The notes under the pieces: model-generated
What the model was told of the DNA's origin: nothing
Seen by the model: only the letters and a program-made list of their open reading frames with translations
The model's database searches: none
Made by a program: the position numbers and the translations under genes
Shown here: one piece after another, positions 1-64,000 of the stretch
Layout of the letters: the number at the start of each line of letters is the position of its first letter
Numbering within the stretch: the first letter of the stretch is position 1
Source of the DNA: Bacteroidaceae bacterium
GTDB taxonomy: Bacteria > Bacteroidota > Bacteroidia > Bacteroidales > Bacteroidaceae
Assembly (NCBI GenBank): GCA_017617335.1
Contig: JAFZWK010000034.1
Coordinates: forward strand, 6,774-70,773
Reading direction: 5' to 3'
Length of the DNA stretch: 64,000 bases

Positions 1-853
1 ATCTCTAAATCCTGGGACAGGATACAAGGTGGACATGAAGAAGGCAACTGATATCACCCTACGTGGTAATCTTTTTAACCCCAACGAGGAAATCAGTCTA
101 AATGAGGGATGGAACTGGATAGGATTCCCACTATATAATAGCACCAATCTGGAAACCGCATTAGAGAACTATACGGCAACAGAAGGTGATATGATTATTG
201 GATTGGAAGGAATAGCCACCTATGAAGAAGGTATTTGGGGAGGTACTCTGACTTCGTTGGAACCAGGACAAAGTTATTTGTTACATACAGCAAACACCCA
301 GAACTTCACTTGGAACTCGCTAAGTAAAGCATCTGTAAAGAATCGTCGCTACATAGCACCAAACAAAGCACGTGAAGACTCTCCTTGGATGATGGATATA
401 CATGCATATCCCAATGTAATGGGTCTGATAGCCCGTCTGGAAATCGATGGCGAAGAGGCTATGGAAAACAGTTATGTTTTAGGAGCCTTCGCAGAAGATG
501 GTGTGTGCCGTGGAATAGCAACTTTAGAAGATGGTAGGCTCTACATGAACATTCATGGTGAAGGTAGCGAGACCATAGAGTTCCGTCTTATGGATGCTAA
601 TGGTCAGACATTCAATATTGATCAGAAATTTGTATTTATCTCACAAAATCTCTTGGGTTCTCGACAAACTCCACAATTACTGACTATTGGAGGAAATAAT
701 TCTGGCGTTCTGAATAACATCGCACTCAACAGCAAGTTGGTAAGAGTAGAATATTACAATTTGGCAGGACAAAGATTGGCTCGTCCCGTAGGTATCTGTA
801 TCCAAAAGAACATCTACGAAGGAGGCAAGACTATTGTTAAGAAGATTTTCTAA
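1..853 (+). CDS. 3' part of a secreted protein with a T9SS (Por) type-A C-terminal sorting domain; 5' end lies outside the window
   Basis: Frame 2 has no stop from nt 2 up to the ATG at 29, so the listed Met is probably internal. The C-terminus ...VRVEYYNLAGQRLARPVGICIQKNIYEGGKTIVKKIF has the usual Bacteroidota CTD pattern (Y-x-L-x-G-Q/R ... G-I/V-x-I ... K-I/V-x). Confidence 0.6.
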   Translation, partial: SLNPGTGYKVDMKKATDITLRGNLFNPNEEISLNEGWNWIGFPLYNSTNLETALENYTATEGDMIIGLEGIATYEEGIWGGTLTSLEPGQSYLLHTANTQNFTWNSLSKASVKNRRYIAPNKAREDSPWMMDIHAYPNVMGLIARLEIDGEEAMENSYVLGAFAEDGVCRGIATLEDGRLYMNIHGEGSETIEFRLMDANGQTFNIDQKFVFISQNLLGSRQTPQLLTIGGNNSGVLNNIALNSKLVRVEYYNLAGQRLARPVGICIQKNIYEGGKTIVKKIF

Positions 854-921
854 GACAAACCTGATGTGATAAGGTCTGATGTGGGAAGAGGTTTATCAAA
901 TCTCTTTATAAAGAATCCCCT

Positions 922-2124
922 TTATGCTGATTTGACAAATCGATTGACTACAACTGCACATGATGCATCACCAGTGACACTCATTGTTGTTCGTGCCATA
1001 TCGACTACACGATCCACTCCAGCCGCAATGGCAACACCCTCAACAGGAATGCCAGCAGAAGCGAAGACCATTACCATCAACGCCAATGAGCCACCAGGAA
1101 TTCCTGGAGTACCTATGGAAGCAATAGTCGCAGAAAGTGCAATGGCAAAATACTGAGACATAGTAAGATCGATACCACAACAATTAGCTATGAAGACTGC
1201 AGTAACACCTAAATAGATGGCTACCCCATCCATATTAATAGTGGCACCAAGTGAAAGCACAAAATTGCCCAAATCACGTGGAACACCTAAACGTTCTGTA
1301 CATTGCATCGTGACAGGTAAAGTGGCCACAGAGGAATCGCTGGAAAATGCAAAAAGCATGGCGGGAGACATACCACGTAGGAAACGAATGGGATTCATTC
1401 GAGCCAACAGCCAGACGCAGGGAATATAAACAATGAGGACATGGAGGAAGAAACAAAAATAATCTGTCCCCACAAGAACTGCATAAGAACCTAAAATAGC
1501 AGGACCATTAACAGCCACCACAGGAGTAAGCATGCAAAAAACTCCAATGGGAGTGAGTAACATGATGTAGGAAAGAATCTTGGTAACAACCTCATTAAGC
1601 TCCATTATCAAGTCAGCTACATGTTTAGCTCGTTGACCACACTGGGCAATAGCGAATCCAAAAAGCAATGCCATTACGATTACTTGAATCATCGTGGTAC
1701 TAGCCAATGGTTCAATGACATTGCGAGGTACCATATTAACTAATTGGTCCATGATGGTAACATTAACCAAGTCAGGTATCCCAGAAGCATCAAACGGCAT
1801 CTGTATGACTGGGAACAAGGGACGCAAAAAAGAAGATACCACAAGACCCAAACAAGATGCTAAGATGGTGGTAAAAGCAAAATAAAGAAGTGTACGGACA
1901 GCTATGTGACCAATCTGTGATGTATCACGCATGGAAATGATACCACATATGATGGAAAACATGACAAGAGGCACGACAATAAACTTGAGCAGATTGAGGA
2001 AGATATCGCCCAAGGGACGTATATATCGGACGGCAAACTCAGTGTTCCCCTGAAGAAGATATCCTGCAAGAATGGCAAGAAGGAGAGCCAAGAATATCTG
2101 ACTGGTGAAGGAGATACGCTTCAT
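922..2124 (-). CDS. dicarboxylate/amino acid:cation symporter (DAACS/SLC1 family, GltP/SstT-like)
   Basis: Multi-TM protein with the family motifs SSDSSVATLP and GATINMDGVAIY. The track start at 2130 is TTG; the first ATG is at 2124 (MKRISF...). The gene lies 12 nt downstream of dnaB on the same strand. Confidence 0.85.
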   Translation of the reverse strand: MKRISFTSQIFLALLLAILAGYLLQGNTEFAVRYIRPLGDIFLNLLKFIVVPLVMFSIICGIISMRDTSQIGHIAVRTLLYFAFTTILASCLGLVVSSFLRPLFPVIQMPFDASGIPDLVNVTIMDQLVNMVPRNVIEPLASTTMIQVIVMALLFGFAIAQCGQRAKHVADLIMELNEVVTKILSYIMLLTPIGVFCMLTPVVAVNGPAILGSYAVLVGTDYFCFFLHVLIVYIPCVWLLARMNPIRFLRGMSPAMLFAFSSDSSVATLPVTMQCTERLGVPRDLGNFVLSLGATINMDGVAIYLGVTAVFIANCCGIDLTMSQYFAIALSATIASIGTPGIPGGSLALMVMVFASAGIPVEGVAIAAGVDRVVDMARTTMSVTGDASCAVVVNRFVKSA

Positions 2125-2142
2125 CCGCAAAAGAATTGGAAA

Positions 2143-3714
2143 TTAGAAAGGAACTGACCCGTCGTTATCATTTGAGTTGGGAATAAAAGGATCTGGAAGA
2201 TGGTCAGCAAGTTCGTGAGCTGAAGCTAGTTCTTCAGGAGAGGGATTGGACACAAAAGTTCCACCACCCATTCCGCTCACAAGTGTTTCACCTGGGAGAG
2301 GAATACGATCGTCTGGATCTTGGAAACGTGCCAACTCACTACGGAACTCTAACAGAATCTCTCCCACTGAACCATTACGGTGCTTGGCAATAATAAACTC
2401 TGCTTTGCCTCGCATATCACGCCCCTTCTCATCCTGATAAAGATGATAGTACTCAGGACGATGAATAAAACATACGATATCAGCATCCTGCTCGATGGCT
2501 CCAGACTCACGAAGGTCACTCAGCTGTGGACGCTTCCCTTCATATCCTTCACGTCCCTCTACACCACGGTTCAACTGACTCAGAGCAATGACAGGAATAT
2601 CAAGTTCCTTAGCTAATCCCTTGAGAGAACGGGAGATAGTGGATACTTCTTCCTGACGGCTATTGATATTCATTCCGCTGGCATTCATCAGCTGAAGGTA
2701 GTCAATCATGATACATTTGACATTATGCTCACGAACCAAACGTCGAGCCTTGGTACGCAACTCAAACGTTGACAAGCTAGGTGTATCATCCACATAGATA
2801 GGGGCATCTATCAGATAGTTGACACGTGAGTCTAATTGAGCCCACTCGTGAGGAGCCAAACGTCCACTACGGAGTTTCTCGCCAGAAATCTCACACACAT
2901 TGATCATCAAACGCTGAACGAGTTGCTCGTTACTCATTTCCAAGGAAAAGAGAGCAACAGGAATCTTAGCATCTATCGCCATCTTTTTAACCATGGAGAT
3001 AACAAACGCCGTTTTTCCCATCGCAGGTCGGGCTGCAATAATGATAAGGTCACTATTCTGCCATCCGTTTGTAATCTTGTCTAGCTTATCGAATCCTGTA
3101 CCCAAACCACTTAAGCCGTCTGTTCGCGCTGCGGCATTACGAAGATTCTCATATACCTTATCAATAACAGGATTTATCTGAGTGTAATCCTTGTTATGGT
3201 TGTTCTGAGATATTGAGAAAATCTCACTTTCAGTCTCCTGCAACAAATCAGCAACATCCTTAGAAGGATCAAAGGCACCATTCAAAACAGTACTTCCAAA
3301 AGTAATTAATTGACGGGCAATATATTTTTGTTTAATAACATTAGCGTGATAAACGATATGAGCGCTGCTGGATACCATTGCACTGAGCTGCATGATATAC
3401 GGATTGCCGCCTGCTTCCTCAAGAGATTCCATCTTCTCAAGTTCATCAGAAACAGTAATTATATCAACTGGTTTCTGCTCGATATTAAGAGTCTGGATAG
3501 CTTGATAGATAAGCTGATGACGATGATCATAGAAACTCTTAGGGTTTAGAATTTCACTAACCTGCGAGAATGCATCTTGTTCTACCATGAGAGCACCCAA
3601 AACAGCCGCCTCTGACTCCAGATTCTGAGGTTGCTTGCGTCCAAGTTGGTCTACACTGGGAACTTCCACTATCTTTGTTTTGGAAGAACGTCTTCCTCCT
3701 TTAGGTTCAGGCAT
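2143..3714 (-). CDS. dnaB: replicative DNA helicase DnaB
   Basis: Walker A AARPAMGKT, Walker B IMIDYLQLM, and the SQLNR and ESGAIEQDAD motifs. N- and C-terminal extensions as in Bacteroidales DnaB. ATG start verified. Confidence 0.95.
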   Translation of the reverse strand: MPEPKGGRRSSKTKIVEVPSVDQLGRKQPQNLESEAAVLGALMVEQDAFSQVSEILNPKSFYDHRHQLIYQAIQTLNIEQKPVDIITVSDELEKMESLEEAGGNPYIMQLSAMVSSSAHIVYHANVIKQKYIARQLITFGSTVLNGAFDPSKDVADLLQETESEIFSISQNNHNKDYTQINPVIDKVYENLRNAAARTDGLSGLGTGFDKLDKITNGWQNSDLIIIAARPAMGKTAFVISMVKKMAIDAKIPVALFSLEMSNEQLVQRLMINVCEISGEKLRSGRLAPHEWAQLDSRVNYLIDAPIYVDDTPSLSTFELRTKARRLVREHNVKCIMIDYLQLMNASGMNINSRQEEVSTISRSLKGLAKELDIPVIALSQLNRGVEGREGYEGKRPQLSDLRESGAIEQDADIVCFIHRPEYYHLYQDEKGRDMRGKAEFIIAKHRNGSVGEILLEFRSELARFQDPDDRIPLPGETLVSGMGGGTFVSNPSPEELASAHELADHLPDPFIPNSNDNDGSVPF

Positions 3715-3761
3715 ACAATATTTGGTGTGTTGTCGTTAAACTTTTATGCAAATTCAGGATA

Positions 3762-3769
3762 CAAAGTTA
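3762..3769 (-). promoter_or_regulatory. Bacteroidota -7 promoter box (TAnnTTTG) for dnaB
   Basis: Minus-strand TAACTTTG, 48 nt upstream of the dnaB ATG. Confidence 0.45.
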
Positions 3770-3853
3770 AATATAAATGTTGAAAGAAGAAATAAAGAAA
3801 CATATTTTTATTCTAAAAAAAGCGAGATATTTTGAAGCGTCATTTTTTATATA

Positions 3854-3861
3854 TAACTTTG
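3854..3861 (+). promoter_or_regulatory. -7 promoter box for ettA
   Basis: TAACTTTG, 129 nt upstream of the ettA ATG. It is divergent from the dnaB box. Confidence 0.4.
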
Positions 3862-3989
3862 TGCTCTATAAAAAAGTATCTCATCTGTAACCATTTTCCT
3901 CTTCGCAACATCACTGGCAATAGCAACAATGCTCCAAGCTGTCAAACCAAATAAAATAGAATATGAACTAACTAACGATGATATAAATT

Positions 3990-5687
3990 ATGGCAACAAT
4001 TGACGATAAGAAAATCATTTTCTCGATGGTCGGCGTAAGCAAGGTCATTCAGCAGAGTCAAAAACAAGTACTGAAAAACATCTATCTGAGTTTCTTCTAT
4101 GGTGCCAAGATTGGTATCGTGGGTATGAATGGTGCAGGTAAATCTACCCTAATGAAAATCATTGCCGGTTTAGACCAGCAATACCAAGGCCATGTAGTGT
4201 GGAGTCCAGGATACAGCGTGGGATACTTGGAGCAAGAACCTTATCTCGACGATGAGAAAACGGTACTGGACATAGTAAAGGAAGGAGTTCAACCTATTGT
4301 GGATGCTTTGACAGAATACGAGGAAATCAATCAAAAATTTGGTTTGCCTGAATATTACGAGAACGAGGATAAGATGAATGCACTCTTTACCCGCCAGGGA
4401 GAATTGCAAGACATCATCGACAGTACAGATGCCTGGAATCTCGACAGTAAGTTGGAAAGGGCAATGGATGCATTGCGTTGTCCTCCTAAGGATCAACAAG
4501 TAAAGTTCCTGAGTGGTGGAGAGCGACGTCGCGTGGCATTATGTCGACTCTTGTTGCAGAAACCTGATGTGCTACTTTTAGACGAACCTACCAACCATTT
4601 GGACGCAGAAAGCATTGATTGGTTAGAGCAGCATCTAAACCAATACGAAGGAACTGTCATTGCTGTAACACATGACCGTTATTTCCTGGATGACGTGGCT
4701 GGATGGATTCTGGAACTGGATCGTGGTGAAGGAATTCCTTGGCAGGGGAACTATTCAAGTTGGCTGGAACAGAAAACAACACGCATGGCACAAGAGGAGA
4801 AAGTGGCAAGCAAACGCCGAAAGACGCTTGAGCGTGAGTTGGAATGGGTTCACATGTCTCCCAAGGCTCGTCAGGCCAAAGGTAAAGCTCGTTTGAACAG
4901 TTATGATAAAATGATGAACGAGGAGCAAAAGGAGAGAGAGGAAAAAGTGGAGATTTACATTCCCAATGGCCCTCGCTTGGGCAATAAGGTCATCGAAGCT
5001 CACGGAGTCTGCAAGGCTTATGGAGACAAGGTTTTGATCAAAAATCTCGACTTCATGTTGCCACCCAATGGCATTGTTGGTGTGATTGGACCCAACGGAG
5101 CAGGAAAAACAACTCTCTTCCGTATGATTATGGGGGTAGAGAAGCCTGATGCTGGAACTTTCGAGGTCGGCGAGACTGTAAAACTTTCATATGTGGATCA
5201 GAGCCATGAAGACATCAAGGCTGACGAGAGTGTGTATCAAGTTATCAGTCAAGGCAATGAGACGATTCGCATGGGAGGTAGGGATATCAACTGTCGAGCA
5301 TATTTGAGTCGCTTTAACTTCAGTGGGGCAGATCAGGAGAAGAAATGCGGAGTCCTTTCTGGTGGTGAACGAAATCGTCTGCATCTGGCTATGGCTTTGA
5401 AGCAAGAGGGAAATGTGCTGTTGCTTGATGAGCCTACAAATGATATCGACGTAAATACACTTCGAGCACTGGAAGAGGGTTTGGAAAACTTCGCAGGATG
5501 TGCTGTTGTCATCAGTCATGACCGTTGGTTCTTGGATCGTATATGCACTCATATCCTTGCTTACGAGGGAGATGGCAACATATTCTACTACGAAGGCTCC
5601 TACACGGATTACGAGGCCAACAAACTAAAACGCTTAGGACTGGAGGAACCGCGCCGTATCAAGTACAGGAAACTGACAGATGATTAA
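3990..5687 (+). CDS. ettA: energy-dependent translational throttle ABC-F ATPase EttA
   Basis: Two ABC cassettes (GMNGAGKST / LSGGERRR / LLLDEPTNHLD and GPNGAGKTT / LSGGERNR / LLLDEPTNDID). The N-terminus aligns by eye with E. coli EttA ([27 protein letters not shown]). Confidence 0.95.
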   Translation: MATIDDKKIIFSMVGVSKVIQQSQKQVLKNIYLSFFYGAKIGIVGMNGAGKSTLMKIIAGLDQQYQGHVVWSPGYSVGYLEQEPYLDDEKTVLDIVKEGVQPIVDALTEYEEINQKFGLPEYYENEDKMNALFTRQGELQDIIDSTDAWNLDSKLERAMDALRCPPKDQQVKFLSGGERRRVALCRLLLQKPDVLLLDEPTNHLDAESIDWLEQHLNQYEGTVIAVTHDRYFLDDVAGWILELDRGEGIPWQGNYSSWLEQKTTRMAQEEKVASKRRKTLERELEWVHMSPKARQAKGKARLNSYDKMMNEEQKEREEKVEIYIPNGPRLGNKVIEAHGVCKAYGDKVLIKNLDFMLPPNGIVGVIGPNGAGKTTLFRMIMGVEKPDAGTFEVGETVKLSYVDQSHEDIKADESVYQVISQGNETIRMGGRDINCRAYLSRFNFSGADQEKKCGVLSGGERNRLHLAMALKQEGNVLLLDEPTNDIDVNTLRALEEGLENFAGCAVVISHDRWFLDRICTHILAYEGDGNIFYYEGSYTDYEANKLKRLGLEEPRRIKYRKLTDD

Positions 5688-6558
5688 GCGAATGAGTACT
5701 GACAGATATAAAACAATCATCAAAGACCAAGAATTTGGTGGTGAGAGACCCTTGTATACCCTACATGATGCGCGGCTTGAGAATGTGACCATTCATGTGG
5801 GCGAATCAAGCATCAAGGAATCTGGAAACATAAAAGCTGAGAAATGCACTTTCGAAGGGAAATATGTTTTCTGGGAATGTAGTGGATTCAAGGTGAAAGA
5901 TTGCTTATTCCGTGAAACAGCACGATCATCTCTTTGGTACAGCAACGACGTCGAGATGAAGGATTGCCGAGTGGAAGCTCCCAAAATGTTTCGACGGATG
6001 AAAGGAATCAAAATAGACAACTGCCTGTTCACCAATGCTGAAGAGACTCTATGGGACTGCGATGAGGTGGAAATACGGAACAGCCGCATTGACAACGCTG
6101 ACTACCTGGGAATGCATACCAATAACGTGCTTTTAGAAAACTATCTCCAAAATGGAAATTATTCTTTCCAGTACTCTAAGAATCTGACAATACGAAACAG
6201 TATCCTGAACTCAAAAGACAGCTTGTGGGAAAGTGAGAACGTGACGGTCATAGATAGCGAGATAAATGGTGAGTATCTGGCTTGGTACAGCAAAAACCTA
6301 CGCTTAATCCGTTGCCACATTACTGGAGAACAACCTCTCTGCTATTGCAAGAATCTATATATGGAAGATTGCACAATGGGCGAGGATGCTAATCTCGCAT
6401 TCGAGTATAGCAGCATCAATGCGATTTTAAAGGGACACGTTCACAGCATCAAGAATCCAACGACTGGAAAGATCGTAGTGGAAAGCGTGGGCGAAATCAT
6501 CATTGACAAGAATCAGAAGGCCCCTGCCAACTGTATCATCAAGGTACTGAAGAAATAA
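5680..6558 (+). CDS. DUF3737-like right-handed beta-helix protein
   Basis: 292 aa made of repeated ~22-aa beta-helix-like units (NVTIH.., KDCLF.., KDCRV.., DNCLF.., RNSRI.., RNSIL.., IDSEI.., IRCHI.., EDCTM). The ATG overlaps the ettA stop by 8 nt; an alternative ATG is at 5692. Confidence 0.65.
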   Translation: MIKRMSTDRYKTIIKDQEFGGERPLYTLHDARLENVTIHVGESSIKESGNIKAEKCTFEGKYVFWECSGFKVKDCLFRETARSSLWYSNDVEMKDCRVEAPKMFRRMKGIKIDNCLFTNAEETLWDCDEVEIRNSRIDNADYLGMHTNNVLLENYLQNGNYSFQYSKNLTIRNSILNSKDSLWESENVTVIDSEINGEYLAWYSKNLRLIRCHITGEQPLCYCKNLYMEDCTMGEDANLAFEYSSINAILKGHVHSIKNPTTGKIVVESVGEIIIDKNQKAPANCIIKVLKK

Positions 6559-6563
6559 GTAGC

Positions 6564-7718
6564 ATGACATTCGACAAAAATACAGAAAGGAAAGGAACAG
6601 GAAGCCTAAAGTGGGACGAAAACTCTGACATAGAATATCCACTTTGGGTTGCCGATATGGATTTCGAGGTGGCGCCTTCCATCAAGGAAGCTTTGGAACG
6701 ACGGGTTCAACATGGTATTTTCGGATACGTCATACCCACAAACGGTTTTTATGAGAGTATCATAAATTGGCACCTCAGACGACACCATGCAGCATACAAG
6801 CGAGAGTGGATAATCACCGTGCCTGGTGTTGTGCCTGCCATAAGTAGTATCCTTCGTGCGCTGACAAAACCAGGTGATGGCGTACTGACTCTGTCACCAG
6901 TATACAACTGTTTCTACAGCAGCATCCGTAACCTTCAGTGCAGAGCCGAAGAATCCGCTCTGCTCCAGGTGGGCGACACCTATACGATAGACTTCGAGGA
7001 CTTGAAGAGTCGAGCCGAGAAAGCAGACACAAAGGTATTGTTGCTTTGCTCACCACACAATCCCTCAGGAAGAGTCTGGACTAAAGAGGAACTTCAAAAT
7101 ATTGGCGATATATGCTTGAAAAACAACGTATTTGTTGTTTCCGATGAAATACATTGCGAACTTATCATGCCAGGCCGCGAATTCGTATCGTATGCCACTT
7201 TGGGTGAAGCCTATACACAGCAAGCATGTATCTGCACGAGTGCAAGCAAAAGTTTCAACATAGCAGGATTGCAGAATGCCCAGATTGTTTGTTCCAATGA
7301 AAAATATCGTAAACTTATTGATCGTGCGGTCAACATTCACGAGGTGTGTGACGTTAATCCCTTCGGCATCGTGGCTACTGAGGCAGCCTACAATGGTGGA
7401 GAAGAATGGCTGGAGGAACTCTGTCGATACATCTGGAAGAACTATCAGGATGCTAAGGATTACATCGAGCGGGAGATCCCTAAGCTAAAGGTCATCAAGC
7501 TGGAAGGGACCTATCTGATGTGGGTTGACATTCGTGCACTCAACATCTCGGACAGTACGTTCTGCGAGGGACTGCGTGCAAAAGAAAGCGTATGGCTGGC
7601 TGAAGGCTCTCATTACGGAAAGGGAGGCGAAGGGTTTGTTCGCATCAACTTAGCCACACAGCACCAAAACGTCATGATTGCCCTCAAGAAACTGAAGCAT
7701 TATATTGACTCCCTCTGA
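6564..7718 (+). CDS. PLP-dependent C-S lyase (MalY/PatB-type cystathionine beta-lyase, aminotransferase class I/II)
   Basis: 384 aa. N-terminal RKGTGSLKWD, CSPHNPSGRVW and SASKSFNIAG (PLP lysine) are typical of the MalY/PatB family. Confidence 0.85.
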   Translation: MTFDKNTERKGTGSLKWDENSDIEYPLWVADMDFEVAPSIKEALERRVQHGIFGYVIPTNGFYESIINWHLRRHHAAYKREWIITVPGVVPAISSILRALTKPGDGVLTLSPVYNCFYSSIRNLQCRAEESALLQVGDTYTIDFEDLKSRAEKADTKVLLLCSPHNPSGRVWTKEELQNIGDICLKNNVFVVSDEIHCELIMPGREFVSYATLGEAYTQQACICTSASKSFNIAGLQNAQIVCSNEKYRKLIDRAVNIHEVCDVNPFGIVATEAAYNGGEEWLEELCRYIWKNYQDAKDYIEREIPKLKVIKLEGTYLMWVDIRALNISDSTFCEGLRAKESVWLAEGSHYGKGGEGFVRINLATQHQNVMIALKKLKHYIDSL

Positions 7719-9148
7719 TGTCATACACAAAAAACAAGGATCGGCTGCTTTCCCAAATACGCGATGGAGTGAAGATGCTTCCTCGCGACCAGTTAGCACT
7801 TGCTGCCATGCTGAGTGTGCCCTCAATGCTGGCTCAGCTAGTCCACATAATGATGCAGTATATCGATGCCAGCATGGTGGGAAGCTTAGGGGCAGAAGCA
7901 AGCGCAAGCATTGGACTCGTGAGCACCACAATCTGGCTCTTCGGCAGTCTGGGAAGTGCAGCAGGAGTTGGATTCTACGTGCAGGTGGCTCACCGCATAG
8001 GAGCTGGAGAGTGGACAGAAGCTCGACAAATCCTGAGGCAAAGCTTCTTGGCATGCATGATTTTTGCATTCACGCTTACAGCCATCGGACTGGGTATCTG
8101 TTCATTCCTGCCCCAATGGCTGGGTGGAGACGAGAGCATTCAGCACGACTCATCCATCTATTTCATGATTTACGTGCTGTGCATGCCCTTCTCCATTCTG
8201 AACTCATTGACCAGCGGAATGCTTCGATGTAGCGGAAACATGCACATTCCCAGCGTTCTCAACATCTTGGCCTGTGTATTGGATGTCGTCTTCAATTTTC
8301 TACTGATTTTCCCCACTCGAACCATCTGGGGAATCACAGTGCCAGGTGCAGGATTAGGCGTGCCAGGTGCAGCCCTTGGAACCATGCTTGCCTACATAAT
8401 ATGCTCATCGACAATGTGTTACTTCGTCACTGTACAAAGCAGGGAGTTGAACCTCTTTCAGGATCAGGGAACCTTCATACCCCAATTGGATACTTTGAAA
8501 AAAGCCATCAAGATAGCTCTCCCCATGGCTGTGGAACACGTCATCCTGTGTGGCGCCCAAATCGTCAGCACAATCATCGTAGCTCCCCTAGGAACCATTG
8601 CTATCGCGGCAAACAGTTTCGGCATTACGGTGGAAGCGCTATGCTACATGCCTGGATATGGAATAGCAGATGCTGCCACGACGTTGGTAGGACAAAGCCT
8701 GGGAGCAAAACGCAGGAAACTGGCTCGCAGCTTCGGCCAGATCACCGTAAGCATGGGCATAACCATCATGACAATCATGGGAGTGATAATGTTTATTGGA
8801 TCGCCTGCCCTGATGACCCTGATGACACCCGATGCAGGAGTTCAGGAACTTACTGTACAGGTACTCCGTATTGAGGCATTTGCAGAACCCATGTTTGCAG
8901 CAAGCATCGTATGCTATGGCATCTTCGTTGGCGCAGGCGACACCATGATTCCAGCCACCATGAATCTTGCCAGTATATGGACTGTAAGAATCACCCTTGC
9001 CACCATCCTTGCAGGAACATTAGGCTTACGAGGCGTATGGATTGCAATGGCGATAGAACTCTGCTTCCGCGGCATCCTCTTCCTGATTCGCTTCCACGGC
9101 GACAATTGGATGAAGAAGATTCAGGAAGTGACCACAGAGACAGCATAA
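7718..9148 (+). CDS. MATE family efflux transporter
   Basis: 476 aa, about 12 TM segments, MATE-like N-terminal region (LALAAMLSVPSMLAQLVHIMMQYIDASMVGSLG). The start overlaps the preceding stop by 1 nt (TGATG). Confidence 0.85.
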   Translation: MSYTKNKDRLLSQIRDGVKMLPRDQLALAAMLSVPSMLAQLVHIMMQYIDASMVGSLGAEASASIGLVSTTIWLFGSLGSAAGVGFYVQVAHRIGAGEWTEARQILRQSFLACMIFAFTLTAIGLGICSFLPQWLGGDESIQHDSSIYFMIYVLCMPFSILNSLTSGMLRCSGNMHIPSVLNILACVLDVVFNFLLIFPTRTIWGITVPGAGLGVPGAALGTMLAYIICSSTMCYFVTVQSRELNLFQDQGTFIPQLDTLKKAIKIALPMAVEHVILCGAQIVSTIIVAPLGTIAIAANSFGITVEALCYMPGYGIADAATTLVGQSLGAKRRKLARSFGQITVSMGITIMTIMGVIMFIGSPALMTLMTPDAGVQELTVQVLRIEAFAEPMFAASIVCYGIFVGAGDTMIPATMNLASIWTVRITLATILAGTLGLRGVWIAMAIELCFRGILFLIRFHGDNWMKKIQEVTTETA

Positions 9149-9236
9149 TCCGTCCTTCGCAGGCTGTAATACCATGATCAAATCCAGCCACACTCCCAAG
9201 GATTATATGGCTTTTCTCATTAGAATCTCAAACATG

Positions 9237-9324
9237 ACACGTTGAAATCTCAAAGACAACACGTTGAATCGGGCAACTCAACACGTTGAGTTTGCCATCA
9301 CAACACGTTGTGTTTGATTGATTT
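9237..9324 (+). repeat. 22-bp-period tandem array A (4 units, core ACACGTTG)
   Basis: Cores start at 9237, 9259, 9281 and 9303. Units are ACACGTTGAAATCTCAAAGACA / ACACGTTGAATCGGGCAACTCA / ACACGTTGAGTTTGCCATCACA / ACACGTTGTGTTTGATTGATTT. The first core lies 89 nt after the MATE stop; the last core ends 177 nt before the ATG at 9487. Confidence 0.9.
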
Positions 9325-9486
9325 CGTGTATTATTTTGAGGAGCAAAGACGTGTATGTATGTACCCTGACTACAGAAATAATGATAGACTGGAAGAAATT
9401 TGGACAAAAAAAAGAGAGGATTTGTTTGTCAGTTTCGTTATAAAAGGATAAATTTACACCAGAAAAAAAGAAACCCAACGTTTAAA

Positions 9487-9858
9487 ATGCGACAACTATT
9501 CACTATCCTATTTCTTTTGTTGTCGTTCGTTGCTCAGGCGCAACGACAGCAGATTTCGTACATTGAAGAGACAAAGAACTGGTATTATGTCTATGACGAG
9601 AAGGGCAAGATGATTGGTGGGCTCTCGCGCAGTAGCATTGGGGAAATCAAAGGTTGGGGCAGCGACTTCCTTGTGGCAAAGCGATACTCGTTCTATTATA
9701 TCTGTGATGCTAAGGGCAAGACACTGAAAACGTTGAATGTCTCAGACGTGGGTGAGATAGTCGCTGTCACTAACAGTACCATCACCAGCCGACGTGGTAG
9801 CTGGATTATCACGTGGAGTAAGGAGGGGAAAAAGATCAGTGCGAGGACAGCGAATTAG
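9487..9858 (+). CDS. small secreted hypothetical protein with three internal Y-x-x-x-D-x-K-G-K repeats
   Basis: ATG at 9487 gives the signal peptide MRQLFTILFLLLSFVAQAQ. Repeats are YYVYDEKGKMIGG / YYICDAKGKTLKT / IITWSKEGKKISA. The track start at 9400 is non-ATG and lies upstream of a near-consensus -7 box. Confidence 0.5.
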   Translation: MRQLFTILFLLLSFVAQAQRQQISYIEETKNWYYVYDEKGKMIGGLSRSSIGEIKGWGSDFLVAKRYSFYYICDAKGKTLKTLNVSDVGEIVAVTNSTITSRRGSWIITWSKEGKKISARTAN

Positions 9859-9923
9859 AAACGTAAACTTCGATTTTGGAAAAAGCGGAAATTTCTCCAT
9901 CTTCTTACTTTCTTCTGACCGAT

Positions 9924-12900
9924 TTACCTTACAACGATTTTCCTGCCATCTGTGATATAGATACCCTGAGGAAGGGCAGCCATGTGGAAGAAGGGTGTGC
10001 TCGTTGAAGGTATACGCATACGGCCCATCAAGTCGTAAACGGGAGCAGAATGTGGAATGTCAGGTTCATTCATTGCTTTCACACCCACAGACCCATCTGT
10101 AGTGAAATGATAGGTGCCAGAGCCCAGTGTGAACACCATGCATCCATCCTCGTATCCCACATAGGTAATTCCTTCAGCTTCACGGGCTGGCATACCACTC
10201 TCCATCATTATAACATCCTCGCTTGCAGCAGGAAGTCGCAAGGTGGCAGTGGAATTGGCAGGCACAGTACAATCGTAAACGAGACTGTTCTTGTCAGGCG
10301 CAGACCATGCAGAGGTAATCTCACCGTAACGACTGCGATAGGAGCCACTTGCCGAAGTTATGAGAGACTGCCCCCTGGGAAGAATAGTGCGGCGGTCTGG
10401 CTGAGGCTGTAGAATGAAATGATGGAAACCTGGTTCCTGTTCATCAGCCTCGATACCCAGCATGTAGCGATACATCCATTCTCCCACAGCTCCATAGGCA
10501 TAATGATTGAACGAATTCATGCCAGGATCGCCAAAACCTGACTCGATGGTGTACGAATTCCAACGTTCCCAAATGGTAGTTGCACCCTGATCCACACTGT
10601 AAAGCCATGAGGGACAATTGCGCTGCAAAAGCAAATCATAGGCATATTCGGTCAAGCCGAAACGCGAGAGAGTGGGATTGATGATACCTGTACCCACAAA
10701 TCCAGTATTCAGCATGTATTTATTGTTGCGGATAGCTTGTGCAAGACGAGTCTTGAAAGTGTTCTGTTCAGCATCGCTCGAGAGCAGATTGAACTGAAGA
10801 GCCAGCAAATAGGCGGTCTGCGAAGTCTGGCGAATGGTTGGCGTAATATAACGAGTCCGAAACTCACTGCGAATGTTTTCATAAAGTCTATCGTAAGCTT
10901 TCGCCTTTGTGGCATAGCTGTCATTGTTGGAAGTACTTAGAGCGCGAGCCATCTTGGCCATCAACTGAGCATCGTAGGCATAATAAGCCACACTGACATA
11001 ACGTGTCTCAGTATTGACAAACGAAAGCCAGTCGCCATAGGCCAAACCTGCACCTTGGTATTTGTATCCATCGCCAGTCTGTGTAGCCAACCAGTTCATG
11101 TACTTCTCCATCGAAGTGAAATTCTCGCGCAAGGCTTCTTTGTCTCCATACATTAGATAAATGTTCCAAGGCACTACAATACCTGCATCTGCCCATGCCG
11201 AGTTACCAAAGCCTACCCAATTGTGGGGTGCTACATCAGGATATGCTCCATTGCTGTTTTGTGAATCACGCATGTCCTGCATCCACTTACGATAGAACGA
11301 TTCAGTATCAGCAATGTACATAGCTGTATGAGAGAAAATCTGTGTGTCGGCTGTCCAACCAAGACGTTCGTCACGTTGAGGACAATCGGTAGGTATACTC
11401 AAAAGGTTGCCTCGTTGCCCCCATGTGATATTCGAATAGAGTTGGTTCACTTGAGGATTGCTGGTGGTAAAGGAACCTGTGTCATCCGTACTGGAACTGA
11501 TAGGCTGAGCCTCGATAGAAAGAATCTCCAAATCATCTGAGGGAAGAATCTCGCAATAACGAAAGCCAAAGAATGTCGTACTGGGTTGATATTCCTCGCC
11601 ACCATCCTTACCTGCAAGGGTGTAGTAAAGTTGTGCCTTAGCCGAACGAAGGTTAGCCAGATAAAGTGAGCCACCAGGACCATCATTCCCTCGATTCTTG
11701 TCTCCTGTGTCATTTAACATCTCAGTGAAACGCATACGTAATCGGTTGCCAGTTTTTCCTCGCACTTTGAAACGAGTCCATCCCACAATGTTCTGTCCGA
11801 AGTCCAGAATGACAGCCTGTCCCTTACGAAGTTGAATCTTGTCTGTATTTTGCGTGGATACCACATTGATCATGCCATAAGTGCTACCTGTATTCTTGCT
11901 GCCCTCATAGATGGTTGCTTTTTTAACGGTTTGAACCTTATCACGCAGTTGCAACACATAGCCACCTGTAAAAGCATTTATCTGCCCGTTGAAATCAGTA
12001 TTTTGCTCCACGCCATTCCATTGACTGTCATCATAGGCAGCCGTAGTCCATGCTGACTCAAAACGAGCATCGTAGATTTCACCATCATAAATCTCTCCTG
12101 CTTTCAAAGCTCCGTTCTTCGAAGATTGCCACGTGAGGTCGGTATTGAGCGTTTCTTGTGTGCCATCCTCATAAGTAACCAGCAATTTGGCAATGAAACC
12201 AGGCTGAGGAGAACCATATATCCCATGCATGACAGCTCCTGCCCACCATCCAGATGTTACGATTGCACCAATAACATTGTTGCCCTGAGTGAGTAAAGAT
12301 GTGACATCGTGTGAAGAATAGAAAACACGTGAGCGGTAATCTGTCCAACCAGGCTTCAACTCTTCATAAAGTGTGGAGCCATCATGCTGGACATGTCCTA
12401 CACGCTGTCCATTGATGAACACATCGTAAACACCCAATCCTGAAGTATATAGCTTAGCTGTCCTGATAGCCTTTGTCAGAGCAAATTCTTTGCGGAACAT
12501 GGGTACACCTTCAGTCTGTGATTGCATTACCTTCTTCTCACCTGAACCAGATTGAACATGACACATACGACTACCAGCCATTTCCTCGATGACAGCATCA
12601 TAGAAATATTCGGAAGAAAGATTCTCGAAATCTTCGCTCAAAGCGACAGTACTGTTCCCTTCCTCGTCGTAGGTTGTAAGTGTGAGATTGTCGTAATAGG
12701 CTTCCTCACCACCTCCACTGGTATCGATACGCATACCTATGTCGCCCATAACGGCAGTACCTGATGTGTCATTGAATGTATCCACAAGCAAACCATCCAC
12801 ATAAGTCTTGATGATACCATCTTGTACCTCAATGCGATAATGGTGCAGACTACCAAGGAGCTGAGCCTTGGTGAAACCATCAAATTGGTTGTCGTCGTAA

Positions 12901-14066
12901 GTCAGTTTTCCATTGATATAAACATGACGTCGAACAGCAGGCTTACTGTGATCATGACAGTTGATTTGCCACATGTGATAAGTGTTGGAACCAGTGTGAG
13001 CAAAGATAATGGCAGCACTGGCTTGGACAAGATACATGTCGTAATCAATGGCATAATGTGTATGACCATTACCTGTGAGCGAACGCTGCCAAGCATATAC
13101 GTTTCCTCCTGTAACTCCTACTATACGGAGCTTTCCATTGACAAGGGTACCACCCGTAAAAGTGTTGCTCGAGGAGAAATTTTCAGAGAAGAGAACAGTA
13201 CCATCCGATTTGCGCACCACGATGTCGTCATAGACTCCAATCTCAGGCTGACCGTCCGATTCTCCTTCTGCCTCACGCATACCTACCTTGCCATACTTGA
13301 AGTTACCTGTACGGGTGTCCACAAGAACATTATTAATATATGTGCGGGCACGTGAAGCGTTGGATATTTCAATGCGTAGAGTGAACTCGTCCGTGTTATT
13401 CAATGCCACCTTTCCTGAAAGGTTGACATTAGCTAAGCAAGAAGCATTGCCACCAGTCCATTGATGAGGACGTAGGCGAGAATACGTTCCCTCTGTGTTC
13501 AATTGCCAGAAATAGAAATTCCCTTCGTCCTGCATACCGAAGCAAATACCTGCAGCAGAGTGCTCAATACGTACTTTCGCCTCAATGGTATAATTCTTGA
13601 TTTCTTCCTCCTGTTCACCATTCTTCAGGTTAGATGCCTTTATCCATATAGCAGGGGAAAGTGGATTCTTAGCTGATGACATTAGACCTGTGTCAAAATA
13701 GGCAGTTTCGGTCGAAGTTGCCACGTTACCTTTGTTGTCTTGTACTGTAACGTGCCAAAAATAACGTGTAGATGGTTTCAAAGAAAGTCCACTGGCTTTA
13801 ACACCCACTGATGATGCCGACTGTACGAGTCCAGAGTCCCATACAACAGTTTCACCTTGAGCATCAGAAGTAACAACCAACTGATAAGCTGTCTGTACCA
13901 CGCTACGCTCATTGGATTGCAAGTGCCACGAAAAGAGTGGCGACTTGGAATCCACTCCTTGTGGATTAGGCAATGATTGTACACGAAGATGATTTACATT
14001 CAAAGGCCATACTTGAATGCTGATACATAGTGTCAACAGGAAGAAAAAATACTTCTTCATATTCAT
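9924..14066 (-). CDS. alpha-L-rhamnosidase (GH78) with about 365 aa of inserted concanavalin/LamG-like modules and a T9SS C-terminal sorting domain
   Basis: GH78 hallmarks are present: DCPQRDERLGWTADTQIF, PMFRKEF...LYTSGLGVYDVFINGQRVG, and the N-terminal LRVQSL...PLFSWHL module. The C-terminus is YDLMGRMRI...PQGIYITDGRKIVVR. At 1380 aa it is much longer than the roughly 900 aa I expect for GH78 enzymes. Confidence 0.85.
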   Translation of the reverse strand: MNMKKYFFFLLTLCISIQVWPLNVNHLRVQSLPNPQGVDSKSPLFSWHLQSNERSVVQTAYQLVVTSDAQGETVVWDSGLVQSASSVGVKASGLSLKPSTRYFWHVTVQDNKGNVATSTETAYFDTGLMSSAKNPLSPAIWIKASNLKNGEQEEEIKNYTIEAKVRIEHSAAGICFGMQDEGNFYFWQLNTEGTYSRLRPHQWTGGNASCLANVNLSGKVALNNTDEFTLRIEISNASRARTYINNVLVDTRTGNFKYGKVGMREAEGESDGQPEIGVYDDIVVRKSDGTVLFSENFSSSNTFTGGTLVNGKLRIVGVTGGNVYAWQRSLTGNGHTHYAIDYDMYLVQASAAIIFAHTGSNTYHMWQINCHDHSKPAVRRHVYINGKLTYDDNQFDGFTKAQLLGSLHHYRIEVQDGIIKTYVDGLLVDTFNDTSGTAVMGDIGMRIDTSGGGEEAYYDNLTLTTYDEEGNSTVALSEDFENLSSEYFYDAVIEEMAGSRMCHVQSGSGEKKVMQSQTEGVPMFRKEFALTKAIRTAKLYTSGLGVYDVFINGQRVGHVQHDGSTLYEELKPGWTDYRSRVFYSSHDVTSLLTQGNNVIGAIVTSGWWAGAVMHGIYGSPQPGFIAKLLVTYEDGTQETLNTDLTWQSSKNGALKAGEIYDGEIYDARFESAWTTAAYDDSQWNGVEQNTDFNGQINAFTGGYVLQLRDKVQTVKKATIYEGSKNTGSTYGMINVVSTQNTDKIQLRKGQAVILDFGQNIVGWTRFKVRGKTGNRLRMRFTEMLNDTGDKNRGNDGPGGSLYLANLRSAKAQLYYTLAGKDGGEEYQPSTTFFGFRYCEILPSDDLEILSIEAQPISSSTDDTGSFTTSNPQVNQLYSNITWGQRGNLLSIPTDCPQRDERLGWTADTQIFSHTAMYIADTESFYRKWMQDMRDSQNSNGAYPDVAPHNWVGFGNSAWADAGIVVPWNIYLMYGDKEALRENFTSMEKYMNWLATQTGDGYKYQGAGLAYGDWLSFVNTETRYVSVAYYAYDAQLMAKMARALSTSNNDSYATKAKAYDRLYENIRSEFRTRYITPTIRQTSQTAYLLALQFNLLSSDAEQNTFKTRLAQAIRNNKYMLNTGFVGTGIINPTLSRFGLTEYAYDLLLQRNCPSWLYSVDQGATTIWERWNSYTIESGFGDPGMNSFNHYAYGAVGEWMYRYMLGIEADEQEPGFHHFILQPQPDRRTILPRGQSLITSASGSYRSRYGEITSAWSAPDKNSLVYDCTVPANSTATLRLPAASEDVIMMESGMPAREAEGITYVGYEDGCMVFTLGSGTYHFTTDGSVGVKAMNEPDIPHSAPVYDLMGRMRIPSTSTPFFHMAALPQGIYITDGRKIVVR

Positions 14067-14182
14067 AATTAGATTTCGAGAGTAAAAAACTTATTTCTTA
14101 AGCATTTTCTTATCAACATATTCCAGAGCCCTGTTTGGAACTGAACGATTCATTATCTCCATCATGACTCGTCATATATGTA

Positions 14183-14190
14183 CAAAAATA
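14183..14190 (-). promoter_or_regulatory. -7 promoter box candidate for GH78
   Basis: Minus-strand TATTTTTG, 117 nt upstream of the ATG at 14066. Confidence 0.3.
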
Positions 14191-14300
14191 CTCTATTTTG
14201 CTTACAGACAATTCAGATACCTTGTTTTTTAATGTTTATTAACTATCATGAAACTTAGTAAACTTATCACATGATCACTTACAAATCTCAACATTTAGAA

Positions 14301-15836
14301 TCACTCCACGATAATAAATGTAATAGAATGGGCAGGGATTGCAACAACTGATTCTTTTATCTTCAATTTCCTCTGTTCAGGACGCACATGTTCGTCTCCC
14401 CTATCGTTATAGTCATCTGCTGATCTGCCAGCAAGTACCCATGCAGAGAGTTCTTTGGGCTGACGCTTACCCATTGATGCAAAATCGATTTTCAGATCAA
14501 CAACCTGCTCAGGATCTTTGTTGACCACAGCATAAACATACCGCTTTGATTCTTTGTCACAAGTCAAAACAGCATCAAGTACAGTCGTTTGTTTGTCGCC
14601 ATGAATGAGGGATGTAAAACTTGTCTTTATGGGAATATAATATTTCTCCAGATAGTTAGTATACATAAACAAGGTGTAGAAGGTCGTGCGTCGAGTTAGT
14701 CCATCCTTGTCAACGCGGATTGCTCCACGTGTGTTGGCAATAGGTGAAAAACATGCTATATCCACTATGTCGGAATGACGCAGACAAGCGTTGAGGAAGC
14801 AGGCAGAAAAAAGAGCATCGGCCATCGTATAAGTGGATGCTATATCGTTCTTTCTGCGAGCCTCATAGTCGAAACCACGACGCAAGTCACCATGCCAAGG
14901 ATGGTGCCAATTGCGAAGATTCCACTCATCATAAGCAATCTTTATCTTTCCTCCTCCAAAACCTGCCTGTTCCAAGATGTCTATAGTACGGACAATGTCA
15001 CGTTCAGGTGCATCAGTTTTCATCATACAATCAATGAAAGAAGCAGGATTGTTGACGTGATAAAGAGGATCCCAATAACCATGAATACTAATGTAATCGA
15101 GAGTCCATCCTGCCTCCTTCAACAGTGGTAAACTCCAGTTGGGGTCACTTGTGGCAGCGGCAAAAAGCTTGGCATCCTTTGTCACAGAACGCATCAATTT
15201 GGCACTCTCACGTACCATAGGACCCCATTCTGCAACGGTACGCGCTCCAAGTTCGTGACGCCCCCAGTTCTCATTGCCCACGCTCCAATACTTTACATTA
15301 TAGGGCTCAGGATGTCCATTTTTAGCACGAAGTTTTCCCCACTTGCCAACTGTCAGGTTGCAATACTCCACCCAGTCGCTCATCTCCTCAGGCGTTCCTG
15401 TTCCTGCATTAGTGCATATATATGGCTCACAGCCTACCTTTCGGCACCATTTAACGTACTCATCTGTGCCAAATGTATTTGGGTCTTCAGTCTGCCACGT
15501 TTTGTCGTATACAGCCTGACGCTCATTCCCAACCCCATCCAGCCAATGATAGGTAGATACAAAACATCCTCCTGGCCAACGTACAATGGGTGTCTTGATT
15601 TCCTTCATGGCTTCAATGACATCCGTACGGAAACCATCTTCGTCAGACAACGGATTACCTGGATCAAAGATGCCACCATACACCTGATTATCAAAATGTT
15701 CGATGAACTGACCGAATATCATCGGATTGTACTCGACACGCTTTCCCACTTTATCGATTGCTATACTATTCTCCTGTGCTTGTGCCGCCAAAAGCATCAT
15801 AAGAACTGTAGTCATCATGATCTTTCTTGTTCTCAT
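14301..15836 (-). CDS. alpha-L-arabinofuranosidase (GH51)
   Basis: RWPGGCFVSTYHWLDGVG and YWSVGNENWG (acid/base Glu context) are GH51 signatures. Signal peptide MRTRKIMMTTVLMMLLAAQAQ. The track start at 15845 is TTG; the ATG is at 15836. Confidence 0.85.
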   Translation of the reverse strand: MRTRKIMMTTVLMMLLAAQAQENSIAIDKVGKRVEYNPMIFGQFIEHFDNQVYGGIFDPGNPLSDEDGFRTDVIEAMKEIKTPIVRWPGGCFVSTYHWLDGVGNERQAVYDKTWQTEDPNTFGTDEYVKWCRKVGCEPYICTNAGTGTPEEMSDWVEYCNLTVGKWGKLRAKNGHPEPYNVKYWSVGNENWGRHELGARTVAEWGPMVRESAKLMRSVTKDAKLFAAATSDPNWSLPLLKEAGWTLDYISIHGYWDPLYHVNNPASFIDCMMKTDAPERDIVRTIDILEQAGFGGGKIKIAYDEWNLRNWHHPWHGDLRRGFDYEARRKNDIASTYTMADALFSACFLNACLRHSDIVDIACFSPIANTRGAIRVDKDGLTRRTTFYTLFMYTNYLEKYYIPIKTSFTSLIHGDKQTTVLDAVLTCDKESKRYVYAVVNKDPEQVVDLKIDFASMGKRQPKELSAWVLAGRSADDYNDRGDEHVRPEQRKLKIKESVVAIPAHSITFIIVE

Positions 15837-15876
15837 GTTTTTCAAACATTATTAATTATTATTGGTCTTCTACTTG

Positions 15877-15884
15877 CAAAGTTA
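15877..15884 (-). promoter_or_regulatory. -7 promoter box for GH51
   Basis: Minus-strand TAACTTTG, 41 nt upstream of the ATG at 15836. Confidence 0.45.
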
Positions 15885-16054
15885 CAACTTTTCTTTCAAT
15901 CCACAAAATTTCTTGCAGCCTACTGAACTCTCTTTCTTCAACAAGCACCTGATTATCAGTGGAATACGATTGGAGCTCATTCTCTCGCATATCTTCGCCG
16001 TATGCAACTTTCTTGAATTCTCCCTACTTTTGAAAAAACAAATAGACACGAAAA

Positions 16055-16164
16055 ACACGTTTTTCACCCCTTTTCAACACGTTGATTCCCCCTTTTCAAC
16101 ACGTTGATTCCCTCATTTCAACACGTTGATTCCCTCATTTCAACACGTTCTTCCTTCTCACCCT
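16055..16164 (+). repeat. 22-bp-period tandem array B (5 units)
   Basis: Cores start at 16055 (ACACGTTT), 16077, 16099, 16121 (ACACGTTG) and 16143 (ACACGTTC). The central unit is ACACGTTGATTCCCTCATTTCA. It lies in the divergent GH51/GH29 intergenic region. Confidence 0.9.
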
Positions 16165-16285
16165 TCTCATGGCTTGCTGGGACTTCCCTTCACAGCTCCT
16201 CCTCATCAATGCCATACTGGCTGCAGATCTAATGGACTGACAAAAGATTCTTGTGCAAAAGCCATGAAATAACATTCTTTTTTAT

Positions 16286-16293
16286 TACCTTTG
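16286..16293 (+). promoter_or_regulatory. -7 promoter box for the GH29/L-galactose operon
   Basis: TACCTTTG within TTTATTACCTTTGCC, 35 nt upstream of the ATG at 16328. Confidence 0.5.
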
Positions 16294-16327
16294 CCAACAC
16301 ATTCTAATCCAAAACGCAAAAAAAGAA

Positions 16328-17956
16328 ATGCAGACACGTATGAAAAACGTATTATTGACATTGATTGTAAGTTGCTTTTTCGCGACATCCTTGGCACAAG
16401 AGACCTACAAAATCCCAGTAAGCGAGAAACATGAGAGGATGCAGACGGGAAAATACGAGCCAACATGGCAATCTCTTGAACAGCATCAGACGCCAGAGTG
16501 GTTTCGTGATGCCAAGTTCGGCATTTGGGCTCACTGGGGTGCTCAATGTGTAGAGGGAAGCGGCGACTGGATGGCTCGCGAGATATATATGGAGGGAAAC
16601 AACAAGTCGAACTTCCATCGTGAGCATTACGGTCACCCGTCAGAGTTTGGTTATAAAGATATTCTTCCATTATTTAAAGCCGAGCGTTGGCAACCCGATA
16701 GCCTTGTGGCTCGTTATAAACGTTGTGGAGCGCAATATTTCTTCGTCTTAGGTAATCATCACGACAACTACGACCTTTGGGATTCGCAATACCAACCATG
16801 GAATTCAAAGAACATCGGACCTAAACGTGACATCTTGGCTGAATGGGCCGCAGCTACAAAGAAACAAGGTCTGCCTTTGGGTATCTCGTTTCATGCAGAT
16901 CATGCATGGACGTGGTTCGAACCATCACAGCGCTACGACTTGGAAGGTCCCAAAGCTGGTGCCTACTATGATGGCAATCTTACTAAAGAAGATGGAAAAG
17001 GCAAGTGGTGGGAGGGACTTGATCCTCAGATGCTCTACCAGCAAGACCATCCTATGAGCAAAGGGTCATGGGACAATGGTGCCATTCATGGACAATGGGA
17101 CTGGAGTCATGGAGCCTGTCCTCCATCGCAGGAGTTTGTAACCAATTTCTACGATCGCACACTCGATGCCATCAATCGTTACAATCCTGATCTGATTTAC
17201 TTTGATGTGACTGTGCTGCCATTCTATCCACTAAGTGACTGTGGATTAAAGATAGCCGCTCACCTATACAATAAGAACCCACGCGGTGTGGTCTTTGGAA
17301 AGACTCTGAACGAGGAGCAGAAGAAGGCACTCACGTGGGACGTGGAACGCGGCGCACCCAATGAAATGATAGAGCAACCCTGGCAGACGTGTAACTGCAT
17401 TGGCGACTGGCACTACAACATCAATACTTACAATCATGGATACAGGTCAGCCACAAACATAGTGAAACAATTGGTGGACATTGTCTCAAAGAACGGTAAT
17501 CTGCTGCTGAATATTCCTTTGCGTGCCGATGGTACCTACGATGAAAAGGCTGCTCAATTTCTGGATGAACTGGAAGCTTGGATGAGCGTAAATGGTGAAA
17601 GTATCTTCGGCACACGTCCTTGGGTAAGGTTTGGTGAAGGTCCTGTAGCAGAGAAGGATATCAAAATAAACTCGCAGGGGTTCAATGAGGGGCAATATAA
17701 TGGCATGGACTATCGCGACGTGCGCTTCAACCAGACCCTGAAACACCTCTATGTCACCGCGATGGGCTGGCCAGAAGACGGTCGTCTGGTCATCAAATCG
17801 TTGGCAAAAAAGAATCCTTATTTCAAAAAAAACATTAGCAATGTCCATCTTTTAGGATACGGTAAATTGAAGGCTCGCCAGACATTAGAAGGATTAGAGG
17901 TACAATTGCCTGAACCATGCAACAAGATTGCCCCAGTTTTAAGAATCACGAAATAA
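16328..17956 (+). CDS. GH29 alpha-L-fucosidase-family glycosidase (possibly alpha-L-galactosidase/fucosidase)
   Basis: PEWFRDAKFGIWAHWG is the GH29 N-terminal signature. Signal peptide present. It is the first gene of a tightly packed 4-gene operon. Confidence 0.9.
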   Translation: MQTRMKNVLLTLIVSCFFATSLAQETYKIPVSEKHERMQTGKYEPTWQSLEQHQTPEWFRDAKFGIWAHWGAQCVEGSGDWMAREIYMEGNNKSNFHREHYGHPSEFGYKDILPLFKAERWQPDSLVARYKRCGAQYFFVLGNHHDNYDLWDSQYQPWNSKNIGPKRDILAEWAAATKKQGLPLGISFHADHAWTWFEPSQRYDLEGPKAGAYYDGNLTKEDGKGKWWEGLDPQMLYQQDHPMSKGSWDNGAIHGQWDWSHGACPPSQEFVTNFYDRTLDAINRYNPDLIYFDVTVLPFYPLSDCGLKIAAHLYNKNPRGVVFGKTLNEEQKKALTWDVERGAPNEMIEQPWQTCNCIGDWHYNINTYNHGYRSATNIVKQLVDIVSKNGNLLLNIPLRADGTYDEKAAQFLDELEAWMSVNGESIFGTRPWVRFGEGPVAEKDIKINSQGFNEGQYNGMDYRDVRFNQTLKHLYVTAMGWPEDGRLVIKSLAKKNPYFKKNISNVHLLGYGKLKARQTLEGLEVQLPEPCNKIAPVLRITK

Positions 17957-17965
17957 AAATCATAT

Positions 17966-18913
17966 ATGCGATACATTGAACTAGGTAAGACGGGAATGCG
18001 GATTTCCCATTTGAGTTTTGGCGCTTCGTCGCTGGGCAGCGTTTTTCGAGAAACAAACGAAAAGGAAAGTTTCGAAGCTGTTGAAGCGGCTATCGAGGGA
18101 GGTATCAACTTTATCGACGTGAGTCCATATTATGGTCACTACAAAGCCGAAACAGTTCTGGGAAAAGCACTCAGGAACATTCCGTGCGACAAATATTTCC
18201 TAAGTACAAAGGTAGGACGATATGGAAAGGATGGAGTGAATACGTGGGACTATTCGGCTCGTCGAGTGACGGATAGTGTGTATGAAAGTATGGAACGATT
18301 AGGTATTGACTACATTGACCTGATCAATGTTCACGATATAGAATTTCAGGCCGCTCTACCTGGCGGATTGCAGAAAGTGGTCGACGAGACATTACCTGCT
18401 CTCGTTGAGATGCGTGAAAAAGGTATCGTTGGTCATGTGGGCATCACCGACTTGCAGTTGGAAAACCTTAAATGGGTAGTGGAGCATTGTGAGGCAGGTA
18501 CAGTGGAAAGCATCCTGAATTTCTGTCACTATACGCTCAATGACGATGCATTGCTTGACTATCTGGATTTCTTCGAACAGCGAGGCATTGGAGTAATTAA
18601 TGCATCACCTTTGGCTATGGGACTGCTCAGTCAACGAGGCGTACCTGCTTGGCATCCAGCTCCTAAACCATTGGTCGAGGCTTGTCAGCGTGCTGCTGAG
18701 CATTGTCGTCAGAAGGGATACCAGATAGAGAAACTGGCCGTACAATTCAGCGTGAGCAACGAGCAAATTGTCTCTACCCTATTCTCCTCGGCCAATCCTG
18801 AGAATGTGCGTCATAACATTCAATGGGCAAACGATGAACCAGATTGGGACCTTGTGCATGAGGTAAGGGAAATCATTGGTAATCAACAACGTGTAACATG
18901 GGCAAACTCATAA
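17966..18913 (+). CDS. aldo/keto reductase (candidate L-galactose 1-dehydrogenase)
   Basis: AKR fold motifs are present (GASSLGSVF, INFIDVSPYYG, STKVGRY). It starts 9 nt after the GH29 stop. The functional call rests on operon context. Confidence 0.8.
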   Translation: MRYIELGKTGMRISHLSFGASSLGSVFRETNEKESFEAVEAAIEGGINFIDVSPYYGHYKAETVLGKALRNIPCDKYFLSTKVGRYGKDGVNTWDYSARRVTDSVYESMERLGIDYIDLINVHDIEFQAALPGGLQKVVDETLPALVEMREKGIVGHVGITDLQLENLKWVVEHCEAGTVESILNFCHYTLNDDALLDYLDFFEQRGIGVINASPLAMGLLSQRGVPAWHPAPKPLVEACQRAAEHCRQKGYQIEKLAVQFSVSNEQIVSTLFSSANPENVRHNIQWANDEPDWDLVHEVREIIGNQQRVTWANS

Positions 18914-19788
18914 TTGACACACATTCGCATTTGTGGCTCAAACAGGACACAGAAATTGACGGAAAGCGAATTCTGTCCCTCAAGAATGGGCGAAGCATCT
19001 TTCTCGATGAAGAGGTGCAGATGTTGCCTCCCTTTATGATCGACGGAAAGAATACAGCTGAAGTATTCCTCTCGAACATGAACTACGCCCAGGTGGCTGG
19101 TGCTGTTGTGGTGCAGGAACTGATAGACGGTTGTCAGAATGACTATCTTGCCGATGTGCAACGTCATTATCCTGATCGCTTCTTCTGCATGGGCATGGCT
19201 TGGAACGAAGATGAGGCAAAAAAGGTTATCGAGATGGGATTGAAGGGCATTGCTTTCCCTGGTCATCGTATGCAGCAACCATTGACACAACTGATGCCTG
19301 TATTTAAGTTGATGGAAAAGCATGGCATGGTGCTCTCGATGTGTTTGGGTGATAATGAAAAACAGATAGGAGAGATGCGAGAGGTGATACAGGAATGTCC
19401 CCAACTGCGTGTGGCTATTGGACATTTCGGCATGGTGACTACACCTTCCTTCCGCAGTCAGGTGATGTTGGCTCGTGAGGGCAAGAAGGTCATGATCGAG
19501 TCAGGAGGTATCACATGGCTATTCCATCACGAGTTCTATCCTTATCCCTCTGCCATTCGTGCCATTAAAGAGGCTGCTCATTGGGTGGGAATGGAACGTT
19601 TGATGTGGGGCAGCGACTATCCTCGCACCATCACAGCCATCACGTATCGGATGTCTTACGATTTCGTGAGCAAAAGCAAAGAGTTGAGCGATGACGAGAA
19701 AACTCTTTTTTTAGGCGAAAATGCGCGACTTTTCTACGGCTTTAAGGATTTACCTGAATTACCCTACATAAAAAACATGTCAGAATGA
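18898..19788 (+). CDS. amidohydrolase-2 superfamily lactonase (candidate L-galactono-1,5-lactonase)
   Basis: N-terminal IIDTHSHLW (HxH metal motif) and C-terminal WGSDYP are typical of the amidohydrolase_2 / cog3618 sugar-lactonase group. It overlaps the upstream gene by 16 nt. Confidence 0.75.
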   Translation: MGKLIIDTHSHLWLKQDTEIDGKRILSLKNGRSIFLDEEVQMLPPFMIDGKNTAEVFLSNMNYAQVAGAVVVQELIDGCQNDYLADVQRHYPDRFFCMGMAWNEDEAKKVIEMGLKGIAFPGHRMQQPLTQLMPVFKLMEKHGMVLSMCLGDNEKQIGEMREVIQECPQLRVAIGHFGMVTTPSFRSQVMLAREGKKVMIESGGITWLFHHEFYPYPSAIRAIKEAAHWVGMERLMWGSDYPRTITAITYRMSYDFVSKSKELSDDEKTLFLGENARLFYGFKDLPELPYIKNMSE

Positions 19789-20810
19789 AAGCAATACAGA
19801 TATCGCATAATCAGCAGTTGAATATCATTGAGGTGGAGCGTCCTCTTGCACCTAATAATAAAGAAGTACTGCTCAAACTTTGTTACGTCGGCTTTTGCGG
19901 CTCAGACCTTAACACGTTCATGGGGCGCAATCCTATGGCATTGAACCCTGTCATCCCAGGTCACGAGGTGGGTGCCATTATCGAGGCAGTAGGCTCTGAC
20001 GTACCTGAAGACTTGAAGCCTGGTATGGTCGTAACATGCAATCCCTATACCAATTGCGGAAAATGTGCATCATGTCGAAACCAGCGATTCAACGCGTGCC
20101 AATACAACGAGACTCTGGGCGTACAACGTAATGGAGCCATGAAGGAGTACATCTCCCTGCCGTGGGAAAAAGTCATCCCAGCAGGAACGCTCACGCCAAA
20201 GACCTGTGCCTTGATCGAACCCATGTCTGTTGGTTTCCATGCAGTAAGTCGTGCGCAGGTAACGGACATCGATGTGGTACTGGTCATTGGCTGCGGAATG
20301 GTTGGCATGGGAGCAATAGTGCGCTCAGTCATGCGTGGAGCCACCGTCATTGCCGCCGACATCGATGACGAGAAGCTGCAGCTGGCACTTCAAATGGGAG
20401 CATCTTATGCTATTAATACGAAAACAGAGAATGTTCACCAGCGTCTCATAGAGATGACCAATGGGTTAGGTCCTGATGTGGTTATCGAAGCCGTGGGGAG
20501 TACCCCAACCTATCAGATGGCAGTCAACGAGGTAGCTTTCACTGGGCGCGTTGTATGCATTGGCTATGCAAAAGCTGAAGTTTCCTTCCAGACAAAGTTT
20601 TTCGTGCAGAAAGAACTTGATATTCGTGGCTCACGCAACGCCCAGCCTTCAGATTTCCGTGCCGTCATTCATTATCTGGAGCGTGACACTTGTCCTGTTG
20701 ACACATTGATTACCAAAATAATTCGTCCTGAACAAGCACTCGACACCATGCGTTGGTGGAGCGAGAACCCAGGTCGCGTGTTCCGCATTCTGGTAGATTT
20801 CTCAGAGTAG
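19785..20810 (+). CDS. Zn-dependent medium-chain dehydrogenase (candidate L-galactonate 5-dehydrogenase)
   Basis: GFCGSDLN, GHEVGAIIEAVG, structural-Zn cysteines CGKCASCRNQRFNAC, and the Rossmann motif VIGCGMVGMG. ATGA overlap with the upstream gene. Confidence 0.85.
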   Translation: MKAIQISHNQQLNIIEVERPLAPNNKEVLLKLCYVGFCGSDLNTFMGRNPMALNPVIPGHEVGAIIEAVGSDVPEDLKPGMVVTCNPYTNCGKCASCRNQRFNACQYNETLGVQRNGAMKEYISLPWEKVIPAGTLTPKTCALIEPMSVGFHAVSRAQVTDIDVVLVIGCGMVGMGAIVRSVMRGATVIAADIDDEKLQLALQMGASYAINTKTENVHQRLIEMTNGLGPDVVIEAVGSTPTYQMAVNEVAFTGRVVCIGYAKAEVSFQTKFFVQKELDIRGSRNAQPSDFRAVIHYLERDTCPVDTLITKIIRPEQALDTMRWWSENPGRVFRILVDFSE

Positions 20811-20841
20811 GCGTATCCTTACATTTTACTTCTCCAAGTCA

Positions 20842-20929
20842 ACACGTTGAAAGTGCGGACACAACACGTTAACTTTGCAATCTCAACACGTTAACTTTGC
20901 AATCTCAACACGTTGTCTTTTGCCTTTCA
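20842..20929 (+). repeat. 22-bp-period tandem array C (4 units)
   Basis: Cores start at 20842 (ACACGTTG), 20864 and 20886 (ACACGTTA), and 20908 (ACACGTTG). The repeated unit is ACACGTTAACTTTGCAATCTCA. It lies between convergent gene ends (20810 / 20978). Confidence 0.9.
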
Positions 20930-20977
20930 ACAGATGATGGTTGGGGAGAGGACAAGAATGAGGGAAAAGAGAAAAAG

Positions 20978-21940
20978 TTACCTCACCAACACCTTACGCG
21001 AAGTCTGATCCGTCTTGACGACATAAACACCTGGTGAGGGAGCCGTAAGACGTAGATCGGTACCTGATTCCGTGACAAGCTGGCGACCATCCAAGGTGCA
21101 AAGGGTAGCAGTAAGAAGACGGTCGCTGACGACACGAACCTGACGGCCTGAAGCGTAGATCTGAGGCTCTGAAGCAAGGGCAGACGAAACGGCATCTGGC
21201 TTCTGGGTACCTAAATACGTGGCGTTGATAGTCTCAAGAAAGATATTAACTGTAATGCTGTAGTATCCATTCTGAACCAAGTTCCATTTGTAGTCGTGCG
21301 AATAATTGTATGCTACCTGAGTGGCATCGAGGATGGAAGCATCCTGAGTGAAGGGATGGAGCGACTTGGGATTCCATCCGTATTGACCCAGGATCTTGAA
21401 CCTCTTGGATTCCACATTGCCAGAATAGTTCTTGAGCAAGCCTCGCCAAGTCCACACGTAAGGGTCGTTGATACTCTGATACATGGGCTCGGCTTTCTCC
21501 AGATCCCAACCATCGGTCTGGTCTGGGGCAACGCATCCGCCTACTATCCACGCCTCGTACCACCACTCGAAGAGTTCGCCCCTGACGGTTGTTGAAGAGG
21601 GATCGAGGACAAAACGGTAATTATCGGCCGAGAAAAGGACTTTCCAGGCTAAGGACGACGAGTTGCCACGAGCAGAAGTGTAAGGAATGCCGTCGTTCAC
21701 AATGTTGGCATCCTCATACTTAGGTGCGTAGCAGAGCGAGGTGGATCGCAAGATAGAGGTAGTGGTGAGGAAAAGGTCGCCAGGTTGCAAGGTGCCGTGA
21801 AAATGGAAGGTACCATCAGCGAACTTCTCAAGTTCCTGTGACTCTCCTGGAACTGCGCTTCCGACGGCATAGATAGCCCGCTGCGCCTCAGCAGAAACAA
21901 CAAGAGAAAGGAATAGAAAGGAAATTATGATCTTCTTCAT
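20978..21940 (-). CDS. hypothetical secreted protein with T9SS C-terminal sorting domain (possible carbohydrate-binding accessory protein)
   Basis: Signal peptide MKKIIISFLFLSLVVSAEAQ (ATG 21940; alternative ATG 21952). C-terminus TLCTLDGRQLV...PGVYVVKTDQTSRKVLVR. It sits immediately downstream of GH31. Confidence 0.6.
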   Translation of the reverse strand: MKKIIISFLFLSLVVSAEAQRAIYAVGSAVPGESQELEKFADGTFHFHGTLQPGDLFLTTTSILRSTSLCYAPKYEDANIVNDGIPYTSARGNSSSLAWKVLFSADNYRFVLDPSSTTVRGELFEWWYEAWIVGGCVAPDQTDGWDLEKAEPMYQSINDPYVWTWRGLLKNYSGNVESKRFKILGQYGWNPKSLHPFTQDASILDATQVAYNYSHDYKWNLVQNGYYSITVNIFLETINATYLGTQKPDAVSSALASEPQIYASGRQVRVVSDRLLTATLCTLDGRQLVTESGTDLRLTAPSPGVYVVKTDQTSRKVLVR

Positions 21941-21955
21941 TGTAGTGAGCATTTC

Positions 21956-24256
21956 TTAAAGATGAGCCATCGTACTGGGAGCACCAATAACACGAATGTT
22001 GACAGGAGAGGAGCAACTGCGGCGAGGAACAGTAATTCTAAGCACACGCGAGTTAGAATCATAGTGGCAAATCTGGTCGTCGGAGAGTACATCCTGACCA
22101 TCGAGTGAGACACCCTCAGGCTGCATCTCCTGACCAAGAAACTCGACTTGCCAAACACGCTCAGCTGGCATCGAGGCGAAATGACCCTCGCGTGCCGCAA
22201 TCTGGAAGTCTACATTTCCTCCCTCACGACGCTGTGAGAAACGTGTGTCTGTGTATTGGGTAGGATAATCCTGCGTGTCTCCAGCATCTTCGTAAAACCT
22301 TCCCACTCCATCCGCTCCTGGTACAACCTGTACGATGATCGTGTCAGGAGTAGTCTGAACCGTGCGCTGATCTGGATAGTTAGGAATGATGGAGCCAGCA
22401 CGATAATAAAGCGGAATCTCATCGGAAGTGAAATATCCCATGAAGGTACGGTCGCCAGAAATGAGACGACCAGACGTTGTATCCCACCACTTGCCCTCAG
22501 GAAGCCAGATGCTCCGATGAGCATAGCCATCGGATTGAGTAGGCATATAAATGGGAGCCACGAGCATATCGTTGCCAAAGAAGTACTCATCTTCGTACTT
22601 ATAGGCATTGTTCTCCTCTGGATACTCGTAATAGAGGGGGCGGTTCATGCCGATGCCTGTCTCGTATGTCTCACGTGCAGCCGTATATAAATAAGGAAAG
22701 ATGCGATAACGAAGACGGACGGCATCGAGGAGCTGCGGGAAATTGCTGTAACGCCAAATGCGACGCTCCAGATTACTGGCGTTGGTAGCATGGGAACGGA
22801 AAATAGGAGTGAAAGCGCCGAACTGCATCCAGCGTAGGAAGAGTTCAGGATCATTGTCGCCTCCCTGGTGGCCACCCAGATCATGCCCCCAATAAGCATA
22901 GCCGACGTTGCTGGCCTGGCTGGTGAAACCTACCTCGAAAGCAAGGGTACTCCATGCAGAGAAAGTATCGCCTGAGAAACCTATCTGATAGCGATGACTG
23001 CCCAGCCCACCCCAACGATGAAATATGACGGGACGCACCTCAGGACGATTGATGCGCATATCCTCAAAAAAGACATGATTACACCAAAACGTCTCCCCCA
23101 ACCCATCCAAATATGGATTGGTTAACCATTGCTGCCAATCGAGCCACCAGAAATCCACTCCCTCCTGCTCGCGAAGACGTATGATATTCTTGAACATCGA
23201 CTTGTAGAACGTGTAATCATTGAGCTGCCAAGGAATGGTTTCAGTTGAAGTGGAAGGCAATCCCATATCGGCTCGCAAAAGAGAATAGTTGTCCTCGTTG
23301 CTTTTCACACCATCTGCTGGATGAAGATTGAGACTCGTCTTGAGACCATGCAGATGGAAATAAGCAAGCAATTGCTTGGGATTGGGGATCAGATCAGTAT
23401 TCCAGGTCCATCCTGTCCAGCCGTTGATATGCCAATCCGTATCCACAATCATCACATCAATGGGAATATTGTTGCGCTCGATCTCCATCACGAGTTGGCG
23501 GAACTGCTGTTGGGTATATGCATAATAACGACTATACCAATAACCAAAGATGTACTTGGGAGGTAAGGGAATGCGACCAGCTACTAGGATAAAATCATGG
23601 AGACATTGCTTGTAATCGTGTCCATAACCAAGGAAATACCAGTCTGTTGCTGTTGGATCAATGGGCTTATCAACCCAATAAAAGCCATCGCTGGTTGGCT
23701 GAAAGACAAAACTTCGGCTACCATCTCCTCGTTGGGCCGATGGTGACTCGTCAACAATACTCCATCCAGCGCGTGAGAGAAGACCTTTCTCGATACCCTC
23801 CTTAAAAGAATCCCCCCAAGCATTGTCGAGTGTACGACGTGTTCCTCCCAAATTGAGGGCATCATCCTTGCCAGGATACCACACGACGGTTTGCCCATTA
23901 AGCAGAAAAGAGATGCTCAGATTCTTGGTAGATCGGTCTGTCGCTTTAGGTTGAGAACCAATACGATAGCGTAACTCCAAGGCAGAGGTTTTGATATAGA
24001 GGTAACCATCCTCAGTCTGCGAGGTAAACTCCGGTACTGGAAGTTTGCGATTGACAACGGCAAAGCTGGCTCGATTCTCAAATTGGGCCGTTTCGCTGTA
24101 CTGCATACGAATCATCTGAGGCGTAAGAACAGTAAAGCGCATATTGCCAGAGAGCACCACTGCTTCAGGATTTGGAACGGGGTCATACCCGTCCTGAGCC
24201 TGCATGAAAAGAAAACTTACAAGACCCAGAAAAAGGGTGAGATAACGATGTTTCAT
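21956..24256 (-). CDS. glycoside hydrolase family 31
   Basis: 766 aa with a signal peptide. The TIM-barrel region carries IDVMIVDTDWH and EGVDFWWLDWQQW (GH31 nucleophile-region pattern), plus WGHDLGGH. Substrate specificity cannot be called from sequence. Confidence 0.8.
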   Translation of the reverse strand: MKHRYLTLFLGLVSFLFMQAQDGYDPVPNPEAVVLSGNMRFTVLTPQMIRMQYSETAQFENRASFAVVNRKLPVPEFTSQTEDGYLYIKTSALELRYRIGSQPKATDRSTKNLSISFLLNGQTVVWYPGKDDALNLGGTRRTLDNAWGDSFKEGIEKGLLSRAGWSIVDESPSAQRGDGSRSFVFQPTSDGFYWVDKPIDPTATDWYFLGYGHDYKQCLHDFILVAGRIPLPPKYIFGYWYSRYYAYTQQQFRQLVMEIERNNIPIDVMIVDTDWHINGWTGWTWNTDLIPNPKQLLAYFHLHGLKTSLNLHPADGVKSNEDNYSLLRADMGLPSTSTETIPWQLNDYTFYKSMFKNIIRLREQEGVDFWWLDWQQWLTNPYLDGLGETFWCNHVFFEDMRINRPEVRPVIFHRWGGLGSHRYQIGFSGDTFSAWSTLAFEVGFTSQASNVGYAYWGHDLGGHQGGDNDPELFLRWMQFGAFTPIFRSHATNASNLERRIWRYSNFPQLLDAVRLRYRIFPYLYTAARETYETGIGMNRPLYYEYPEENNAYKYEDEYFFGNDMLVAPIYMPTQSDGYAHRSIWLPEGKWWDTTSGRLISGDRTFMGYFTSDEIPLYYRAGSIIPNYPDQRTVQTTPDTIIVQVVPGADGVGRFYEDAGDTQDYPTQYTDTRFSQRREGGNVDFQIAAREGHFASMPAERVWQVEFLGQEMQPEGVSLDGQDVLSDDQICHYDSNSRVLRITVPRRSCSSPVNIRVIGAPSTMAHL

Positions 24257-24280
24257 TTAGATATATAATATTTCAAGTTG

Positions 24281-24288
24281 CAAAAATA
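24281..24288 (-). promoter_or_regulatory. -7 promoter box for GH31
   Basis: Minus-strand TATTTTTG, 25 nt upstream of the ATG at 24256. Confidence 0.45.
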
Positions 24289-24373
24289 AACATTTTTCTG
24301 GAAAAACCCGAAAGAGGGTGAATTTTTAACCAAGATTTTACATAAAATAGAATCGTCTTACATCTTTTTTTAT

Positions 24374-24381
24374 TACCTTTG
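24374..24381 (+). promoter_or_regulatory. -7 promoter box for the mmd operon
   Basis: TACCTTTG within TTTATTACCTTTGCG (the same 13-nt context as at 16281-16293), 39 nt upstream of the ATG at 24420. Confidence 0.5.
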
Positions 24382-24419
24382 CGTGCGAAAAAAGAAATCC
24401 TTTATTTATCTAAATAAAA

Positions 24420-25991
24420 ATGAGTATTCAAACAGAAAAAATCAAGGAGTTGGTAGAACTCCGTGCCAAAGCCCGTATTGGTGGAGGCGAAAAAGCTATT
24501 GAGAAACAGCACGCTAAAGGCAAGCTCACAGCACACGAACGCATTGCCCTGTTGCTGGATGAGGGTAGTTTCGAGGAGATGGACATGTTCGTAGAGCACC
24601 GTTGTACGAACTTCGGTATGGAAAAGAAGCATTATCTGGGTGATGGCGTAGTGACTGGCTGCGGTACTATCGGCGGTCGTCTGGTCTATGTTTTCGCACA
24701 GGACTTTACCGTATCGGCAGGTTCTCTTAGCGAGATGCTGGCAAGCAAAATCTGCAAGATAATGGATATGGCCATGAAGGTGGGTGCACCCGTTATCGGA
24801 TTGAATGACTCTGGTGGCGCACGTCTACAAGAGGGTATTAATGCCTTGGCCGGCTATGCTGAAATCTTCCAGCGTAACATTATGGCAAGCGGCGTGATTC
24901 CCCAGCTGAGTGCCATCATGGGGCCCTGCGCAGGTGGAGCTGTTTACAGCCCTGCTTTGACTGACTTCACATTCATGGTGGAGAACTCCAGCTACATGTT
25001 CCTTACTGGTCCTGGCCCCGTGAAAGCCGTTTTGGGTGAGGTTGTTACCCAAGAGCAATTAGGAGGTGCTAGTGTACACTCTACCAAGTCTGGTGTTACT
25101 CACTTCACCGCGAAGAGTGACGAGGAGTGCATTGCGATGATAAAGCAACTCGTGAGCTACATTCCTCAGAACAACATGGAAAAGACACCTCGCGTGGAAT
25201 GTACCGATCCGATAGACCGCAAGGAAGATTTCCTGAACGACATCATACCTGACAATCCCAACATGGCTTATGATATGTACGAGGTGATTGCCGGTATCGT
25301 GGACAACGGAGAATTCTTTGAGGTTCAGCCTAATTTTGCAAAGAACATCATCATTGGCTTCGCACGCTTCAATGGTGAAAGCGTAGGTGTAGTTGCCAAT
25401 CAACCTAAGCAGCTGGCTGGTGTGCTGGATTGCAATTCAAGTCGTAAAGGCGCACGTTTCGTACGTTTCTGTGACGCATTCAATATCCCCATTGTGACTC
25501 TCGTAGACGTTCCTGGTTTCTTGCCTGGCACAGGTCAGGAATACAATGCTGTCATCCAGCACGGAGCCAAGTTGCTTTATGCTTACGGAGAGGCTACTAT
25601 ACCCAAAGTGACCGTTACTCTGCGCAAGTCCTATGGTGGTTCTCACATTGTGATGTCATGCAAGCAACTGCGCGGTGACCTGAACTACGCATGGCCATCT
25701 TCCGAGATTGCTGTCATGGGAGCTAGCGGTGCTGCATCCGTTCTCTATGCTAAAGAGGCCAAGGCCCTGAAGGAAGAAGGGAAAACCGAAGAGGCAAAAG
25801 CATTCATCAAGGAGAAAGAAGACGAATACAACAAGCTGTTCGCTACTCCTTATCAGGCTGCCAAGTATGGCTACATCGATGATGTGATTGAGCCACGCAA
25901 CACTCGTTTCCGTATCATTCGCGCTCTGGCTCAGTTGGCAAACAAGAAGTTGACCAACCCAGCTAAGAAGCATGGTAATATTCCTCTGTAA
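24420..25991 (+). CDS. mmdA: methylmalonyl-CoA decarboxylase alpha subunit (acyl-CoA carboxyltransferase)
   Basis: 523-aa carboxyltransferase with [20 protein letters not shown] and VTLRKSYGG motifs. It heads an operon with OadG-like, BCCP and Na+-pump beta-subunit genes. Confidence 0.9.
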
Positions 25992-26009
25992 TCCAAAAAT
26001 TGAAAAGAT

Positions 26010-26345
26010 ATGACAGTATTATCAGTAGACTGGGGTGTAGCTTGGATGCTGGCAGGAATATGTGTGGCAACAGTATTTTTCATCCTGCTAGTTCTCGTCC
26101 TGGTACTGCAGATTTTCAGCCTGGTGACAAAGGGCTCCAGCAAAGACGTAAAGTCTCAACCTGCTGCGGTTCCCGCTATCTCCCAAGCTGCATCTTTAGC
26201 AACAGCCAGCGAGGAAGACAAAGCCGCTGTGGCTACCGCCCTGTATCTGTATTTAAAAAACTCTCACGACGAGGAGAGTGGCATTCTGACCATCGCTCAG
26301 GAACAATATCCTGCATGGCATGCAGTACTGAATCCTTCGCTATAA
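26010..26345 (+). CDS. OadG-family small membrane subunit of the Na+-translocating decarboxylase
   Basis: 111 aa with a single N-terminal TM (WMLAGICVATVFFILLVLVLVLQIF), an Ala-rich linker, and AAVATALYLYL...EESGILTI typical of OadG/MmdD-like subunits. Its operon position fits. Confidence 0.7.
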   Translation: MTVLSVDWGVAWMLAGICVATVFFILLVLVLVLQIFSLVTKGSSKDVKSQPAAVPAISQAASLATASEEDKAAVATALYLYLKNSHDEESGILTIAQEQYPAWHAVLNPSL

Positions 26346-26407
26346 GTGTAAGGAAGATTGAAAATTAAACAATGAATGATGAATGAATAAATTAATTTAA
26401 AATTCAA

Positions 26408-27136
26408 ATGAAAGATTTCAAGTTTAAGATAGATGGTACCGACTATACAGCCTCTGTAGCTGAGAAAGAGAATGGCTCTCTTGAGGTAACCGTCAATGGT
26501 AAAGCTTATCAGGTAGAACTCCCTGAGGCAGTACATGCTCCACATCCCACGATACATCATCCTGCTGCCAGTGCAGCCGCACCAGTAGCAACGCCCCAAG
26601 CAGCAGCTGGTGGTTCTAACACCATCAGTGCTCCTCTGCCTGGCACTATCACCAAAGTGGTTGTCAGCGATGGACAAAAGGTTAAGAAGGGTGATGTTCT
26701 CGTGATCATGGAAGCTATGAAGATGGCTAACGATATCGTGGCTGAAGCTGATGGAACAGTAAAGAAGGTTGTCGTTACCGTTGGGCAAAGCGTAAACCAG
26801 GGTGAGGCACTTGTAGAGTTCCAAGCCGATGCTCAAGCTACACCTGCTGCTCCCGCTCCCAAACCTGCTGCCGCACCTGTTGCTCCACAGGCAGCTCCTG
26901 CTGCACCCAAACCAGCCGCTGGCGCAAGTTGTGTGACTGCTCCCCTGCCTGGCACTATTACCAAGATTTTGGTAAAGGCTGGTGATCAGGTGAACGCAGG
27001 TGATACAGTTCTCGTACTGGAAGCTATGAAGATGGAGAACAACATCACAGCTGAGTCTGCAGGTACCGTGAAGTCTGTGCTCGTCGAGCAAGGCGCTCAG
27101 GTTCAGGGTGGCGACGCACTTGTTGAAATAGCATAA
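26408..27136 (+). CDS. mmdC: biotin carboxyl carrier subunit with two tandem biotinyl domains
   Basis: There are two complete lipoyl/biotinyl-type domains. Each carries PLPGTITK...GD.VLV.EAMKM (biotinyl Lys105 codon at 26720-26722; Lys208 codon at 27029-27031). They are separated by Ala/Pro-rich linkers. Confidence 0.85.
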   Translation: MKDFKFKIDGTDYTASVAEKENGSLEVTVNGKAYQVELPEAVHAPHPTIHHPAASAAAPVATPQAAAGGSNTISAPLPGTITKVVVSDGQKVKKGDVLVIMEAMKMANDIVAEADGTVKKVVVTVGQSVNQGEALVEFQADAQATPAAPAPKPAAAPVAPQAAPAAPKPAAGASCVTAPLPGTITKILVKAGDQVNAGDTVLVLEAMKMENNITAESAGTVKSVLVEQGAQVQGGDALVEIA

Positions 27137-27170
27137 TGGTAGTAAGCAGTAAATACGAGACACGGAAAAT

Positions 27171-28460
27171 ATGAAAACCAACATCAAATTCCTAACCATT
27201 CTGGCACTGCTGCTTTTGGTAGCTACTCCCATGATGGCTGCAGGCTTCAATGTGGAAGACGGTTTGGGCAATTTCTTCAAAGAAATGGGCTTCGTTACAT
27301 TCTTCTACGGCGAAGGCTGGAAAAATGCAGTGATGCTGCTTATTGGCTGCCTGCTACTCTATTTGGCCATCAAGAAAGAGTATGAGCCTCTGCTGTTGTT
27401 GCCCATCGCATTTGGCATGATTCTGACAAATCTGCCAGGTGCTGGCATGTTTGATTCTCAGATGTGGAACGACGAGTTCCTGAACCCCAACAGTCCCTAT
27501 TATCATAGCTATGGTCACATCATGCGTGAAGGTGGTCTTCTGGATATTCTCTATATCGGAGTAAAGGCAGGTGTGTATCCTTGTTTGATCTTCATGGGTG
27601 TAGGCGCAATGACGGACTTTGGCCCTCTGATTGCCAACCCCAAGAGTCTCTTGTTGGGTGCAGCCGCTCAAATCGGCATCTTTGCTACCTTCCTGGTAAC
27701 ACAGATTGATATTCCTATTTTCGGCTTTACTCCTGCTCAGGCAGCTTCCATCGGTATCATCGGTGGTGCAGATGGTCCCACAGCTATCTTCCTGACCAGC
27801 AAACTGGCACCTGAACTGCTTGGCCCTATCGCTGTGGCAGCTTATAGCTATATGGCTCTTGTCCCTGTGATTCAACCTCCTATCATGAGACTGTTGACTT
27901 CCAAGGATGAGCGCATGATTCGCATGAGCCAGCTACGCAGCGTAAGTAAGAAAGAAAAAATCCTTTTTCCCATCATAGTTGCTATCATCGTATCCCTCAT
28001 CGTTCCCTCGGCAGGAACTTTGATCGGTTGCTTGATGCTGGGTAACTTGATGAAGGAGAGCGGCGTAGTAGAGCGCTTGAGCAAGGCGGCCCAGAACGAG
28101 CTGAACAACATCGTGGTCATCTGTCTCGGTCTGACTGTAGGTGCTACGGCTACCGCCACTTCTTTCATGAACTGGCAAACATTAGGTATCCTCTGCGTAG
28201 GAATCGTAGCATTTGGTATCGGTACGGGGTCTGGTGTCCTGATGGCTAAATTGATGAACCTTTTCCTGAAAGAGAAGATCAATCCTCTGATCGGCTCTGC
28301 CGGAGTAAGCGCCGTTCCTATGGCTGCTCGAGTTAGCCAGGCAGAAGGTCAGAAGGCTGATTCACGCAACTTCCTGTTGATGCACGCGATGGGTCCCAAC
28401 GTGGCAGGCGTGATTGGTTCGGCTGTTGCTGCAGGTATTCTGCTCAGCTTCTTAGGTTAA
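27171..28460 (+). CDS. mmdB: sodium ion-translocating decarboxylase beta subunit
   Basis: 429-aa polytopic membrane protein of the OadB/MmdB/GcdB family ([23 protein letters not shown]). Confidence 0.9.
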
Positions 28461-28474
28461 CAACACAATCCTTT

Positions 28475-29794
28475 ATGAAGAGAATCTGTATATTCATACT
28501 GGCTGCCCTTAGTGGCGCCAGTATGTTTTTTGCCCAGGAAAAAAAGGACTGGTCACAAGCCCGTCAGGATATTCACGAGAACATCTTGATGTCGGGCAGT
28601 AACTTCAAGTCTTACGTGACTCCCACAGAGAAGCTAACTCGCAGCCCCAAAGGATATGAGCCTTTTTACATCAGCACCTATGCACGTCACGGAAGCCGTT
28701 GGCTATGCAGCGATAACGAATACACCGATGCAATGGGTATCCTGGAACGTGCTCACGAGAAAGGCAATCTGACGGAACGCGGTGAGCTGCTACGCGAACA
28801 ACTTAACCAAATTCACGAGACAGCCATCAACCGCATCGGCGATCTAACACCTTTGGGTGAAAAGCAACATCACGGCATCGGTAAACGCATGTGCCGGAAC
28901 TTCCCTGAAATCTTCGGAGCCAAGAACTGCCAAGTGGATGCCACCAGTAGTGTTGTGATACGATGCATTCTCTCTATGGTGGCTGAATGCGAGGAGATAA
29001 CGGCCTACAATCCTAAGGTCGCTATGCACAATGAATCGAGTCAAAAGTTCATGTACTACATTTCAGGTCCTCGCGAACAACGTATTAAAGACAGCAACAA
29101 TGAACGTTACTCTCGTCTGCGCACCAATTACAAGCAAAAGATGACCGTATGGCCACGCTTTTGGGCTGAAATCATGAAGGATACCACATATCGTGACGAG
29201 AAGTTCAAGGACCCAGGTAGCCTAATGCGCCGTGTGTTCGACATCTGCCGCAACATGCAAAGCCATGAGGGGATGGAGATTGATAAAATCAATCTTTGGG
29301 ACCTCTTCACCGAAGATGAAGTGTATGGTCAATGGTATTATCGAAACATCAACAATTACATAGGTTTATCGAGCGGATTAGCCCCCTTCTTCATGAAGAG
29401 CCTGCTGGAAAACTTCCTCAATACGGCAGATACTATCGTCAATAGCAAGACATATCGTGGTGCCACATTGCGCTTTGGTCACGAAGTTTGCCTGATGCCT
29501 CTGGCTGCTTTGATGGAATTGGATCACACCTATCCCGAGATTGCTGTAGAGGATGTGGACACTCTGGATCGGGTATGGTCAGACACCCGTATCTTCCCGA
29601 TGGCAAGCAATGTGCAGCTCATCTTCTACCGTCCCAAGAAGAAGAAAAAGAATGGTGACATTCTCGTGAAGGCAATGCTCAACGAGCATGAGGTAAGCAT
29701 GCCTGCCCAGACAGATAACTTCCCATATTACAAATGGACTGATCTGGAGGCATACTATCGGAAGAAGATTGCAGATTACGATAACGGAAAATGA
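28475..29794 (+). CDS. histidine acid phosphatase family protein (branch 2), secreted
   Basis: Signal peptide, catalytic RHGSRW (RHGxRxP-type) motif, and a downstream GHE proton-donor-like motif. It starts 14 nt after mmdB. Confidence 0.75.
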   Translation: MKRICIFILAALSGASMFFAQEKKDWSQARQDIHENILMSGSNFKSYVTPTEKLTRSPKGYEPFYISTYARHGSRWLCSDNEYTDAMGILERAHEKGNLTERGELLREQLNQIHETAINRIGDLTPLGEKQHHGIGKRMCRNFPEIFGAKNCQVDATSSVVIRCILSMVAECEEITAYNPKVAMHNESSQKFMYYISGPREQRIKDSNNERYSRLRTNYKQKMTVWPRFWAEIMKDTTYRDEKFKDPGSLMRRVFDICRNMQSHEGMEIDKINLWDLFTEDEVYGQWYYRNINNYIGLSSGLAPFFMKSLLENFLNTADTIVNSKTYRGATLRFGHEVCLMPLAALMELDHTYPEIAVEDVDTLDRVWSDTRIFPMASNVQLIFYRPKKKKKNGDILVKAMLNEHEVSMPAQTDNFPYYKWTDLEAYYRKKIADYDNGK

Positions 29795-31023
29795 CACCTG
29801 TCACTCTTTGGGAACTTAACAATATTATCAAAGATGTCATTGAGAACAACCTTGATGACACCTATTGGGTGATGGGAGAACTCGCTGAGGCAAGACAGGC
29901 AAGCAACGGGCATTTTTATGGGGAACTTATCCAGAAAGACGAGAGTGGACGCAACGTTATTGCCCGTGCAAGGGTGAATTGCTGGGCGCAGCAATACAAT
30001 CTAATCAGACTGAGGTTCCTGCATGAAACGGGACAAGAGATACGGGCAGGTTTGAAAGTCTTGCTGGAAGTGCAGGTCACTTTCCACGAACAGTATGGCT
30101 ATGCACTGAAAATCACAGATGTCGATTCCAGTTATACGATGGGGGATTTGGCTCGACGTCGCAAAGAGATTCTGGCTAAACTGGAAGAAGAAGGAATTCT
30201 GCATGATAACCAGACTCTCCCCATGCATAGGTTGACTTGGCGAATAGCTATTGTCAGCGCTGAGACTGCTGCAGGATACGGAGACTTTTGCGACCAGTTA
30301 CTTCACAACGAATATGACCTCCGTTTCCGGATTCAATTGTTTCCAGCCACCATGCAGGGACAACATGTGGAGGAGAGCGTTTCAACCGCACTCTGCCAGA
30401 TTGCGAACGAGGAGGAGAAATGGGACGCTGTAGTGATTATCCGAGGAGGTGGTGCTGTGGCCGACATGTCAGACTTCGATTCCTACCAATTGGCAAGTAT
30501 CGTTGCCCAGTTCCCTTTGCCTGTCATCGTAGGAATCGGACATGAGCGCGACGAGACGGTACTTGATTATGTAGCCCACCAGCGAGTGAAAACTCCTACT
30601 GCCGCCGCCGCATTCCTGATTGATCATCAATTGGAAGAACTCTCGCTACTTAACCATCTGCAGCAACGAGTATCACAATCAGCGAGCAACCTACTGAAGA
30701 ACGAACAAAATAGACTGGAGATGCTGAAGGAACAAATTCCCCTACTCTTCCGAACCGTTAGTCAACGGATTGGATATCGTTTGGACCTCCTTCAGCAAAG
30801 GCTACGTCAAAACGTAGAGCGAAGAATCCAAAACGAATCCCATCGGCTGAACCTCATCACGAGTCAAATGGAGAGTCTTAACCCTGACCGTCTTCTAAAG
30901 TTAGGATACAGTATCACCACTCATGAAGGAAAACTGGTGCGGAACCCCAATCAACTTCACCCTGGTGACCATATCACTACTCGTACAGAACATGGAGAAA
31001 TAAAATCAATCGTAGAAGCATGA
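29791..31023 (+). CDS. xseA: exodeoxyribonuclease VII large subunit
   Basis: OB-fold N-terminus (WVMGELAEARQASNGHFYGELI), IIRGGG and GIGHERD motifs, coiled-coil C-terminus. ATGA overlap with the upstream gene. Confidence 0.9.
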   Translation: MTPVTLWELNNIIKDVIENNLDDTYWVMGELAEARQASNGHFYGELIQKDESGRNVIARARVNCWAQQYNLIRLRFLHETGQEIRAGLKVLLEVQVTFHEQYGYALKITDVDSSYTMGDLARRRKEILAKLEEEGILHDNQTLPMHRLTWRIAIVSAETAAGYGDFCDQLLHNEYDLRFRIQLFPATMQGQHVEESVSTALCQIANEEEKWDAVVIIRGGGAVADMSDFDSYQLASIVAQFPLPVIVGIGHERDETVLDYVAHQRVKTPTAAAAFLIDHQLEELSLLNHLQQRVSQSASNLLKNEQNRLEMLKEQIPLLFRTVSQRIGYRLDLLQQRLRQNVERRIQNESHRLNLITSQMESLNPDRLLKLGYSITTHEGKLVRNPNQLHPGDHITTRTEHGEIKSIVEA

Positions 31024-31205
31024 AATACGAAGAAGCAATGGCTGAACTGGAGAAAATCAGCATCCAAATGGAGAACAATGAGCTAGGTATCGATCAACTG
31101 GCTGAAAAACTGAATCAGGCGAAAGAACTCATCAAATTCTGCCGCGCCCAACTTGTCAACATAGAACAGGAAATACAGAAAATCTTGTCTGATGAAGAAA
31201 AATAG
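31020..31205 (+). CDS. xseB: exodeoxyribonuclease VII small subunit
   Basis: 61-aa helical protein (YEEAMAELEKI...LEN..L.IDQL). ATGA-coupled to xseA. Confidence 0.85.
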   Translation: MKYEEAMAELEKISIQMENNELGIDQLAEKLNQAKELIKFCRAQLVNIEQEIQKILSDEEK

Positions 31206-31259
31206 CCTCAGACGAGACTAATTTTATTGTATTTTCACACAAGATTCAACAGAAAACTG

Positions 31260-31267
31260 TAACTTTG
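31260..31267 (+). promoter_or_regulatory. -7 promoter box for ilvE
   Basis: TAACTTTG, 43 nt upstream of the ATG at 31310. It overlaps the TTG start proposed by the ORF track, which argues against that start. Confidence 0.45.
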
Positions 31268-31309
31268 TCAATTGAATTGGTTAAGAATTATAATCAAAAG
31301 CATACTTAT

Positions 31310-32332
31310 ATGAGCGATATTGATTGGAGTAACCTCTCATTCGGTTACATGAAAACAGACTACAACGTACGCTGCTATTATCGCAACGGTGCATGGGGTG
31401 AGATAGAGGTTTGCAGCGAGGAAACCATTCCCATTCATATGGCAGCAACCTCCCTGCATTACGGGCAAGAAGCATTCGAGGGCCTGAAAGCTTATCGCTG
31501 TCCAGATGGCAAGGTTCGCATCTTCCGTCCTAACGAGAATGCAGCCCGCTTGCAAAGCACCTGTCGGGGCATCCTGATGCCTGAACTTCCCACAGAGAAA
31601 TTCATCGAGATGGTAGAGAAAGTGGTTCGTCTCAACGAGCGCTTCATCCCCCCATACGAAAGCGGAGCCACCCTGTATGTCCGTCCCCTGCTTATCGGAA
31701 CAAGTGCTCAGGTAGGCGTTCATCCTGCTTCAGAATACCTTTTCCTGATCTTTGTGACACCCGTAGGTCCTTACTTCAAAGGTGGATTCGCCACCAATCC
31801 CTACGTTATCATCCGAGAATACGACCGCAGCGCCCCCCTCGGAACAGGTATATATAAGGTAGGAGGAAACTACGCTGCTTCCCTGCGTGCCAACAAAATG
31901 GCCCACGATCTGGGCTACAGCTGCGAGTTCTATCTGGATGCCAAGGAGAAGAAATACATGGACGAGTGTGGAGCTGCCAACTTTTTTGGCATCAAGGGAA
32001 ACACCTATGTGACCCCAAAAAGCACATCCATCTTGCCCTCCATCACCAACAAAAGCCTGATGCAACTGGCTCAGGATCTCGGCATGAAAGTGGAACGCCG
32101 TCAGATTCCTGAGGAAGAGCTGGCAACCTTCGAGGAAGCAGGAGCCTGTGGTACAGCAGCCGTTATATCCCCCATCGAGCGTATCGATGACCTAGACACC
32201 AAGGTAAGCTACGTCATCAGCAAGGATGGCCAACCAGGCCCCATCTGTACGAAACTATACAACAAGCTGCGCAACATTCAGTACGGCATTGAACCTGATA
32301 CACATAACTGGACCAGAATCGTCATCGAATAG
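31310..32332 (+). CDS. ilvE: branched-chain amino acid aminotransferase
   Basis: Class IV aminotransferase motifs are present (HYGQEAFEGLKAY, YVRPLLIG, GGNYAASL, GACGTAAVISPI). The track start at 31265 is TTG inside the -7 promoter box; the ATG at 31310 gives a 340-aa protein. Confidence 0.9.
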   Translation: MSDIDWSNLSFGYMKTDYNVRCYYRNGAWGEIEVCSEETIPIHMAATSLHYGQEAFEGLKAYRCPDGKVRIFRPNENAARLQSTCRGILMPELPTEKFIEMVEKVVRLNERFIPPYESGATLYVRPLLIGTSAQVGVHPASEYLFLIFVTPVGPYFKGGFATNPYVIIREYDRSAPLGTGIYKVGGNYAASLRANKMAHDLGYSCEFYLDAKEKKYMDECGAANFFGIKGNTYVTPKSTSILPSITNKSLMQLAQDLGMKVERRQIPEEELATFEEAGACGTAAVISPIERIDDLDTKVSYVISKDGQPGPICTKLYNKLRNIQYGIEPDTHNWTRIVIE

Positions 32333-32361
32333 ACATCAGATCCAATCACGAATAAACGTTT

Positions 32362-32402
32362 GGGGATAAGTACCTGTGTGGTCGCTTATCCCCAATCTTT
32401 TT
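32362..32402 (+). terminator. rho-independent terminator of ilvE
   Basis: Stem GGGGATAAG (32362-32370) / CTTATCCCC (32385-32393), 14-nt loop, followed by AATCTTTTT. Confidence 0.6.
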
Positions 32403-32986
32403 GCAAATGAAACAAAAAACCCCTTGCAAGACTACCCAATTTTTGCTTTAATATAGTATAGCGATAATGACTAATACACAACGTATTGTGTATGCGGGAA
32501 GAAAGTGTTATCCTGGCAATTTCAACATGATGCCATGGCCGAGTGCAAGAGAAAGCAATCTTAAAAATCAGATAATGATAATGGCTGATTCTATGACTCC
32601 TGCACTGCCTAAAGTTCAGCGGCTCCAGCCTAGTTGAATTACGGGTGAAAAAATCCATGGTTAGAATGGAGAGAAAATCTACGGGATGAAAATTTAGCTG
32701 TTGTCCCAAATAAGAGAATTAACAAAAAGGCATTCATACAAAAGCTGGGGTAAGAAAAAATCCATTCAACGTTTTTCAGAGGCAAGACCAATTTATCTTT
32801 TTTTGAGAATTGCTGATGCCATTACGCCCAGATGGAGGCTGAAACATGAGGAAATGCACTTTACTTTGTTCCGGATGTCATGCACCCTCCTTTTTTCTCT
32901 TTTAGACTCAATCGTAAAGTTTGAAAGTACGTTTTTTAAAATTCATTATGGGGCGGAATGAATTGGACGAAGACAAACTGCTCTGT

Positions 32987-33649
32987 TTACGAGCCTTTCT
33001 GAGGAAGTTCCTTTTTCCGCTCTTCCCTATTGTGCCTCATTCCGAGTATGATATTTCTCGTATAGGTAATAAATCCTCCCAGTTGACTGAGAATCAAGAC
33101 GGGATCAAGTCGGATGCATGCATAGATGACGATGATACCTGAGCCGACCAGACTGATAATCCAGAATCCGATAGGAAGAATAGATTCACCTTGTCTCATC
33201 GAATAAATCCATTGATAAAGAAAACGAACGCTGAAGATGATTTGTCCCATCGAGCCGAATATGAGCAGCCAAAGAGGAATGTGACTATTGTGGAAGAAAT
33301 TCTGAGCGAAAAGTTCCGCTTCACTTGTCATCTTATATACAGCAACAAAGGGAAGAAGGAGAATCAGGGCACGTATCAAGATGGGCCAACGACTCCAAAT
33401 ACCCTTCAGGTCGAGATTCCAGATGTAGATGAAATAAGAAATGAATTGACCCAGAATGATGCTGAAATCTTCACGGAGCCATCCGTAAAGGAAGAAGAGA
33501 ATACTGCCTATCAGGCTGCAAAGCCAAAAGAAATCGGGCGAGACGATTCGTTTCTCTCGTTCCGACATAATCCATTGGACAAGCATCCGGCTAAAGAAGA
33601 ATAGTTGAGCCAGAAAACCCAGCGCAAAGATAGCCATCTCACTCCACAT
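32987..33649 (-). CDS. membrane protein with two lipid-A-disaccharide synthase N-terminal (LAB_N) domains
   Basis: There are two homologous halves (FGFLAQLFFFSRMLVQWIMSEREKRIV.P..FW and FGSMGQIIFSVRFLYQWIYSMRQGESILP..FW). The track start at 33658 is GTG; the ATG is at 33649. Confidence 0.7.
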   Translation of the reverse strand: MWSEMAIFALGFLAQLFFFSRMLVQWIMSEREKRIVSPDFFWLCSLIGSILFFLYGWLREDFSIILGQFISYFIYIWNLDLKGIWSRWPILIRALILLLPFVAVYKMTSEAELFAQNFFHNSHIPLWLLIFGSMGQIIFSVRFLYQWIYSMRQGESILPIGFWIISLVGSGIIVIYACIRLDPVLILSQLGGFITYTRNIILGMRHNREERKKELPQKGS

Positions 33650-33680
33650 TGTTGTCACTTATTGGATAACGTATGCGTTG

Positions 33681-33688
33681 CAAAAATA
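33681..33688 (-). promoter_or_regulatory. -7 promoter box for the LAB_N membrane protein gene
   Basis: Minus-strand TATTTTTG, 32 nt upstream of the ATG at 33649. Confidence 0.45.
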
Positions 33689-34001
33689 AAAACATTTTGC
33701 GAATAACACCACATTACATAATAAAAAGTATGCATTCTTGACAAAAAGTGAATACAATTCGTTATTAAAGGTTCTCAACATATAATTTATCGCATCGAAA
33801 AGGTGTCATTATAGGCTGAATGATTAATTTTTTTAAACTTTACGTCAAATTGTCACCACTTCAACAATTTCTCATGTGTCATTTTTTCCACATTTCATTT
33901 TGGCATAAGCGTTGCATATTATCAAGTGTAAACTGAAAGCTCGAAAGGACTGAAAAGGATACAAAAAAAATGAACGAAAAGTTTAACATTAAAACATAAT
34001 C

Positions 34002-34007
34002 AGGAGG
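34002..34007 (+). promoter_or_regulatory. Shine-Dalgarno-like AGGAGG upstream of hsp20
   Basis: AGGAGG with 8-nt spacing to the ATG at 34016 (CAGGAGGTAAGACTTATG). Confidence 0.5.
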
Positions 34008-34015
34008 TAAGACTT

Positions 34016-34447
34016 ATGATGTTAGCACGTAGAAACAACAGCGACAATTGGATGTCAAAACTATTTGGTGATTTCTTTGATGACGGTTGGATGCCACGTA
34101 TGGATTCTACAGCACCAGCAGTCAACGTGAAGGAGAACGAGAAAGCATACGAGATGGAGATTGCTGCTCCTGGTCTGAAGAAGGAGTTTTGCAGAATCAA
34201 CCTCGATGAAGAAGGGAACCTGAACGTCAAGATGGAACAGAAGTTCGAACATAAGAACGAAGACAAGAAGGAACATTATCTGCGCCGTGAGTTCAGCTAC
34301 AGCAACTACGAACAGAGTTATGTACTGCCCGATGACGTTGATAAGGAAAACATTTCAGCCAAGGTGACAGACGGCATATTGCATATCGAGTTGCCAAAGT
34401 TGGCACAAGTACAAAAGAAGGTTGAACAGAAGATTGAAATTTCTTGA
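34016..34447 (+). CDS. Hsp20/alpha-crystallin family small heat-shock protein
   Basis: 143 aa. The alpha-crystallin domain runs PAVNVKENEKAYEMEIAAPGLKKE...F.R.F.LPDDVD...I.A...DGIL.I.LPK. Confidence 0.9.
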   Translation: MMLARRNNSDNWMSKLFGDFFDDGWMPRMDSTAPAVNVKENEKAYEMEIAAPGLKKEFCRINLDEEGNLNVKMEQKFEHKNEDKKEHYLRREFSYSNYEQSYVLPDDVDKENISAKVTDGILHIELPKLAQVQKKVEQKIEIS

Positions 34448-34507
34448 TAAATTTCAAAAGAAATTTACATCATACGCATATTACATTGTTTTGACTTCCA
34501 TTCGCGT

Positions 34508-34547
34508 GAGGGGTAAATCCACATCGGATTTGCCCCTCATTCTTTTT
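34508..34547 (+). terminator. rho-independent terminator of hsp20 (abuts the stop of the convergent MATE gene)
   Basis: Stem GAGGGGTAAATCC (34508-34520) / GGATTTGCCCCTC (34526-34538) with one G-U pair, loop ACATC, followed by ATTCTTTTT. Confidence 0.7.
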
Positions 34548-35877
34548 GCCTCAACCTACCGTTTCTTTTCAGCCAGACATAAACAACAATACAAACCAAG
34601 ACGGAGACGAAAGAGCCGATGGGAGTCGCAGCGCCCATAGGATAGAGATTATCAGGATTTTGGATGGAAAACAGATAACAGAGAGGCACACGGAACAGAA
34701 TGCTCGACGTGTTGTGAATAAACGAAACGATGGAATATCCGTAAGCGCAGAAGAAACCACTAAAGCAGAAATGTATGCCTGCTATGCTCGTATCCCAGAT
34801 GTAGGAACGAATGTATTCCCCTCCCGACTTGATGACACCTGTATCGTTTGTGAAAAAAGCTATCACATCGTCTGCAAAGAATTGCATGATAACCGAAATC
34901 AGCAACCCATATGCCAACACGACAGCCATTGCGTTCCAAAGTGTCTGCTGAGCCCGCCAATACTTGCCCGCACCAATGTTTTGGGCACCTATCGCACTCA
35001 CGGCTGCGAGCATCGAGGAAGGTACCAAGAAAAGGGCTCCGATGAGTTTCTCCACGATTCCTACCGCTGCCGCATCCGTCAGTCCTCGCATATTGGCAAT
35101 CACCGTAATGATAATGAAAGCCACCTGAATGAATCCATCTTGCAACGCCACAGGGACGCCTATCTTCAGCAAAGCTCCCATCGCCTCCTGTCTGGGTCGC
35201 AAATCACTTCTCATCATATTAATTAATCGCCTACGACGAATCATCACGAGCGAGATAATAACGCTAAGTGTCTGTGCCAACGTGGTACCCAAAGCGGCAC
35301 CAGCAGCATCTAAATGGAGGAAACCAATGAAAAAGATGTCGAGGAGGATGTTTGCCACACAGGCAATGGCTATGAAGTACATGGGGCTCTTGGTGTCACC
35401 CAAACCGCGGAAAATGCTCGCTATGATGTTGTAAGCCACGATGAAGGGAATCCCCACGAAACAAATAGTCAGATAGCTTACTGTTCCCTCCAACGCCTCC
35501 GTGGGCGTTTCTATCAGATTAACGATTTCTCTCGTACCAGCCAGCAGAACGACCATCATAAAGGCAGAGAAGCACATGAAGAGCGTGATGGTGTTACCCA
35601 CCGCCAAAGAGGCTTTCTTCGTATTATTCGCACCAATTGCCTGCCCAACAACGACTGTACTGCCCATAGCTAAGCCGATGATGATGACAGTGAGCATGTG
35701 CATCACCTGTGAGCCAATGCTTACTGCCGTGATGCTTTCCACTCCGCAATACTGGCCAATGATAAATAAATCCGCCATTCCATACAGAACTTGCATGAAA
35801 TACGACAGAAGGTAAGGCAACGAGAAGTTGACAATATTGCGCATAATGCCACCTTCTGTCAAGTTGATGGACTCCAT
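34537..35877 (-). CDS. MATE family efflux transporter
   Basis: About 12 TM segments, with MATE N-terminal pattern GGIMRNIVNFSLPYLLSYFMQVLYGMADLFIIGQ. The ATG at 35877 gives 446 aa. An alternative ATG at 35931 overlaps the thioesterase stop (ATGA). Confidence 0.85.
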   Translation of the reverse strand: MESINLTEGGIMRNIVNFSLPYLLSYFMQVLYGMADLFIIGQYCGVESITAVSIGSQVMHMLTVIIIGLAMGSTVVVGQAIGANNTKKASLAVGNTITLFMCFSAFMMVVLLAGTREIVNLIETPTEALEGTVSYLTICFVGIPFIVAYNIIASIFRGLGDTKSPMYFIAIACVANILLDIFFIGFLHLDAAGAALGTTLAQTLSVIISLVMIRRRRLINMMRSDLRPRQEAMGALLKIGVPVALQDGFIQVAFIIITVIANMRGLTDAAAVGIVEKLIGALFLVPSSMLAAVSAIGAQNIGAGKYWRAQQTLWNAMAVVLAYGLLISVIMQFFADDVIAFFTNDTGVIKSGGEYIRSYIWDTSIAGIHFCFSGFFCAYGYSIVSFIHNTSSILFRVPLCYLFSIQNPDNLYPMGAATPIGSFVSVLVCIVVYVWLKRNGRLRQKE

Positions 35878-35927
35878 TTCTTTGCCGATATGATTTGACA
35901 ATAAATGTTCCCAAGAAGGGGTTAGAA

Positions 35928-36365
35928 TCATCGGACATCCCTCAGTTCGCGTCCCTCGAACTTATTCATTGCCTCTATCCATTCAGGCTTAATGACCAAT
36001 GTCTCGCGGTTCTCCAGATCAAAGAAGACGAGGACTGATTCACAGATACACTTCACTTCCTGTTTCTCTGGGTTCAAAACACGTTGCATCATGGTGAAAC
36101 TCTTGCGGCCAATGCGGGTCACAGCCGTCTCCACCACGACAGCCTCCTCTCGATGGATCTCGTGCTGAAAGGTAGCTTTGAGGTTTACAACCACTACCCC
36201 CGTTTTATCTATCTTTAGATTGGGAATCACGTGGTAGATGTATTCGCATTTTGCAGAATCGGAATAACTGAAGTAGACAGCATTGTTGACATGGCCGAAA
36301 CGGTCAAAGTCGGAGAATCTCAGCTGAATAGGCATCACAGCCCTGAATTTCTGGTTTTCATCCAT
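35928..36365 (-). CDS. acyl-CoA thioesterase (4HBT/YbgC-like hotdog fold)
   Basis: LRFSDFDRFGHVNNAVYFSY is the hotdog thioesterase active-site region. The ATG at 36365 gives 145 aa. The upstream part of the track ORF is untranslated leader. Confidence 0.8.
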   Translation of the reverse strand: MDENQKFRAVMPIQLRFSDFDRFGHVNNAVYFSYSDSAKCEYIYHVIPNLKIDKTGVVVVNLKATFQHEIHREEAVVVETAVTRIGRKSFTMMQRVLNPEKQEVKCICESVLVFFDLENRETLVIKPEWIEAMNKFEGRELRDVR

Positions 36366-36443
36366 TGTTTTGATAGATAATAAGTTATCGGCACATAGCC
36401 CAATCTTTTTACTTCGATGCAAAATAAGCAACGTGTGGCGCAA

Positions 36444-37544
36444 TCACTCCTTATCGAAAATCTCAGCCAACTTATCACGTAGCGTTTCGCCTCTCAACCC
36501 GTTGGCAATCACCTTCCCATCAGGCGAGAAGAGTATGGTGGCTGGTATAGAATGAATGGAATACTCTTTGGCTGCCGCACACCCCCACCCCTTCAGGTCG
36601 CTCATCTGCGGCCAGGGAAGTTGAAGGTCTGTAATACCCTTCATCCAGGCAGCCTTCGTTTGGTCGAACGAGACTCCAACAATCTCGAATCCCTTGTCTT
36701 TATACTTCTCGTAAAGAGCCTTCACGTTGGGCATTTCAGCTCGACAGGGCCCACACCACGATGCCCAGAAATCCACCAGCACATACTTTCCCTTGCCCAC
36801 CCAATCAGTCAGGTGGACTTCCTTTCCCTCAGGGTCCTGCATCACCAGTTCCGTCACCTGGGCGCCAGGATACTTTCGCGCCTCGTAAACCAATGCTTCA
36901 CGAATGGGCCGCAGACATTTCCTGCTGGCATAGGGATAATCTTCGAGGAAAGTCTGGATGAAGTCAAAACCTATCATGTCTGAATAACGCAACATATAGA
37001 GAATGGGGACGATGTTGTCGCGGTTTGACGTCAGGATGGAGCGAGGCGTGTTTTGCTTGTAGGCACTTATCTCCTCGTATTCCTTGCGCAGACGCTGGTT
37101 GATGGAGTCAGGCATATCCTTACCATATTTCTGCATCACGTTGCGAACTTCCTGCTCGAACTTCATTTCCCGTGGCACGAAGGCTTGGAAGTCAAGACGC
37201 GCCTGCTCGAATTTCTGATTCAGCGGCGAGGCTTTCTTGACCGTGTGCTGTCCGCCCTGCATCATGACCTCGAGCTCTCCATCAAGTGCATACCAACCTA
37301 AGGCACTCTTAACTGAAGGTTCCTTCGATACTACAGCGATGATGACACTATCGACAGTTCCAGCAAAATGGATGTCGCCCTGTGAGTTCGCTTCTGCGTT
37401 GGCAATCACCTTGTTGTTTTCCACATCCATCAGATAAGCCTTCATGCAATCAGGCACCTGACGGAGCAGAATGTCATACTTCGTTTGAGCAATGCTGCCC
37501 AGCGAGACGAAGAGTAGAAAAACGAGACAAGAAACTTTCTTCAT
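36444..37544 (-). CDS. TlpA/AhpC-family thiol:disulfide oxidoreductase (thioredoxin fold, secreted)
   Basis: WASWCGPCRAEMP CxxC motif. Signal peptide MKKVSCLVFLLFVSLGSIAQ starts at ATG 37544. The 41 N-terminal residues of the track ORF are read-through of repeat array D. Confidence 0.85.
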   Translation of the reverse strand: MKKVSCLVFLLFVSLGSIAQTKYDILLRQVPDCMKAYLMDVENNKVIANAEANSQGDIHFAGTVDSVIIAVVSKEPSVKSALGWYALDGELEVMMQGGQHTVKKASPLNQKFEQARLDFQAFVPREMKFEQEVRNVMQKYGKDMPDSINQRLRKEYEEISAYKQNTPRSILTSNRDNIVPILYMLRYSDMIGFDFIQTFLEDYPYASRKCLRPIREALVYEARKYPGAQVTELVMQDPEGKEVHLTDWVGKGKYVLVDFWASWCGPCRAEMPNVKALYEKYKDKGFEIVGVSFDQTKAAWMKGITDLQLPWPQMSDLKGWGCAAAKEYSIHSIPATILFSPDGKVIANGLRGETLRDKLAEIFDKE

Positions 37545-37575
37545 ATTCCTTTGAAATTCAGTTAATAAAAACTCC

Positions 37576-37685
37576 ACACGTTGAAACCACAAACACAACA
37601 CGTTGAAACTGCAAACACAACACGTTGAAACTGCAAACACAACACGTTGAAACCACAAACACAACACGTTGTCTTTTGGATAAGA
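37576..37685 (+). repeat. 22-bp-period tandem array D (5 units)
   Basis: Cores start at 37576, 37598, 37620, 37642 and 37664, all ACACGTTG. Units are ACACGTTGAAAC(C/T)(A/G)CAAACACA; the terminal unit is ACACGTTGTCTTTTGGATAAGA. It lies between the C69 peptidase stop (37730) and the tlpA-like ATG (37544). Confidence 0.9.
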
Positions 37686-37729
37686 ACAAGTGGCATGATT
37701 CGAACGTCTGCTTTAGATAGCAAAAAGGG

Positions 37730-39361
37730 TTACTTCACCAGATAGCGATCACCCGTTTCAGAGACAATCTTGCGGCGGTAGTTTTCAGGATAGCCTGGGC
37801 GAATGAGAGGCTTCTGATTGCCTCCAGCCGTCTTCTGGAACTTGCCATCTTTATCGACTCGCTTCAATGCCATATCGTTGTACTTCACGATGAGGAACTG
37901 TCCCAACTTGTTCCATTCGTCCAGCATTGCCTGAGCAGTACGATGGCTGAAAGCTGACAAATACCGCCTTGCCTCTGCTTCCTCCATACCTGAAGCTTCC
38001 TTGTCGGAAATCTCCTGCAGGGAATTGTAGTCGCGCTCCAAGCGATCTCGAACGGCCTGCAATTCAGGGAAGAGGACATTGTAGCGATAATAGACCATAT
38101 TGCTCACCCAATTACATACCCAGAAGGCACTTTGGAAACTGAAATTGAACGTGTCGGCCGTCTTGACATTATAGGGCGAGGGAGCGTCTACCGTACAGCA
38201 ATAGACAGGAGTCAACGCTACCATATTTGCATCATCGTTGCCCCACCACATGACACCGCCAATATAGTCGGGCAGCCAGGAACGCATCTGGCAGACATAG
38301 ACATTGGCTGTCTGCTGAGTGGAAATAGGACGCTCATTGAAATACTTCTTTCCATCAACCTCGAAGCTTAAGGGCGTGGGGCGATACGGCATTTCCCAAG
38401 GCCCCATTCCAATATCGTGCGTGATGTCGAGCGGCGTGTTCTCGTAGTGGTCACGCATCATGTTCTTCACGTCCTGAACAGAAAGCTTACTTTTGGGTTT
38501 GAGGTAAAGAGGCATGGGATTCGCAGGATTCTCGCCCTTAGCATAAGAAAGGTAAGGCATCATGTCCTCGTCAGCCCATCGGTTGAAAAAGCTCCAGATG
38601 CGAGCCTCGCAATAACGAGCCCCTCCGAAATCAAGGGGATTGTAGGCGGCCTGAAATGAGAAATCTTCGTCGGCTCCCTGAAAATATCCTTTTTCACGAG
38701 CAAATGAGATAACATCCTTAGCATAGAGGCAATTCTCTTTGTCTTTGAGAGGGAACTGACGGATACGGCTCTGATTGGCATGACCTGAAATGCAGTCATC
38801 AGGAATGCGAACAGCAACCCAAACGGCTCCCTTGCGACCTGGTCCCTTACCTATCATCTCAAGAATCCATGCTTCATTTGGGTCGCAGATGGAGAAACTC
38901 TCTCCCTCTGACTCATAACCGTATTCACTAACAAGATTGGTCATCACGGAAATAGCCTCGCGTGCAGTTCTCGCCCGCTGTAAGGTGACATACATCAGAC
39001 TTCCGTAATCGATGAGACCCGTTAAGGTATCTGTGAGTTCTTCACGCCCTCCAAAAGTCGTCTCATGAATCGTCAGCTGATGTTCATTCATCAAACCAAT
39101 AACGCTATAAGTCTCAGGTGCTTCAGGAATCTCACCCAAGTAGTTGTTGCTCTCATAGTGATAGAGGGCCCGCATCTCACCTGGCTGGTGCTTGCCTCCA
39201 GGCAACCAATTCATAGAGCCATAAGCTCCATAATCATCACAGCTATATGAAACGATAACGCTGCCGTCCTGACTGGCTTTCTTGCCAACAATAAGGTTGG
39301 TACAAGCCATAGCTGCTAAGCCAGAGCAAACGAATAATGCTGTAAGGAGTATTTTCTTCAT
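37730..39361 (-). CDS. C69 family dipeptidase
   Basis: A signal peptide is followed directly by the nucleophile Cys (AMACTNLIVGKKASQDGS), characteristic of peptidase family C69. 543 aa. Confidence 0.85.
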   Translation of the reverse strand: MKKILLTALFVCSGLAAMACTNLIVGKKASQDGSVIVSYSCDDYGAYGSMNWLPGGKHQPGEMRALYHYESNNYLGEIPEAPETYSVIGLMNEHQLTIHETTFGGREELTDTLTGLIDYGSLMYVTLQRARTAREAISVMTNLVSEYGYESEGESFSICDPNEAWILEMIGKGPGRKGAVWVAVRIPDDCISGHANQSRIRQFPLKDKENCLYAKDVISFAREKGYFQGADEDFSFQAAYNPLDFGGARYCEARIWSFFNRWADEDMMPYLSYAKGENPANPMPLYLKPKSKLSVQDVKNMMRDHYENTPLDITHDIGMGPWEMPYRPTPLSFEVDGKKYFNERPISTQQTANVYVCQMRSWLPDYIGGVMWWGNDDANMVALTPVYCCTVDAPSPYNVKTADTFNFSFQSAFWVCNWVSNMVYYRYNVLFPELQAVRDRLERDYNSLQEISDKEASGMEEAEARRYLSAFSHRTAQAMLDEWNKLGQFLIVKYNDMALKRVDKDGKFQKTAGGNQKPLIRPGYPENYRRKIVSETGDRYLVK

Positions 39362-39447
39362 AAAATGATATTTTGAACTATACTGGATATTGTTTGAATC
39401 TCATGAATTTGCCTTTATGGGACAAAGTCATTCTTGCAGACAGGATG

Positions 39448-40323
39448 CTATTTAATGACCAATTTATCACTCCCTGCCGCCTTGAAGCTCATATCGAGGC
39501 CTTTCACACTATGAGTGAGGGCTCCAAAGGAGATGAAGTCTACACCAGCTTTAGCATAAGGAATCATGGTCTCATAAGTAATACCGCCGCTGGATTCTGT
39601 CTCACAACGACCTGCAACGAGTTCCACAGCCCGTTTGGTATCCTCTGGAGTGAAATTATCGAACATAATACGGTCACATCCCTCAGCCAACGCCTCCTCA
39701 AGTTCCTTCCAATTGCGCACCTCGCACTCAATCTTCAGATCTTTGTTATGATCCTTGCAATACTGCTTGGCGCGAGAAATGGCGTTGTGGACACCTCCAC
39801 AGAAATCGATGTGGTTATCTTTGAGGAGAATCATGTCAAAGAGACCAATGCGATGGTTCATTCCACCACCAATCTTTACGGCCTCCTTCTCAAGCATTCG
39901 CATGCCTGGAGTTGTCTTACGCGTATCCAGAACACGAGTCTTGGTGCCGGCATCGATGAGAGCCTGCTGATAGCGATGTGTCATCGTAGCGATACCGCTC
40001 ATACGCTGCAAGATATTGAGCATCAGGCGTTCTGTCTGTAAAAGGCTCTGGACCTTACCCTTTACACTCATCACAATATCACCTGGCTTCACCTCAGCTC
40101 CATCATGAATATACACTTCCACTTGCATGGTAGGATCGAACCGATGGAATACCTCGATGGCTATCTTCTCGCCAGCAAAAATGCCAGGCTGCTTGATAAG
40201 CAACTTGCTTTCTCCCATCTCGGTGTCAGGAATACAGCAAAGCGTGGTATGGTCTCCATCACCAATATCTTCCGCGAATGCCAAATCAATAAGACGGTCA
40301 TTCAATTCTTCTACACTTAACAT
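39448..40323 (-). CDS. nadC: nicotinate-nucleotide diphosphorylase (carboxylating)
   Basis: AEDIGDGDHTT, LDTRKTTPG.R.LEK.AV..GGG.NHR, IMLDNF-like (IMFDNF) and SSGGIT motifs. Confidence 0.95.
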   Translation of the reverse strand: MLSVEELNDRLIDLAFAEDIGDGDHTTLCCIPDTEMGESKLLIKQPGIFAGEKIAIEVFHRFDPTMQVEVYIHDGAEVKPGDIVMSVKGKVQSLLQTERLMLNILQRMSGIATMTHRYQQALIDAGTKTRVLDTRKTTPGMRMLEKEAVKIGGGMNHRIGLFDMILLKDNHIDFCGGVHNAISRAKQYCKDHNKDLKIECEVRNWKELEEALAEGCDRIMFDNFTPEDTKRAVELVAGRCETESSGGITYETMIPYAKAGVDFISFGALTHSVKGLDMSFKAAGSDKLVIK

Positions 40324-40398
40324 ATTCTCTTATCTACTATTTTTAAATAATGTAATCTTCGTTATGGACACTCACTCTGTAAAAGAAGAAATATCCTG

Positions 40399-40872
40399 TC
40401 ATTCGTGATGATACGGCTCTCCGTTGAGAATCGTCAATGCCCGATACATCTGCTCCGTAAACAGGAGGCGAATCATCTGGTGACTGAGCGTCATCTGACT
40501 GAGACTTATTTCCTCGGCAGCCAACTGATGGATGGAAGGAGCAAATCCATAAGGACCACCTACCACAAACACTAATCTGCGAGGGCCAGCCGACATCTTC
40601 TTCTGAAACCATTGAGCGAACTCTATACTGCGGCGCTCTTTTCCATGCTCATCGAGCAACACGACGTAATCTCCTGCCTGCAACGCCTTGCGAATCAACT
40701 TAGCCTCACATTCCTTCTGTTCATTCTCGCTCAGATTTTTATTTCCCTTGATTTCAGGAATCACCTCGATATTGAACGGGACGTAATGGCTTATCCGAGT
40801 CACATACTCCTGAATAGCAGTAGCGAAATGCTTATCGGTAGTCTTCCCAACCACCATCAGGATCGTCTTCAT
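40399..40872 (-). CDS. rlmH: 23S rRNA (pseudouridine1915-N3)-methyltransferase
   Basis: 157-aa SPOUT fold with VVGGPYGF and LSQMTLSHQM.R..L.EQ.YRA. It overlaps the upstream gene by 4 nt. Confidence 0.95.
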   Translation of the reverse strand: MKTILMVVGKTTDKHFATAIQEYVTRISHYVPFNIEVIPEIKGNKNLSENEQKECEAKLIRKALQAGDYVVLLDEHGKERRSIEFAQWFQKKMSAGPRRLVFVVGGPYGFAPSIHQLAAEEISLSQMTLSHQMIRLLFTEQMYRALTILNGEPYHHE

Positions 40873-42356
40873 GGCTTAACATATTCGTAACATCCAGCAT
40901 CAGGTGCTCCATCAGCCAAACGACTGCGTCCTAGACGGTCGAAAATAAAATCTCCCACGTATGCGGTATCAGCCAAACTGCGGATAGTACTCAAACTATC
41001 TGGAGTGAAGTCGTAGATGAAATTGTGGGTATCAATCGTCTGGAAGTTATCACTCCCTTGCAAAGGCTGATCCTCTGTGTCATAAATGATATGAGAGAAA
41101 CGTGTCGTATCCTCGCTAACCACCGTGTTGAGATAACAATGATGAAAGAGATAGTCACATGTGTAATCCTGTCCCTCAACAATACTTCCCATAATGACAT
41201 CATCGCCGTAACCTGTTATCACGCAGTTGACGAAATAGCTATAATAAAGGTCACGATAGTTCCCATCCACTTGATTGGCTAGATAAAGTGCATCGCCTCG
41301 CTCAGCATCGAAGGGATAGAACTGAGCTATCGTGCAATGCAGGAACTGATAGGCTCCTCCAAAGATATAGACACACGTGCCTAAAGTATTGCTTATCTGA
41401 CTGTTGATGACTTGAGCGACACAATTGTTGAGACGAAGTCCGTCACCACCCAAATTGTGAATGATAGTGTTCTCGATATACAACAGATTTTCCTCTACAC
41501 TAGTACTATCGCAGATGATGCCATAAGAGCCACTATGGATATCGCAATTCACAAAGATGTTTTCCTTGCTACCACGATGCAGATTGATGCCCTCCCAACG
41601 ATTGGGCGTGTTATCGTAAAGAAGATAATCAAACATGTGATCCATGCGGTCACCTCGGAAAACCACGGGTTTATCCAATGTCCCCTCAGCATCTACTGAG
41701 CCATAAACCTCCATCGATGCACCATCATGGAAGAGTAAACGTGTGCCAGGAAGAAGAGTCAACTTAGCCGCAGGATGAACGACCAAGGAATCATAAATGA
41801 CATAAGGCTTGTCGGCAAAGAGAGTGGAATCGCAGTCGATAACAAGACCGTGGATGATATAGGCATCGATAGAGCCAGCCGTCAAGACTACATTCTGTAC
41901 TATACCACTCTCCAGACGGAAAGTAAGCACATCTGAAAAGGTCGCAATCTCGTCAGAACCTACTTGGGGGGGCGTAACCTCGATACGAACAACAATGGAG
42001 TCATTCTTGCGAATCTCAAAATCTTCTCCAACACCTCCATAGAGATATTGGCCATCCATATTGACACGGAAAGGACTGGAAAGACCTTGTCCTAATCGTA
42101 CATGAGTAATACGCAATGCCTCTTTGTTACGGTTGTAGACAGACATTGTCTTCGTAGCACTTCCAATGGTGGAAATAAGCGTATCAAACCGGACAGTATC
42201 CTCGGAAAAAGCAATCTTATCAGAAGTGTTTGTCGAATATGAAACTGACTCAGAACAAGAATACAATAATAAGGTAAACAAAAAGAACCCCACAACACCT
42301 CCCCAACAACGGAAAGGAATCGTGAATGATTCGCATAGAATCTTTTCTGTTCTCAT
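40869..42356 (-). CDS. hypothetical lipoprotein, probable right-handed beta-helix
   Basis: Lipoprotein signal (FFLFTLLLYSCS). The C-terminal two thirds have repeated beta-helix-like units (NCDIHSGS, ENTIIHNLGGDG, NSQISNT, HCTIAQ, NCVITGYGDD). No confident family call. Confidence 0.6.
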   Translation of the reverse strand: MRTEKILCESFTIPFRCWGGVVGFFLFTLLLYSCSESVSYSTNTSDKIAFSEDTVRFDTLISTIGSATKTMSVYNRNKEALRITHVRLGQGLSSPFRVNMDGQYLYGGVGEDFEIRKNDSIVVRIEVTPPQVGSDEIATFSDVLTFRLESGIVQNVVLTAGSIDAYIIHGLVIDCDSTLFADKPYVIYDSLVVHPAAKLTLLPGTRLLFHDGASMEVYGSVDAEGTLDKPVVFRGDRMDHMFDYLLYDNTPNRWEGINLHRGSKENIFVNCDIHSGSYGIICDSTSVEENLLYIENTIIHNLGGDGLRLNNCVAQVINSQISNTLGTCVYIFGGAYQFLHCTIAQFYPFDAERGDALYLANQVDGNYRDLYYSYFVNCVITGYGDDVIMGSIVEGQDYTCDYLFHHCYLNTVVSEDTTRFSHIIYDTEDQPLQGSDNFQTIDTHNFIYDFTPDSLSTIRSLADTAYVGDFIFDRLGRSRLADGAPDAGCYEYVKP

Positions 42357-42446
42357 ACCTTATTTATAACGTAAAGCGTACTAATTTATTGCATCCACTC
42401 CAACTCATCATGTACCACACAAAGTACAAGAAACATCAACGGCAGA

Positions 42447-43907
42447 TTACTTTTCCTCAGGTATATTCTTCAGAATGGCAATCAGGTGATCCCAAACCAT
42501 CTGAACAGTTGGTATCAGGAGACGTTCATCTGGAGAATGCACACCACGCAGAGCCGGACCAATGGAAATCATATCCAGGCCTGGATACTTCTCGCTGAAA
42601 AGTCCACACTCCAAACCTGCATGGATACCACGAACAACAGGTTCTTTGGCGAAAAGCTTGCGATACTGATCTACGGCAATACGCAGAATCTCGCTATCAG
42701 GATTCATTTTCCAGCCCGGATACCCCTCACCAATTTCTACTGTAGCACCAGCCAATTCAAAAGCCGCAGCAATGGTGTTAGCCATATTTAATCGGGCACT
42801 ATATAAACTGCTTCGTTGACTACTGTTGATATCAATGGTTTTTGTCTCAGGATTACAACGAATGCTGGCAAGATTGCTACTCGTTTCCACCAAAGCAATA
42901 TCCTGACACATAGCGAACACCCCATTATCAACAGCCTGCAAAGCAGTAATCAAGCGAGTACTTGTCTGCTTATCGATTGCCTCAGTGGCAGAATCCTGAC
43001 TTTCGAGAATAAACTCAGGCGTCTTCTCTGTAACACTGTATTCTTCTTCAACATCAGCAGCAAAGAGATTCCAGTCAATACGTATCTGCTCTTTATCCTT
43101 AGCAGGAAGAGCACACACACAAGATGCTTCGCGAGGAATAGCATTGTGAAGGCCGCCAGCTTGAATATCAATCAAACGCAGATCATACTTCTTCTGACTG
43201 ACATAAAGAAAACGAGCCAGCAGCTTGTTGGCATTTGCACGTTTCTTTTCTATATCATCGCCAGAATGTCCTCCCTGTAATCCCTTGATAGTTAGCGAGA
43301 AGGTGAAAAAATTCTCTGGTAATGGGTCAACCTCATAAGAGAACTGGACAGAAGTTCGACAACCACCAGCACATGAGACAAAAATCTCGCCTTCGTCCTC
43401 ACTATCCAAATTAATCAGGATATCTCCATTCATGAATCCAGACTTCATACCGAAAGCACCTGTCAAGCCAGTCTCCTCATCACGAGTAAAGACACATTCA
43501 ATAGGCCCATGCTCGATATCCTTACTCTGAAGTAAAGCCATCTCCATAGCGACTCCCATACCATCATCGGCTCCAAGGGTAGTCCCCTTAGCTTTCATCC
43601 ATTCGCCATCTATGTAAGTCTGAATAGCATCCTTTTGGAAATCAAAATCGACGTTTGCATTTTTCTCACAGACCATATCCATGTGGCTCTGCAGAATCAA
43701 TGTCTTTCGATTCTCCATTCCAGGAGTAGCAGGCTTGCGAATAAGGACATTGCCAACCTCATCACATTTTGTTTCTAAACCCAACTTCTGTCCGAAGTCC
43801 ATCAAGAAAGCAATCATACGTTCCTCTTTCTTTGAAGGACGAGGAACTTGGTTAACTTGTGCAAAACAATCGAATACACAAGAAGGTTTCAATTCAATTT
43901 CATTCAT
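42447..43907 (-). CDS. pepD: aminoacyl-histidine dipeptidase (M20C, PepD)
   Basis: 486 aa with ILQSHMDMV, GTTLGADDGMGVA, FTRDEETGLTGA, IINLDSEDEG and GIHAGLECG motifs of Xaa-His dipeptidase. Confidence 0.9.
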   Translation of the reverse strand: MNEIELKPSCVFDCFAQVNQVPRPSKKEERMIAFLMDFGQKLGLETKCDEVGNVLIRKPATPGMENRKTLILQSHMDMVCEKNANVDFDFQKDAIQTYIDGEWMKAKGTTLGADDGMGVAMEMALLQSKDIEHGPIECVFTRDEETGLTGAFGMKSGFMNGDILINLDSEDEGEIFVSCAGGCRTSVQFSYEVDPLPENFFTFSLTIKGLQGGHSGDDIEKKRANANKLLARFLYVSQKKYDLRLIDIQAGGLHNAIPREASCVCALPAKDKEQIRIDWNLFAADVEEEYSVTEKTPEFILESQDSATEAIDKQTSTRLITALQAVDNGVFAMCQDIALVETSSNLASIRCNPETKTIDINSSQRSSLYSARLNMANTIAAAFELAGATVEIGEGYPGWKMNPDSEILRIAVDQYRKLFAKEPVVRGIHAGLECGLFSEKYPGLDMISIGPALRGVHSPDERLLIPTVQMVWDHLIAILKNIPEEK

Positions 43908-43935
43908 ATTTTTTGGATTATTACTTCATTTTCTA

Positions 43936-43943
43936 TATCTTTG
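43936..43943 (+). promoter_or_regulatory. -7 promoter box for the 70-aa ORF / ompH unit
   Basis: TATCTTTG, 22 nt upstream of the ATG at 43965. Confidence 0.45.
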
Positions 43944-43949
43944 CCGTCG

Positions 43950-43957
43950 CAAATATA
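43950..43957 (-). promoter_or_regulatory. -7 promoter box for pepD
   Basis: Minus-strand TATATTTG, 43 nt upstream of the ATG at 43907. Confidence 0.45.
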
Positions 43958-43964
43958 ATAAATA

Positions 43965-44177
43965 ATGTTGAGATTAGCACTGATTACGGTTTGTTTTGTT
44001 GCATTTGCCATGCTACTTTTGTGCATAAAAATGTTTTTAGTGCCTGGAGGGAAGTTTGGCAGCACACACATTGGTGGCAGCAAAGAGATGCGTAAACGTG
44101 GAATCCATTGTGTACAGAGTATGGATGTCATTGAGCGACAAGAAAATCCGTATCGCGTAAATGAAAGAATTAAGTAA
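43965..44177 (+). CDS. small hypothetical membrane protein (70 aa)
   Basis: ATG start and an N-terminal TM helix (LALITVCFVAFAMLLLCIKMF). An exact -7 box TATCTTTG lies 22 nt upstream (43936-43943), so the ORF has its own promoter signal. No family recognised. Confidence 0.45.
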   Translation: MLRLALITVCFVAFAMLLLCIKMFLVPGGKFGSTHIGGSKEMRKRGIHCVQSMDVIERQENPYRVNERIK

Positions 44178-44203
44178 TAATTTTCACAAATAACAAAAAA
44201 CAA

Positions 44204-44860
44204 ATGAAGAAGTATCTATTTGGAGCAGCAATTCTGGCTATGGGACTCTCTATGGTCGGCTGCAACAAGTCTGCAGAAGCAGATGAACAAAACGCTGGCG
44301 AAGAGGCAGGTGAAGTCGCTGGGTTGAAAATTGCTTACGTGGAGTTGGACACCCTGATGAGCCAGTATCAATTGTACAAGGACTACAGTGAGGTCCTGAC
44401 ACAAAAGGGTAACAATATCCAGAAAACTCTGGCTCAAAAGCAGAAAAGTTTGGAAACCCATGCTGCCAACCTCCAGAAAAAATATGAAAACAATGGTTTC
44501 ACTACTCGTGATGAATTGGAGCGCGCCCAGAACAATATTGCCCGCGAACAGCAGGATTTGCAAGAACTGGCTGACCGTCTGAACAGTGAATTCAACATGG
44601 AGCAAGCTCGCATCAACGAAGAAGCCCGCGACAGTATCCAGGCTTTCCTGAAGGTTTACAACAAAACAAAGAAGTATGATTACGTGATGGTAAAGGCTGG
44701 AGACAATTTACTGATTGCAAATCCAAAGTTCGACATCACCAATGACGTCGTGAAAGGTCTGAATAAGCGCTACAAAATCAAGGATGACGTAAAAGAGATG
44801 ATTAAAGAAGTTGAAGGAAAGGCCGAAGAAGAGACAGCCGAAAAGAAAAACAAGGAATAA
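44204..44860 (+). CDS. OmpH/Skp family periplasmic chaperone
   Basis: Lipoprotein-type signal (LSMVGCN), KIAYVELDTLMSQY start of the OmpH domain, long coiled-coil Q/E/K-rich core. Confidence 0.85.
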   Translation: MKKYLFGAAILAMGLSMVGCNKSAEADEQNAGEEAGEVAGLKIAYVELDTLMSQYQLYKDYSEVLTQKGNNIQKTLAQKQKSLETHAANLQKKYENNGFTTRDELERAQNNIAREQQDLQELADRLNSEFNMEQARINEEARDSIQAFLKVYNKTKKYDYVMVKAGDNLLIANPKFDITNDVVKGLNKRYKIKDDVKEMIKEVEGKAEEETAEKKNKE

Positions 44861-44888
44861 AAAGGGAAATACATCATTTGAGGGATTC

Positions 44889-45689
44889 TTAGAATTCCAT
44901 CAAATGAAAATATGCACCCCCGTCGAAGCCGATGGTGATATCCACCATATAACAAGCAGCTCCGTCGGGGATGCAAACATTTGCGTCAAAATGAAAGCCC
45001 TGACTATCAACATTACTGAACTTCATGTCACTCAAAGTGGCTTGAGACAAGAATTGTTCAGGAATCAACTCTTCAAAAGTTGATTTGGTTATGTTCCTGC
45101 CAAAAATACGATTCCTGCCTGAGTAGACTGAAACGTGAATCAGATTGTCGAAGTAGTAATTCTGCACAGCCACACCTTCATCTGTATAACTTGTACGATA
45201 AACTTTCTTGGAAGACGGATTGATAGCAATGTAGCAATGATATCGATGACCCAAATAATTGACAACTGTATCACGTTTCGTAACTTCCGTATAAATGATT
45301 GGAGCATTCATGGGATGCACGAAAACCAAGCTGTCTTCAGAAGCCTGCTCAGTATGACGAACACAAATCAACTCACCCGTCATTGAATGGAATGAAAAAA
45401 AGTTATCACCCAGATTCTCAATGATATAAGCATTTGGTCCCACGAAGAACGTGTCGGCAACAATACAAATATGCTGAGGAAGATTTGTGCTGTCTGGATA
45501 ATAAATGGAATCCCTATTTACCCGAAATATGGGTTCTTCTGTATCGTTGTCAACCCAAATTCCTTGCAACTTACCAAGGGCAACAGTATCCTGTTGAGGT
45601 TTTTCGATATCATCAACTTTATTATGATACCGATGTCCACATGAAACCATAATAATGGCAACTGCGAATAAAACAATTTTCTTGATCAT
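44889..45689 (-). CDS. hypothetical lipoprotein
   Basis: Signal plus lipobox MIKKIVLFAVAIIMVSCG. An exact -7 box lies 15 nt upstream. No family recognised. Confidence 0.6.
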   Translation of the reverse strand: MIKKIVLFAVAIIMVSCGHRYHNKVDDIEKPQQDTVALGKLQGIWVDNDTEEPIFRVNRDSIYYPDSTNLPQHICIVADTFFVGPNAYIIENLGDNFFSFHSMTGELICVRHTEQASEDSLVFVHPMNAPIIYTEVTKRDTVVNYLGHRYHCYIAINPSSKKVYRTSYTDEGVAVQNYYFDNLIHVSVYSGRNRIFGRNITKSTFEELIPEQFLSQATLSDMKFSNVDSQGFHFDANVCIPDGAACYMVDITIGFDGGAYFHLMEF

Positions 45690-45703
45690 CTTATATTCTG
45701 ATA

Positions 45704-45711
45704 CAAAGATA
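45704..45711 (-). promoter_or_regulatory. -7 promoter box for the lipoprotein gene
   Basis: Minus-strand TATCTTTG, 15 nt upstream of the ATG at 45689. Confidence 0.4.
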
Positions 45712-45795
45712 TAAAAAAGTCATTGATTATGCAACATTGAATAAAAAAAACAAAACTTATTGGAAAAAGTTTCTTCACTTTAGAGAAAAAATTCC

Positions 45796-45803
45796 TATAT
45801 TTG
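45796..45803 (+). promoter_or_regulatory. -7 promoter box for the HU-like/SPOR gene
   Basis: TATATTTG ends 5 nt before the GTG at 45809. Confidence 0.4.
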
Positions 45804-45808
45804 CACTC

Positions 45809-46873
45809 GTGAACGATTTATCTAAACATATAGAATACTTGCTTCTTAGCAACGACTGCCTGATTGTTCCACAATTAGGAGCCTTTGTCGTACGTCACAT
45901 GAATAGTGAATGGAGCGAAGAGGAAGAGATTTTCTTACCTCCTTATCGACAAGTTCATTTTAATGAAAAGATACGTCACAACGACAATCTTTTGGCAAGT
46001 TCACTCATACACTTCCATAAAATAAGTTTTGAAGAAGCACTCAAGTGGATTGATGAATACGTAAAACTGATCAATGAAGAACTGCTCGTCAACGGTTCTT
46101 TTGATATGGGCAGTATCGGGGTTCTTTATAAAGAGAATGATTCCAGTCCCATATCTTTCTCGGCATGCAAGGCAGGTGTAACTGCACCAGAACTCTATGG
46201 TCTGGATACCTTCCAAGCTTCTTACTTGCCAGATGTCTTGCTGAAGACTGTTGATACTACTATAGAAAATACTCAGCGAATAGCCGCGATAGAGAAAGAT
46301 AAGAATCACATAACCATCCGACTCAACAGGAAGGTCTTCAATGTGGTAACGACTATCGCAGCATCCATCGTTCTCTTCTTCATGTTCTCTACCCCTGTCC
46401 AGAACACTAGTATGACGACTGATCTGAGTTCAAACAAGGAAATTTTCTTTCCCAAGAATTTGATTCCACATCAGGCTACATCACAAACAGAAAAAAAATC
46501 TACAATTGAAACCGAAAGATCTTTTGGGCCAACAATCAATGTGGAAGAAAAAACACTTGAAACAAATTTGACAGAGGAAACAACTTCAACAACAGAAAAT
46601 CATGTTGAAAAAGAATCTGCTGAACATGCTAAGTCAGAAATATCTCATGGAAAATATTGCATAGTGATGTCAAGTGCTGTTTCCCAAAAGAATGCTGAAA
46701 GATATACTGAATATCTAAGGAAAGCAGGTTACAATGCTGAGATATTTGACAATGGCAAGATTCGAAGAGTCATTATCGGCGGATTCCAAACAGAAGAAAG
46801 TTGTCGTGAGCAGATTAAAGAAATGCACAAAAACAAGGAATACAAGGACTGCTGGTTTATGAAGTTGAACTAA
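45809..46873 (+). CDS. HU-like N-terminal domain / C-terminal SPOR domain protein (start uncertain)
   Basis: N-terminal HIEYLLLSNDCLIVPQLGAFV (HU-CCDC81-like), one TM segment, and C-terminal SPOR-like YCIVMSSAVSQKNAERYTEYLRKAGYNAEIF..GKIRRVIIGGF. There is no in-frame ATG before 45899. Candidate starts are GTG 45809 and TTG 45737. Confidence 0.65.
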   Translation: MNDLSKHIEYLLLSNDCLIVPQLGAFVVRHMNSEWSEEEEIFLPPYRQVHFNEKIRHNDNLLASSLIHFHKISFEEALKWIDEYVKLINEELLVNGSFDMGSIGVLYKENDSSPISFSACKAGVTAPELYGLDTFQASYLPDVLLKTVDTTIENTQRIAAIEKDKNHITIRLNRKVFNVVTTIAASIVLFFMFSTPVQNTSMTTDLSSNKEIFFPKNLIPHQATSQTEKKSTIETERSFGPTINVEEKTLETNLTEETTSTTENHVEKESAEHAKSEISHGKYCIVMSSAVSQKNAERYTEYLRKAGYNAEIFDNGKIRRVIIGGFQTEESCREQIKEMHKNKEYKDCWFMKLN

Positions 46874-46903
46874 TCTATCACCGACACTACTTCAAAAAAA
46901 ACA

Positions 46904-47431
46904 ATGAAAAGAGTCCGTTGCCCTAAGTGCGATAATTACATTATTTTCGACGAAACCAAATACATGGAAGATCAACAATTAGTCTTCCAGTGTCCTAATT
47001 GCAATCGACAGTTTGGCATTCGTTTAGGAACGAGTAAAATTCTACAGACTCGGAAAGAGGAAACAACAGACGAAAATGTGCAACATGAAGGATTGGGAAG
47101 TATTGTTGTAGTGGAGAACGTGTTCCATTATAAACAAGTATTGCCTCTCCAGATGGGTGACAACATTTTCGGCAGATATGTACAAGGAACAAGCATCAAT
47201 CAACCCATTGAAACTGTTGATCCCAGTATAGACACCAAGCATTGCATCATCAGAGTTCAACGAAACAAGAAGAATGAGTTGCAATATATTCTACGTGATG
47301 CGCCGAGCAATACGGGCACCTTTTATATGAACGAAATCCTGCGAGATCAGGATCGCATCCATCTGGAAGAGGGAAGCATCATCACTATTGGTGCGACTAC
47401 CCTGATACTCCATACTGCCAACGAGGAATAA
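46904..47431 (+). CDS. zinc-ribbon + FHA domain protein
   Basis: N-terminal CPKC...CPNC zinc ribbon. The C-terminal FHA pattern is GDNIFGR...IDTKHCII......L.D..S.NGTF.N......RI.L..G..I..G. Confidence 0.75.
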   Translation: MKRVRCPKCDNYIIFDETKYMEDQQLVFQCPNCNRQFGIRLGTSKILQTRKEETTDENVQHEGLGSIVVVENVFHYKQVLPLQMGDNIFGRYVQGTSINQPIETVDPSIDTKHCIIRVQRNKKNELQYILRDAPSNTGTFYMNEILRDQDRIHLEEGSIITIGATTLILHTANEE

Positions 47432-47438
47432 TCTGCAT

Positions 47439-48257
47439 ATGAGGTACAAAATTATCGCGATAGACCTAGATGGCACTTTGACAGATACAAATAAGGAGAT
47501 TCCGCAAAGAAATATTGAAGCCTTACTGGAAGCACAAAAACGTGGCATAAAGATTATTGTGGCCAGTGGACGTCCCATCCCAGGTATAGTCTCTATTGCA
47601 GACAAAATATCGTTGGAAGAGTATGGAGGATATGTGATGGCATTCAATGGCGGACTCATTATGAATTATCAATCAAAAGAAATCCTCTACCAAAACTATC
47701 TGCAACCAGAACATCTTCCTTTCCTTTACGAATGTAGCAAGAGTGGAGACTTTGTGATTCTCAGTTACAAAGATGGAGCAATTGCTTCCGAAGATATTGA
47801 AAACAAATACGTGGCCTATGCTGCATGCCTCAATCACATGCCCCTACTCCATTTAGAAAACTTTTTAGAAACATTCAACTTTCCCATACCGAAATGTCTC
47901 ATTGTGGGAGATCCTGAGCCTTTGCATCAATTGGAACTAAAGATGAAACACGAGATTGAGGGGAAACTGAGTATCTATCGAAGTGAGCCTTTCTTTCTGG
48001 AAGTTCTTCCTTACGGGATTGACAAAGCCCAATGCCTATCTCATCTACTTAACATTATAGGGATTAAGAAGGAAGAAATGATTGCTATCGGGGATGGATA
48101 CAATGATTTAAGCATGATACGTTTTGCAGGTTTGGGAGTAGCCATGAATAATGCAGTCCTTGAAGTTCGTCAAGCGGCAGACTTTATCACGCAAAACAAC
48201 AATGATAATGGCGGAGTGGCAGAAGCAATAGATAGATTCGTACTAAAAGGGGGATAA
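47439..48257 (+). CDS. Cof-type HAD-IIB family hydrolase (sugar/phospho-metabolite phosphatase)
   Basis: IAIDLDGTL (motif I), ASGRP (motif II), GDGYNDLSM (motif IV), NNDNGGVAEAI tail. Confidence 0.85.
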   Translation: MRYKIIAIDLDGTLTDTNKEIPQRNIEALLEAQKRGIKIIVASGRPIPGIVSIADKISLEEYGGYVMAFNGGLIMNYQSKEILYQNYLQPEHLPFLYECSKSGDFVILSYKDGAIASEDIENKYVAYAACLNHMPLLHLENFLETFNFPIPKCLIVGDPEPLHQLELKMKHEIEGKLSIYRSEPFFLEVLPYGIDKAQCLSHLLNIIGIKKEEMIAIGDGYNDLSMIRFAGLGVAMNNAVLEVRQAADFITQNNNDNGGVAEAIDRFVLKGG

Positions 48258-48830
48258 AGCCTTTGCAATTTTTTCCTTGAGTTCATCTATTTTGCTCCGT
48301 CGAATAGAGAGGGTCATCTTACAATCCATATCATAAGATTGACTCACGATACGAGCATCTAAATCACGAACGACCTTCATCACAGCATTCATCAATGGAT
48401 ACTCAAAATCAAAAGTATATTCCTCGTCTACAGTTCGCGTTACAATCTCGGCATTCTGAATAGCTTCTGCCGCAGCTGTTTTATAGGCACCTATCAAGCC
48501 ACTTGTTCCCAGTTTAACGCCACCGAAATAACGTACGACTAAAATCATGATATCAGTCAATTGATTGCTGTTTATCTGCCCCAAGATAGGTTTACCAGCT
48601 GTTCCACTGGGCTCCCCATTATCATTTGAACGAAAAGTCTCCCTCTCCGATCCAAGCATATAAGCCCAACAGCAATGACGGGCATCGTAATATTTCCGTT
48701 GATATTGTTCAACTAAAGACATTGCCTCATCCACAGAACGAACGGGATGAGCAAAAGCAAGGAACTTACTCCTTAATTCCGAGTAAGTTCCCTTACTTTC
48801 TGCTTTTATTGTTTTGTACTCGTCGAGCAT
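48243..48830 (-). CDS. yigZ: YigZ (IMPACT/UPF0029) family protein
   Basis: DNGEPSGTAGKPIL and VVRYFGG.KLG motifs. The track start is TTG; the ATG at 48830 overlaps the DUF1015 stop by 1 nt. Confidence 0.85.
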   Translation of the reverse strand: MLDEYKTIKAESKGTYSELRSKFLAFAHPVRSVDEAMSLVEQYQRKYYDARHCCWAYMLGSERETFRSNDNGEPSGTAGKPILGQINSNQLTDIMILVVRYFGGVKLGTSGLIGAYKTAAAEAIQNAEIVTRTVDEEYTFDFEYPLMNAVMKVVRDLDARIVSQSYDMDCKMTLSIRRSKIDELKEKIAKALSPF

Positions 48831-50077
48831 CAACTGAGTTTGTGAATCACAAGGCCACTACGCAGTTTCGGCTCAAACCAAGTAGCTTTTGGCGGCATGA
48901 TGTTCCCCGTATCGGCAATCTTTATGATCTGCTCCATACTGACTGGATAAAGGGCAAGAGCCATCTTCATCTCTCCACTGTCAACACGACGTTTCAGCTC
49001 ACCTAAGCCACGTAAACCTCCCACGAAATCGATGCGGTTGTCCTTACGAAGATCCTTTATGCCAAGCAGTTCATCCAAAATCAATCGACTACTGATACTG
49101 ACATCAAGACTCCCAATAGGATCTGACTCGTCGCAAAGGCCTGGTTTTAAGCTCAAACTGTACCAGATGCCGTCTAAATAAAGACTAAACTCATGACGAT
49201 GCTGAGGACGATATTCATTTGTACCTTTCTCGACGACAAGAAAGTTCTTGGATAGAGCCTCGAGAAACTCAGCGGGAGTTCTTCCATTCAAGTCTTGAAC
49301 TACACGATTGTAGTCAAGAATCGTCAGCTGGCTGGTGGGGAAACAAACTGCCATGAAATAATTGTATTCTTCATCGCCACGATGATTGGGATTCAGACGG
49401 GCTTTCTCTGCACCCACCAAAGCCGCAGCTGCACTACGATGATGTCCGTCAGCAATATAGAGCGATGGAATCTGGGCAAATGTTTCGACGATGGTCTGAA
49501 TGTCTTCAGTATCATCTACCAACCATAACTGATGCCGGAATCCATCAATGGGAGCTATGAAATCATACTCAGGCTTTTCCTTCGTGATACGAGTTACCAA
49601 GTCATCTATTACCTGATTGTCAGGATAAGCGAAGAAGACGGGCTCCATATTGGCATCATTCACACGAACGTGTTTCATGCGGTCTTCTTCCTTGTCGCGA
49701 CGTGTCAACTCATGCTTCTTAATCACTCCATTCATGTAATCCTCCACCCAAGCAGTCACGACCAAACCATACTGGGTCTTATTGTTCATGGTTTGAGCGT
49801 AGATATAGAACATTTCCTTCTCATCCTGCTTAAGCCATCCGTTGCGTTGGAACTTAGCAAAATTCTCGGCAGCCCGCTCATACACACGAGGATCGTATTC
49901 GCTGGTTCCTACAGGAAAATCTATTTCAGGCTTGATGATATGATACAATGACTTCTCATTGTTACCAGCTTCAGCTCGAGCCTCCTCGCTGTTCAGCACA
50001 TCATAGGGACGGGATTCCACCTGTTCAACCAAGTCTCTGGGTGGCCGAAGGCCCTTAAAGGGTTTTATCCTTGCCAT
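48830..50077 (-). CDS. DUF1015 domain-containing protein
   Basis: 415 aa starting MARIKPFKGLRP, with the internal YIADGHHRSAAA motif characteristic of DUF1015. Confidence 0.85.
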   Translation of the reverse strand: MARIKPFKGLRPPRDLVEQVESRPYDVLNSEEARAEAGNNEKSLYHIIKPEIDFPVGTSEYDPRVYERAAENFAKFQRNGWLKQDEKEMFYIYAQTMNNKTQYGLVVTAWVEDYMNGVIKKHELTRRDKEEDRMKHVRVNDANMEPVFFAYPDNQVIDDLVTRITKEKPEYDFIAPIDGFRHQLWLVDDTEDIQTIVETFAQIPSLYIADGHHRSAAAALVGAEKARLNPNHRGDEEYNYFMAVCFPTSQLTILDYNRVVQDLNGRTPAEFLEALSKNFLVVEKGTNEYRPQHRHEFSLYLDGIWYSLSLKPGLCDESDPIGSLDVSISSRLILDELLGIKDLRKDNRIDFVGGLRGLGELKRRVDSGEMKMALALYPVSMEQIIKIADTGNIMPPKATWFEPKLRSGLVIHKLS

Positions 50078-50090
50078 AAACAGGAATCTA

Positions 50091-51011
50091 TTACTTATTG
50101 ACCTGGAACTTGGTGATTCCTTGTTCCAGATACCCTACAATCTGATTGGCTGCAGCAATACCAGCATTCACATTAGCCTCGGCGGTCTGAGCACCCATCT
50201 TCTTGGGAGTCGCGAAATAGCGCCCAGCAAGCTTTTCGGCAAACTCAGCATCCATATCTGGCTTAATGTCTGTCACGTACTTCAAATCAGTTCGTTCTGC
50301 GAGCAATGCCAGCAATTCAGGTTCATTGATGACTTCCTTGCGGGCGGTATTCACCAGAATACCTCCCTTCTTCAGCTTGTTGACCAATTCAGCATTGATA
50401 CTCTGCTTGGTCTCTGGAGTTGCTGGGATGTGAAGGGAGACGATATCACACGTCTCGAAGAGAGCCTCCTGATTATCTACAGCCATCACTCCTGCGGCTT
50501 CAATGGCTTCCTTTGGGCAATAGGCATCATAGGCAGCGATTTCCATGCCGAATCCTTTCGCTATGCGAGCCACATTGCGACCTACATTTCCGAAAGCAAG
50601 AATACCCAGCTTCTTGCCCTTCAACTCAGTTCCACTCGTACCATTAAAGAAATTACGCACAGCATAGACGAGAAGTCCGAATACCAGTTCTGCCACGCTG
50701 TTGGCATTCTGACCAGGAGTATTCATGGCAACCACCTTGTGGGCGGTAGCTGCATCAAGGTCGATATTGTCGTATCCAGCACCTGCACGAACCACAATCT
50801 TCAGATTCTTGGCAGCATCCAACACTTCAGCATCCACCTTATCAGAGCGAATGATCAGAGCATCGGCATCAGCCACCGCACTCAGCAACTGGTTTTTCTC
50901 AGTATATTTCTCCAAAAGGACAAGTTCATATCCAGCAGCATCTGTAACTGCCTTAATGCCATCTACAGCAACCTTGCTGAATGGCTTCTCTGTTGCAACT
51001 AAAACTTTCAT
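50091..51011 (-). CDS. serA: D-3-phosphoglycerate dehydrogenase (D-2-hydroxyacid dehydrogenase family)
   Basis: NAD-binding GILAFGNVGRNVA, catalytic-region RAGAGYDNID, and the serC-serA context. The track start at 51020 is TTG inside repeat array E; the ATG at 51011 gives 306 aa (MKVLVATEKPF). Confidence 0.85.
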   Translation of the reverse strand: MKVLVATEKPFSKVAVDGIKAVTDAAGYELVLLEKYTEKNQLLSAVADADALIIRSDKVDAEVLDAAKNLKIVVRAGAGYDNIDLDAATAHKVVAMNTPGQNANSVAELVFGLLVYAVRNFFNGTSGTELKGKKLGILAFGNVGRNVARIAKGFGMEIAAYDAYCPKEAIEAAGVMAVDNQEALFETCDIVSLHIPATPETKQSINAELVNKLKKGGILVNTARKEVINEPELLALLAERTDLKYVTDIKPDMDAEFAEKLAGRYFATPKKMGAQTAEANVNAGIAAANQIVGYLEQGITKFQVNK

Positions 51012-51091
51012 CTGTTTCAACGTGTTGAATCTTTCAAGTTAACGTGTTGAGTCTCCAAAGTTAACGTGTTGAGTTCTCAAAGTTAACGTGT
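51004..51091 (-). repeat. 22-bp-period tandem array E (4 units, inverted orientation)
   Basis: Plus-strand CAACGTGT/TAACGTGT at 51018, 51040, 51062 and 51084 (reverse complement ACACGTTG/ACACGTTA). The minus-strand unit is CTCAACACGTTAACTTTGAGAA. The cores span most of the 93-nt serC-serA spacer. Confidence 0.9.
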
Positions 51092-51104
51092 TGAGTTTTC
51101 TTCT

Positions 51105-52172
51105 TTAATGCTTTGCCTCGAATTCCTTCATGCATGCTGCCAAAGCTTGGCAACCTTCGATGCTCATAGCGTTGTAGCAGCTGGCACGGAAGCCACCTAC
51201 ATCGCGATGCCCCTTCACGCCTACCATTCCCTTCTCTGAAGCGAATGCCAGGAACTCGTCCTGCAATTCCTGATACTCAGGAACCATTACGAAAGTGAGG
51301 TTCATGCGTGAACGGCTATCAACCTCAGCTGTGCCCATGAACAACTTGTTGCGATCAATCTCGTCGTAGATAATCTTAGCACGTTCGATGGCCAATTTCT
51401 CCATAGCCTTCACACCACCCTGACGCTTAATCCACTTCAAGTTCTCGAGGGCGCAGTAAATGGGAACTACAGGAGGCGTATTGAACATACTTCCCTTCTT
51501 GACGTGGGTGCGGTAATCGAGCATAGTAGGTATCTGACGGCTCACCTTGCCCAGCAAATCCTCCTTGATGATTACGAAGGTCACACCAGCCATACTCAGG
51601 TTCTTCTGAGCACCACCATAAATGATTCCATACTTGCTTACATCCAGAGGACGAGAAAAGATGTCGCTGGACATATCAGCAACTACAGGGATGGGTGAAT
51701 CCACATCATGAAGCAACTCTGTACCATATATAGTATTATTGGTAGTGACATGCAGGTAATCGGCATCCGTGGGAATCTCGAAATCGCGAGGAATGTAGGT
51801 GAAGTTCTTGTCCTTGCTGGAAGCTACCTCCACAACTTCGCCAAACAACTTGGCTTCCTTTTCTGCCTTGGTTGCCCAAACGCCAGTATTCAGGTAAGCA
51901 GCTTTCTTCTCCAACAAATTGAAAGGAACCATACAGAACTGCAAGCTTGCACCTCCGCCCAGGAAAATAACGCTGTAGCCCTCAGGAATATCAAGCAACT
52001 CCTTGAACAAAGCGACGGCCTCGTCCACAACAGGTTGGAAGTTCTTTGCACGATGACTGGTTTCCATCAACGACAACCCGCTACCCTGGAAATCCAAACA
52101 TGCAGCGGCTGTTGCCTCAATTACTTCCTTGGGGAGAATTGAAGGACCCGGATTGAAATTGTACTTTTTCAT
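51105..52172 (-). CDS. serC: 3-phosphoserine/phosphohydroxythreonine aminotransferase
   Basis: [17 protein letters not shown]...F, GGAQKN (PLP Lys), GHR..GG.RAS.YNA. The ATG at 52172 gives 355 aa. Confidence 0.95.
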
Positions 52173-52219
52173 TTTGATGTAGTTATAAATGTATTTGATC
52201 AAAAAATCTTTTTATCGTG

Positions 52220-52227
52220 CAAAATTA
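52220..52227 (-). promoter_or_regulatory. -7 promoter box for serC
   Basis: Minus-strand TAATTTTG, 48 nt upstream of the ATG at 52172. Confidence 0.45.
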
Positions 52228-52391
52228 CACATTTTATATAATAATGCCTAATGATTTTGAAGAAAAACAATATTTCTATGCGTAAGGTCGCTATCATGAA
52301 TAATGATAGATGCTGAAAATGAAGTATGGGATGACTCAACTGGAAACAAAAAAGAACCCACACTTTAAGAAAGCATGGATCCCTTTTTGTG

Positions 52392-52463
52392 AGGTGCGTG
52401 GCGGATTCGAACCGCCGTAGACGGTTTTGCAGACCGTTGACTAAGCCACTCATCCAACGCACC
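52392..52463 (-). tRNA. tRNA-Cys (GCA)
   Basis: Cloverleaf folded by hand on the minus strand: acceptor GGTGCGT/ACGCACC, anticodon arm ACGGT-CTGCAAA-ACCGT (anticodon GCA), T arm GGCGG-TTCGAAT-CCGCC, discriminator U. Confidence 0.9.
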
Positions 52464-52482
52464 AGTTCGTCAGAAAGTTTTG

Positions 52483-52490
52483 CAAAAGTA
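52483..52490 (-). promoter_or_regulatory. -7 promoter box for tRNA-Cys
   Basis: Minus-strand TACTTTTG, 20 nt upstream of the mature 5' end at 52463. Confidence 0.45.
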
Positions 52491-52566
52491 CAATGATTTT
52501 TTCAAATCTCCAAACATTTTGCTCAATAAATTCTCATACTGCTCGAGAACACCTTCTCAATAAGGG

Positions 52567-52639
52567 TCGGGGTGACCCGACTCGAACGGGCGACCACCTG
52601 GTCCCAAACCAGGTGCGCTACCAACTGCGCTACACCCCG
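52567..52639 (-). tRNA. tRNA-Pro (TGG)
   Basis: Cloverleaf folded by hand on the minus strand: acceptor CGGGGTG/CACCCCG, D arm GCGC-AGTTGGTA-GCGC, anticodon arm CCTGG-TTTGGGA-CCAGG (anticodon TGG), T arm GCCCG-TTCGAGT-CGGGT, discriminator A. Confidence 0.9.
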
Positions 52640-52670
52640 ATGCTTGACAGATTCCTCTGAAAAGCGGGTG

Positions 52671-52678
52671 CAAAGATA
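52671..52678 (-). promoter_or_regulatory. -7 promoter box for tRNA-Pro
   Basis: Minus-strand TATCTTTG, 32 nt upstream of the mature 5' end at 52639. Confidence 0.45.
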
Positions 52679-52720
52679 TACCTTTTCCGCGAAGTATCCA
52701 AATTCTTCCTCGTTTTTTTT

Positions 52721-54277
52721 CTAAAGTTCTCCTCTCTGGTTAGCATTCTGTCTGTCATAATTGCCATTACGATGTCCAAAACGACGAATCAGGCCATGAA
52801 CGATTTGAGAACGACGGTCAAGTAATTTCCAACTGCGCCAAGCAGAAACAAGCATTACGATACTTCCCACAATGTACTTCACATAGAGATTACTTTGCAG
52901 ACATACCACGACGGCTACCACAAGGCAAACAAACTGGAAACTGATCAATCGCATAGTGTGGCCATTGATGCGGCATCCATATCTCCAACCATAGACAAAA
53001 ACGATGCTGAGCATATCATAAAGGGCGGCTACAGATAACGCAATACCTGCTCCAACCAAACCAAAATTGGAATAAAGCCACCACATAAGTGCGCCAAAGA
53101 CAATATCATAGAGAACTTCCATGATGAGGAACATTACGCTGTCTCCCTTTGCTAACGAAGTATATGAAACAGGCAACATGATGGCGCGGAAAAACATATA
53201 GAACGCAGAGCAAACCGTCATATCCAGAATGACCAGGAAGTCTGGTTTGAATAGCAGACGCACAACATAAGGCATTGCCAGAAGGAAAAGAATCAGGAAA
53301 GGTGTAATCAGCAGTACACAAACGTCAATCTGCTGATTGATGGTCTGATTAAGACGTGTCGTGTCTTGATTCACGGAAGAAAGTCGAGGATAATAATCTG
53401 CTTCGAGAGCCATAAACGCAACGCCAGCATAGGCGGCCATCAAGGTATATCCTGCGCGATAGTACCCTACATCAGAATAGGTTCCACTCATCAAGATCAA
53501 AGCAGGAATTGCCATCACGATACCTGAATTAGCAATACCTGCCAACACATAAGGAATCCCTCTTCGAATCATTGGCAAACCTTCATGGAATATTTCCTTG
53601 CTGAAAAAACTAACGCGATAACGAACCAATTGGACACTATAATATAGATGGATGAAAGCCGTCATTGCAGTACTGCTGATCAAAGCGATCACGATGCCGT
53701 GCATCTTCCAAAAATAATAAAAAGGTATTGTCAACACAAGCGTCGCTATAGCAGCAAATGTTTCCACGATAGCCACTCGCTTCAGTTGTCTCAACCCCTT
53801 CAGTATCGAACATTCACCTTCTGCCACCAAGAATGAAATAAAGATCGGACAAAGCGCAATGACTTCCCAATAATGATTCCATTCGTGCTTGAAGAAGAAA
53901 TAACTCAATACAGGCGATACAAGAATCGTTAGAATGGTAGCAAAAAAAGCAGCCCAAATCACCCAAGTACGGATAACTTTCACTTTATGTTGGATACTCT
54001 CATCTGTACCTTCCTCGAAGAGTTCACTCACCTCACGAGTGGCATTCAAGGGAATTCCGAAATTGCTGCAACTGACGATAAACTCAGAAATGGACTGATA
54101 TACAGAAATAAGGCCGTAACCTACCGAACCCAACAAGAGAGTCGTCAGTTTGGTACGGATGATAGCAACCAACATCTTCAATCCCTGCACGCCACCAAAC
54201 ACGCCAGTGTATTTCAACACATGATCGTAGCTTGTGTCTTCTGTTTCTATGTTATGCAGGTTGTTCAGCTCTTCCAT
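52721..54277 (-). CDS. oligosaccharide flippase (Wzx-like, MOP superfamily polysaccharide biosynthesis protein)
   Basis: About 12-14 TM segments, N-terminus HVLKYTGVFGGVQGLKMLVAIIRTKL typical of Wzx-type flippases. The ATG at 54277 sits 21 nt downstream of an exact -7 box. The longer track ORF would run through that promoter. Confidence 0.75.
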   Translation of the reverse strand: MEELNNLHNIETEDTSYDHVLKYTGVFGGVQGLKMLVAIIRTKLTTLLLGSVGYGLISVYQSISEFIVSCSNFGIPLNATREVSELFEEGTDESIQHKVKVIRTWVIWAAFFATILTILVSPVLSYFFFKHEWNHYWEVIALCPIFISFLVAEGECSILKGLRQLKRVAIVETFAAIATLVLTIPFYYFWKMHGIVIALISSTAMTAFIHLYYSVQLVRYRVSFFSKEIFHEGLPMIRRGIPYVLAGIANSGIVMAIPALILMSGTYSDVGYYRAGYTLMAAYAGVAFMALEADYYPRLSSVNQDTTRLNQTINQQIDVCVLLITPFLILFLLAMPYVVRLLFKPDFLVILDMTVCSAFYMFFRAIMLPVSYTSLAKGDSVMFLIMEVLYDIVFGALMWWLYSNFGLVGAGIALSVAALYDMLSIVFVYGWRYGCRINGHTMRLISFQFVCLVVAVVVCLQSNLYVKYIVGSIVMLVSAWRSWKLLDRRSQIVHGLIRRFGHRNGNYDRQNANQRGEL

Positions 54278-54297
54278 CACTTTCCTTTTTGGGCACG

Positions 54298-54305
54298 CAA
54301 AGGTA
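54298..54305 (-). promoter_or_regulatory. -7 promoter box for the flippase gene
   Basis: Minus-strand TACCTTTG, 21 nt upstream of the ATG at 54277. Confidence 0.45.
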
Positions 54306-54347
54306 CAACTTTTATTCAAAATATTTGCTGAATTGACAAAAAAAACG

Positions 54348-54355
54348 TACTTTTG
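54348..54355 (+). promoter_or_regulatory. -7 promoter box for the glycosyltransferase operon
   Basis: TACTTTTG, 61 nt upstream of the ATG at 54416. Confidence 0.4.
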
Positions 54356-54415
54356 TGGATTAAAGCGTGGATTATCTAAAAATACCTCTGCAGCCAACAG
54401 ATAGCGGCAAAAGTG

Positions 54416-55510
54416 ATGAAAGTCCTTCTGATAGGTGAATATAGTAATGTACATTGGACGCTTGCCGAAGGGTTACGTGCTCTTGGGCATCAAGTGACCG
54501 TTGTATCTGATGGTGATCTCTGGAAGGATTATCCTCGAGACATCAATTTGCAACGCAAATCACTTGGTCGATGGGACACATCTCAATATCTTCTTCGCAT
54601 AGAGGGGATTCTTCCTCGGCTCAAAGGATACGATGTGGTGCAGCTGATCAATCCAATCTTCTTTGACCTGAAGGCTGAACGAATGTGGAGGTACTACAGC
54701 ATATTGCGCCGCAACAATCGCCGTGTTTTCTTGGGCGCATTTGGAATGGACCATTATTGGGTTAAGGCAGGATTGGATTGCAAGACCTTTCGCTACAGCG
54801 ATTTCAACATGGGAAAAGAGCAGCGCCATTCAGCAGAGATTGACTTCATGGTAAAGGATTGGATATCAGGTCCCAAGAAGGAGATCAACGCTTTCATTGC
54901 GCATGACTGCAACGGCATCATTTCAGGGCTTTATGAATATCACATGAGCTACTTGCCTGAATATGCCAACAAACTCCAGTATATCCCCTTCCCCATCCAA
55001 ATTCCTGACATCACACCAAGCCCAGACATTCCCTCTCCCATCCGTTTCTTCATCGGCATCCAGAAGACGAGAAACGAATACAAGGGAACAGATATCATGC
55101 TTAGCGCCCTCGAGAAATTGAAGCAGGATTACCCTGAAAAGGTCGTAATTAAGCGAGCTGAGAATATTCCTTTCGAACTTTATGAGACGATGCTCGACCA
55201 AAGTGACGTTCTCCTGGATCAGCTATACAGTTACACGCCTGCCATGAATGGGCTCCTGGCTATGTCAAGAGGTCTTGTGCTGGTGGGAGGCGGAGAACCA
55301 GAACATTACAAGCTCTTGGGAGAATCTGAACTTCGACCTATCATCAATGTACAGCCTTCCTTTGAGGATGTATACTGCAAGCTGTTGGCCCTTATACTCA
55401 ATCCTGAACGCATTCCTCAATTGAAACGTGATTCCATCGAGTACATCAGACGACATCACGAATATAAAAAGGTAGCCCAACAATACGTCGACTTCTGGAG
55501 CAAACCATGA
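54416..55510 (+). CDS. glycosyltransferase (GT-B fold, GT4-like)
   Basis: N-terminal MKVLLIGEYSNVHWTLAEGLRALGHQVTVVS and a C-terminal half ending in an E-x7-E-like region. The track start at 54413 is GTG; the ATG is at 54416. Confidence 0.65.
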   Translation: MKVLLIGEYSNVHWTLAEGLRALGHQVTVVSDGDLWKDYPRDINLQRKSLGRWDTSQYLLRIEGILPRLKGYDVVQLINPIFFDLKAERMWRYYSILRRNNRRVFLGAFGMDHYWVKAGLDCKTFRYSDFNMGKEQRHSAEIDFMVKDWISGPKKEINAFIAHDCNGIISGLYEYHMSYLPEYANKLQYIPFPIQIPDITPSPDIPSPIRFFIGIQKTRNEYKGTDIMLSALEKLKQDYPEKVVIKRAENIPFELYETMLDQSDVLLDQLYSYTPAMNGLLAMSRGLVLVGGGEPEHYKLLGESELRPIINVQPSFEDVYCKLLALILNPERIPQLKRDSIEYIRRHHEYKKVAQQYVDFWSKP

Positions 55511-56382
55511 GAATCAGTATCATCATTCCAGTTTACAATGTGGCACAACATTTGCCAAAGTGTCTTGAATCCATCCTGAATCAAGGTTTGGAGGATTATG
55601 AAGTGATACTGATCAATGATGCAAGTCACGACAATAGCCTGGCAATCTGTAAAGAATGGTGTCATGAGAATTCGAATTTCAGACTGATAAATCATGACAA
55701 AAACATGGGATTGAGTGCTGCGAGGAATACAGGAATCAAGGAAGCAAATGGCGAACTCATTACCTTTGTGGATTCCGATGATTATCTGAAGCAGGGTACC
55801 CTTTCAGCCTGTTTGGAACAAATGGAGGATGCTGATGTACTGGAGTATCCCATCATGGTAGACCACTTGTCATCCAAGGAATATCCTTTCTATCCTCTCG
55901 AAGGAACCTATGACTTCCAGACATGGATGAAACACGATGGATTCACGCATTGCTATGCATGCAACAAAGTGTTTCGACGTTCACTATGGGGCGAGACAAA
56001 GTTTCCCATAGGACGATATTACGAGGACATCTTCACTATTCCATACGTGCTCCAGCGGGCCACCAAGATACGAGGTGCCAAATGCGGAATGTACTATTAT
56101 TGCAAACGTGATGGGAGTATAAGCAATACGCCTAAAACCAACGCATTGTATGATTACGTTGAAGCTTTGGTTCAACTACAATCCTTGCCTGAAAATCAGC
56201 AGAACTATGCCCTGTATCTACGTTCGCTCAATGCGCAACTGTCCTATCATCAGCATGGAGGCAACGAATGTCTCGTTCCTCATCGACCTCTTCCTTTGCA
56301 TTTCATTCTCTCTACGGATCTCACCCTTCGACAACGCTTGAAGGCTCTTTGGTTTCGTCTCACCTATCGTCCTCATTCATGA
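55507..56382 (+). CDS. glycosyltransferase family 2
   Basis: ISIIIPVYNV...LESILNQ....EVILINDAS.D.S...C and FVDSDDY (DxD) motifs. ATGA overlap with the upstream gene. Confidence 0.85.
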   Translation: MRISIIIPVYNVAQHLPKCLESILNQGLEDYEVILINDASHDNSLAICKEWCHENSNFRLINHDKNMGLSAARNTGIKEANGELITFVDSDDYLKQGTLSACLEQMEDADVLEYPIMVDHLSSKEYPFYPLEGTYDFQTWMKHDGFTHCYACNKVFRRSLWGETKFPIGRYYEDIFTIPYVLQRATKIRGAKCGMYYYCKRDGSISNTPKTNALYDYVEALVQLQSLPENQQNYALYLRSLNAQLSYHQHGGNECLVPHRPLPLHFILSTDLTLRQRLKALWFRLTYRPHS

Positions 56383-57359
56383 ACTACCAGTTAAGCATTA
56401 TAATCCCCTGCTACGACATCGAGTTGAGCGTACTTTCCAAATGCATCGAAAGCCTGGAGTTCATCTCTCAACTGATGACGTATGAGATATGGATCATCGA
56501 TGATGGAAGCCACGAGGATGTAGTTTGCGAATGGGTAAAAAATCTGGACAAAGAGAACATTCATGCCATTCGACAAGAGAACATGGGGCCTGGAGGCGCA
56601 CGAAATACAGGAATCGACCAATGTACAGGCAAATATCTCACTTTCATCGATGCCGACGATTACCTTTTCTATGGGCCGTATGTCCAGATCCTGAAGACGC
56701 TGCTCGACGAAAAGCCAGATATTCTCTGTCATGGATCGAAGAGAGTTTACGAGGGGCCAGCCACCTTGTTCATGATTAAATACGACATCATCCCCAGTTG
56801 CTGTTCCTATATCATTCGTCGAGAAACGCTTGGCGATTTGCGTTTTTCTCCCTATTTGTATCACGAGGATGAGGAGTTCTGTACTCGCCTCTTTCTCAAG
56901 CGCGCCCATCTGGTCACCAGCATCGAGCAGGCATACTTTTATCGTTATCGCTCTGATTCCATTACTCACAAGCAGGACAAGAAGCACATGCAAAAGCGAT
57001 ACTCTGACTACATAACAGTTCTTCAGCACCTGCAATCAGAAAAAGTCCCCTCACCCCACTCGCTCGCCCTGCAACGTCGACTCTGCATCATGGCTATGTG
57101 CTACATCATCACCTTGATGAGCGACAGCAAAAGTTGGAAATTCACAACACGTTCGCTCCAATCTCTTCGCTCGATAGGACTCTATCCCCTTCCCATGAGG
57201 GGCTGGTATGGATTCCGTTACCTGTTCACCCAGCTTACCACCTTCCATCCGATTCTCGTCTGCCTTCTTTCTCCCATAACACGTTTGCTGGTGAAACTGA
57301 AAAATGACAATTCTGGGCGTCGAAGCTTTGTGGCGCAGGTTGATCCCTTTGAAAGATAA
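56379..57359 (+). CDS. glycosyltransferase family 2
   Basis: LSIIIPCYD...IESL......EIWIIDDGS and FIDADDY (DxD). The ATG at 56379 overlaps the upstream stop (ATGA). Confidence 0.85.
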   Translation: MNYQLSIIIPCYDIELSVLSKCIESLEFISQLMTYEIWIIDDGSHEDVVCEWVKNLDKENIHAIRQENMGPGGARNTGIDQCTGKYLTFIDADDYLFYGPYVQILKTLLDEKPDILCHGSKRVYEGPATLFMIKYDIIPSCCSYIIRRETLGDLRFSPYLYHEDEEFCTRLFLKRAHLVTSIEQAYFYRYRSDSITHKQDKKHMQKRYSDYITVLQHLQSEKVPSPHSLALQRRLCIMAMCYIITLMSDSKSWKFTTRSLQSLRSIGLYPLPMRGWYGFRYLFTQLTTFHPILVCLLSPITRLLVKLKNDNSGRRSFVAQVDPFER

Positions 57360-57388
57360 AGCCCTCTCGTCTACCTCAAAAATACCCC

Positions 57389-57542
57389 ACACGTCGAAAC
57401 CTCGAACACAACACGTTGTGTTTGCAATTTCAACACGTTGTCTTTGCGGTTTCAACACGTTGTCTTTGCGGTTTCAACACGTTGTCTTTGCGGTTTCAAC
57501 ACGTTGTCTTTTTCATCGCCACACGTGGCAAGAAATTGATGA
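57389..57542 (+). repeat. 22-bp-period tandem array F (7 units, longest)
   Basis: Cores start at 57389 (ACACGTCG), 57411, 57433, 57455, 57477, 57499 (ACACGTTG) and 57521 (ACACGTGG). Three units are identical (ACACGTTGTCTTTGCGGTTTCA). The first core lies 30 nt after the GT2 stop; the last good core ends 148 nt before the ATG at 57654. Confidence 0.9.
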
Positions 57543-57621
57543 AAAATGTCATTCGCGACATCTTCTGCATTATTATTTGTTTTTTGAGGTAAAAACTTTT
57601 GCATGACATCTTTTTTTTCCT

Positions 57622-57629
57622 TATCTTTG
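57622..57629 (+). promoter_or_regulatory. -7 promoter box for the first metallophosphoesterase
   Basis: TATCTTTG, 25 nt upstream of the ATG at 57654. Confidence 0.45.
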
Positions 57630-57653
57630 CAGAAGATAATACCCAATGAAGCC

Positions 57654-58631
57654 ATGAAAAGAAGGTTTTTCTTGAAACTAAGTGCCGAGGTACTGGTTGC
57701 CTCGCAACTTCCTTGGCCACTAAGGGCAGAAGTGAAACGGAATGTAGGTAAACTGCGTCCTCTGAACATACGGGAGATAGAGATACCTGTAGGCATCGAG
57801 AAACCTTTCAGTGCCCTTCACATTTCTGACACACACTTGACGCTGGTGGATAACCGCAACGATGAGCGCAAGATAAAGCTTGCCGCCGATCGTGCCAGGA
57901 GCATGAACCTGGGAGAACACTATCTGGACGAGGCTATACGATATGCGAAAGAGCACGATATGCTGATGCTCCACACAGGTGACCTGACAGACTTTGTCTC
58001 GGAAGCTAATCTGGATGCTGCAGCTCGCCATTATCGCGAGGCTGACTGGTTCGTCTCAGCTGGGAATCATGAGTTTTCCCAATACGTGGGTGAAGCGAAG
58101 GAAGACGAGGCATATAAGGCTGAGAGTTATCAGAAAGTGCAAGACGCCTATCCCAACGACCTGACGTTCTGTTCGCGAGTTGTGGGTGGCGTGAACTTCG
58201 TATCACTTGATGATGTCTACTACAACGTGACAGAGCATCAGCACGAACTCATGGAGCAGGAGGTAAAACGAGGCTTACCTGTTGTTTTGATGTGCCACGT
58301 ACCTTTCTATACACCAGATTTCTGCGACTACTCGTTGAAACGAACTCCGAAGTGTGCCTATCTCACAGCTGCGCCTCTTGAAGTCACGAAGAACTTTGAA
58401 AATAATCCCAACCTGCCAGAGGACCAGCAATGGCGCAACCGTTCCGTACAGCAAAGGGCTGACAAGCCCACGATGGAGTTCGCGAAGTGGCTGAAACACC
58501 AGAAGGCTGTGAAGGGTATCCTCACTGGACACATGCATTTCTTCTATGAGACACGATACTCGAAGACAGCCATGCAGTATACCGTAGGAGCCACCTATAA
58601 CGGCGATGCCTATGCAGTACGATTCGTCTAA
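57654..58631 (+). CDS. metallophosphoesterase with twin-arginine (Tat) signal
   Basis: MKRRFFLKLSA matches the Tat consensus RRxFLK. Calcineurin-like motifs are HISDTHL, HTGDLTD, AGNHE, MCHVP and TGHMH. An exact -7 box lies 25 nt upstream of the ATG at 57654. Confidence 0.75.
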   Translation: MKRRFFLKLSAEVLVASQLPWPLRAEVKRNVGKLRPLNIREIEIPVGIEKPFSALHISDTHLTLVDNRNDERKIKLAADRARSMNLGEHYLDEAIRYAKEHDMLMLHTGDLTDFVSEANLDAAARHYREADWFVSAGNHEFSQYVGEAKEDEAYKAESYQKVQDAYPNDLTFCSRVVGGVNFVSLDDVYYNVTEHQHELMEQEVKRGLPVVLMCHVPFYTPDFCDYSLKRTPKCAYLTAAPLEVTKNFENNPNLPEDQQWRNRSVQQRADKPTMEFAKWLKHQKAVKGILTGHMHFFYETRYSKTAMQYTVGATYNGDAYAVRFV

Positions 58632-58715
58632 AAAGCTTTTGCATGCTATTCTCAAGAAAGAATTATCATATCATAAACTGAAGACAAAGGAATTAACCAA
58701 AAAATATTTTCAAGT

Positions 58716-59780
58716 ATGAACAGAAGAGATTTCATCCGCAACTCAGCAGCCGCAGGACTAGTTACAGCCTTCCCATTGGCTGCAGAGGCAGCAAAGAAGA
58801 AAAAGAACAGTAGTGTGGAAGCTCTGCAGGAACCTGCACTCAACGATGAGAAGCAGCGTTTCCACTTCCGACCTGATGGCAAGTTTAAAATCCTGCAGTT
58901 CACAGATACACATTACATCGCTGGTGACAAGCGTTCAGAGCGTGCCTTGAAAAACGTCATCGAAATGCTCGATCAAGAAAAGCCAGATCTGGTCATCCAT
59001 ACGGGAGACGTCATCTTTGGTAAACCAGCAGAGCAGAGCCTGCATGAAATATTGGCACCCCTTGGTGAGAGAAAGATTCCCTTTGCCATTGCGATGGGCA
59101 ATCATGACGGGCAGTATGACAAGAATCGACACGAGGTAATGGACATCATCCGTAGTCTGCCCTATAATGTGAACAAGGGTGTAGAAGGCATTTATGGCGA
59201 TTCCAATGATCTAATCACCCTATCAGATGAAAATGGTAAAACGGAATGGGCATTCTATCTTTTTGATTCAGGTGACAGCTGCGGCAATCCTGACATAAAG
59301 GGTTACGACTACATCCATTGGGATCAAATTCAGTGGTATCGCCAATGCAGCCAGAAACTCAAGGCTCAAAACGCTGACACTCCTCTTCCCTCACTGGCTT
59401 TCTTCCACATCCCAGTACCAGAATTCACTTATGGGCTCCGCTATGATACGAGCCGTATTCTGAAAGGTAACTTTGGAGAAGAGCCTTGCCCGCCAAACGT
59501 CAACTCTGGCCTCTTTGTCTCCATGAAGGAGATGGGCGACGTGCAAGCCATCATCTGCGGACATGATCACGATGACGACTACGCCATGAAGTGGCGAGGC
59601 ATGTTCTTCATCTACGGACGCTTCAGTGGCTGCGATACGGTCTATAACAATCTGAAGCCCAATGGTGCCCGTATCATCGAGATAGAAAAGGGAAAAGCTG
59701 GTTTCCGTTCCTGGGTTCGCTGCTACGGAGGTGAGATAAGCCAAGACTTGAAATATCCAGAAGCATTCCGTAAGTTTTGA
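58716..59780 (+). CDS. metallophosphoesterase with Tat-type signal
   Basis: MNRRDFIRNSAAAGLVTAFPLAAEA (RR-x-F-I). Motifs are FTDTHY, HTGDVIFG, MGNHD, FFHIP and CGHDHDDDY. Confidence 0.8.
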   Translation: MNRRDFIRNSAAAGLVTAFPLAAEAAKKKKNSSVEALQEPALNDEKQRFHFRPDGKFKILQFTDTHYIAGDKRSERALKNVIEMLDQEKPDLVIHTGDVIFGKPAEQSLHEILAPLGERKIPFAIAMGNHDGQYDKNRHEVMDIIRSLPYNVNKGVEGIYGDSNDLITLSDENGKTEWAFYLFDSGDSCGNPDIKGYDYIHWDQIQWYRQCSQKLKAQNADTPLPSLAFFHIPVPEFTYGLRYDTSRILKGNFGEEPCPPNVNSGLFVSMKEMGDVQAIICGHDHDDDYAMKWRGMFFIYGRFSGCDTVYNNLKPNGARIIEIEKGKAGFRSWVRCYGGEISQDLKYPEAFRKF

Positions 59781-59824
59781 CAGAAAAAAAACGTGAAATA
59801 CTATCACTTTTATGATTAAATGTG

Positions 59825-59832
59825 TATCTTTG
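59825..59832 (+). promoter_or_regulatory. -7 promoter box for the 1330-aa gene
   Basis: TATCTTTG, 74 nt upstream of the ATG at 59906. Confidence 0.4.
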
Positions 59833-59905
59833 CACTGAAAGAAAGTTCTCAATAAGAATTTAAACAGGAAAATAAGGTATAATCAACATTAAAAAAAACA
59901 GATTT

Positions 59906-62900
59906 ATGAGAAAAAAACTACTTTACAGTTTTGCCCTATCTGTGGCATGGATGTCAGCCACAGCTCAGGATGCACCTGTTGCTGATCTGTTGGATGTGGA
60001 GTTCAACATTGATGGCACAGCTATAGATGTATCGCCCATGAACAACACTGTTGAGTTCATTGGTGAAGGTCCAACGATTGCCTACAATGCAGCCTTTGGC
60101 CGCAATGTGGCAACTTTCTACACTGACTGGTCTGCAAAACCTGCCGGTTACTACAAGATTAATTTTGAGAACAACCAAGCTTTCCGTGATGCCTTGGCTG
60201 ACGGTCACAGTTTGGAAATTCTGGTGATGCCTAACTACGCAGGAGCTCTCGCTGACGTGGAGTGCAAGCCTTTTTCTGCAATGCAGGCAGGTGGCACTGG
60301 TTTTCTGATATGCAAGACGGGTAATGGAGGCGGCAAGAATTCGTTCACCTTCCTGCCCAATGTAACTACTACCGGCGCCAGTACATGGAGATGGACCACC
60401 AGTGGTGTAACTCCCCTCGCAGGCTTCTATTACCATGTGATTGGAGTATGGAACAAGGAAGAGGGCAAGGCCTATATCTACGTCAATGGTGAACTCAAGA
60501 ATGCCATAGATGCTCCTGGAGATTTACGTTTTGCTAACGAAGGATGCAACTGGTTCTGTGTTGGTGGAGATGCAAGTGGCAGCGGCGCAGAGGCAGGCTG
60601 GACAGGCGACATCATCCTCGCTCGCGTCTATGACAAACCTCTTACCGGCGAAGAAACTGCTGTCCTCTGGAATATTGTCAAGGAGCAGGAGGATAAAGCC
60701 AACATGGCAGTTTATCTGGAGGCGGTTGAAGAAGGTCTTCAGTATATTGATGGAGTACTTGCCACACAGAGCCTTTTGGATGAATACAAAGCTGCCCTTG
60801 AGACTTTGGATGCCTTGACTGACGGTGGCACAACGGAAGAATTGGAAGCACAGTTCGATATTGTGAAGATTTTACGCAATCAGGTGGAAACTTCTGTAGC
60901 TGCTTATGAACATTATTACGAACGTGTACAATATGCAAAAACTTATCTTCAGGAAAATACTGATTTCGAAGGTGATGATCGCGAATACATTGAGCAGTAC
61001 CTTAACGATATCTTTGATCCAAACGAGGATTATCCCAACGGTTCTTATACTTATGTATGGGAGAACCATACGATGACCACTGAGGAAATCACCGCTGAGA
61101 CTAACTGGGTTGACGAGAAACTGACTGCAGCCATCGAGAACGGATACAAACCTGGTGCAGACATTACCAATCTGTTGACCAATGGCAATTTTGCAGACGG
61201 CTTCAACGGATGGTCTGGAACCGTTGGTACGAGTACTGCTAAGAGCAATACCACAGAATATTACGGTGCTGAGACATGGGCTCGTGGATTCGATATGTAT
61301 CAGACACTGACAGGTTTGGAGAACGGAGTTTATGTATTGACTGCTAATGCAGCCTATCGTCCTTTCAATGATCGGTACAGTACTTATTATGCTGCCAACA
61401 TGTATCTCAACGAGAACCGTCTCTTCCTGCCTACCGCTTATGAAACACGTATCTCTGTAGCTGATGCTGTGGACGGAGAAAACTGTTATCTCACACAGAA
61501 TGGTAGCGATTCTTCTCTCGATCTGGAGATTTCTGACGACGAAGGAAACGTTATTGGATACGGCATACATGGCATGACCAGTATTGCCAATGCCGCAAAC
61601 GGGGGCCGTGCTCAGAATTATCTGGTAGCTAACGTAACGGATGGTACCCTAACCATTGGCTTCGCAAACCCCAACCCCAATGCAAGTACCGACTGGACTG
61701 GTATTGCAAATATTCATCTTCTCTATGCCGGCTCATTTGAGGCTGCCGACCACTATCTTGACGAGACCCTCGCTTGTATGGTGGCACGCGCTCAAGCCAT
61801 AATTGACATCGTTCCTGAAATGGGTGATAAATACGCACAGAATCCTAACTGTCCTCGGGTCATCAAGGATAAGCTTCAAGCTGCTGTGAATGCTGTGGCT
61901 TCCGCTTCTACCCCTGAAGAGAAATATACCTTGATCGGCACCTTCACTGCCCTGTGGAACGAGTTCTGGGATGGCCGTGACGCCTATGTGAAACTGCTCG
62001 ATGAGACCGAGACCTGCTATAGTATCGTCAGCGACCTCTTTACCGCAGAAAAACTAAGCAAAGAGGAATATAATCAGATGGAAACCGTTTATGGCAACAT
62101 ATTCAATGCATACGAGCAAGGTACCCTTTCCACCGAGGAAGCTCTTGCTATGGAACCCTTGAAGGCTACAGGTCTTATTCCCGACGTTGATGAGAATGGT
62201 GTCTATCAGATAGCCAACAATGCCCACATGGCTTACTATGCTCTCAAGGCCGGCTCTGCAGGCAAAGCTATAAATGGAAAACTTCTGGCAGACATTGACT
62301 ACTTTACTGAAAACCAGATGATGGAGAATTTCTATGGAGAGCTCGACGGCAATTATCACACCATCACGGTTGATATACATCGAGCCGCCCGTGGTGCTGC
62401 GCTGATCAACAACATGCAGGACGGTTCTTCTGTCAAGAACATGACCATCAAGGGTGAGGTGTATAACAGCGACAAGTTTGTGACAGCTGTAGCAGCCAAC
62501 ACCTATAACAGGACCACCATTTCGGGCATCATATCCCTCATCAACGGACATTCCACTTGTGTAGGTGACTCAGGTAACGGCGGTGTCATGTCATGTAATC
62601 GCGGAAGTGCTGTGGTCAAAGACTGTGTCTTTGCCGGTACAATGGAAGGTGCTGAAGCAATCAACTCAAGCGGTATCGTGGGTTGGACCAATGGTTCTAC
62701 CTTAATTGAAAACTGCCTCCAGATTGGCGACATCACATTGAATCCTGAGGGCTGCCGTACCATTGCCCGTGTTCCAGAACAGGTAATCCTTAACAATTGC
62801 TACTATAAGACTGCCTTTGGTGCAGAAGAAAGCACTCAGATTACCGACGAGCAATTGGCTAGCGGTGAGGTGTGCTATCTGCTCAACAAGGGCAACACAG

Positions 62901-63898
62901 AGAACCCCACTTGGTTCCAGACGCTGGGCGAGGATCTGTTCCCTGTGCCCGATCCCTCTCATCAGAAGGTCGGCAAGAAGGCCGACGGCACCTTTACCAA
63001 CAATGCCAGCGAGTGGGAGGCAGTTGAACCAGGACCAGTTGAGACAAATCCAAAGGCCGACGTATTTGATGTGGTCTTCTACGAGGACGGCACAGCCGAG
63101 GATGTATCTCCCCACCATAGTGATGTGGTAGCCTACGGCGAACCAACCACCTACTACAGCGATACCTACCAGCGCTATGTGGCTCACTTCGAGAATCCTT
63201 ACGGAGGCGTAGCCACCAACTTCTACAAAGGTACGGACTACAATCACAACGATGAGATACGCTATGCTTTGGCCAATGGTCACTCCCTCGAGGTGCTCTG
63301 TATGAACGACTATCCAGAAACCATACCTAACTCGGAGACCAAGCCCTTCTCGGCAATGCAGAGCGGCGGTACAGGCTTCCTGGTTTCCACCATCAGCGGT
63401 GCCCGCCAGAACGAACTGACCTTCCTGCCCAACGTCTCCACGTCTGGTGGCAACACATGGCGATGGGCCACCAGTGGTGTCGTTCCTGAGTCGAAGAAGT
63501 TCTATCATATCGTCGGTGTCTGGAACGCCGATGAGGGAAAGGCCTACGTCTATGTCGATGGCGAACTCAAGAACACCGTGGATGCTCCAGGTATCTTCAG
63601 GCTTGCAAGCTCGGATTGCAACTGGTTTGCCATTGGCGCCGATCCCTCGGGCCTTTCTACAGCACATGGTTCATGGAATGGTGACGTGGCCATTGCGCGC
63701 GCTTACAGCAAGCCCCTCACGGCCAAGGATGTGGAATATCTGTGGAATCAGGCAATCAACCCGACAGGCATCGAGAAACTGCCCGAACAAACTGTAATTG
63801 CGTTCCCAGGTGGAATTTTCGACCTCAACGGTGTAAGTGTCAAGAAGACCCGTCAGGGCATCTATATCATCAATGGCAAGAAGGTTCTCGTAAAATAA
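59906..63898 (+). CDS. 1330-aa secreted T9SS cargo protein with paralogous LamG/concanavalin-like domains at both ends and a CBM-like/beta-helix-like centre
   Basis: Signal peptide present. The N-terminal (about 59975-60690) and C-terminal (about 63055-63750) domains align at roughly 60 percent identity by eye over the core stretch quoted in the finding (KPFSAMQ.GGTGFL....TFLPNV.T.G..TWRW.TSGV.P...FYH..GVWN..EGKAY.YV.GELKN..DAPG). The C-terminus is GGIFDLNGVSVKKTRQGIYIINGKKVLVK. Confidence 0.8.
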   Translation: MRKKLLYSFALSVAWMSATAQDAPVADLLDVEFNIDGTAIDVSPMNNTVEFIGEGPTIAYNAAFGRNVATFYTDWSAKPAGYYKINFENNQAFRDALADGHSLEILVMPNYAGALADVECKPFSAMQAGGTGFLICKTGNGGGKNSFTFLPNVTTTGASTWRWTTSGVTPLAGFYYHVIGVWNKEEGKAYIYVNGELKNAIDAPGDLRFANEGCNWFCVGGDASGSGAEAGWTGDIILARVYDKPLTGEETAVLWNIVKEQEDKANMAVYLEAVEEGLQYIDGVLATQSLLDEYKAALETLDALTDGGTTEELEAQFDIVKILRNQVETSVAAYEHYYERVQYAKTYLQENTDFEGDDREYIEQYLNDIFDPNEDYPNGSYTYVWENHTMTTEEITAETNWVDEKLTAAIENGYKPGADITNLLTNGNFADGFNGWSGTVGTSTAKSNTTEYYGAETWARGFDMYQTLTGLENGVYVLTANAAYRPFNDRYSTYYAANMYLNENRLFLPTAYETRISVADAVDGENCYLTQNGSDSSLDLEISDDEGNVIGYGIHGMTSIANAANGGRAQNYLVANVTDGTLTIGFANPNPNASTDWTGIANIHLLYAGSFEAADHYLDETLACMVARAQAIIDIVPEMGDKYAQNPNCPRVIKDKLQAAVNAVASASTPEEKYTLIGTFTALWNEFWDGRDAYVKLLDETETCYSIVSDLFTAEKLSKEEYNQMETVYGNIFNAYEQGTLSTEEALAMEPLKATGLIPDVDENGVYQIANNAHMAYYALKAGSAGKAINGKLLADIDYFTENQMMENFYGELDGNYHTITVDIHRAARGAALINNMQDGSSVKNMTIKGEVYNSDKFVTAVAANTYNRTTISGIISLINGHSTCVGDSGNGGVMSCNRGSAVVKDCVFAGTMEGAEAINSSGIVGWTNGSTLIENCLQIGDITLNPEGCRTIARVPEQVILNNCYYKTAFGAEESTQITDEQLASGEVCYLLNKGNTENPTWFQTLGEDLFPVPDPSHQKVGKKADGTFTNNASEWEAVEPGPVETNPKADVFDVVFYEDGTAEDVSPHHSDVVAYGEPTTYYSDTYQRYVAHFENPYGGVATNFYKGTDYNHNDEIRYALANGHSLEVLCMNDYPETIPNSETKPFSAMQSGGTGFLVSTISGARQNELTFLPNVSTSGGNTWRWATSGVVPESKKFYHIVGVWNADEGKAYVYVDGELKNTVDAPGIFRLASSDCNWFAIGADPSGLSTAHGSWNGDVAIARAYSKPLTAKDVEYLWNQAINPTGIEKLPEQTVIAFPGGIFDLNGVSVKKTRQGIYIINGKKVLVK

Positions 63899-63929
63899 CA
63901 GAAAACAAACATTAAACAATCTTTAATAA

Positions 63930-63969
63930 GTGCCTCTCTCTGGACGGATCGGAGAGGGGCACTTTTTTT
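63930..63969 (+). terminator. rho-independent terminator of the 1330-aa gene
   Basis: Stem GTGCCTCTCTC (63930-63940) / GAGAGGGGCAC (63952-63962) with one G-U pair, 11-nt loop, followed by TTTTTTT. Confidence 0.75.
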
Positions 63970-64000
63970 GTTTACATTAATAAGATAAATCGATTCTAAT

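Follow-up and report, generated by a model that had tools for sequence, protein, structure and literature searches.

Why does one short, imperfectly palindromic sequence recur at an exactly fixed interval at several separate intergenic sites of a bacterial chromosome, and what, if anything, reads it? The question is raised by a 64-kb stretch of DNA (the window) from a Prevotella-like gut bacterium, in which an earlier note had described a dispersed family of tandem arrays. It bears on the Prevotella lineage, major bacteria of the gut and rumen whose chromosome organisation and transcription-unit ends are little known, and for which the family offers a precise handle, namely a 10-bp motif with clear signs of purifying selection, an exact 22-bp phase, and sites at gene ends that are fixed across species.

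The window contains six intergenic arrays (Table 1), in which the core CAACACGTTG is repeated every 22 bp exactly. Tandem Repeats Finder calls period 22 at all six loci, and open reading frames and Pfam matches agree that all six are non-coding, as had been claimed. The 8-mer ACACGTTG is found 23 times in the window compared with 1.61 occurrences expected, a count that none of 100 shuffles reaches, and CAACACGTTG with at most one mismatch gives 35 matches compared with 3.9 expected. All 18 exact 10-mers CAACACGTTG in the window fall inside the six arrays. Outside the arrays, ACACGTTG is observed 3 times where 4.1 are expected, and the core and its sub-words are at Markov expectation; restriction-type avoidance of the core was considered and rejected, since the sub-word frequency outside arrays is the expected one. 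A 10-bp core that occurs only in arrays and is never solitary is as expected if binding needs cooperativity. The earlier reading of array F, with cores starting at 57389, 57411 and so on to 57521 at intervals of 22 bp, was confirmed in the sequence, and its counts of 20 exact ACACGTTG and 5 ACACGTTA within arrays and its assignment of ACACGTTGTCTTTT as the terminal unit of three arrays (20908, 37664, 57499) were reproduced. The conserved core that it proposed is real, with the correction that its length is 10 bp rather than 8 bp; likewise, 8-mers do occur outside arrays as it stated, and to the two solitary copies that it listed a third is to be added at 36429-36436 on the minus strand.

Table 1. 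Position and composition of the six arrays in the window
Array	Position	Strand	Cores and units
A	9235..9322	+	four cores at 9235, 9257, 9279, 9301: TGACACGTTG, then 3x CAACACGTTG
B	16053..16150	+	five cores at 16053-16141; degenerate edge units AAACACGTTT, CAACACGTTC
C	20840..20927	+	cores at 20840, 20862, 20884, 20906; middle two CAACACGTTA; tail TCTTTTGCCTTT
D	37574..37683	+	five cores at 37574-37662; A-type spacers AAACYRCAAACA; tail TCTTTTGGATAA
E	51018..51093	-	four cores: 3x CAACACGTTA, then CAACACGTTG
F	57387..57528	+	seven cores at 57387-57519; edge units CCACACGTCG, CCACACGTGG

The family extends well beyond the window. More than 100 loci elsewhere share CAACACGTTG and the 22-bp period, most of them in metagenome-assembled genomes (MAGs) of the ruminant-gut Prevotella lineage; a related array (L022) is also present in the cultured Alloprevotella tannerae ATCC 51259. 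Across 85 arrays, the ten core positions are 90-100% invariant, compared with ~45-75% for spacer positions; 329 of 344 units have AC or GT at the centre of the core, where almost nothing else occurs, and the consensus unit reads CAACACGTTG-AAAY-NN-C-AAA-SW or its reverse complement. Neighbouring cores are spaced at 22 bp in 236 of 246 pairs and at 44 bp in five, with no pair at 21 or 23 bp, and a metagenome scan that allowed periods of 16-28 bp returned period 22 for every array of the CAACACGTTG type. An apparent second family with ACACGTTG at 27/28 bp in low-GC metagenome contigs proved to be one homologous locus sampled repeatedly, and is unrelated.

The earlier description of a dispersed family whose conservation between arrays is confined to core and period holds in outline, except that the spacers are semi-conserved and have a polarity that it missed: their composition changes from A-rich to T-rich along the array, on both strands. 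The spacers of array A pass from A-type to T-type and are followed by the tail TGTTTGATTGAT, those of array B are T-type (ATTCCCYCWTTT), and array F has one A-type spacer followed by T-type spacers (three of them the identical TCTTTGCGGTTT), its first and last cores, ACACGTCG and ACACGTGG, belonging to edge units with one mismatch. Each core is free to face either way, and single cores are flipped inside one array. A link between the polarity and the AC strand was rejected, since the polarity survives reverse complementation and the cores flip independently. Many arrays terminate in GTTGTCTTTT. The inverted appearance of the window arrays at their ends is due solely to the palindromic core and the A-type to T-type switch of the spacers. 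Beyond one degenerate edge unit, no conservation and no common leader or tail is seen in the 60-nt flanks (82-84 arrays).

For all five window arrays that could be tested (A, C, D, E and F), the orthologous position is occupied in species that are ~83-88% identical in DNA. Array A begins 86 nt after the stop of a MatE gene (7718-9148), and in the JAFRTJ01 MAG (L013) an array with GT centres and the same A-to-T layout likewise follows MatE. Array C lies between convergent genes and starts 29 nt after the stop of an ADH gene, the orthologue of which is followed by a 4-unit array in two other species (L245, ADH 91% identical; L242/L244, 86%), with the cores retained and the spacers exchanged. Array D is located 58 nt downstream of the stop of a C69 dipeptidase gene (minus strand, 37730-39361); in the JAFRTJ-like species an array of four to seven units, depending on the strain, with AC and GT centres mixed, follows the orthologous gene. 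Two loci with thioredoxin-gene neighbours (L005, L066) were rejected as D-locus orthologues and are paralogues. Array E takes up the gap between serC and serA, leaving 11 nt to the serC stop and 6 nt to the serA ATG, and its counterpart in the JAFRTJ-like species has three units at the same serC-serA position; a human-gut Prevotella (SerC 87% identical) has a GC-rich hairpin and a T-run in its place, and another lineage has unrelated sequence there. Array F starts 27 nt after the stop of a GT2 gene and has orthologous arrays at L025 (88% DNA identity) and L088 (83%), in which the edge units are kept and the interior units replaced. The remaining array, B, is in a divergent gap between an arabinofuranosidase gene (minus strand) and a fucosidase gene (plus strand).

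Copy number varies among strains at these orthologous loci in exact 22-bp steps, from one to three internal units at F and from four to seven units at D; strains with an identical GT2 protein (L209-L212) carry the internal unit of array F three times, twice or once. Such steps bear out the local expansion of arrays that had been proposed. Between species, positionally matched units agree at 181 of 190 core positions (95%) compared with 133 of 228 spacer positions (58%; Fisher p = 3e-20), a difference that points clearly to purifying selection on the 10-bp core. Other lineages keep the core and the 22 bp and combine them with unrelated spacers such as GGACACCTTGCA or TTTTNNNNAAAA. These comparisons bear most directly on a neutral explanation, under which a slippage-prone quasi-palindromic 22-mer spread once and was then shaped by decay and concerted evolution, with neither reader nor function. 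Unit-step changes between strains, homogeneous spacers inside arrays and degenerate edge units are all consistent with such a history. However, decay cannot produce so large a difference between core and spacer, nor invariant cores beside spacers of ~50% consensus, and the retention of five arrays out of five across species despite frequent contraction is left unexplained, as is the sharing of core and period by lineages with unrelated spacers. We disfavour the neutral explanation and consider it very improbable.

Array placement is not random with respect to genes. Arrays are present in 20 of 53 convergent gaps, 39 of 195 tandem gaps and 9 of 55 divergent gaps (p = 0.011), and they are nearer to stop codons than to start codons. 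Their orientation shows no bias relative to flanking genes (33 vs 29) or to the coding strand of the neighbourhood (43 vs 42) and is not aligned with the upstream gene (45 vs 36). This indifference, together with the flipped cores, fits a reader of duplex DNA better than an RNA signal. Arrays that are fixed at gene ends across species and have strain-variable copy numbers look like docking sites for a DNA-binding protein, and the invariant sequence of the core and its conservation relative to the spacer make the protein-site geometry suggested in the earlier note the most economical reading. We therefore favour, tentatively, the view that each array is a set of phased binding sites for a putative sequence-specific protein, maintained by selection and forming a kind of 'punctuation' comparable to REP/BIME elements.

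Under the protein-binding reading, the protein would most simply be a dimer that binds cooperatively and recognises both half-sites, CAAC and GTTG, together with the central AC.GT step. Since 22 bp is close to two helical turns (assuming 10.5-11 bp per turn), successive sites would face almost the same side of the helix, and three to seven bound units could thus form a single nucleoprotein block. For the A/T-rich 12-bp linkers, the right length and flexibility would suffice. The blocks would label gene 3' sides and convergent gaps and, we infer, would punctuate the chromosome by acting on the DNA itself, much as REP/BIME elements do in E. coli, either as docking sites for proteins or topoisomerases or as roadblocks or insulators between transcription units. 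The number of units would shift rapidly through slippage or unequal exchange, with selection holding at least 3-4 units per site.

Several observations argue against the protein-binding reading. A symmetric dimer would not obviously need the non-palindromic centre, which is AC or GT and never AT or GC. No candidate gene for the binder recurs beside arrays: clustering of the 258 ORFs within 1.5 kb of arrays yielded no recurrent gene family, transposase-like or other. A roadblock would be awkward at array E, inside serC-serA and so close to a start codon. Simple protein binding does not predict that the arrays change from A-rich to T-rich on each of the two strands, and the taxonomic spread of the family is patchy, with dozens of loci in single MAGs and few or none in most others.

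A rival explanation is a selfish element, that is, a mobile or formerly mobile minisatellite comparable to MITEs, REPs or BrickBuilt, in which the core would be the site of a transposase, recombinase or HUH nuclease that copies arrays from locus to locus, the arrays would accumulate where they are least harmful (3' ends, convergent gaps) and drift by slippage, and any effect on the host would be incidental. Conservation confined to the core would equally be expected if a transposase or recombinase depended on it. Besides the high copy number and patchy distribution of the family, hallmarks of selfish repeats include the rapid, VNTR-like changes in copy number, an identical array body of ~66 bp at two loci of one MAG (L025/L050), and the RGIG9746 sub-family, in which near-identical elements of ~110 bp, each bearing an inverted terminal unit and flanked by TTGTTG...CAACAA, occupy three loci. 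The enrichment in convergent gaps is as expected for least harmful sites, and cores on the G/T-rich strand can pair with each other as 10-bp hairpins that include G.T pairs. On JAFRTJ01 contigs, array orientation comes in blocks (adjacent pairs agree in 16 of 21 cases, p = 0.013) and opposes GC skew (p = 0.015), as with elements that move as single-stranded DNA. The orientation signal is absent outside this one MAG (p = 0.88), however, the window's contig is mixed (five plus, two minus, one mixed), and a GC3 measure corrected for gene strand gives nothing (46 vs 39), so that a link of array orientation to the direction of replication is suggestive and not established. Other evidence also speaks against mobility. 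The retention of five out of five testable arrays at orthologous sites indicates that the window family has not moved recently; no empty site or target-site duplication was seen, all five loci being filled across species. Apart from degenerate edge units the arrays lack terminal inverted repeats, and no leader or tail is conserved among them; transposase-like genes do not recur next to them, and no array was found in viral contigs. Insertion of arrays into an existing hairpin was examined separately by joining their flanks, and the joined sequences did not fold significantly (z from +0.85 to -1.6). On balance, a selfish origin appears rather unlikely, if a serious candidate; if correct, it would represent an unusual mobile minisatellite without recognisable ends.

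The position of arrays near stop codons and between convergent genes could also be explained at the RNA level, with transcribed arrays serving as weak bidirectional terminators or 3'-UTR stabilisers and either the switch point (AAAGACAAC-AC-GTTGTCTTTT) or neighbouring cores forming a hairpin followed by a U-rich stretch. The layout, A-rich at the 5' side and T-rich at the 3' side on both strands with many GTTGTCTTTT ends, is that of a bidirectional terminator, and an uninterrupted stem of 10 bp forms between neighbouring cores on the GT strand. Only 11-29 nt separate arrays C, E and F from the preceding stop codons, and no other terminator is present there; the related lineage that has no array at serC-serA has a GC-rich hairpin and T-run instead. 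The textbook terminators that had been noted at array-less genes were confirmed for the 1330-aa gene (63928-63964) and for hsp20. The folds themselves are weak: the arrays fold scarcely more stably than shuffles (z = -1.37, -1.24, -2.78; roughly -1.2 to -2.8), and the stem at the A-type to T-type switch point contains only 2-4 G-C pairs. A scan of arrays A, B, C, E and F for consensus rho-independent terminators was blank. A hairpin would tolerate compensatory changes, yet the core is invariant across more than 85 arrays, and since the cores never vary, no covariation can arise. Only the GT strand folds well, in disagreement with the missing alignment of arrays with upstream genes and the absence of a preference for gene orientation. 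One array of a relative (L068) is flanked by two canonical convergent terminators, and neither the multiplicity of units nor the exact 22-bp period is explained. An RNA-level role is improbable in our estimate, the hairpin reading offered in the earlier note is weak, and its 'terminator surrogate' fails as a general rule.

Transcription could be affected in yet another way if the arrays were promoters or upstream elements, with T-type units approximating reiterated -7 boxes that drive or modulate neighbouring genes. Units of array E contain TAACTTTG, a match to the Bacteroidetes -7 promoter box, TAnnTTTG; the match is perfect in units of arrays C and E, and the boxes of array E lie 30-50 nt before the serA ATG, face that gene and are conserved in the sister species. 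The next gene after array F has a TAnnTTTG-like box of its own (TATCTTTG, at ~57622), ~95 nt past the end of the array. Conversely, most arrays have TGTCTTTG or A-type spacers and no box, T-orientation arrays aim at adjacent gene starts in only 29 of 62 cases, array C is aimed into the 3' end of a convergent gene, and arrays are under-represented in divergent promoter gaps. The -33 and -7 elements of Bacteroidetes promoters are spaced by 19-21 nt, which the 14-nt gap between TTTG elements does not fit. There is a precedent in BrickBuilt, segments of which are reported to be active as promoters in E. coli (PMC4596501). Nevertheless, a promoter function of the arrays is highly unlikely.

Comparison with known systems places the family in familiar company. 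At gathering threshold, Rfam finds only two tRNAs in the whole window; for array F, at an E-value threshold, the best match (E = 0.15) is far below the threshold of its family. Literature on the motif, the organism and the repeat types contained no description of this 22-bp family, and the sole analogue was BrickBuilt, so that none of the searches made for a catalogued family (Rfam, the literature, and the BrickBuilt consensus and TIRs) produced a match. To our knowledge the repeat family is undescribed, and the kind of element is already known. BrickBuilt is a minisatellite within a MITE of Porphyromonas gingivalis, with a unit of 23 nt (AGAYCATARTATCCTCTCRTRTG), IS5-like TIRs (GAGACCTTTGCA) and 19 copies per genome (Klein et al. 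2015, PMC4596501). It shares with our arrays a Bacteroidales host, tandem units of 22-23 nt without unique spacers, many strictly intergenic loci, gain or loss of whole units by strain, and some conserved unit positions next to variable ones. Identity with BrickBuilt was rejected, since neither unit nor TIRs match: AGAYCATARTATCCTCTCRTRTG has no motif in common with the 22-bp unit (CAACACGTTG plus a 12-nt spacer), and GAGACCTTTGCA with at most two mismatches occurs 5 times compared with 6.3 expected, never beside an array. BrickBuilt also has conserved leader and tail segments that end in the TIRs, with target-site duplications, whereas the flanks of the 22-bp arrays are not conserved; it lacks a palindromic core with free spacers, and is sparser than a family with ~6 arrays per 64 kb.

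The REP/BIME elements of E. coli are docking sites for gyrase, IHF and Pol I, and both termination and the stability of mRNA can depend on them. Like them (including the IHF-binding RIP/RIB), the arrays are high-copy and extragenic, contain an imperfect palindrome, and occur in either orientation at 3' ends and in convergent or operon gaps. REPs are ~35-bp palindromes with a 5' GTAG, in alternating orientation with variable linkers, and are linked to RAYT transposases; the 22-bp arrays differ in having a 10-bp core, direct repeats at a fixed 22 bp and no GTAG, and no RAYT gene was seen near them in a non-exhaustive search. MIRU-VNTR loci of Mycobacterium tuberculosis are likewise dispersed intergenic minisatellites with fixed loci and strain-variable units, some of them inside operons as is array E. 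MIRU units are 46-101 bp long and operon-oriented, and contain small ORFs that are coupled to the genes beside them. The unit of the present family differs in its palindromic core, in a length (22 bp) that 3 does not divide, and in showing no bias with respect to gene orientation. The closest structural analogue of the proposed binding mode would be plasmid iterons and ParR/parC centromeres, where direct repeats of ~20-22 bp with a conserved core (R6K 22-bp iterons, pSK41 20-bp repeats) bind cooperative dimers on one face and build a higher-order complex. A replicon has one or two such arrays, beside the rep or par gene that encodes the binding protein; the present arrays are chromosomal and number six per 64 kb, next to the unrelated MatE, GH, ADH, C69 peptidase, serC/serA and GT2 genes.

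More distant is the resemblance to CRISPR, which has repeats of 24-48 bp, unique spacers of similar length and usually cas genes. In our arrays conservation covers 10 bp, the 12-nt 'spacers' hardly differ inside an array, and no cas domains were found in the window genes scanned. MITEs in general have terminal inverted repeats and a target-site duplication, with filled and empty sites between strains; an inverted terminal unit, in three near-identical copies, is seen in the RGIG9746 sub-family. The TAACTGA repeats of Beggiatoaceae are reported to be lineage-restricted intergenic arrays of direct repeats (PMC4679880). These repeats and the cyanobacterial STRR heptamers resemble the present family in being abundant, intergenic and restricted to particular lineages, and differ in consisting of contiguous 7-nt units without core-plus-spacer structure, palindrome or two-turn phasing.

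Returning to the protein-binding reading, a protein that reads the core would probably be an abundant, undescribed nucleoid or transcription-boundary factor. In a more far-reaching version, which we regard as unlikely, the ruminant-gut Prevotella lineage would possess a dedicated putative DNA-binding protein and several hundred 22-bp arrays as genome-wide 3'-end punctuation, the blocks insulating transcription units or managing supercoiling, with their strength tuned by copy number and their strand layout maybe replication-linked. If true, Bacteroidota would have a chromosome-organising system of a new kind, and the family would be more than a selfish repeat. Regardless of function, the 22-bp copy-number steps provide ready strain-typing (VNTR) markers for metagenomes. 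Short-read assemblies may collapse or break at arrays; at array D, one contig contains a stretch of N. The core also fits CAA-N4-TTG, the core of the IHF consensus WATCAANNNNTTR, with a 22-bp spacing too tight for IHF footprints of ~35 bp, and it loosely resembles half of parS. Finally, CAACAC is the site of the type IIS enzyme BsbI, whose cut 21/19 nt away would fall inside the next core.

Direct reading of the sequence places seven cores in array F, one of six intergenic arrays (A-F) in the window, at a spacing of exactly 22 bp, five of them perfect copies of CAACACGTTG and the two edge units carrying one or two mismatches. This agrees with the positions and spacing given in the earlier note, whose counts of 20 ACACGTTG and 5 ACACGTTA in the arrays, and whose common terminal unit ACACGTTGTCTTTT, are likewise correct. 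All six reported loci are recovered as period-22 arrays by Tandem Repeats Finder, and all six are non-coding as claimed (see table); coding of a peptide repeat is ruled out, as a 22-bp unit is unable to encode one. The window has 23 copies of ACACGTTG (1.6 expected), a count that 0 of 100 shuffles attain, and the full 10-mer with at most one mismatch has 35 matches against 3.9 expected. The exact 10-mer copies lie without exception within the six arrays (18/18), and once the arrays are masked, both the core and shorter words taken from it match Markov expectation. The solitary 8-mers previously listed are present but the list was incomplete, one more being found at 36429-36436. These chance statistics, and the same core and period at further loci, bear out the claim of a real dispersed family.

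Features of the window and of compared loci (L-numbers: loci or contigs from other MAGs, genomes and metagenomes)
Feature	Location	Strand	Neighbours and remarks
Helicase gene, replicative DnaB-type	window 2143-3714	-	Pfam families listed for identical gene in L233
Array A	window 9235-9322		MatE; orthologue after MatE in L013
Array B	window 16053-16150		GH51-like/fucosidase
Array C	window 20840-20927		ADH/SusE-like; orthologue after ADH gene in two further species (L245, L242/L244)
Intrinsic terminator	window 34507-34546		after hsp20-like gene; GAGGGGTAAATCCACATCGGATTTGCCCCTC + T-run; conserved in JAFRTJ01 (L068)
Array D	window 37574-37683		C69 dipeptidase/TlpA-like; orthologue after C69 dipeptidase gene, downstream neighbour differing (L236-L241)
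Array E	window 51018-51093	-	serC/serA; orthologue between serC and serA (L214-L220, 3069-3139)
tRNA-Cys(GCA), tRNA-Pro(TGG)	window 52391-52463, 52564-52640	-	only Rfam and ARAGORN matches in window
Array F	window 57387-57528		GT2/phosphoesterase; orthologues in L025 and L088
JAGCFO01 elements, near-identical, about 110 bp	L036 5395-5470; L061 5553-5628; L072 7863-7938		three loci

At least 88 loci with three cores in 22-bp phase emerge when one genome is scanned for each species. Among the matches listed, 45 belong to JAFRTJ01 (a goat-omasum MAG) and about two dozen to CAMKMK01 (an uncultured Prevotellaceae MAG), with others in yak, sheep and human-gut Prevotella-lineage MAGs and in Alloprevotella tannerae ATCC 51259, together with a few unrelated chance loci; no array was found in the viral contigs scanned. 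The gene content of the window is typical of Bacteroidales, and its SerC has 100% identity to a protein with the NCBI label "MAG: Bacteroidaceae bacterium". Its DNA identity over shared genes is 88.6% to CAMKMK01 and 82-86% to JAFRTJ01, so that it represents a third species of one clade. The density of six arrays in 64 kb, or eight in 82 kb with the flanks of the contig added, suggests by extrapolation a few hundred arrays per genome. No Rfam family matches the arrays, and the only analogue found in the literature is BrickBuilt, which has a 23-nt unit and leader and tail segments with TIRs (PMC4596501) and is ruled out by its unrelated unit and by the lack of such segments here. The family thus appears undescribed within the libraries and literature searched, as had been supposed. 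It is of the same general kind as dispersed intergenic repeats such as REP/BIME, MIRU and BrickBuilt, from which it is distinguished by a conserved palindromic core, a strictly fixed two-turn period, replaceable spacers, demonstrable purifying selection and positional conservation.

In a set of 85 arrays, which range from 3 to 9 units, invariance at the ten core positions is 90-100%. Of 344 units, 329 have AC or GT as the central dinucleotide, the two forms being one duplex turned round. Core direction can differ within a single array, and one and the same terminal unit has an AC or a GT centre depending on the strain. The spacers are constrained to AAAY-NN-C-AAA-SW ("A-type") or the reverse complement TSTTTG-NN-RTTT ("T-type"). 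Typically A-type units are followed by a T-type tail, and therefore both strands read from 5' A-rich to 3' T-rich in every array; where the types switch, the sequence forms a local palindrome, AAAGACAAC-AC-GTTGTCTTT. Which type forms the majority is set by which units expanded: array F of the window is T-rich and its JAFRTJ01 orthologue A-rich, the degenerate edge units being kept in both. Flanks show no conservation past one degenerate unit per side and form no hairpin when joined, which speaks against insertion into a pre-existing hairpin.

Neighbouring cores lie 22 bp apart in 236 of 246 pairs, 44 bp apart in five (with one decayed unit in between) and never 21 or 23 bp apart, in a set partly selected for 22 bp; for this reason metagenomes were scanned allowing any period of 16-28 bp. 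Every array there that combines CAACACGTTG with an A- or T-type spacer has period 22, at about 47-52% G+C; the 8-mer occurs by chance in many unrelated tandem repeats, and two short contigs, L120 and L162, have the 10-mer at period 23, with spacers of a different kind. The sole indel observed inside any array, at about 490-540 of L014 (Bacteroidales MAG RUG12391), is a 3-bp duplication within the core (CGACACGTCGTTG) that leaves one 25-bp unit among 22-bp units. Other lineages keep core and period with very different spacers, for example GGACACCTTGCA, TTTT-N4-AAAA and TGATGTTCAATT. The first of these defines a sub-family in JAGCFO01, a yak-omasum MAG, where each element has an inverted (GT-centred) terminal unit and TTGTTG...CAACAA flanks; from their sequences these elements look MITE-like and recently copied. 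A further sub-family, in the metagenome and MAG contigs L113, L166, L169 and L079, has up to 7 units of CGACACGTTG-TTTT-NNNN-AAAA, each core with A4 on its left and T4 on its right, which makes every 22-bp unit a small palindrome in its own right.

In sister species the orthologous position is filled for each of the five comparable window arrays (A, C, D, E, F). Between species, units matched by position agree at 95% of core sites (181/190, disregarding orientation) and at 58% of spacer sites (133/228; Fisher p = 3e-20); neutral decay is only a minor alternative. Within species, contigs with identical flanking proteins have arrays that differ by whole units, array F having 3, 2 or 1 internal units and array D 4 to 7. 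Copy-number calls from short-read assemblies call for caution, given an N run exactly over array D in a metagenome scaffold (L237, about 4230-4330), where assembly seems to have broken or gapped the array. Because the core sequence itself is invariant, beyond mere pairing potential, because the period is fixed while spacers turn over, and because arrays stay at their sites across species despite constant contraction and expansion, we infer host-level selection and a reader that recognises duplex DNA by its sequence. The protein-site geometry proposed in the earlier note is kept as the best reading of these sequence patterns. The putative reader would most simply be a dimer that contacts CAAC/GTTG and requires the AC.GT central step, and the absence of solitary cores would fit cooperative binding. 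The main rival, a selfish minisatellite, REP- or MITE-like, with a core that a mobilising enzyme requires, would explain the patchy taxonomy, the copy-number variation, the MITE-like JAGCFO01 elements and an identical array body at two different CAMKMK01 loci; we consider it unlikely, since it fits poorly with five retentions out of five and with absent ends, target-site duplications and associated enzyme.

Arrays use all four gene arrangements (<< 20, >< 17, >> 16, <> 9). Their orientation is unbiased whether scored by the flanking genes (33 against 29) or by the neighbourhood coding strand (43 against 42); no recurrent gene family was found among their neighbours. Set against array-free gaps at these loci, arrays fill 20/53 of the convergent gaps, 39/195 of the tandem and 9/55 of the divergent ones (chi-square p = 0.011). 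Within tandem gaps the stop of the upstream gene is the closer end, often at a distance of 10-100 nt, and the start of the downstream gene mostly lies 120-190 nt away. This placement is like that of E. coli REP/BIME, at gene 3' sides and in convergent gaps and rarely in divergent promoter gaps. On that likeness we tentatively propose, at somewhat under even confidence, that the arrays act as DNA-level punctuation docking a sequence-specific protein in the manner of REP/BIME elements, the complex perhaps serving as a roadblock or insulator, a topoisomerase site or a weak terminator. Position at gene ends and A-to-T polarity with T-rich tails would also suit an RNA-level terminator or stabiliser, as would an array-free lineage with a GC-rich hairpin and T-run between serC and serA. 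We regard such a role as improbable, given the lack of array orientation, the invariant cores, which leave no room for covariation, and folds hardly above shuffles (z = -1.37, -1.24, -2.78). The hairpins and terminator surrogates envisaged earlier find no support as general explanations: a consensus scan found no terminator in arrays A, B, C, E and F, and in JAFRTJ01 two canonical convergent terminators enclose an array downstream of an hsp20-like gene. In the window the hsp20-like gene is followed by the same terminator, in different synteny and with no array, and ordinary terminators are therefore in use in the genome of the window. Indifference to gene direction and to single-core orientation fits a DNA-binding protein better than an RNA signal.

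Array E occupies the entire serC-serA gap, and its units carry TAACTTTG pointing at serA, which is kept in the sister species and which we take to be a perfect Bacteroidetes -7 box; the array may for this reason have been co-opted to double as the serA promoter. Promoter activity is a minor candidate for the arrays at large. This gap is free of arrays in more distant Prevotella, whose SerC is 87-88% identical, and in one lineage it holds unrelated sequence. In human-gut Prevotella from Hadza and other samples (L221/L223, 3069-3162) the gap holds a long hairpin rich in G+C, GGGAAACCCGACAGGCGGC...GCCGCCTGCGGGTTTTCCC, and then a T-rich and TATA-rich stretch; judged by sequence, this resembles an attenuator or terminator set between serC and serA.

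As a possible sign of replication polarity, array orientation on JAFRTJ01 contigs comes in blocks (5/5, 5/5, 3/3, 2/2, 2/2 and 2/2, plus three mixed pairs), and adjacent pairs, window included, agree in 16 of 21 cases (one-sided p = 0.013). In that genome AC cores and A-type spacers tend to lie on the C-rich strand (Mann-Whitney p = 0.015). Other genomes show no such signal (p = 0.88), and it vanishes with a gene-strand-corrected GC3 measure; on the window's own contig orientation is mixed.

Alternating 27/28-bp units (CTACACGTTGATTTAGGAGTTGATGCT) occur on low-GC (32-41%) contigs at L089, L094, L105, L159, L205 and about 20 more metagenome loci, with conserved flanks rich in GTTGTTG microsatellite-like sequence; this repeat is rejected as part of the 22-bp family, being one unrelated homologous locus or element sampled many times. 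Five metagenome contigs (L099, L108, L130, L134, L208) carry a 20-bp tandem repeat, CAACACGTTG-CAACACACTG, which has the 10-mer in common with the family and differs in period and partner.
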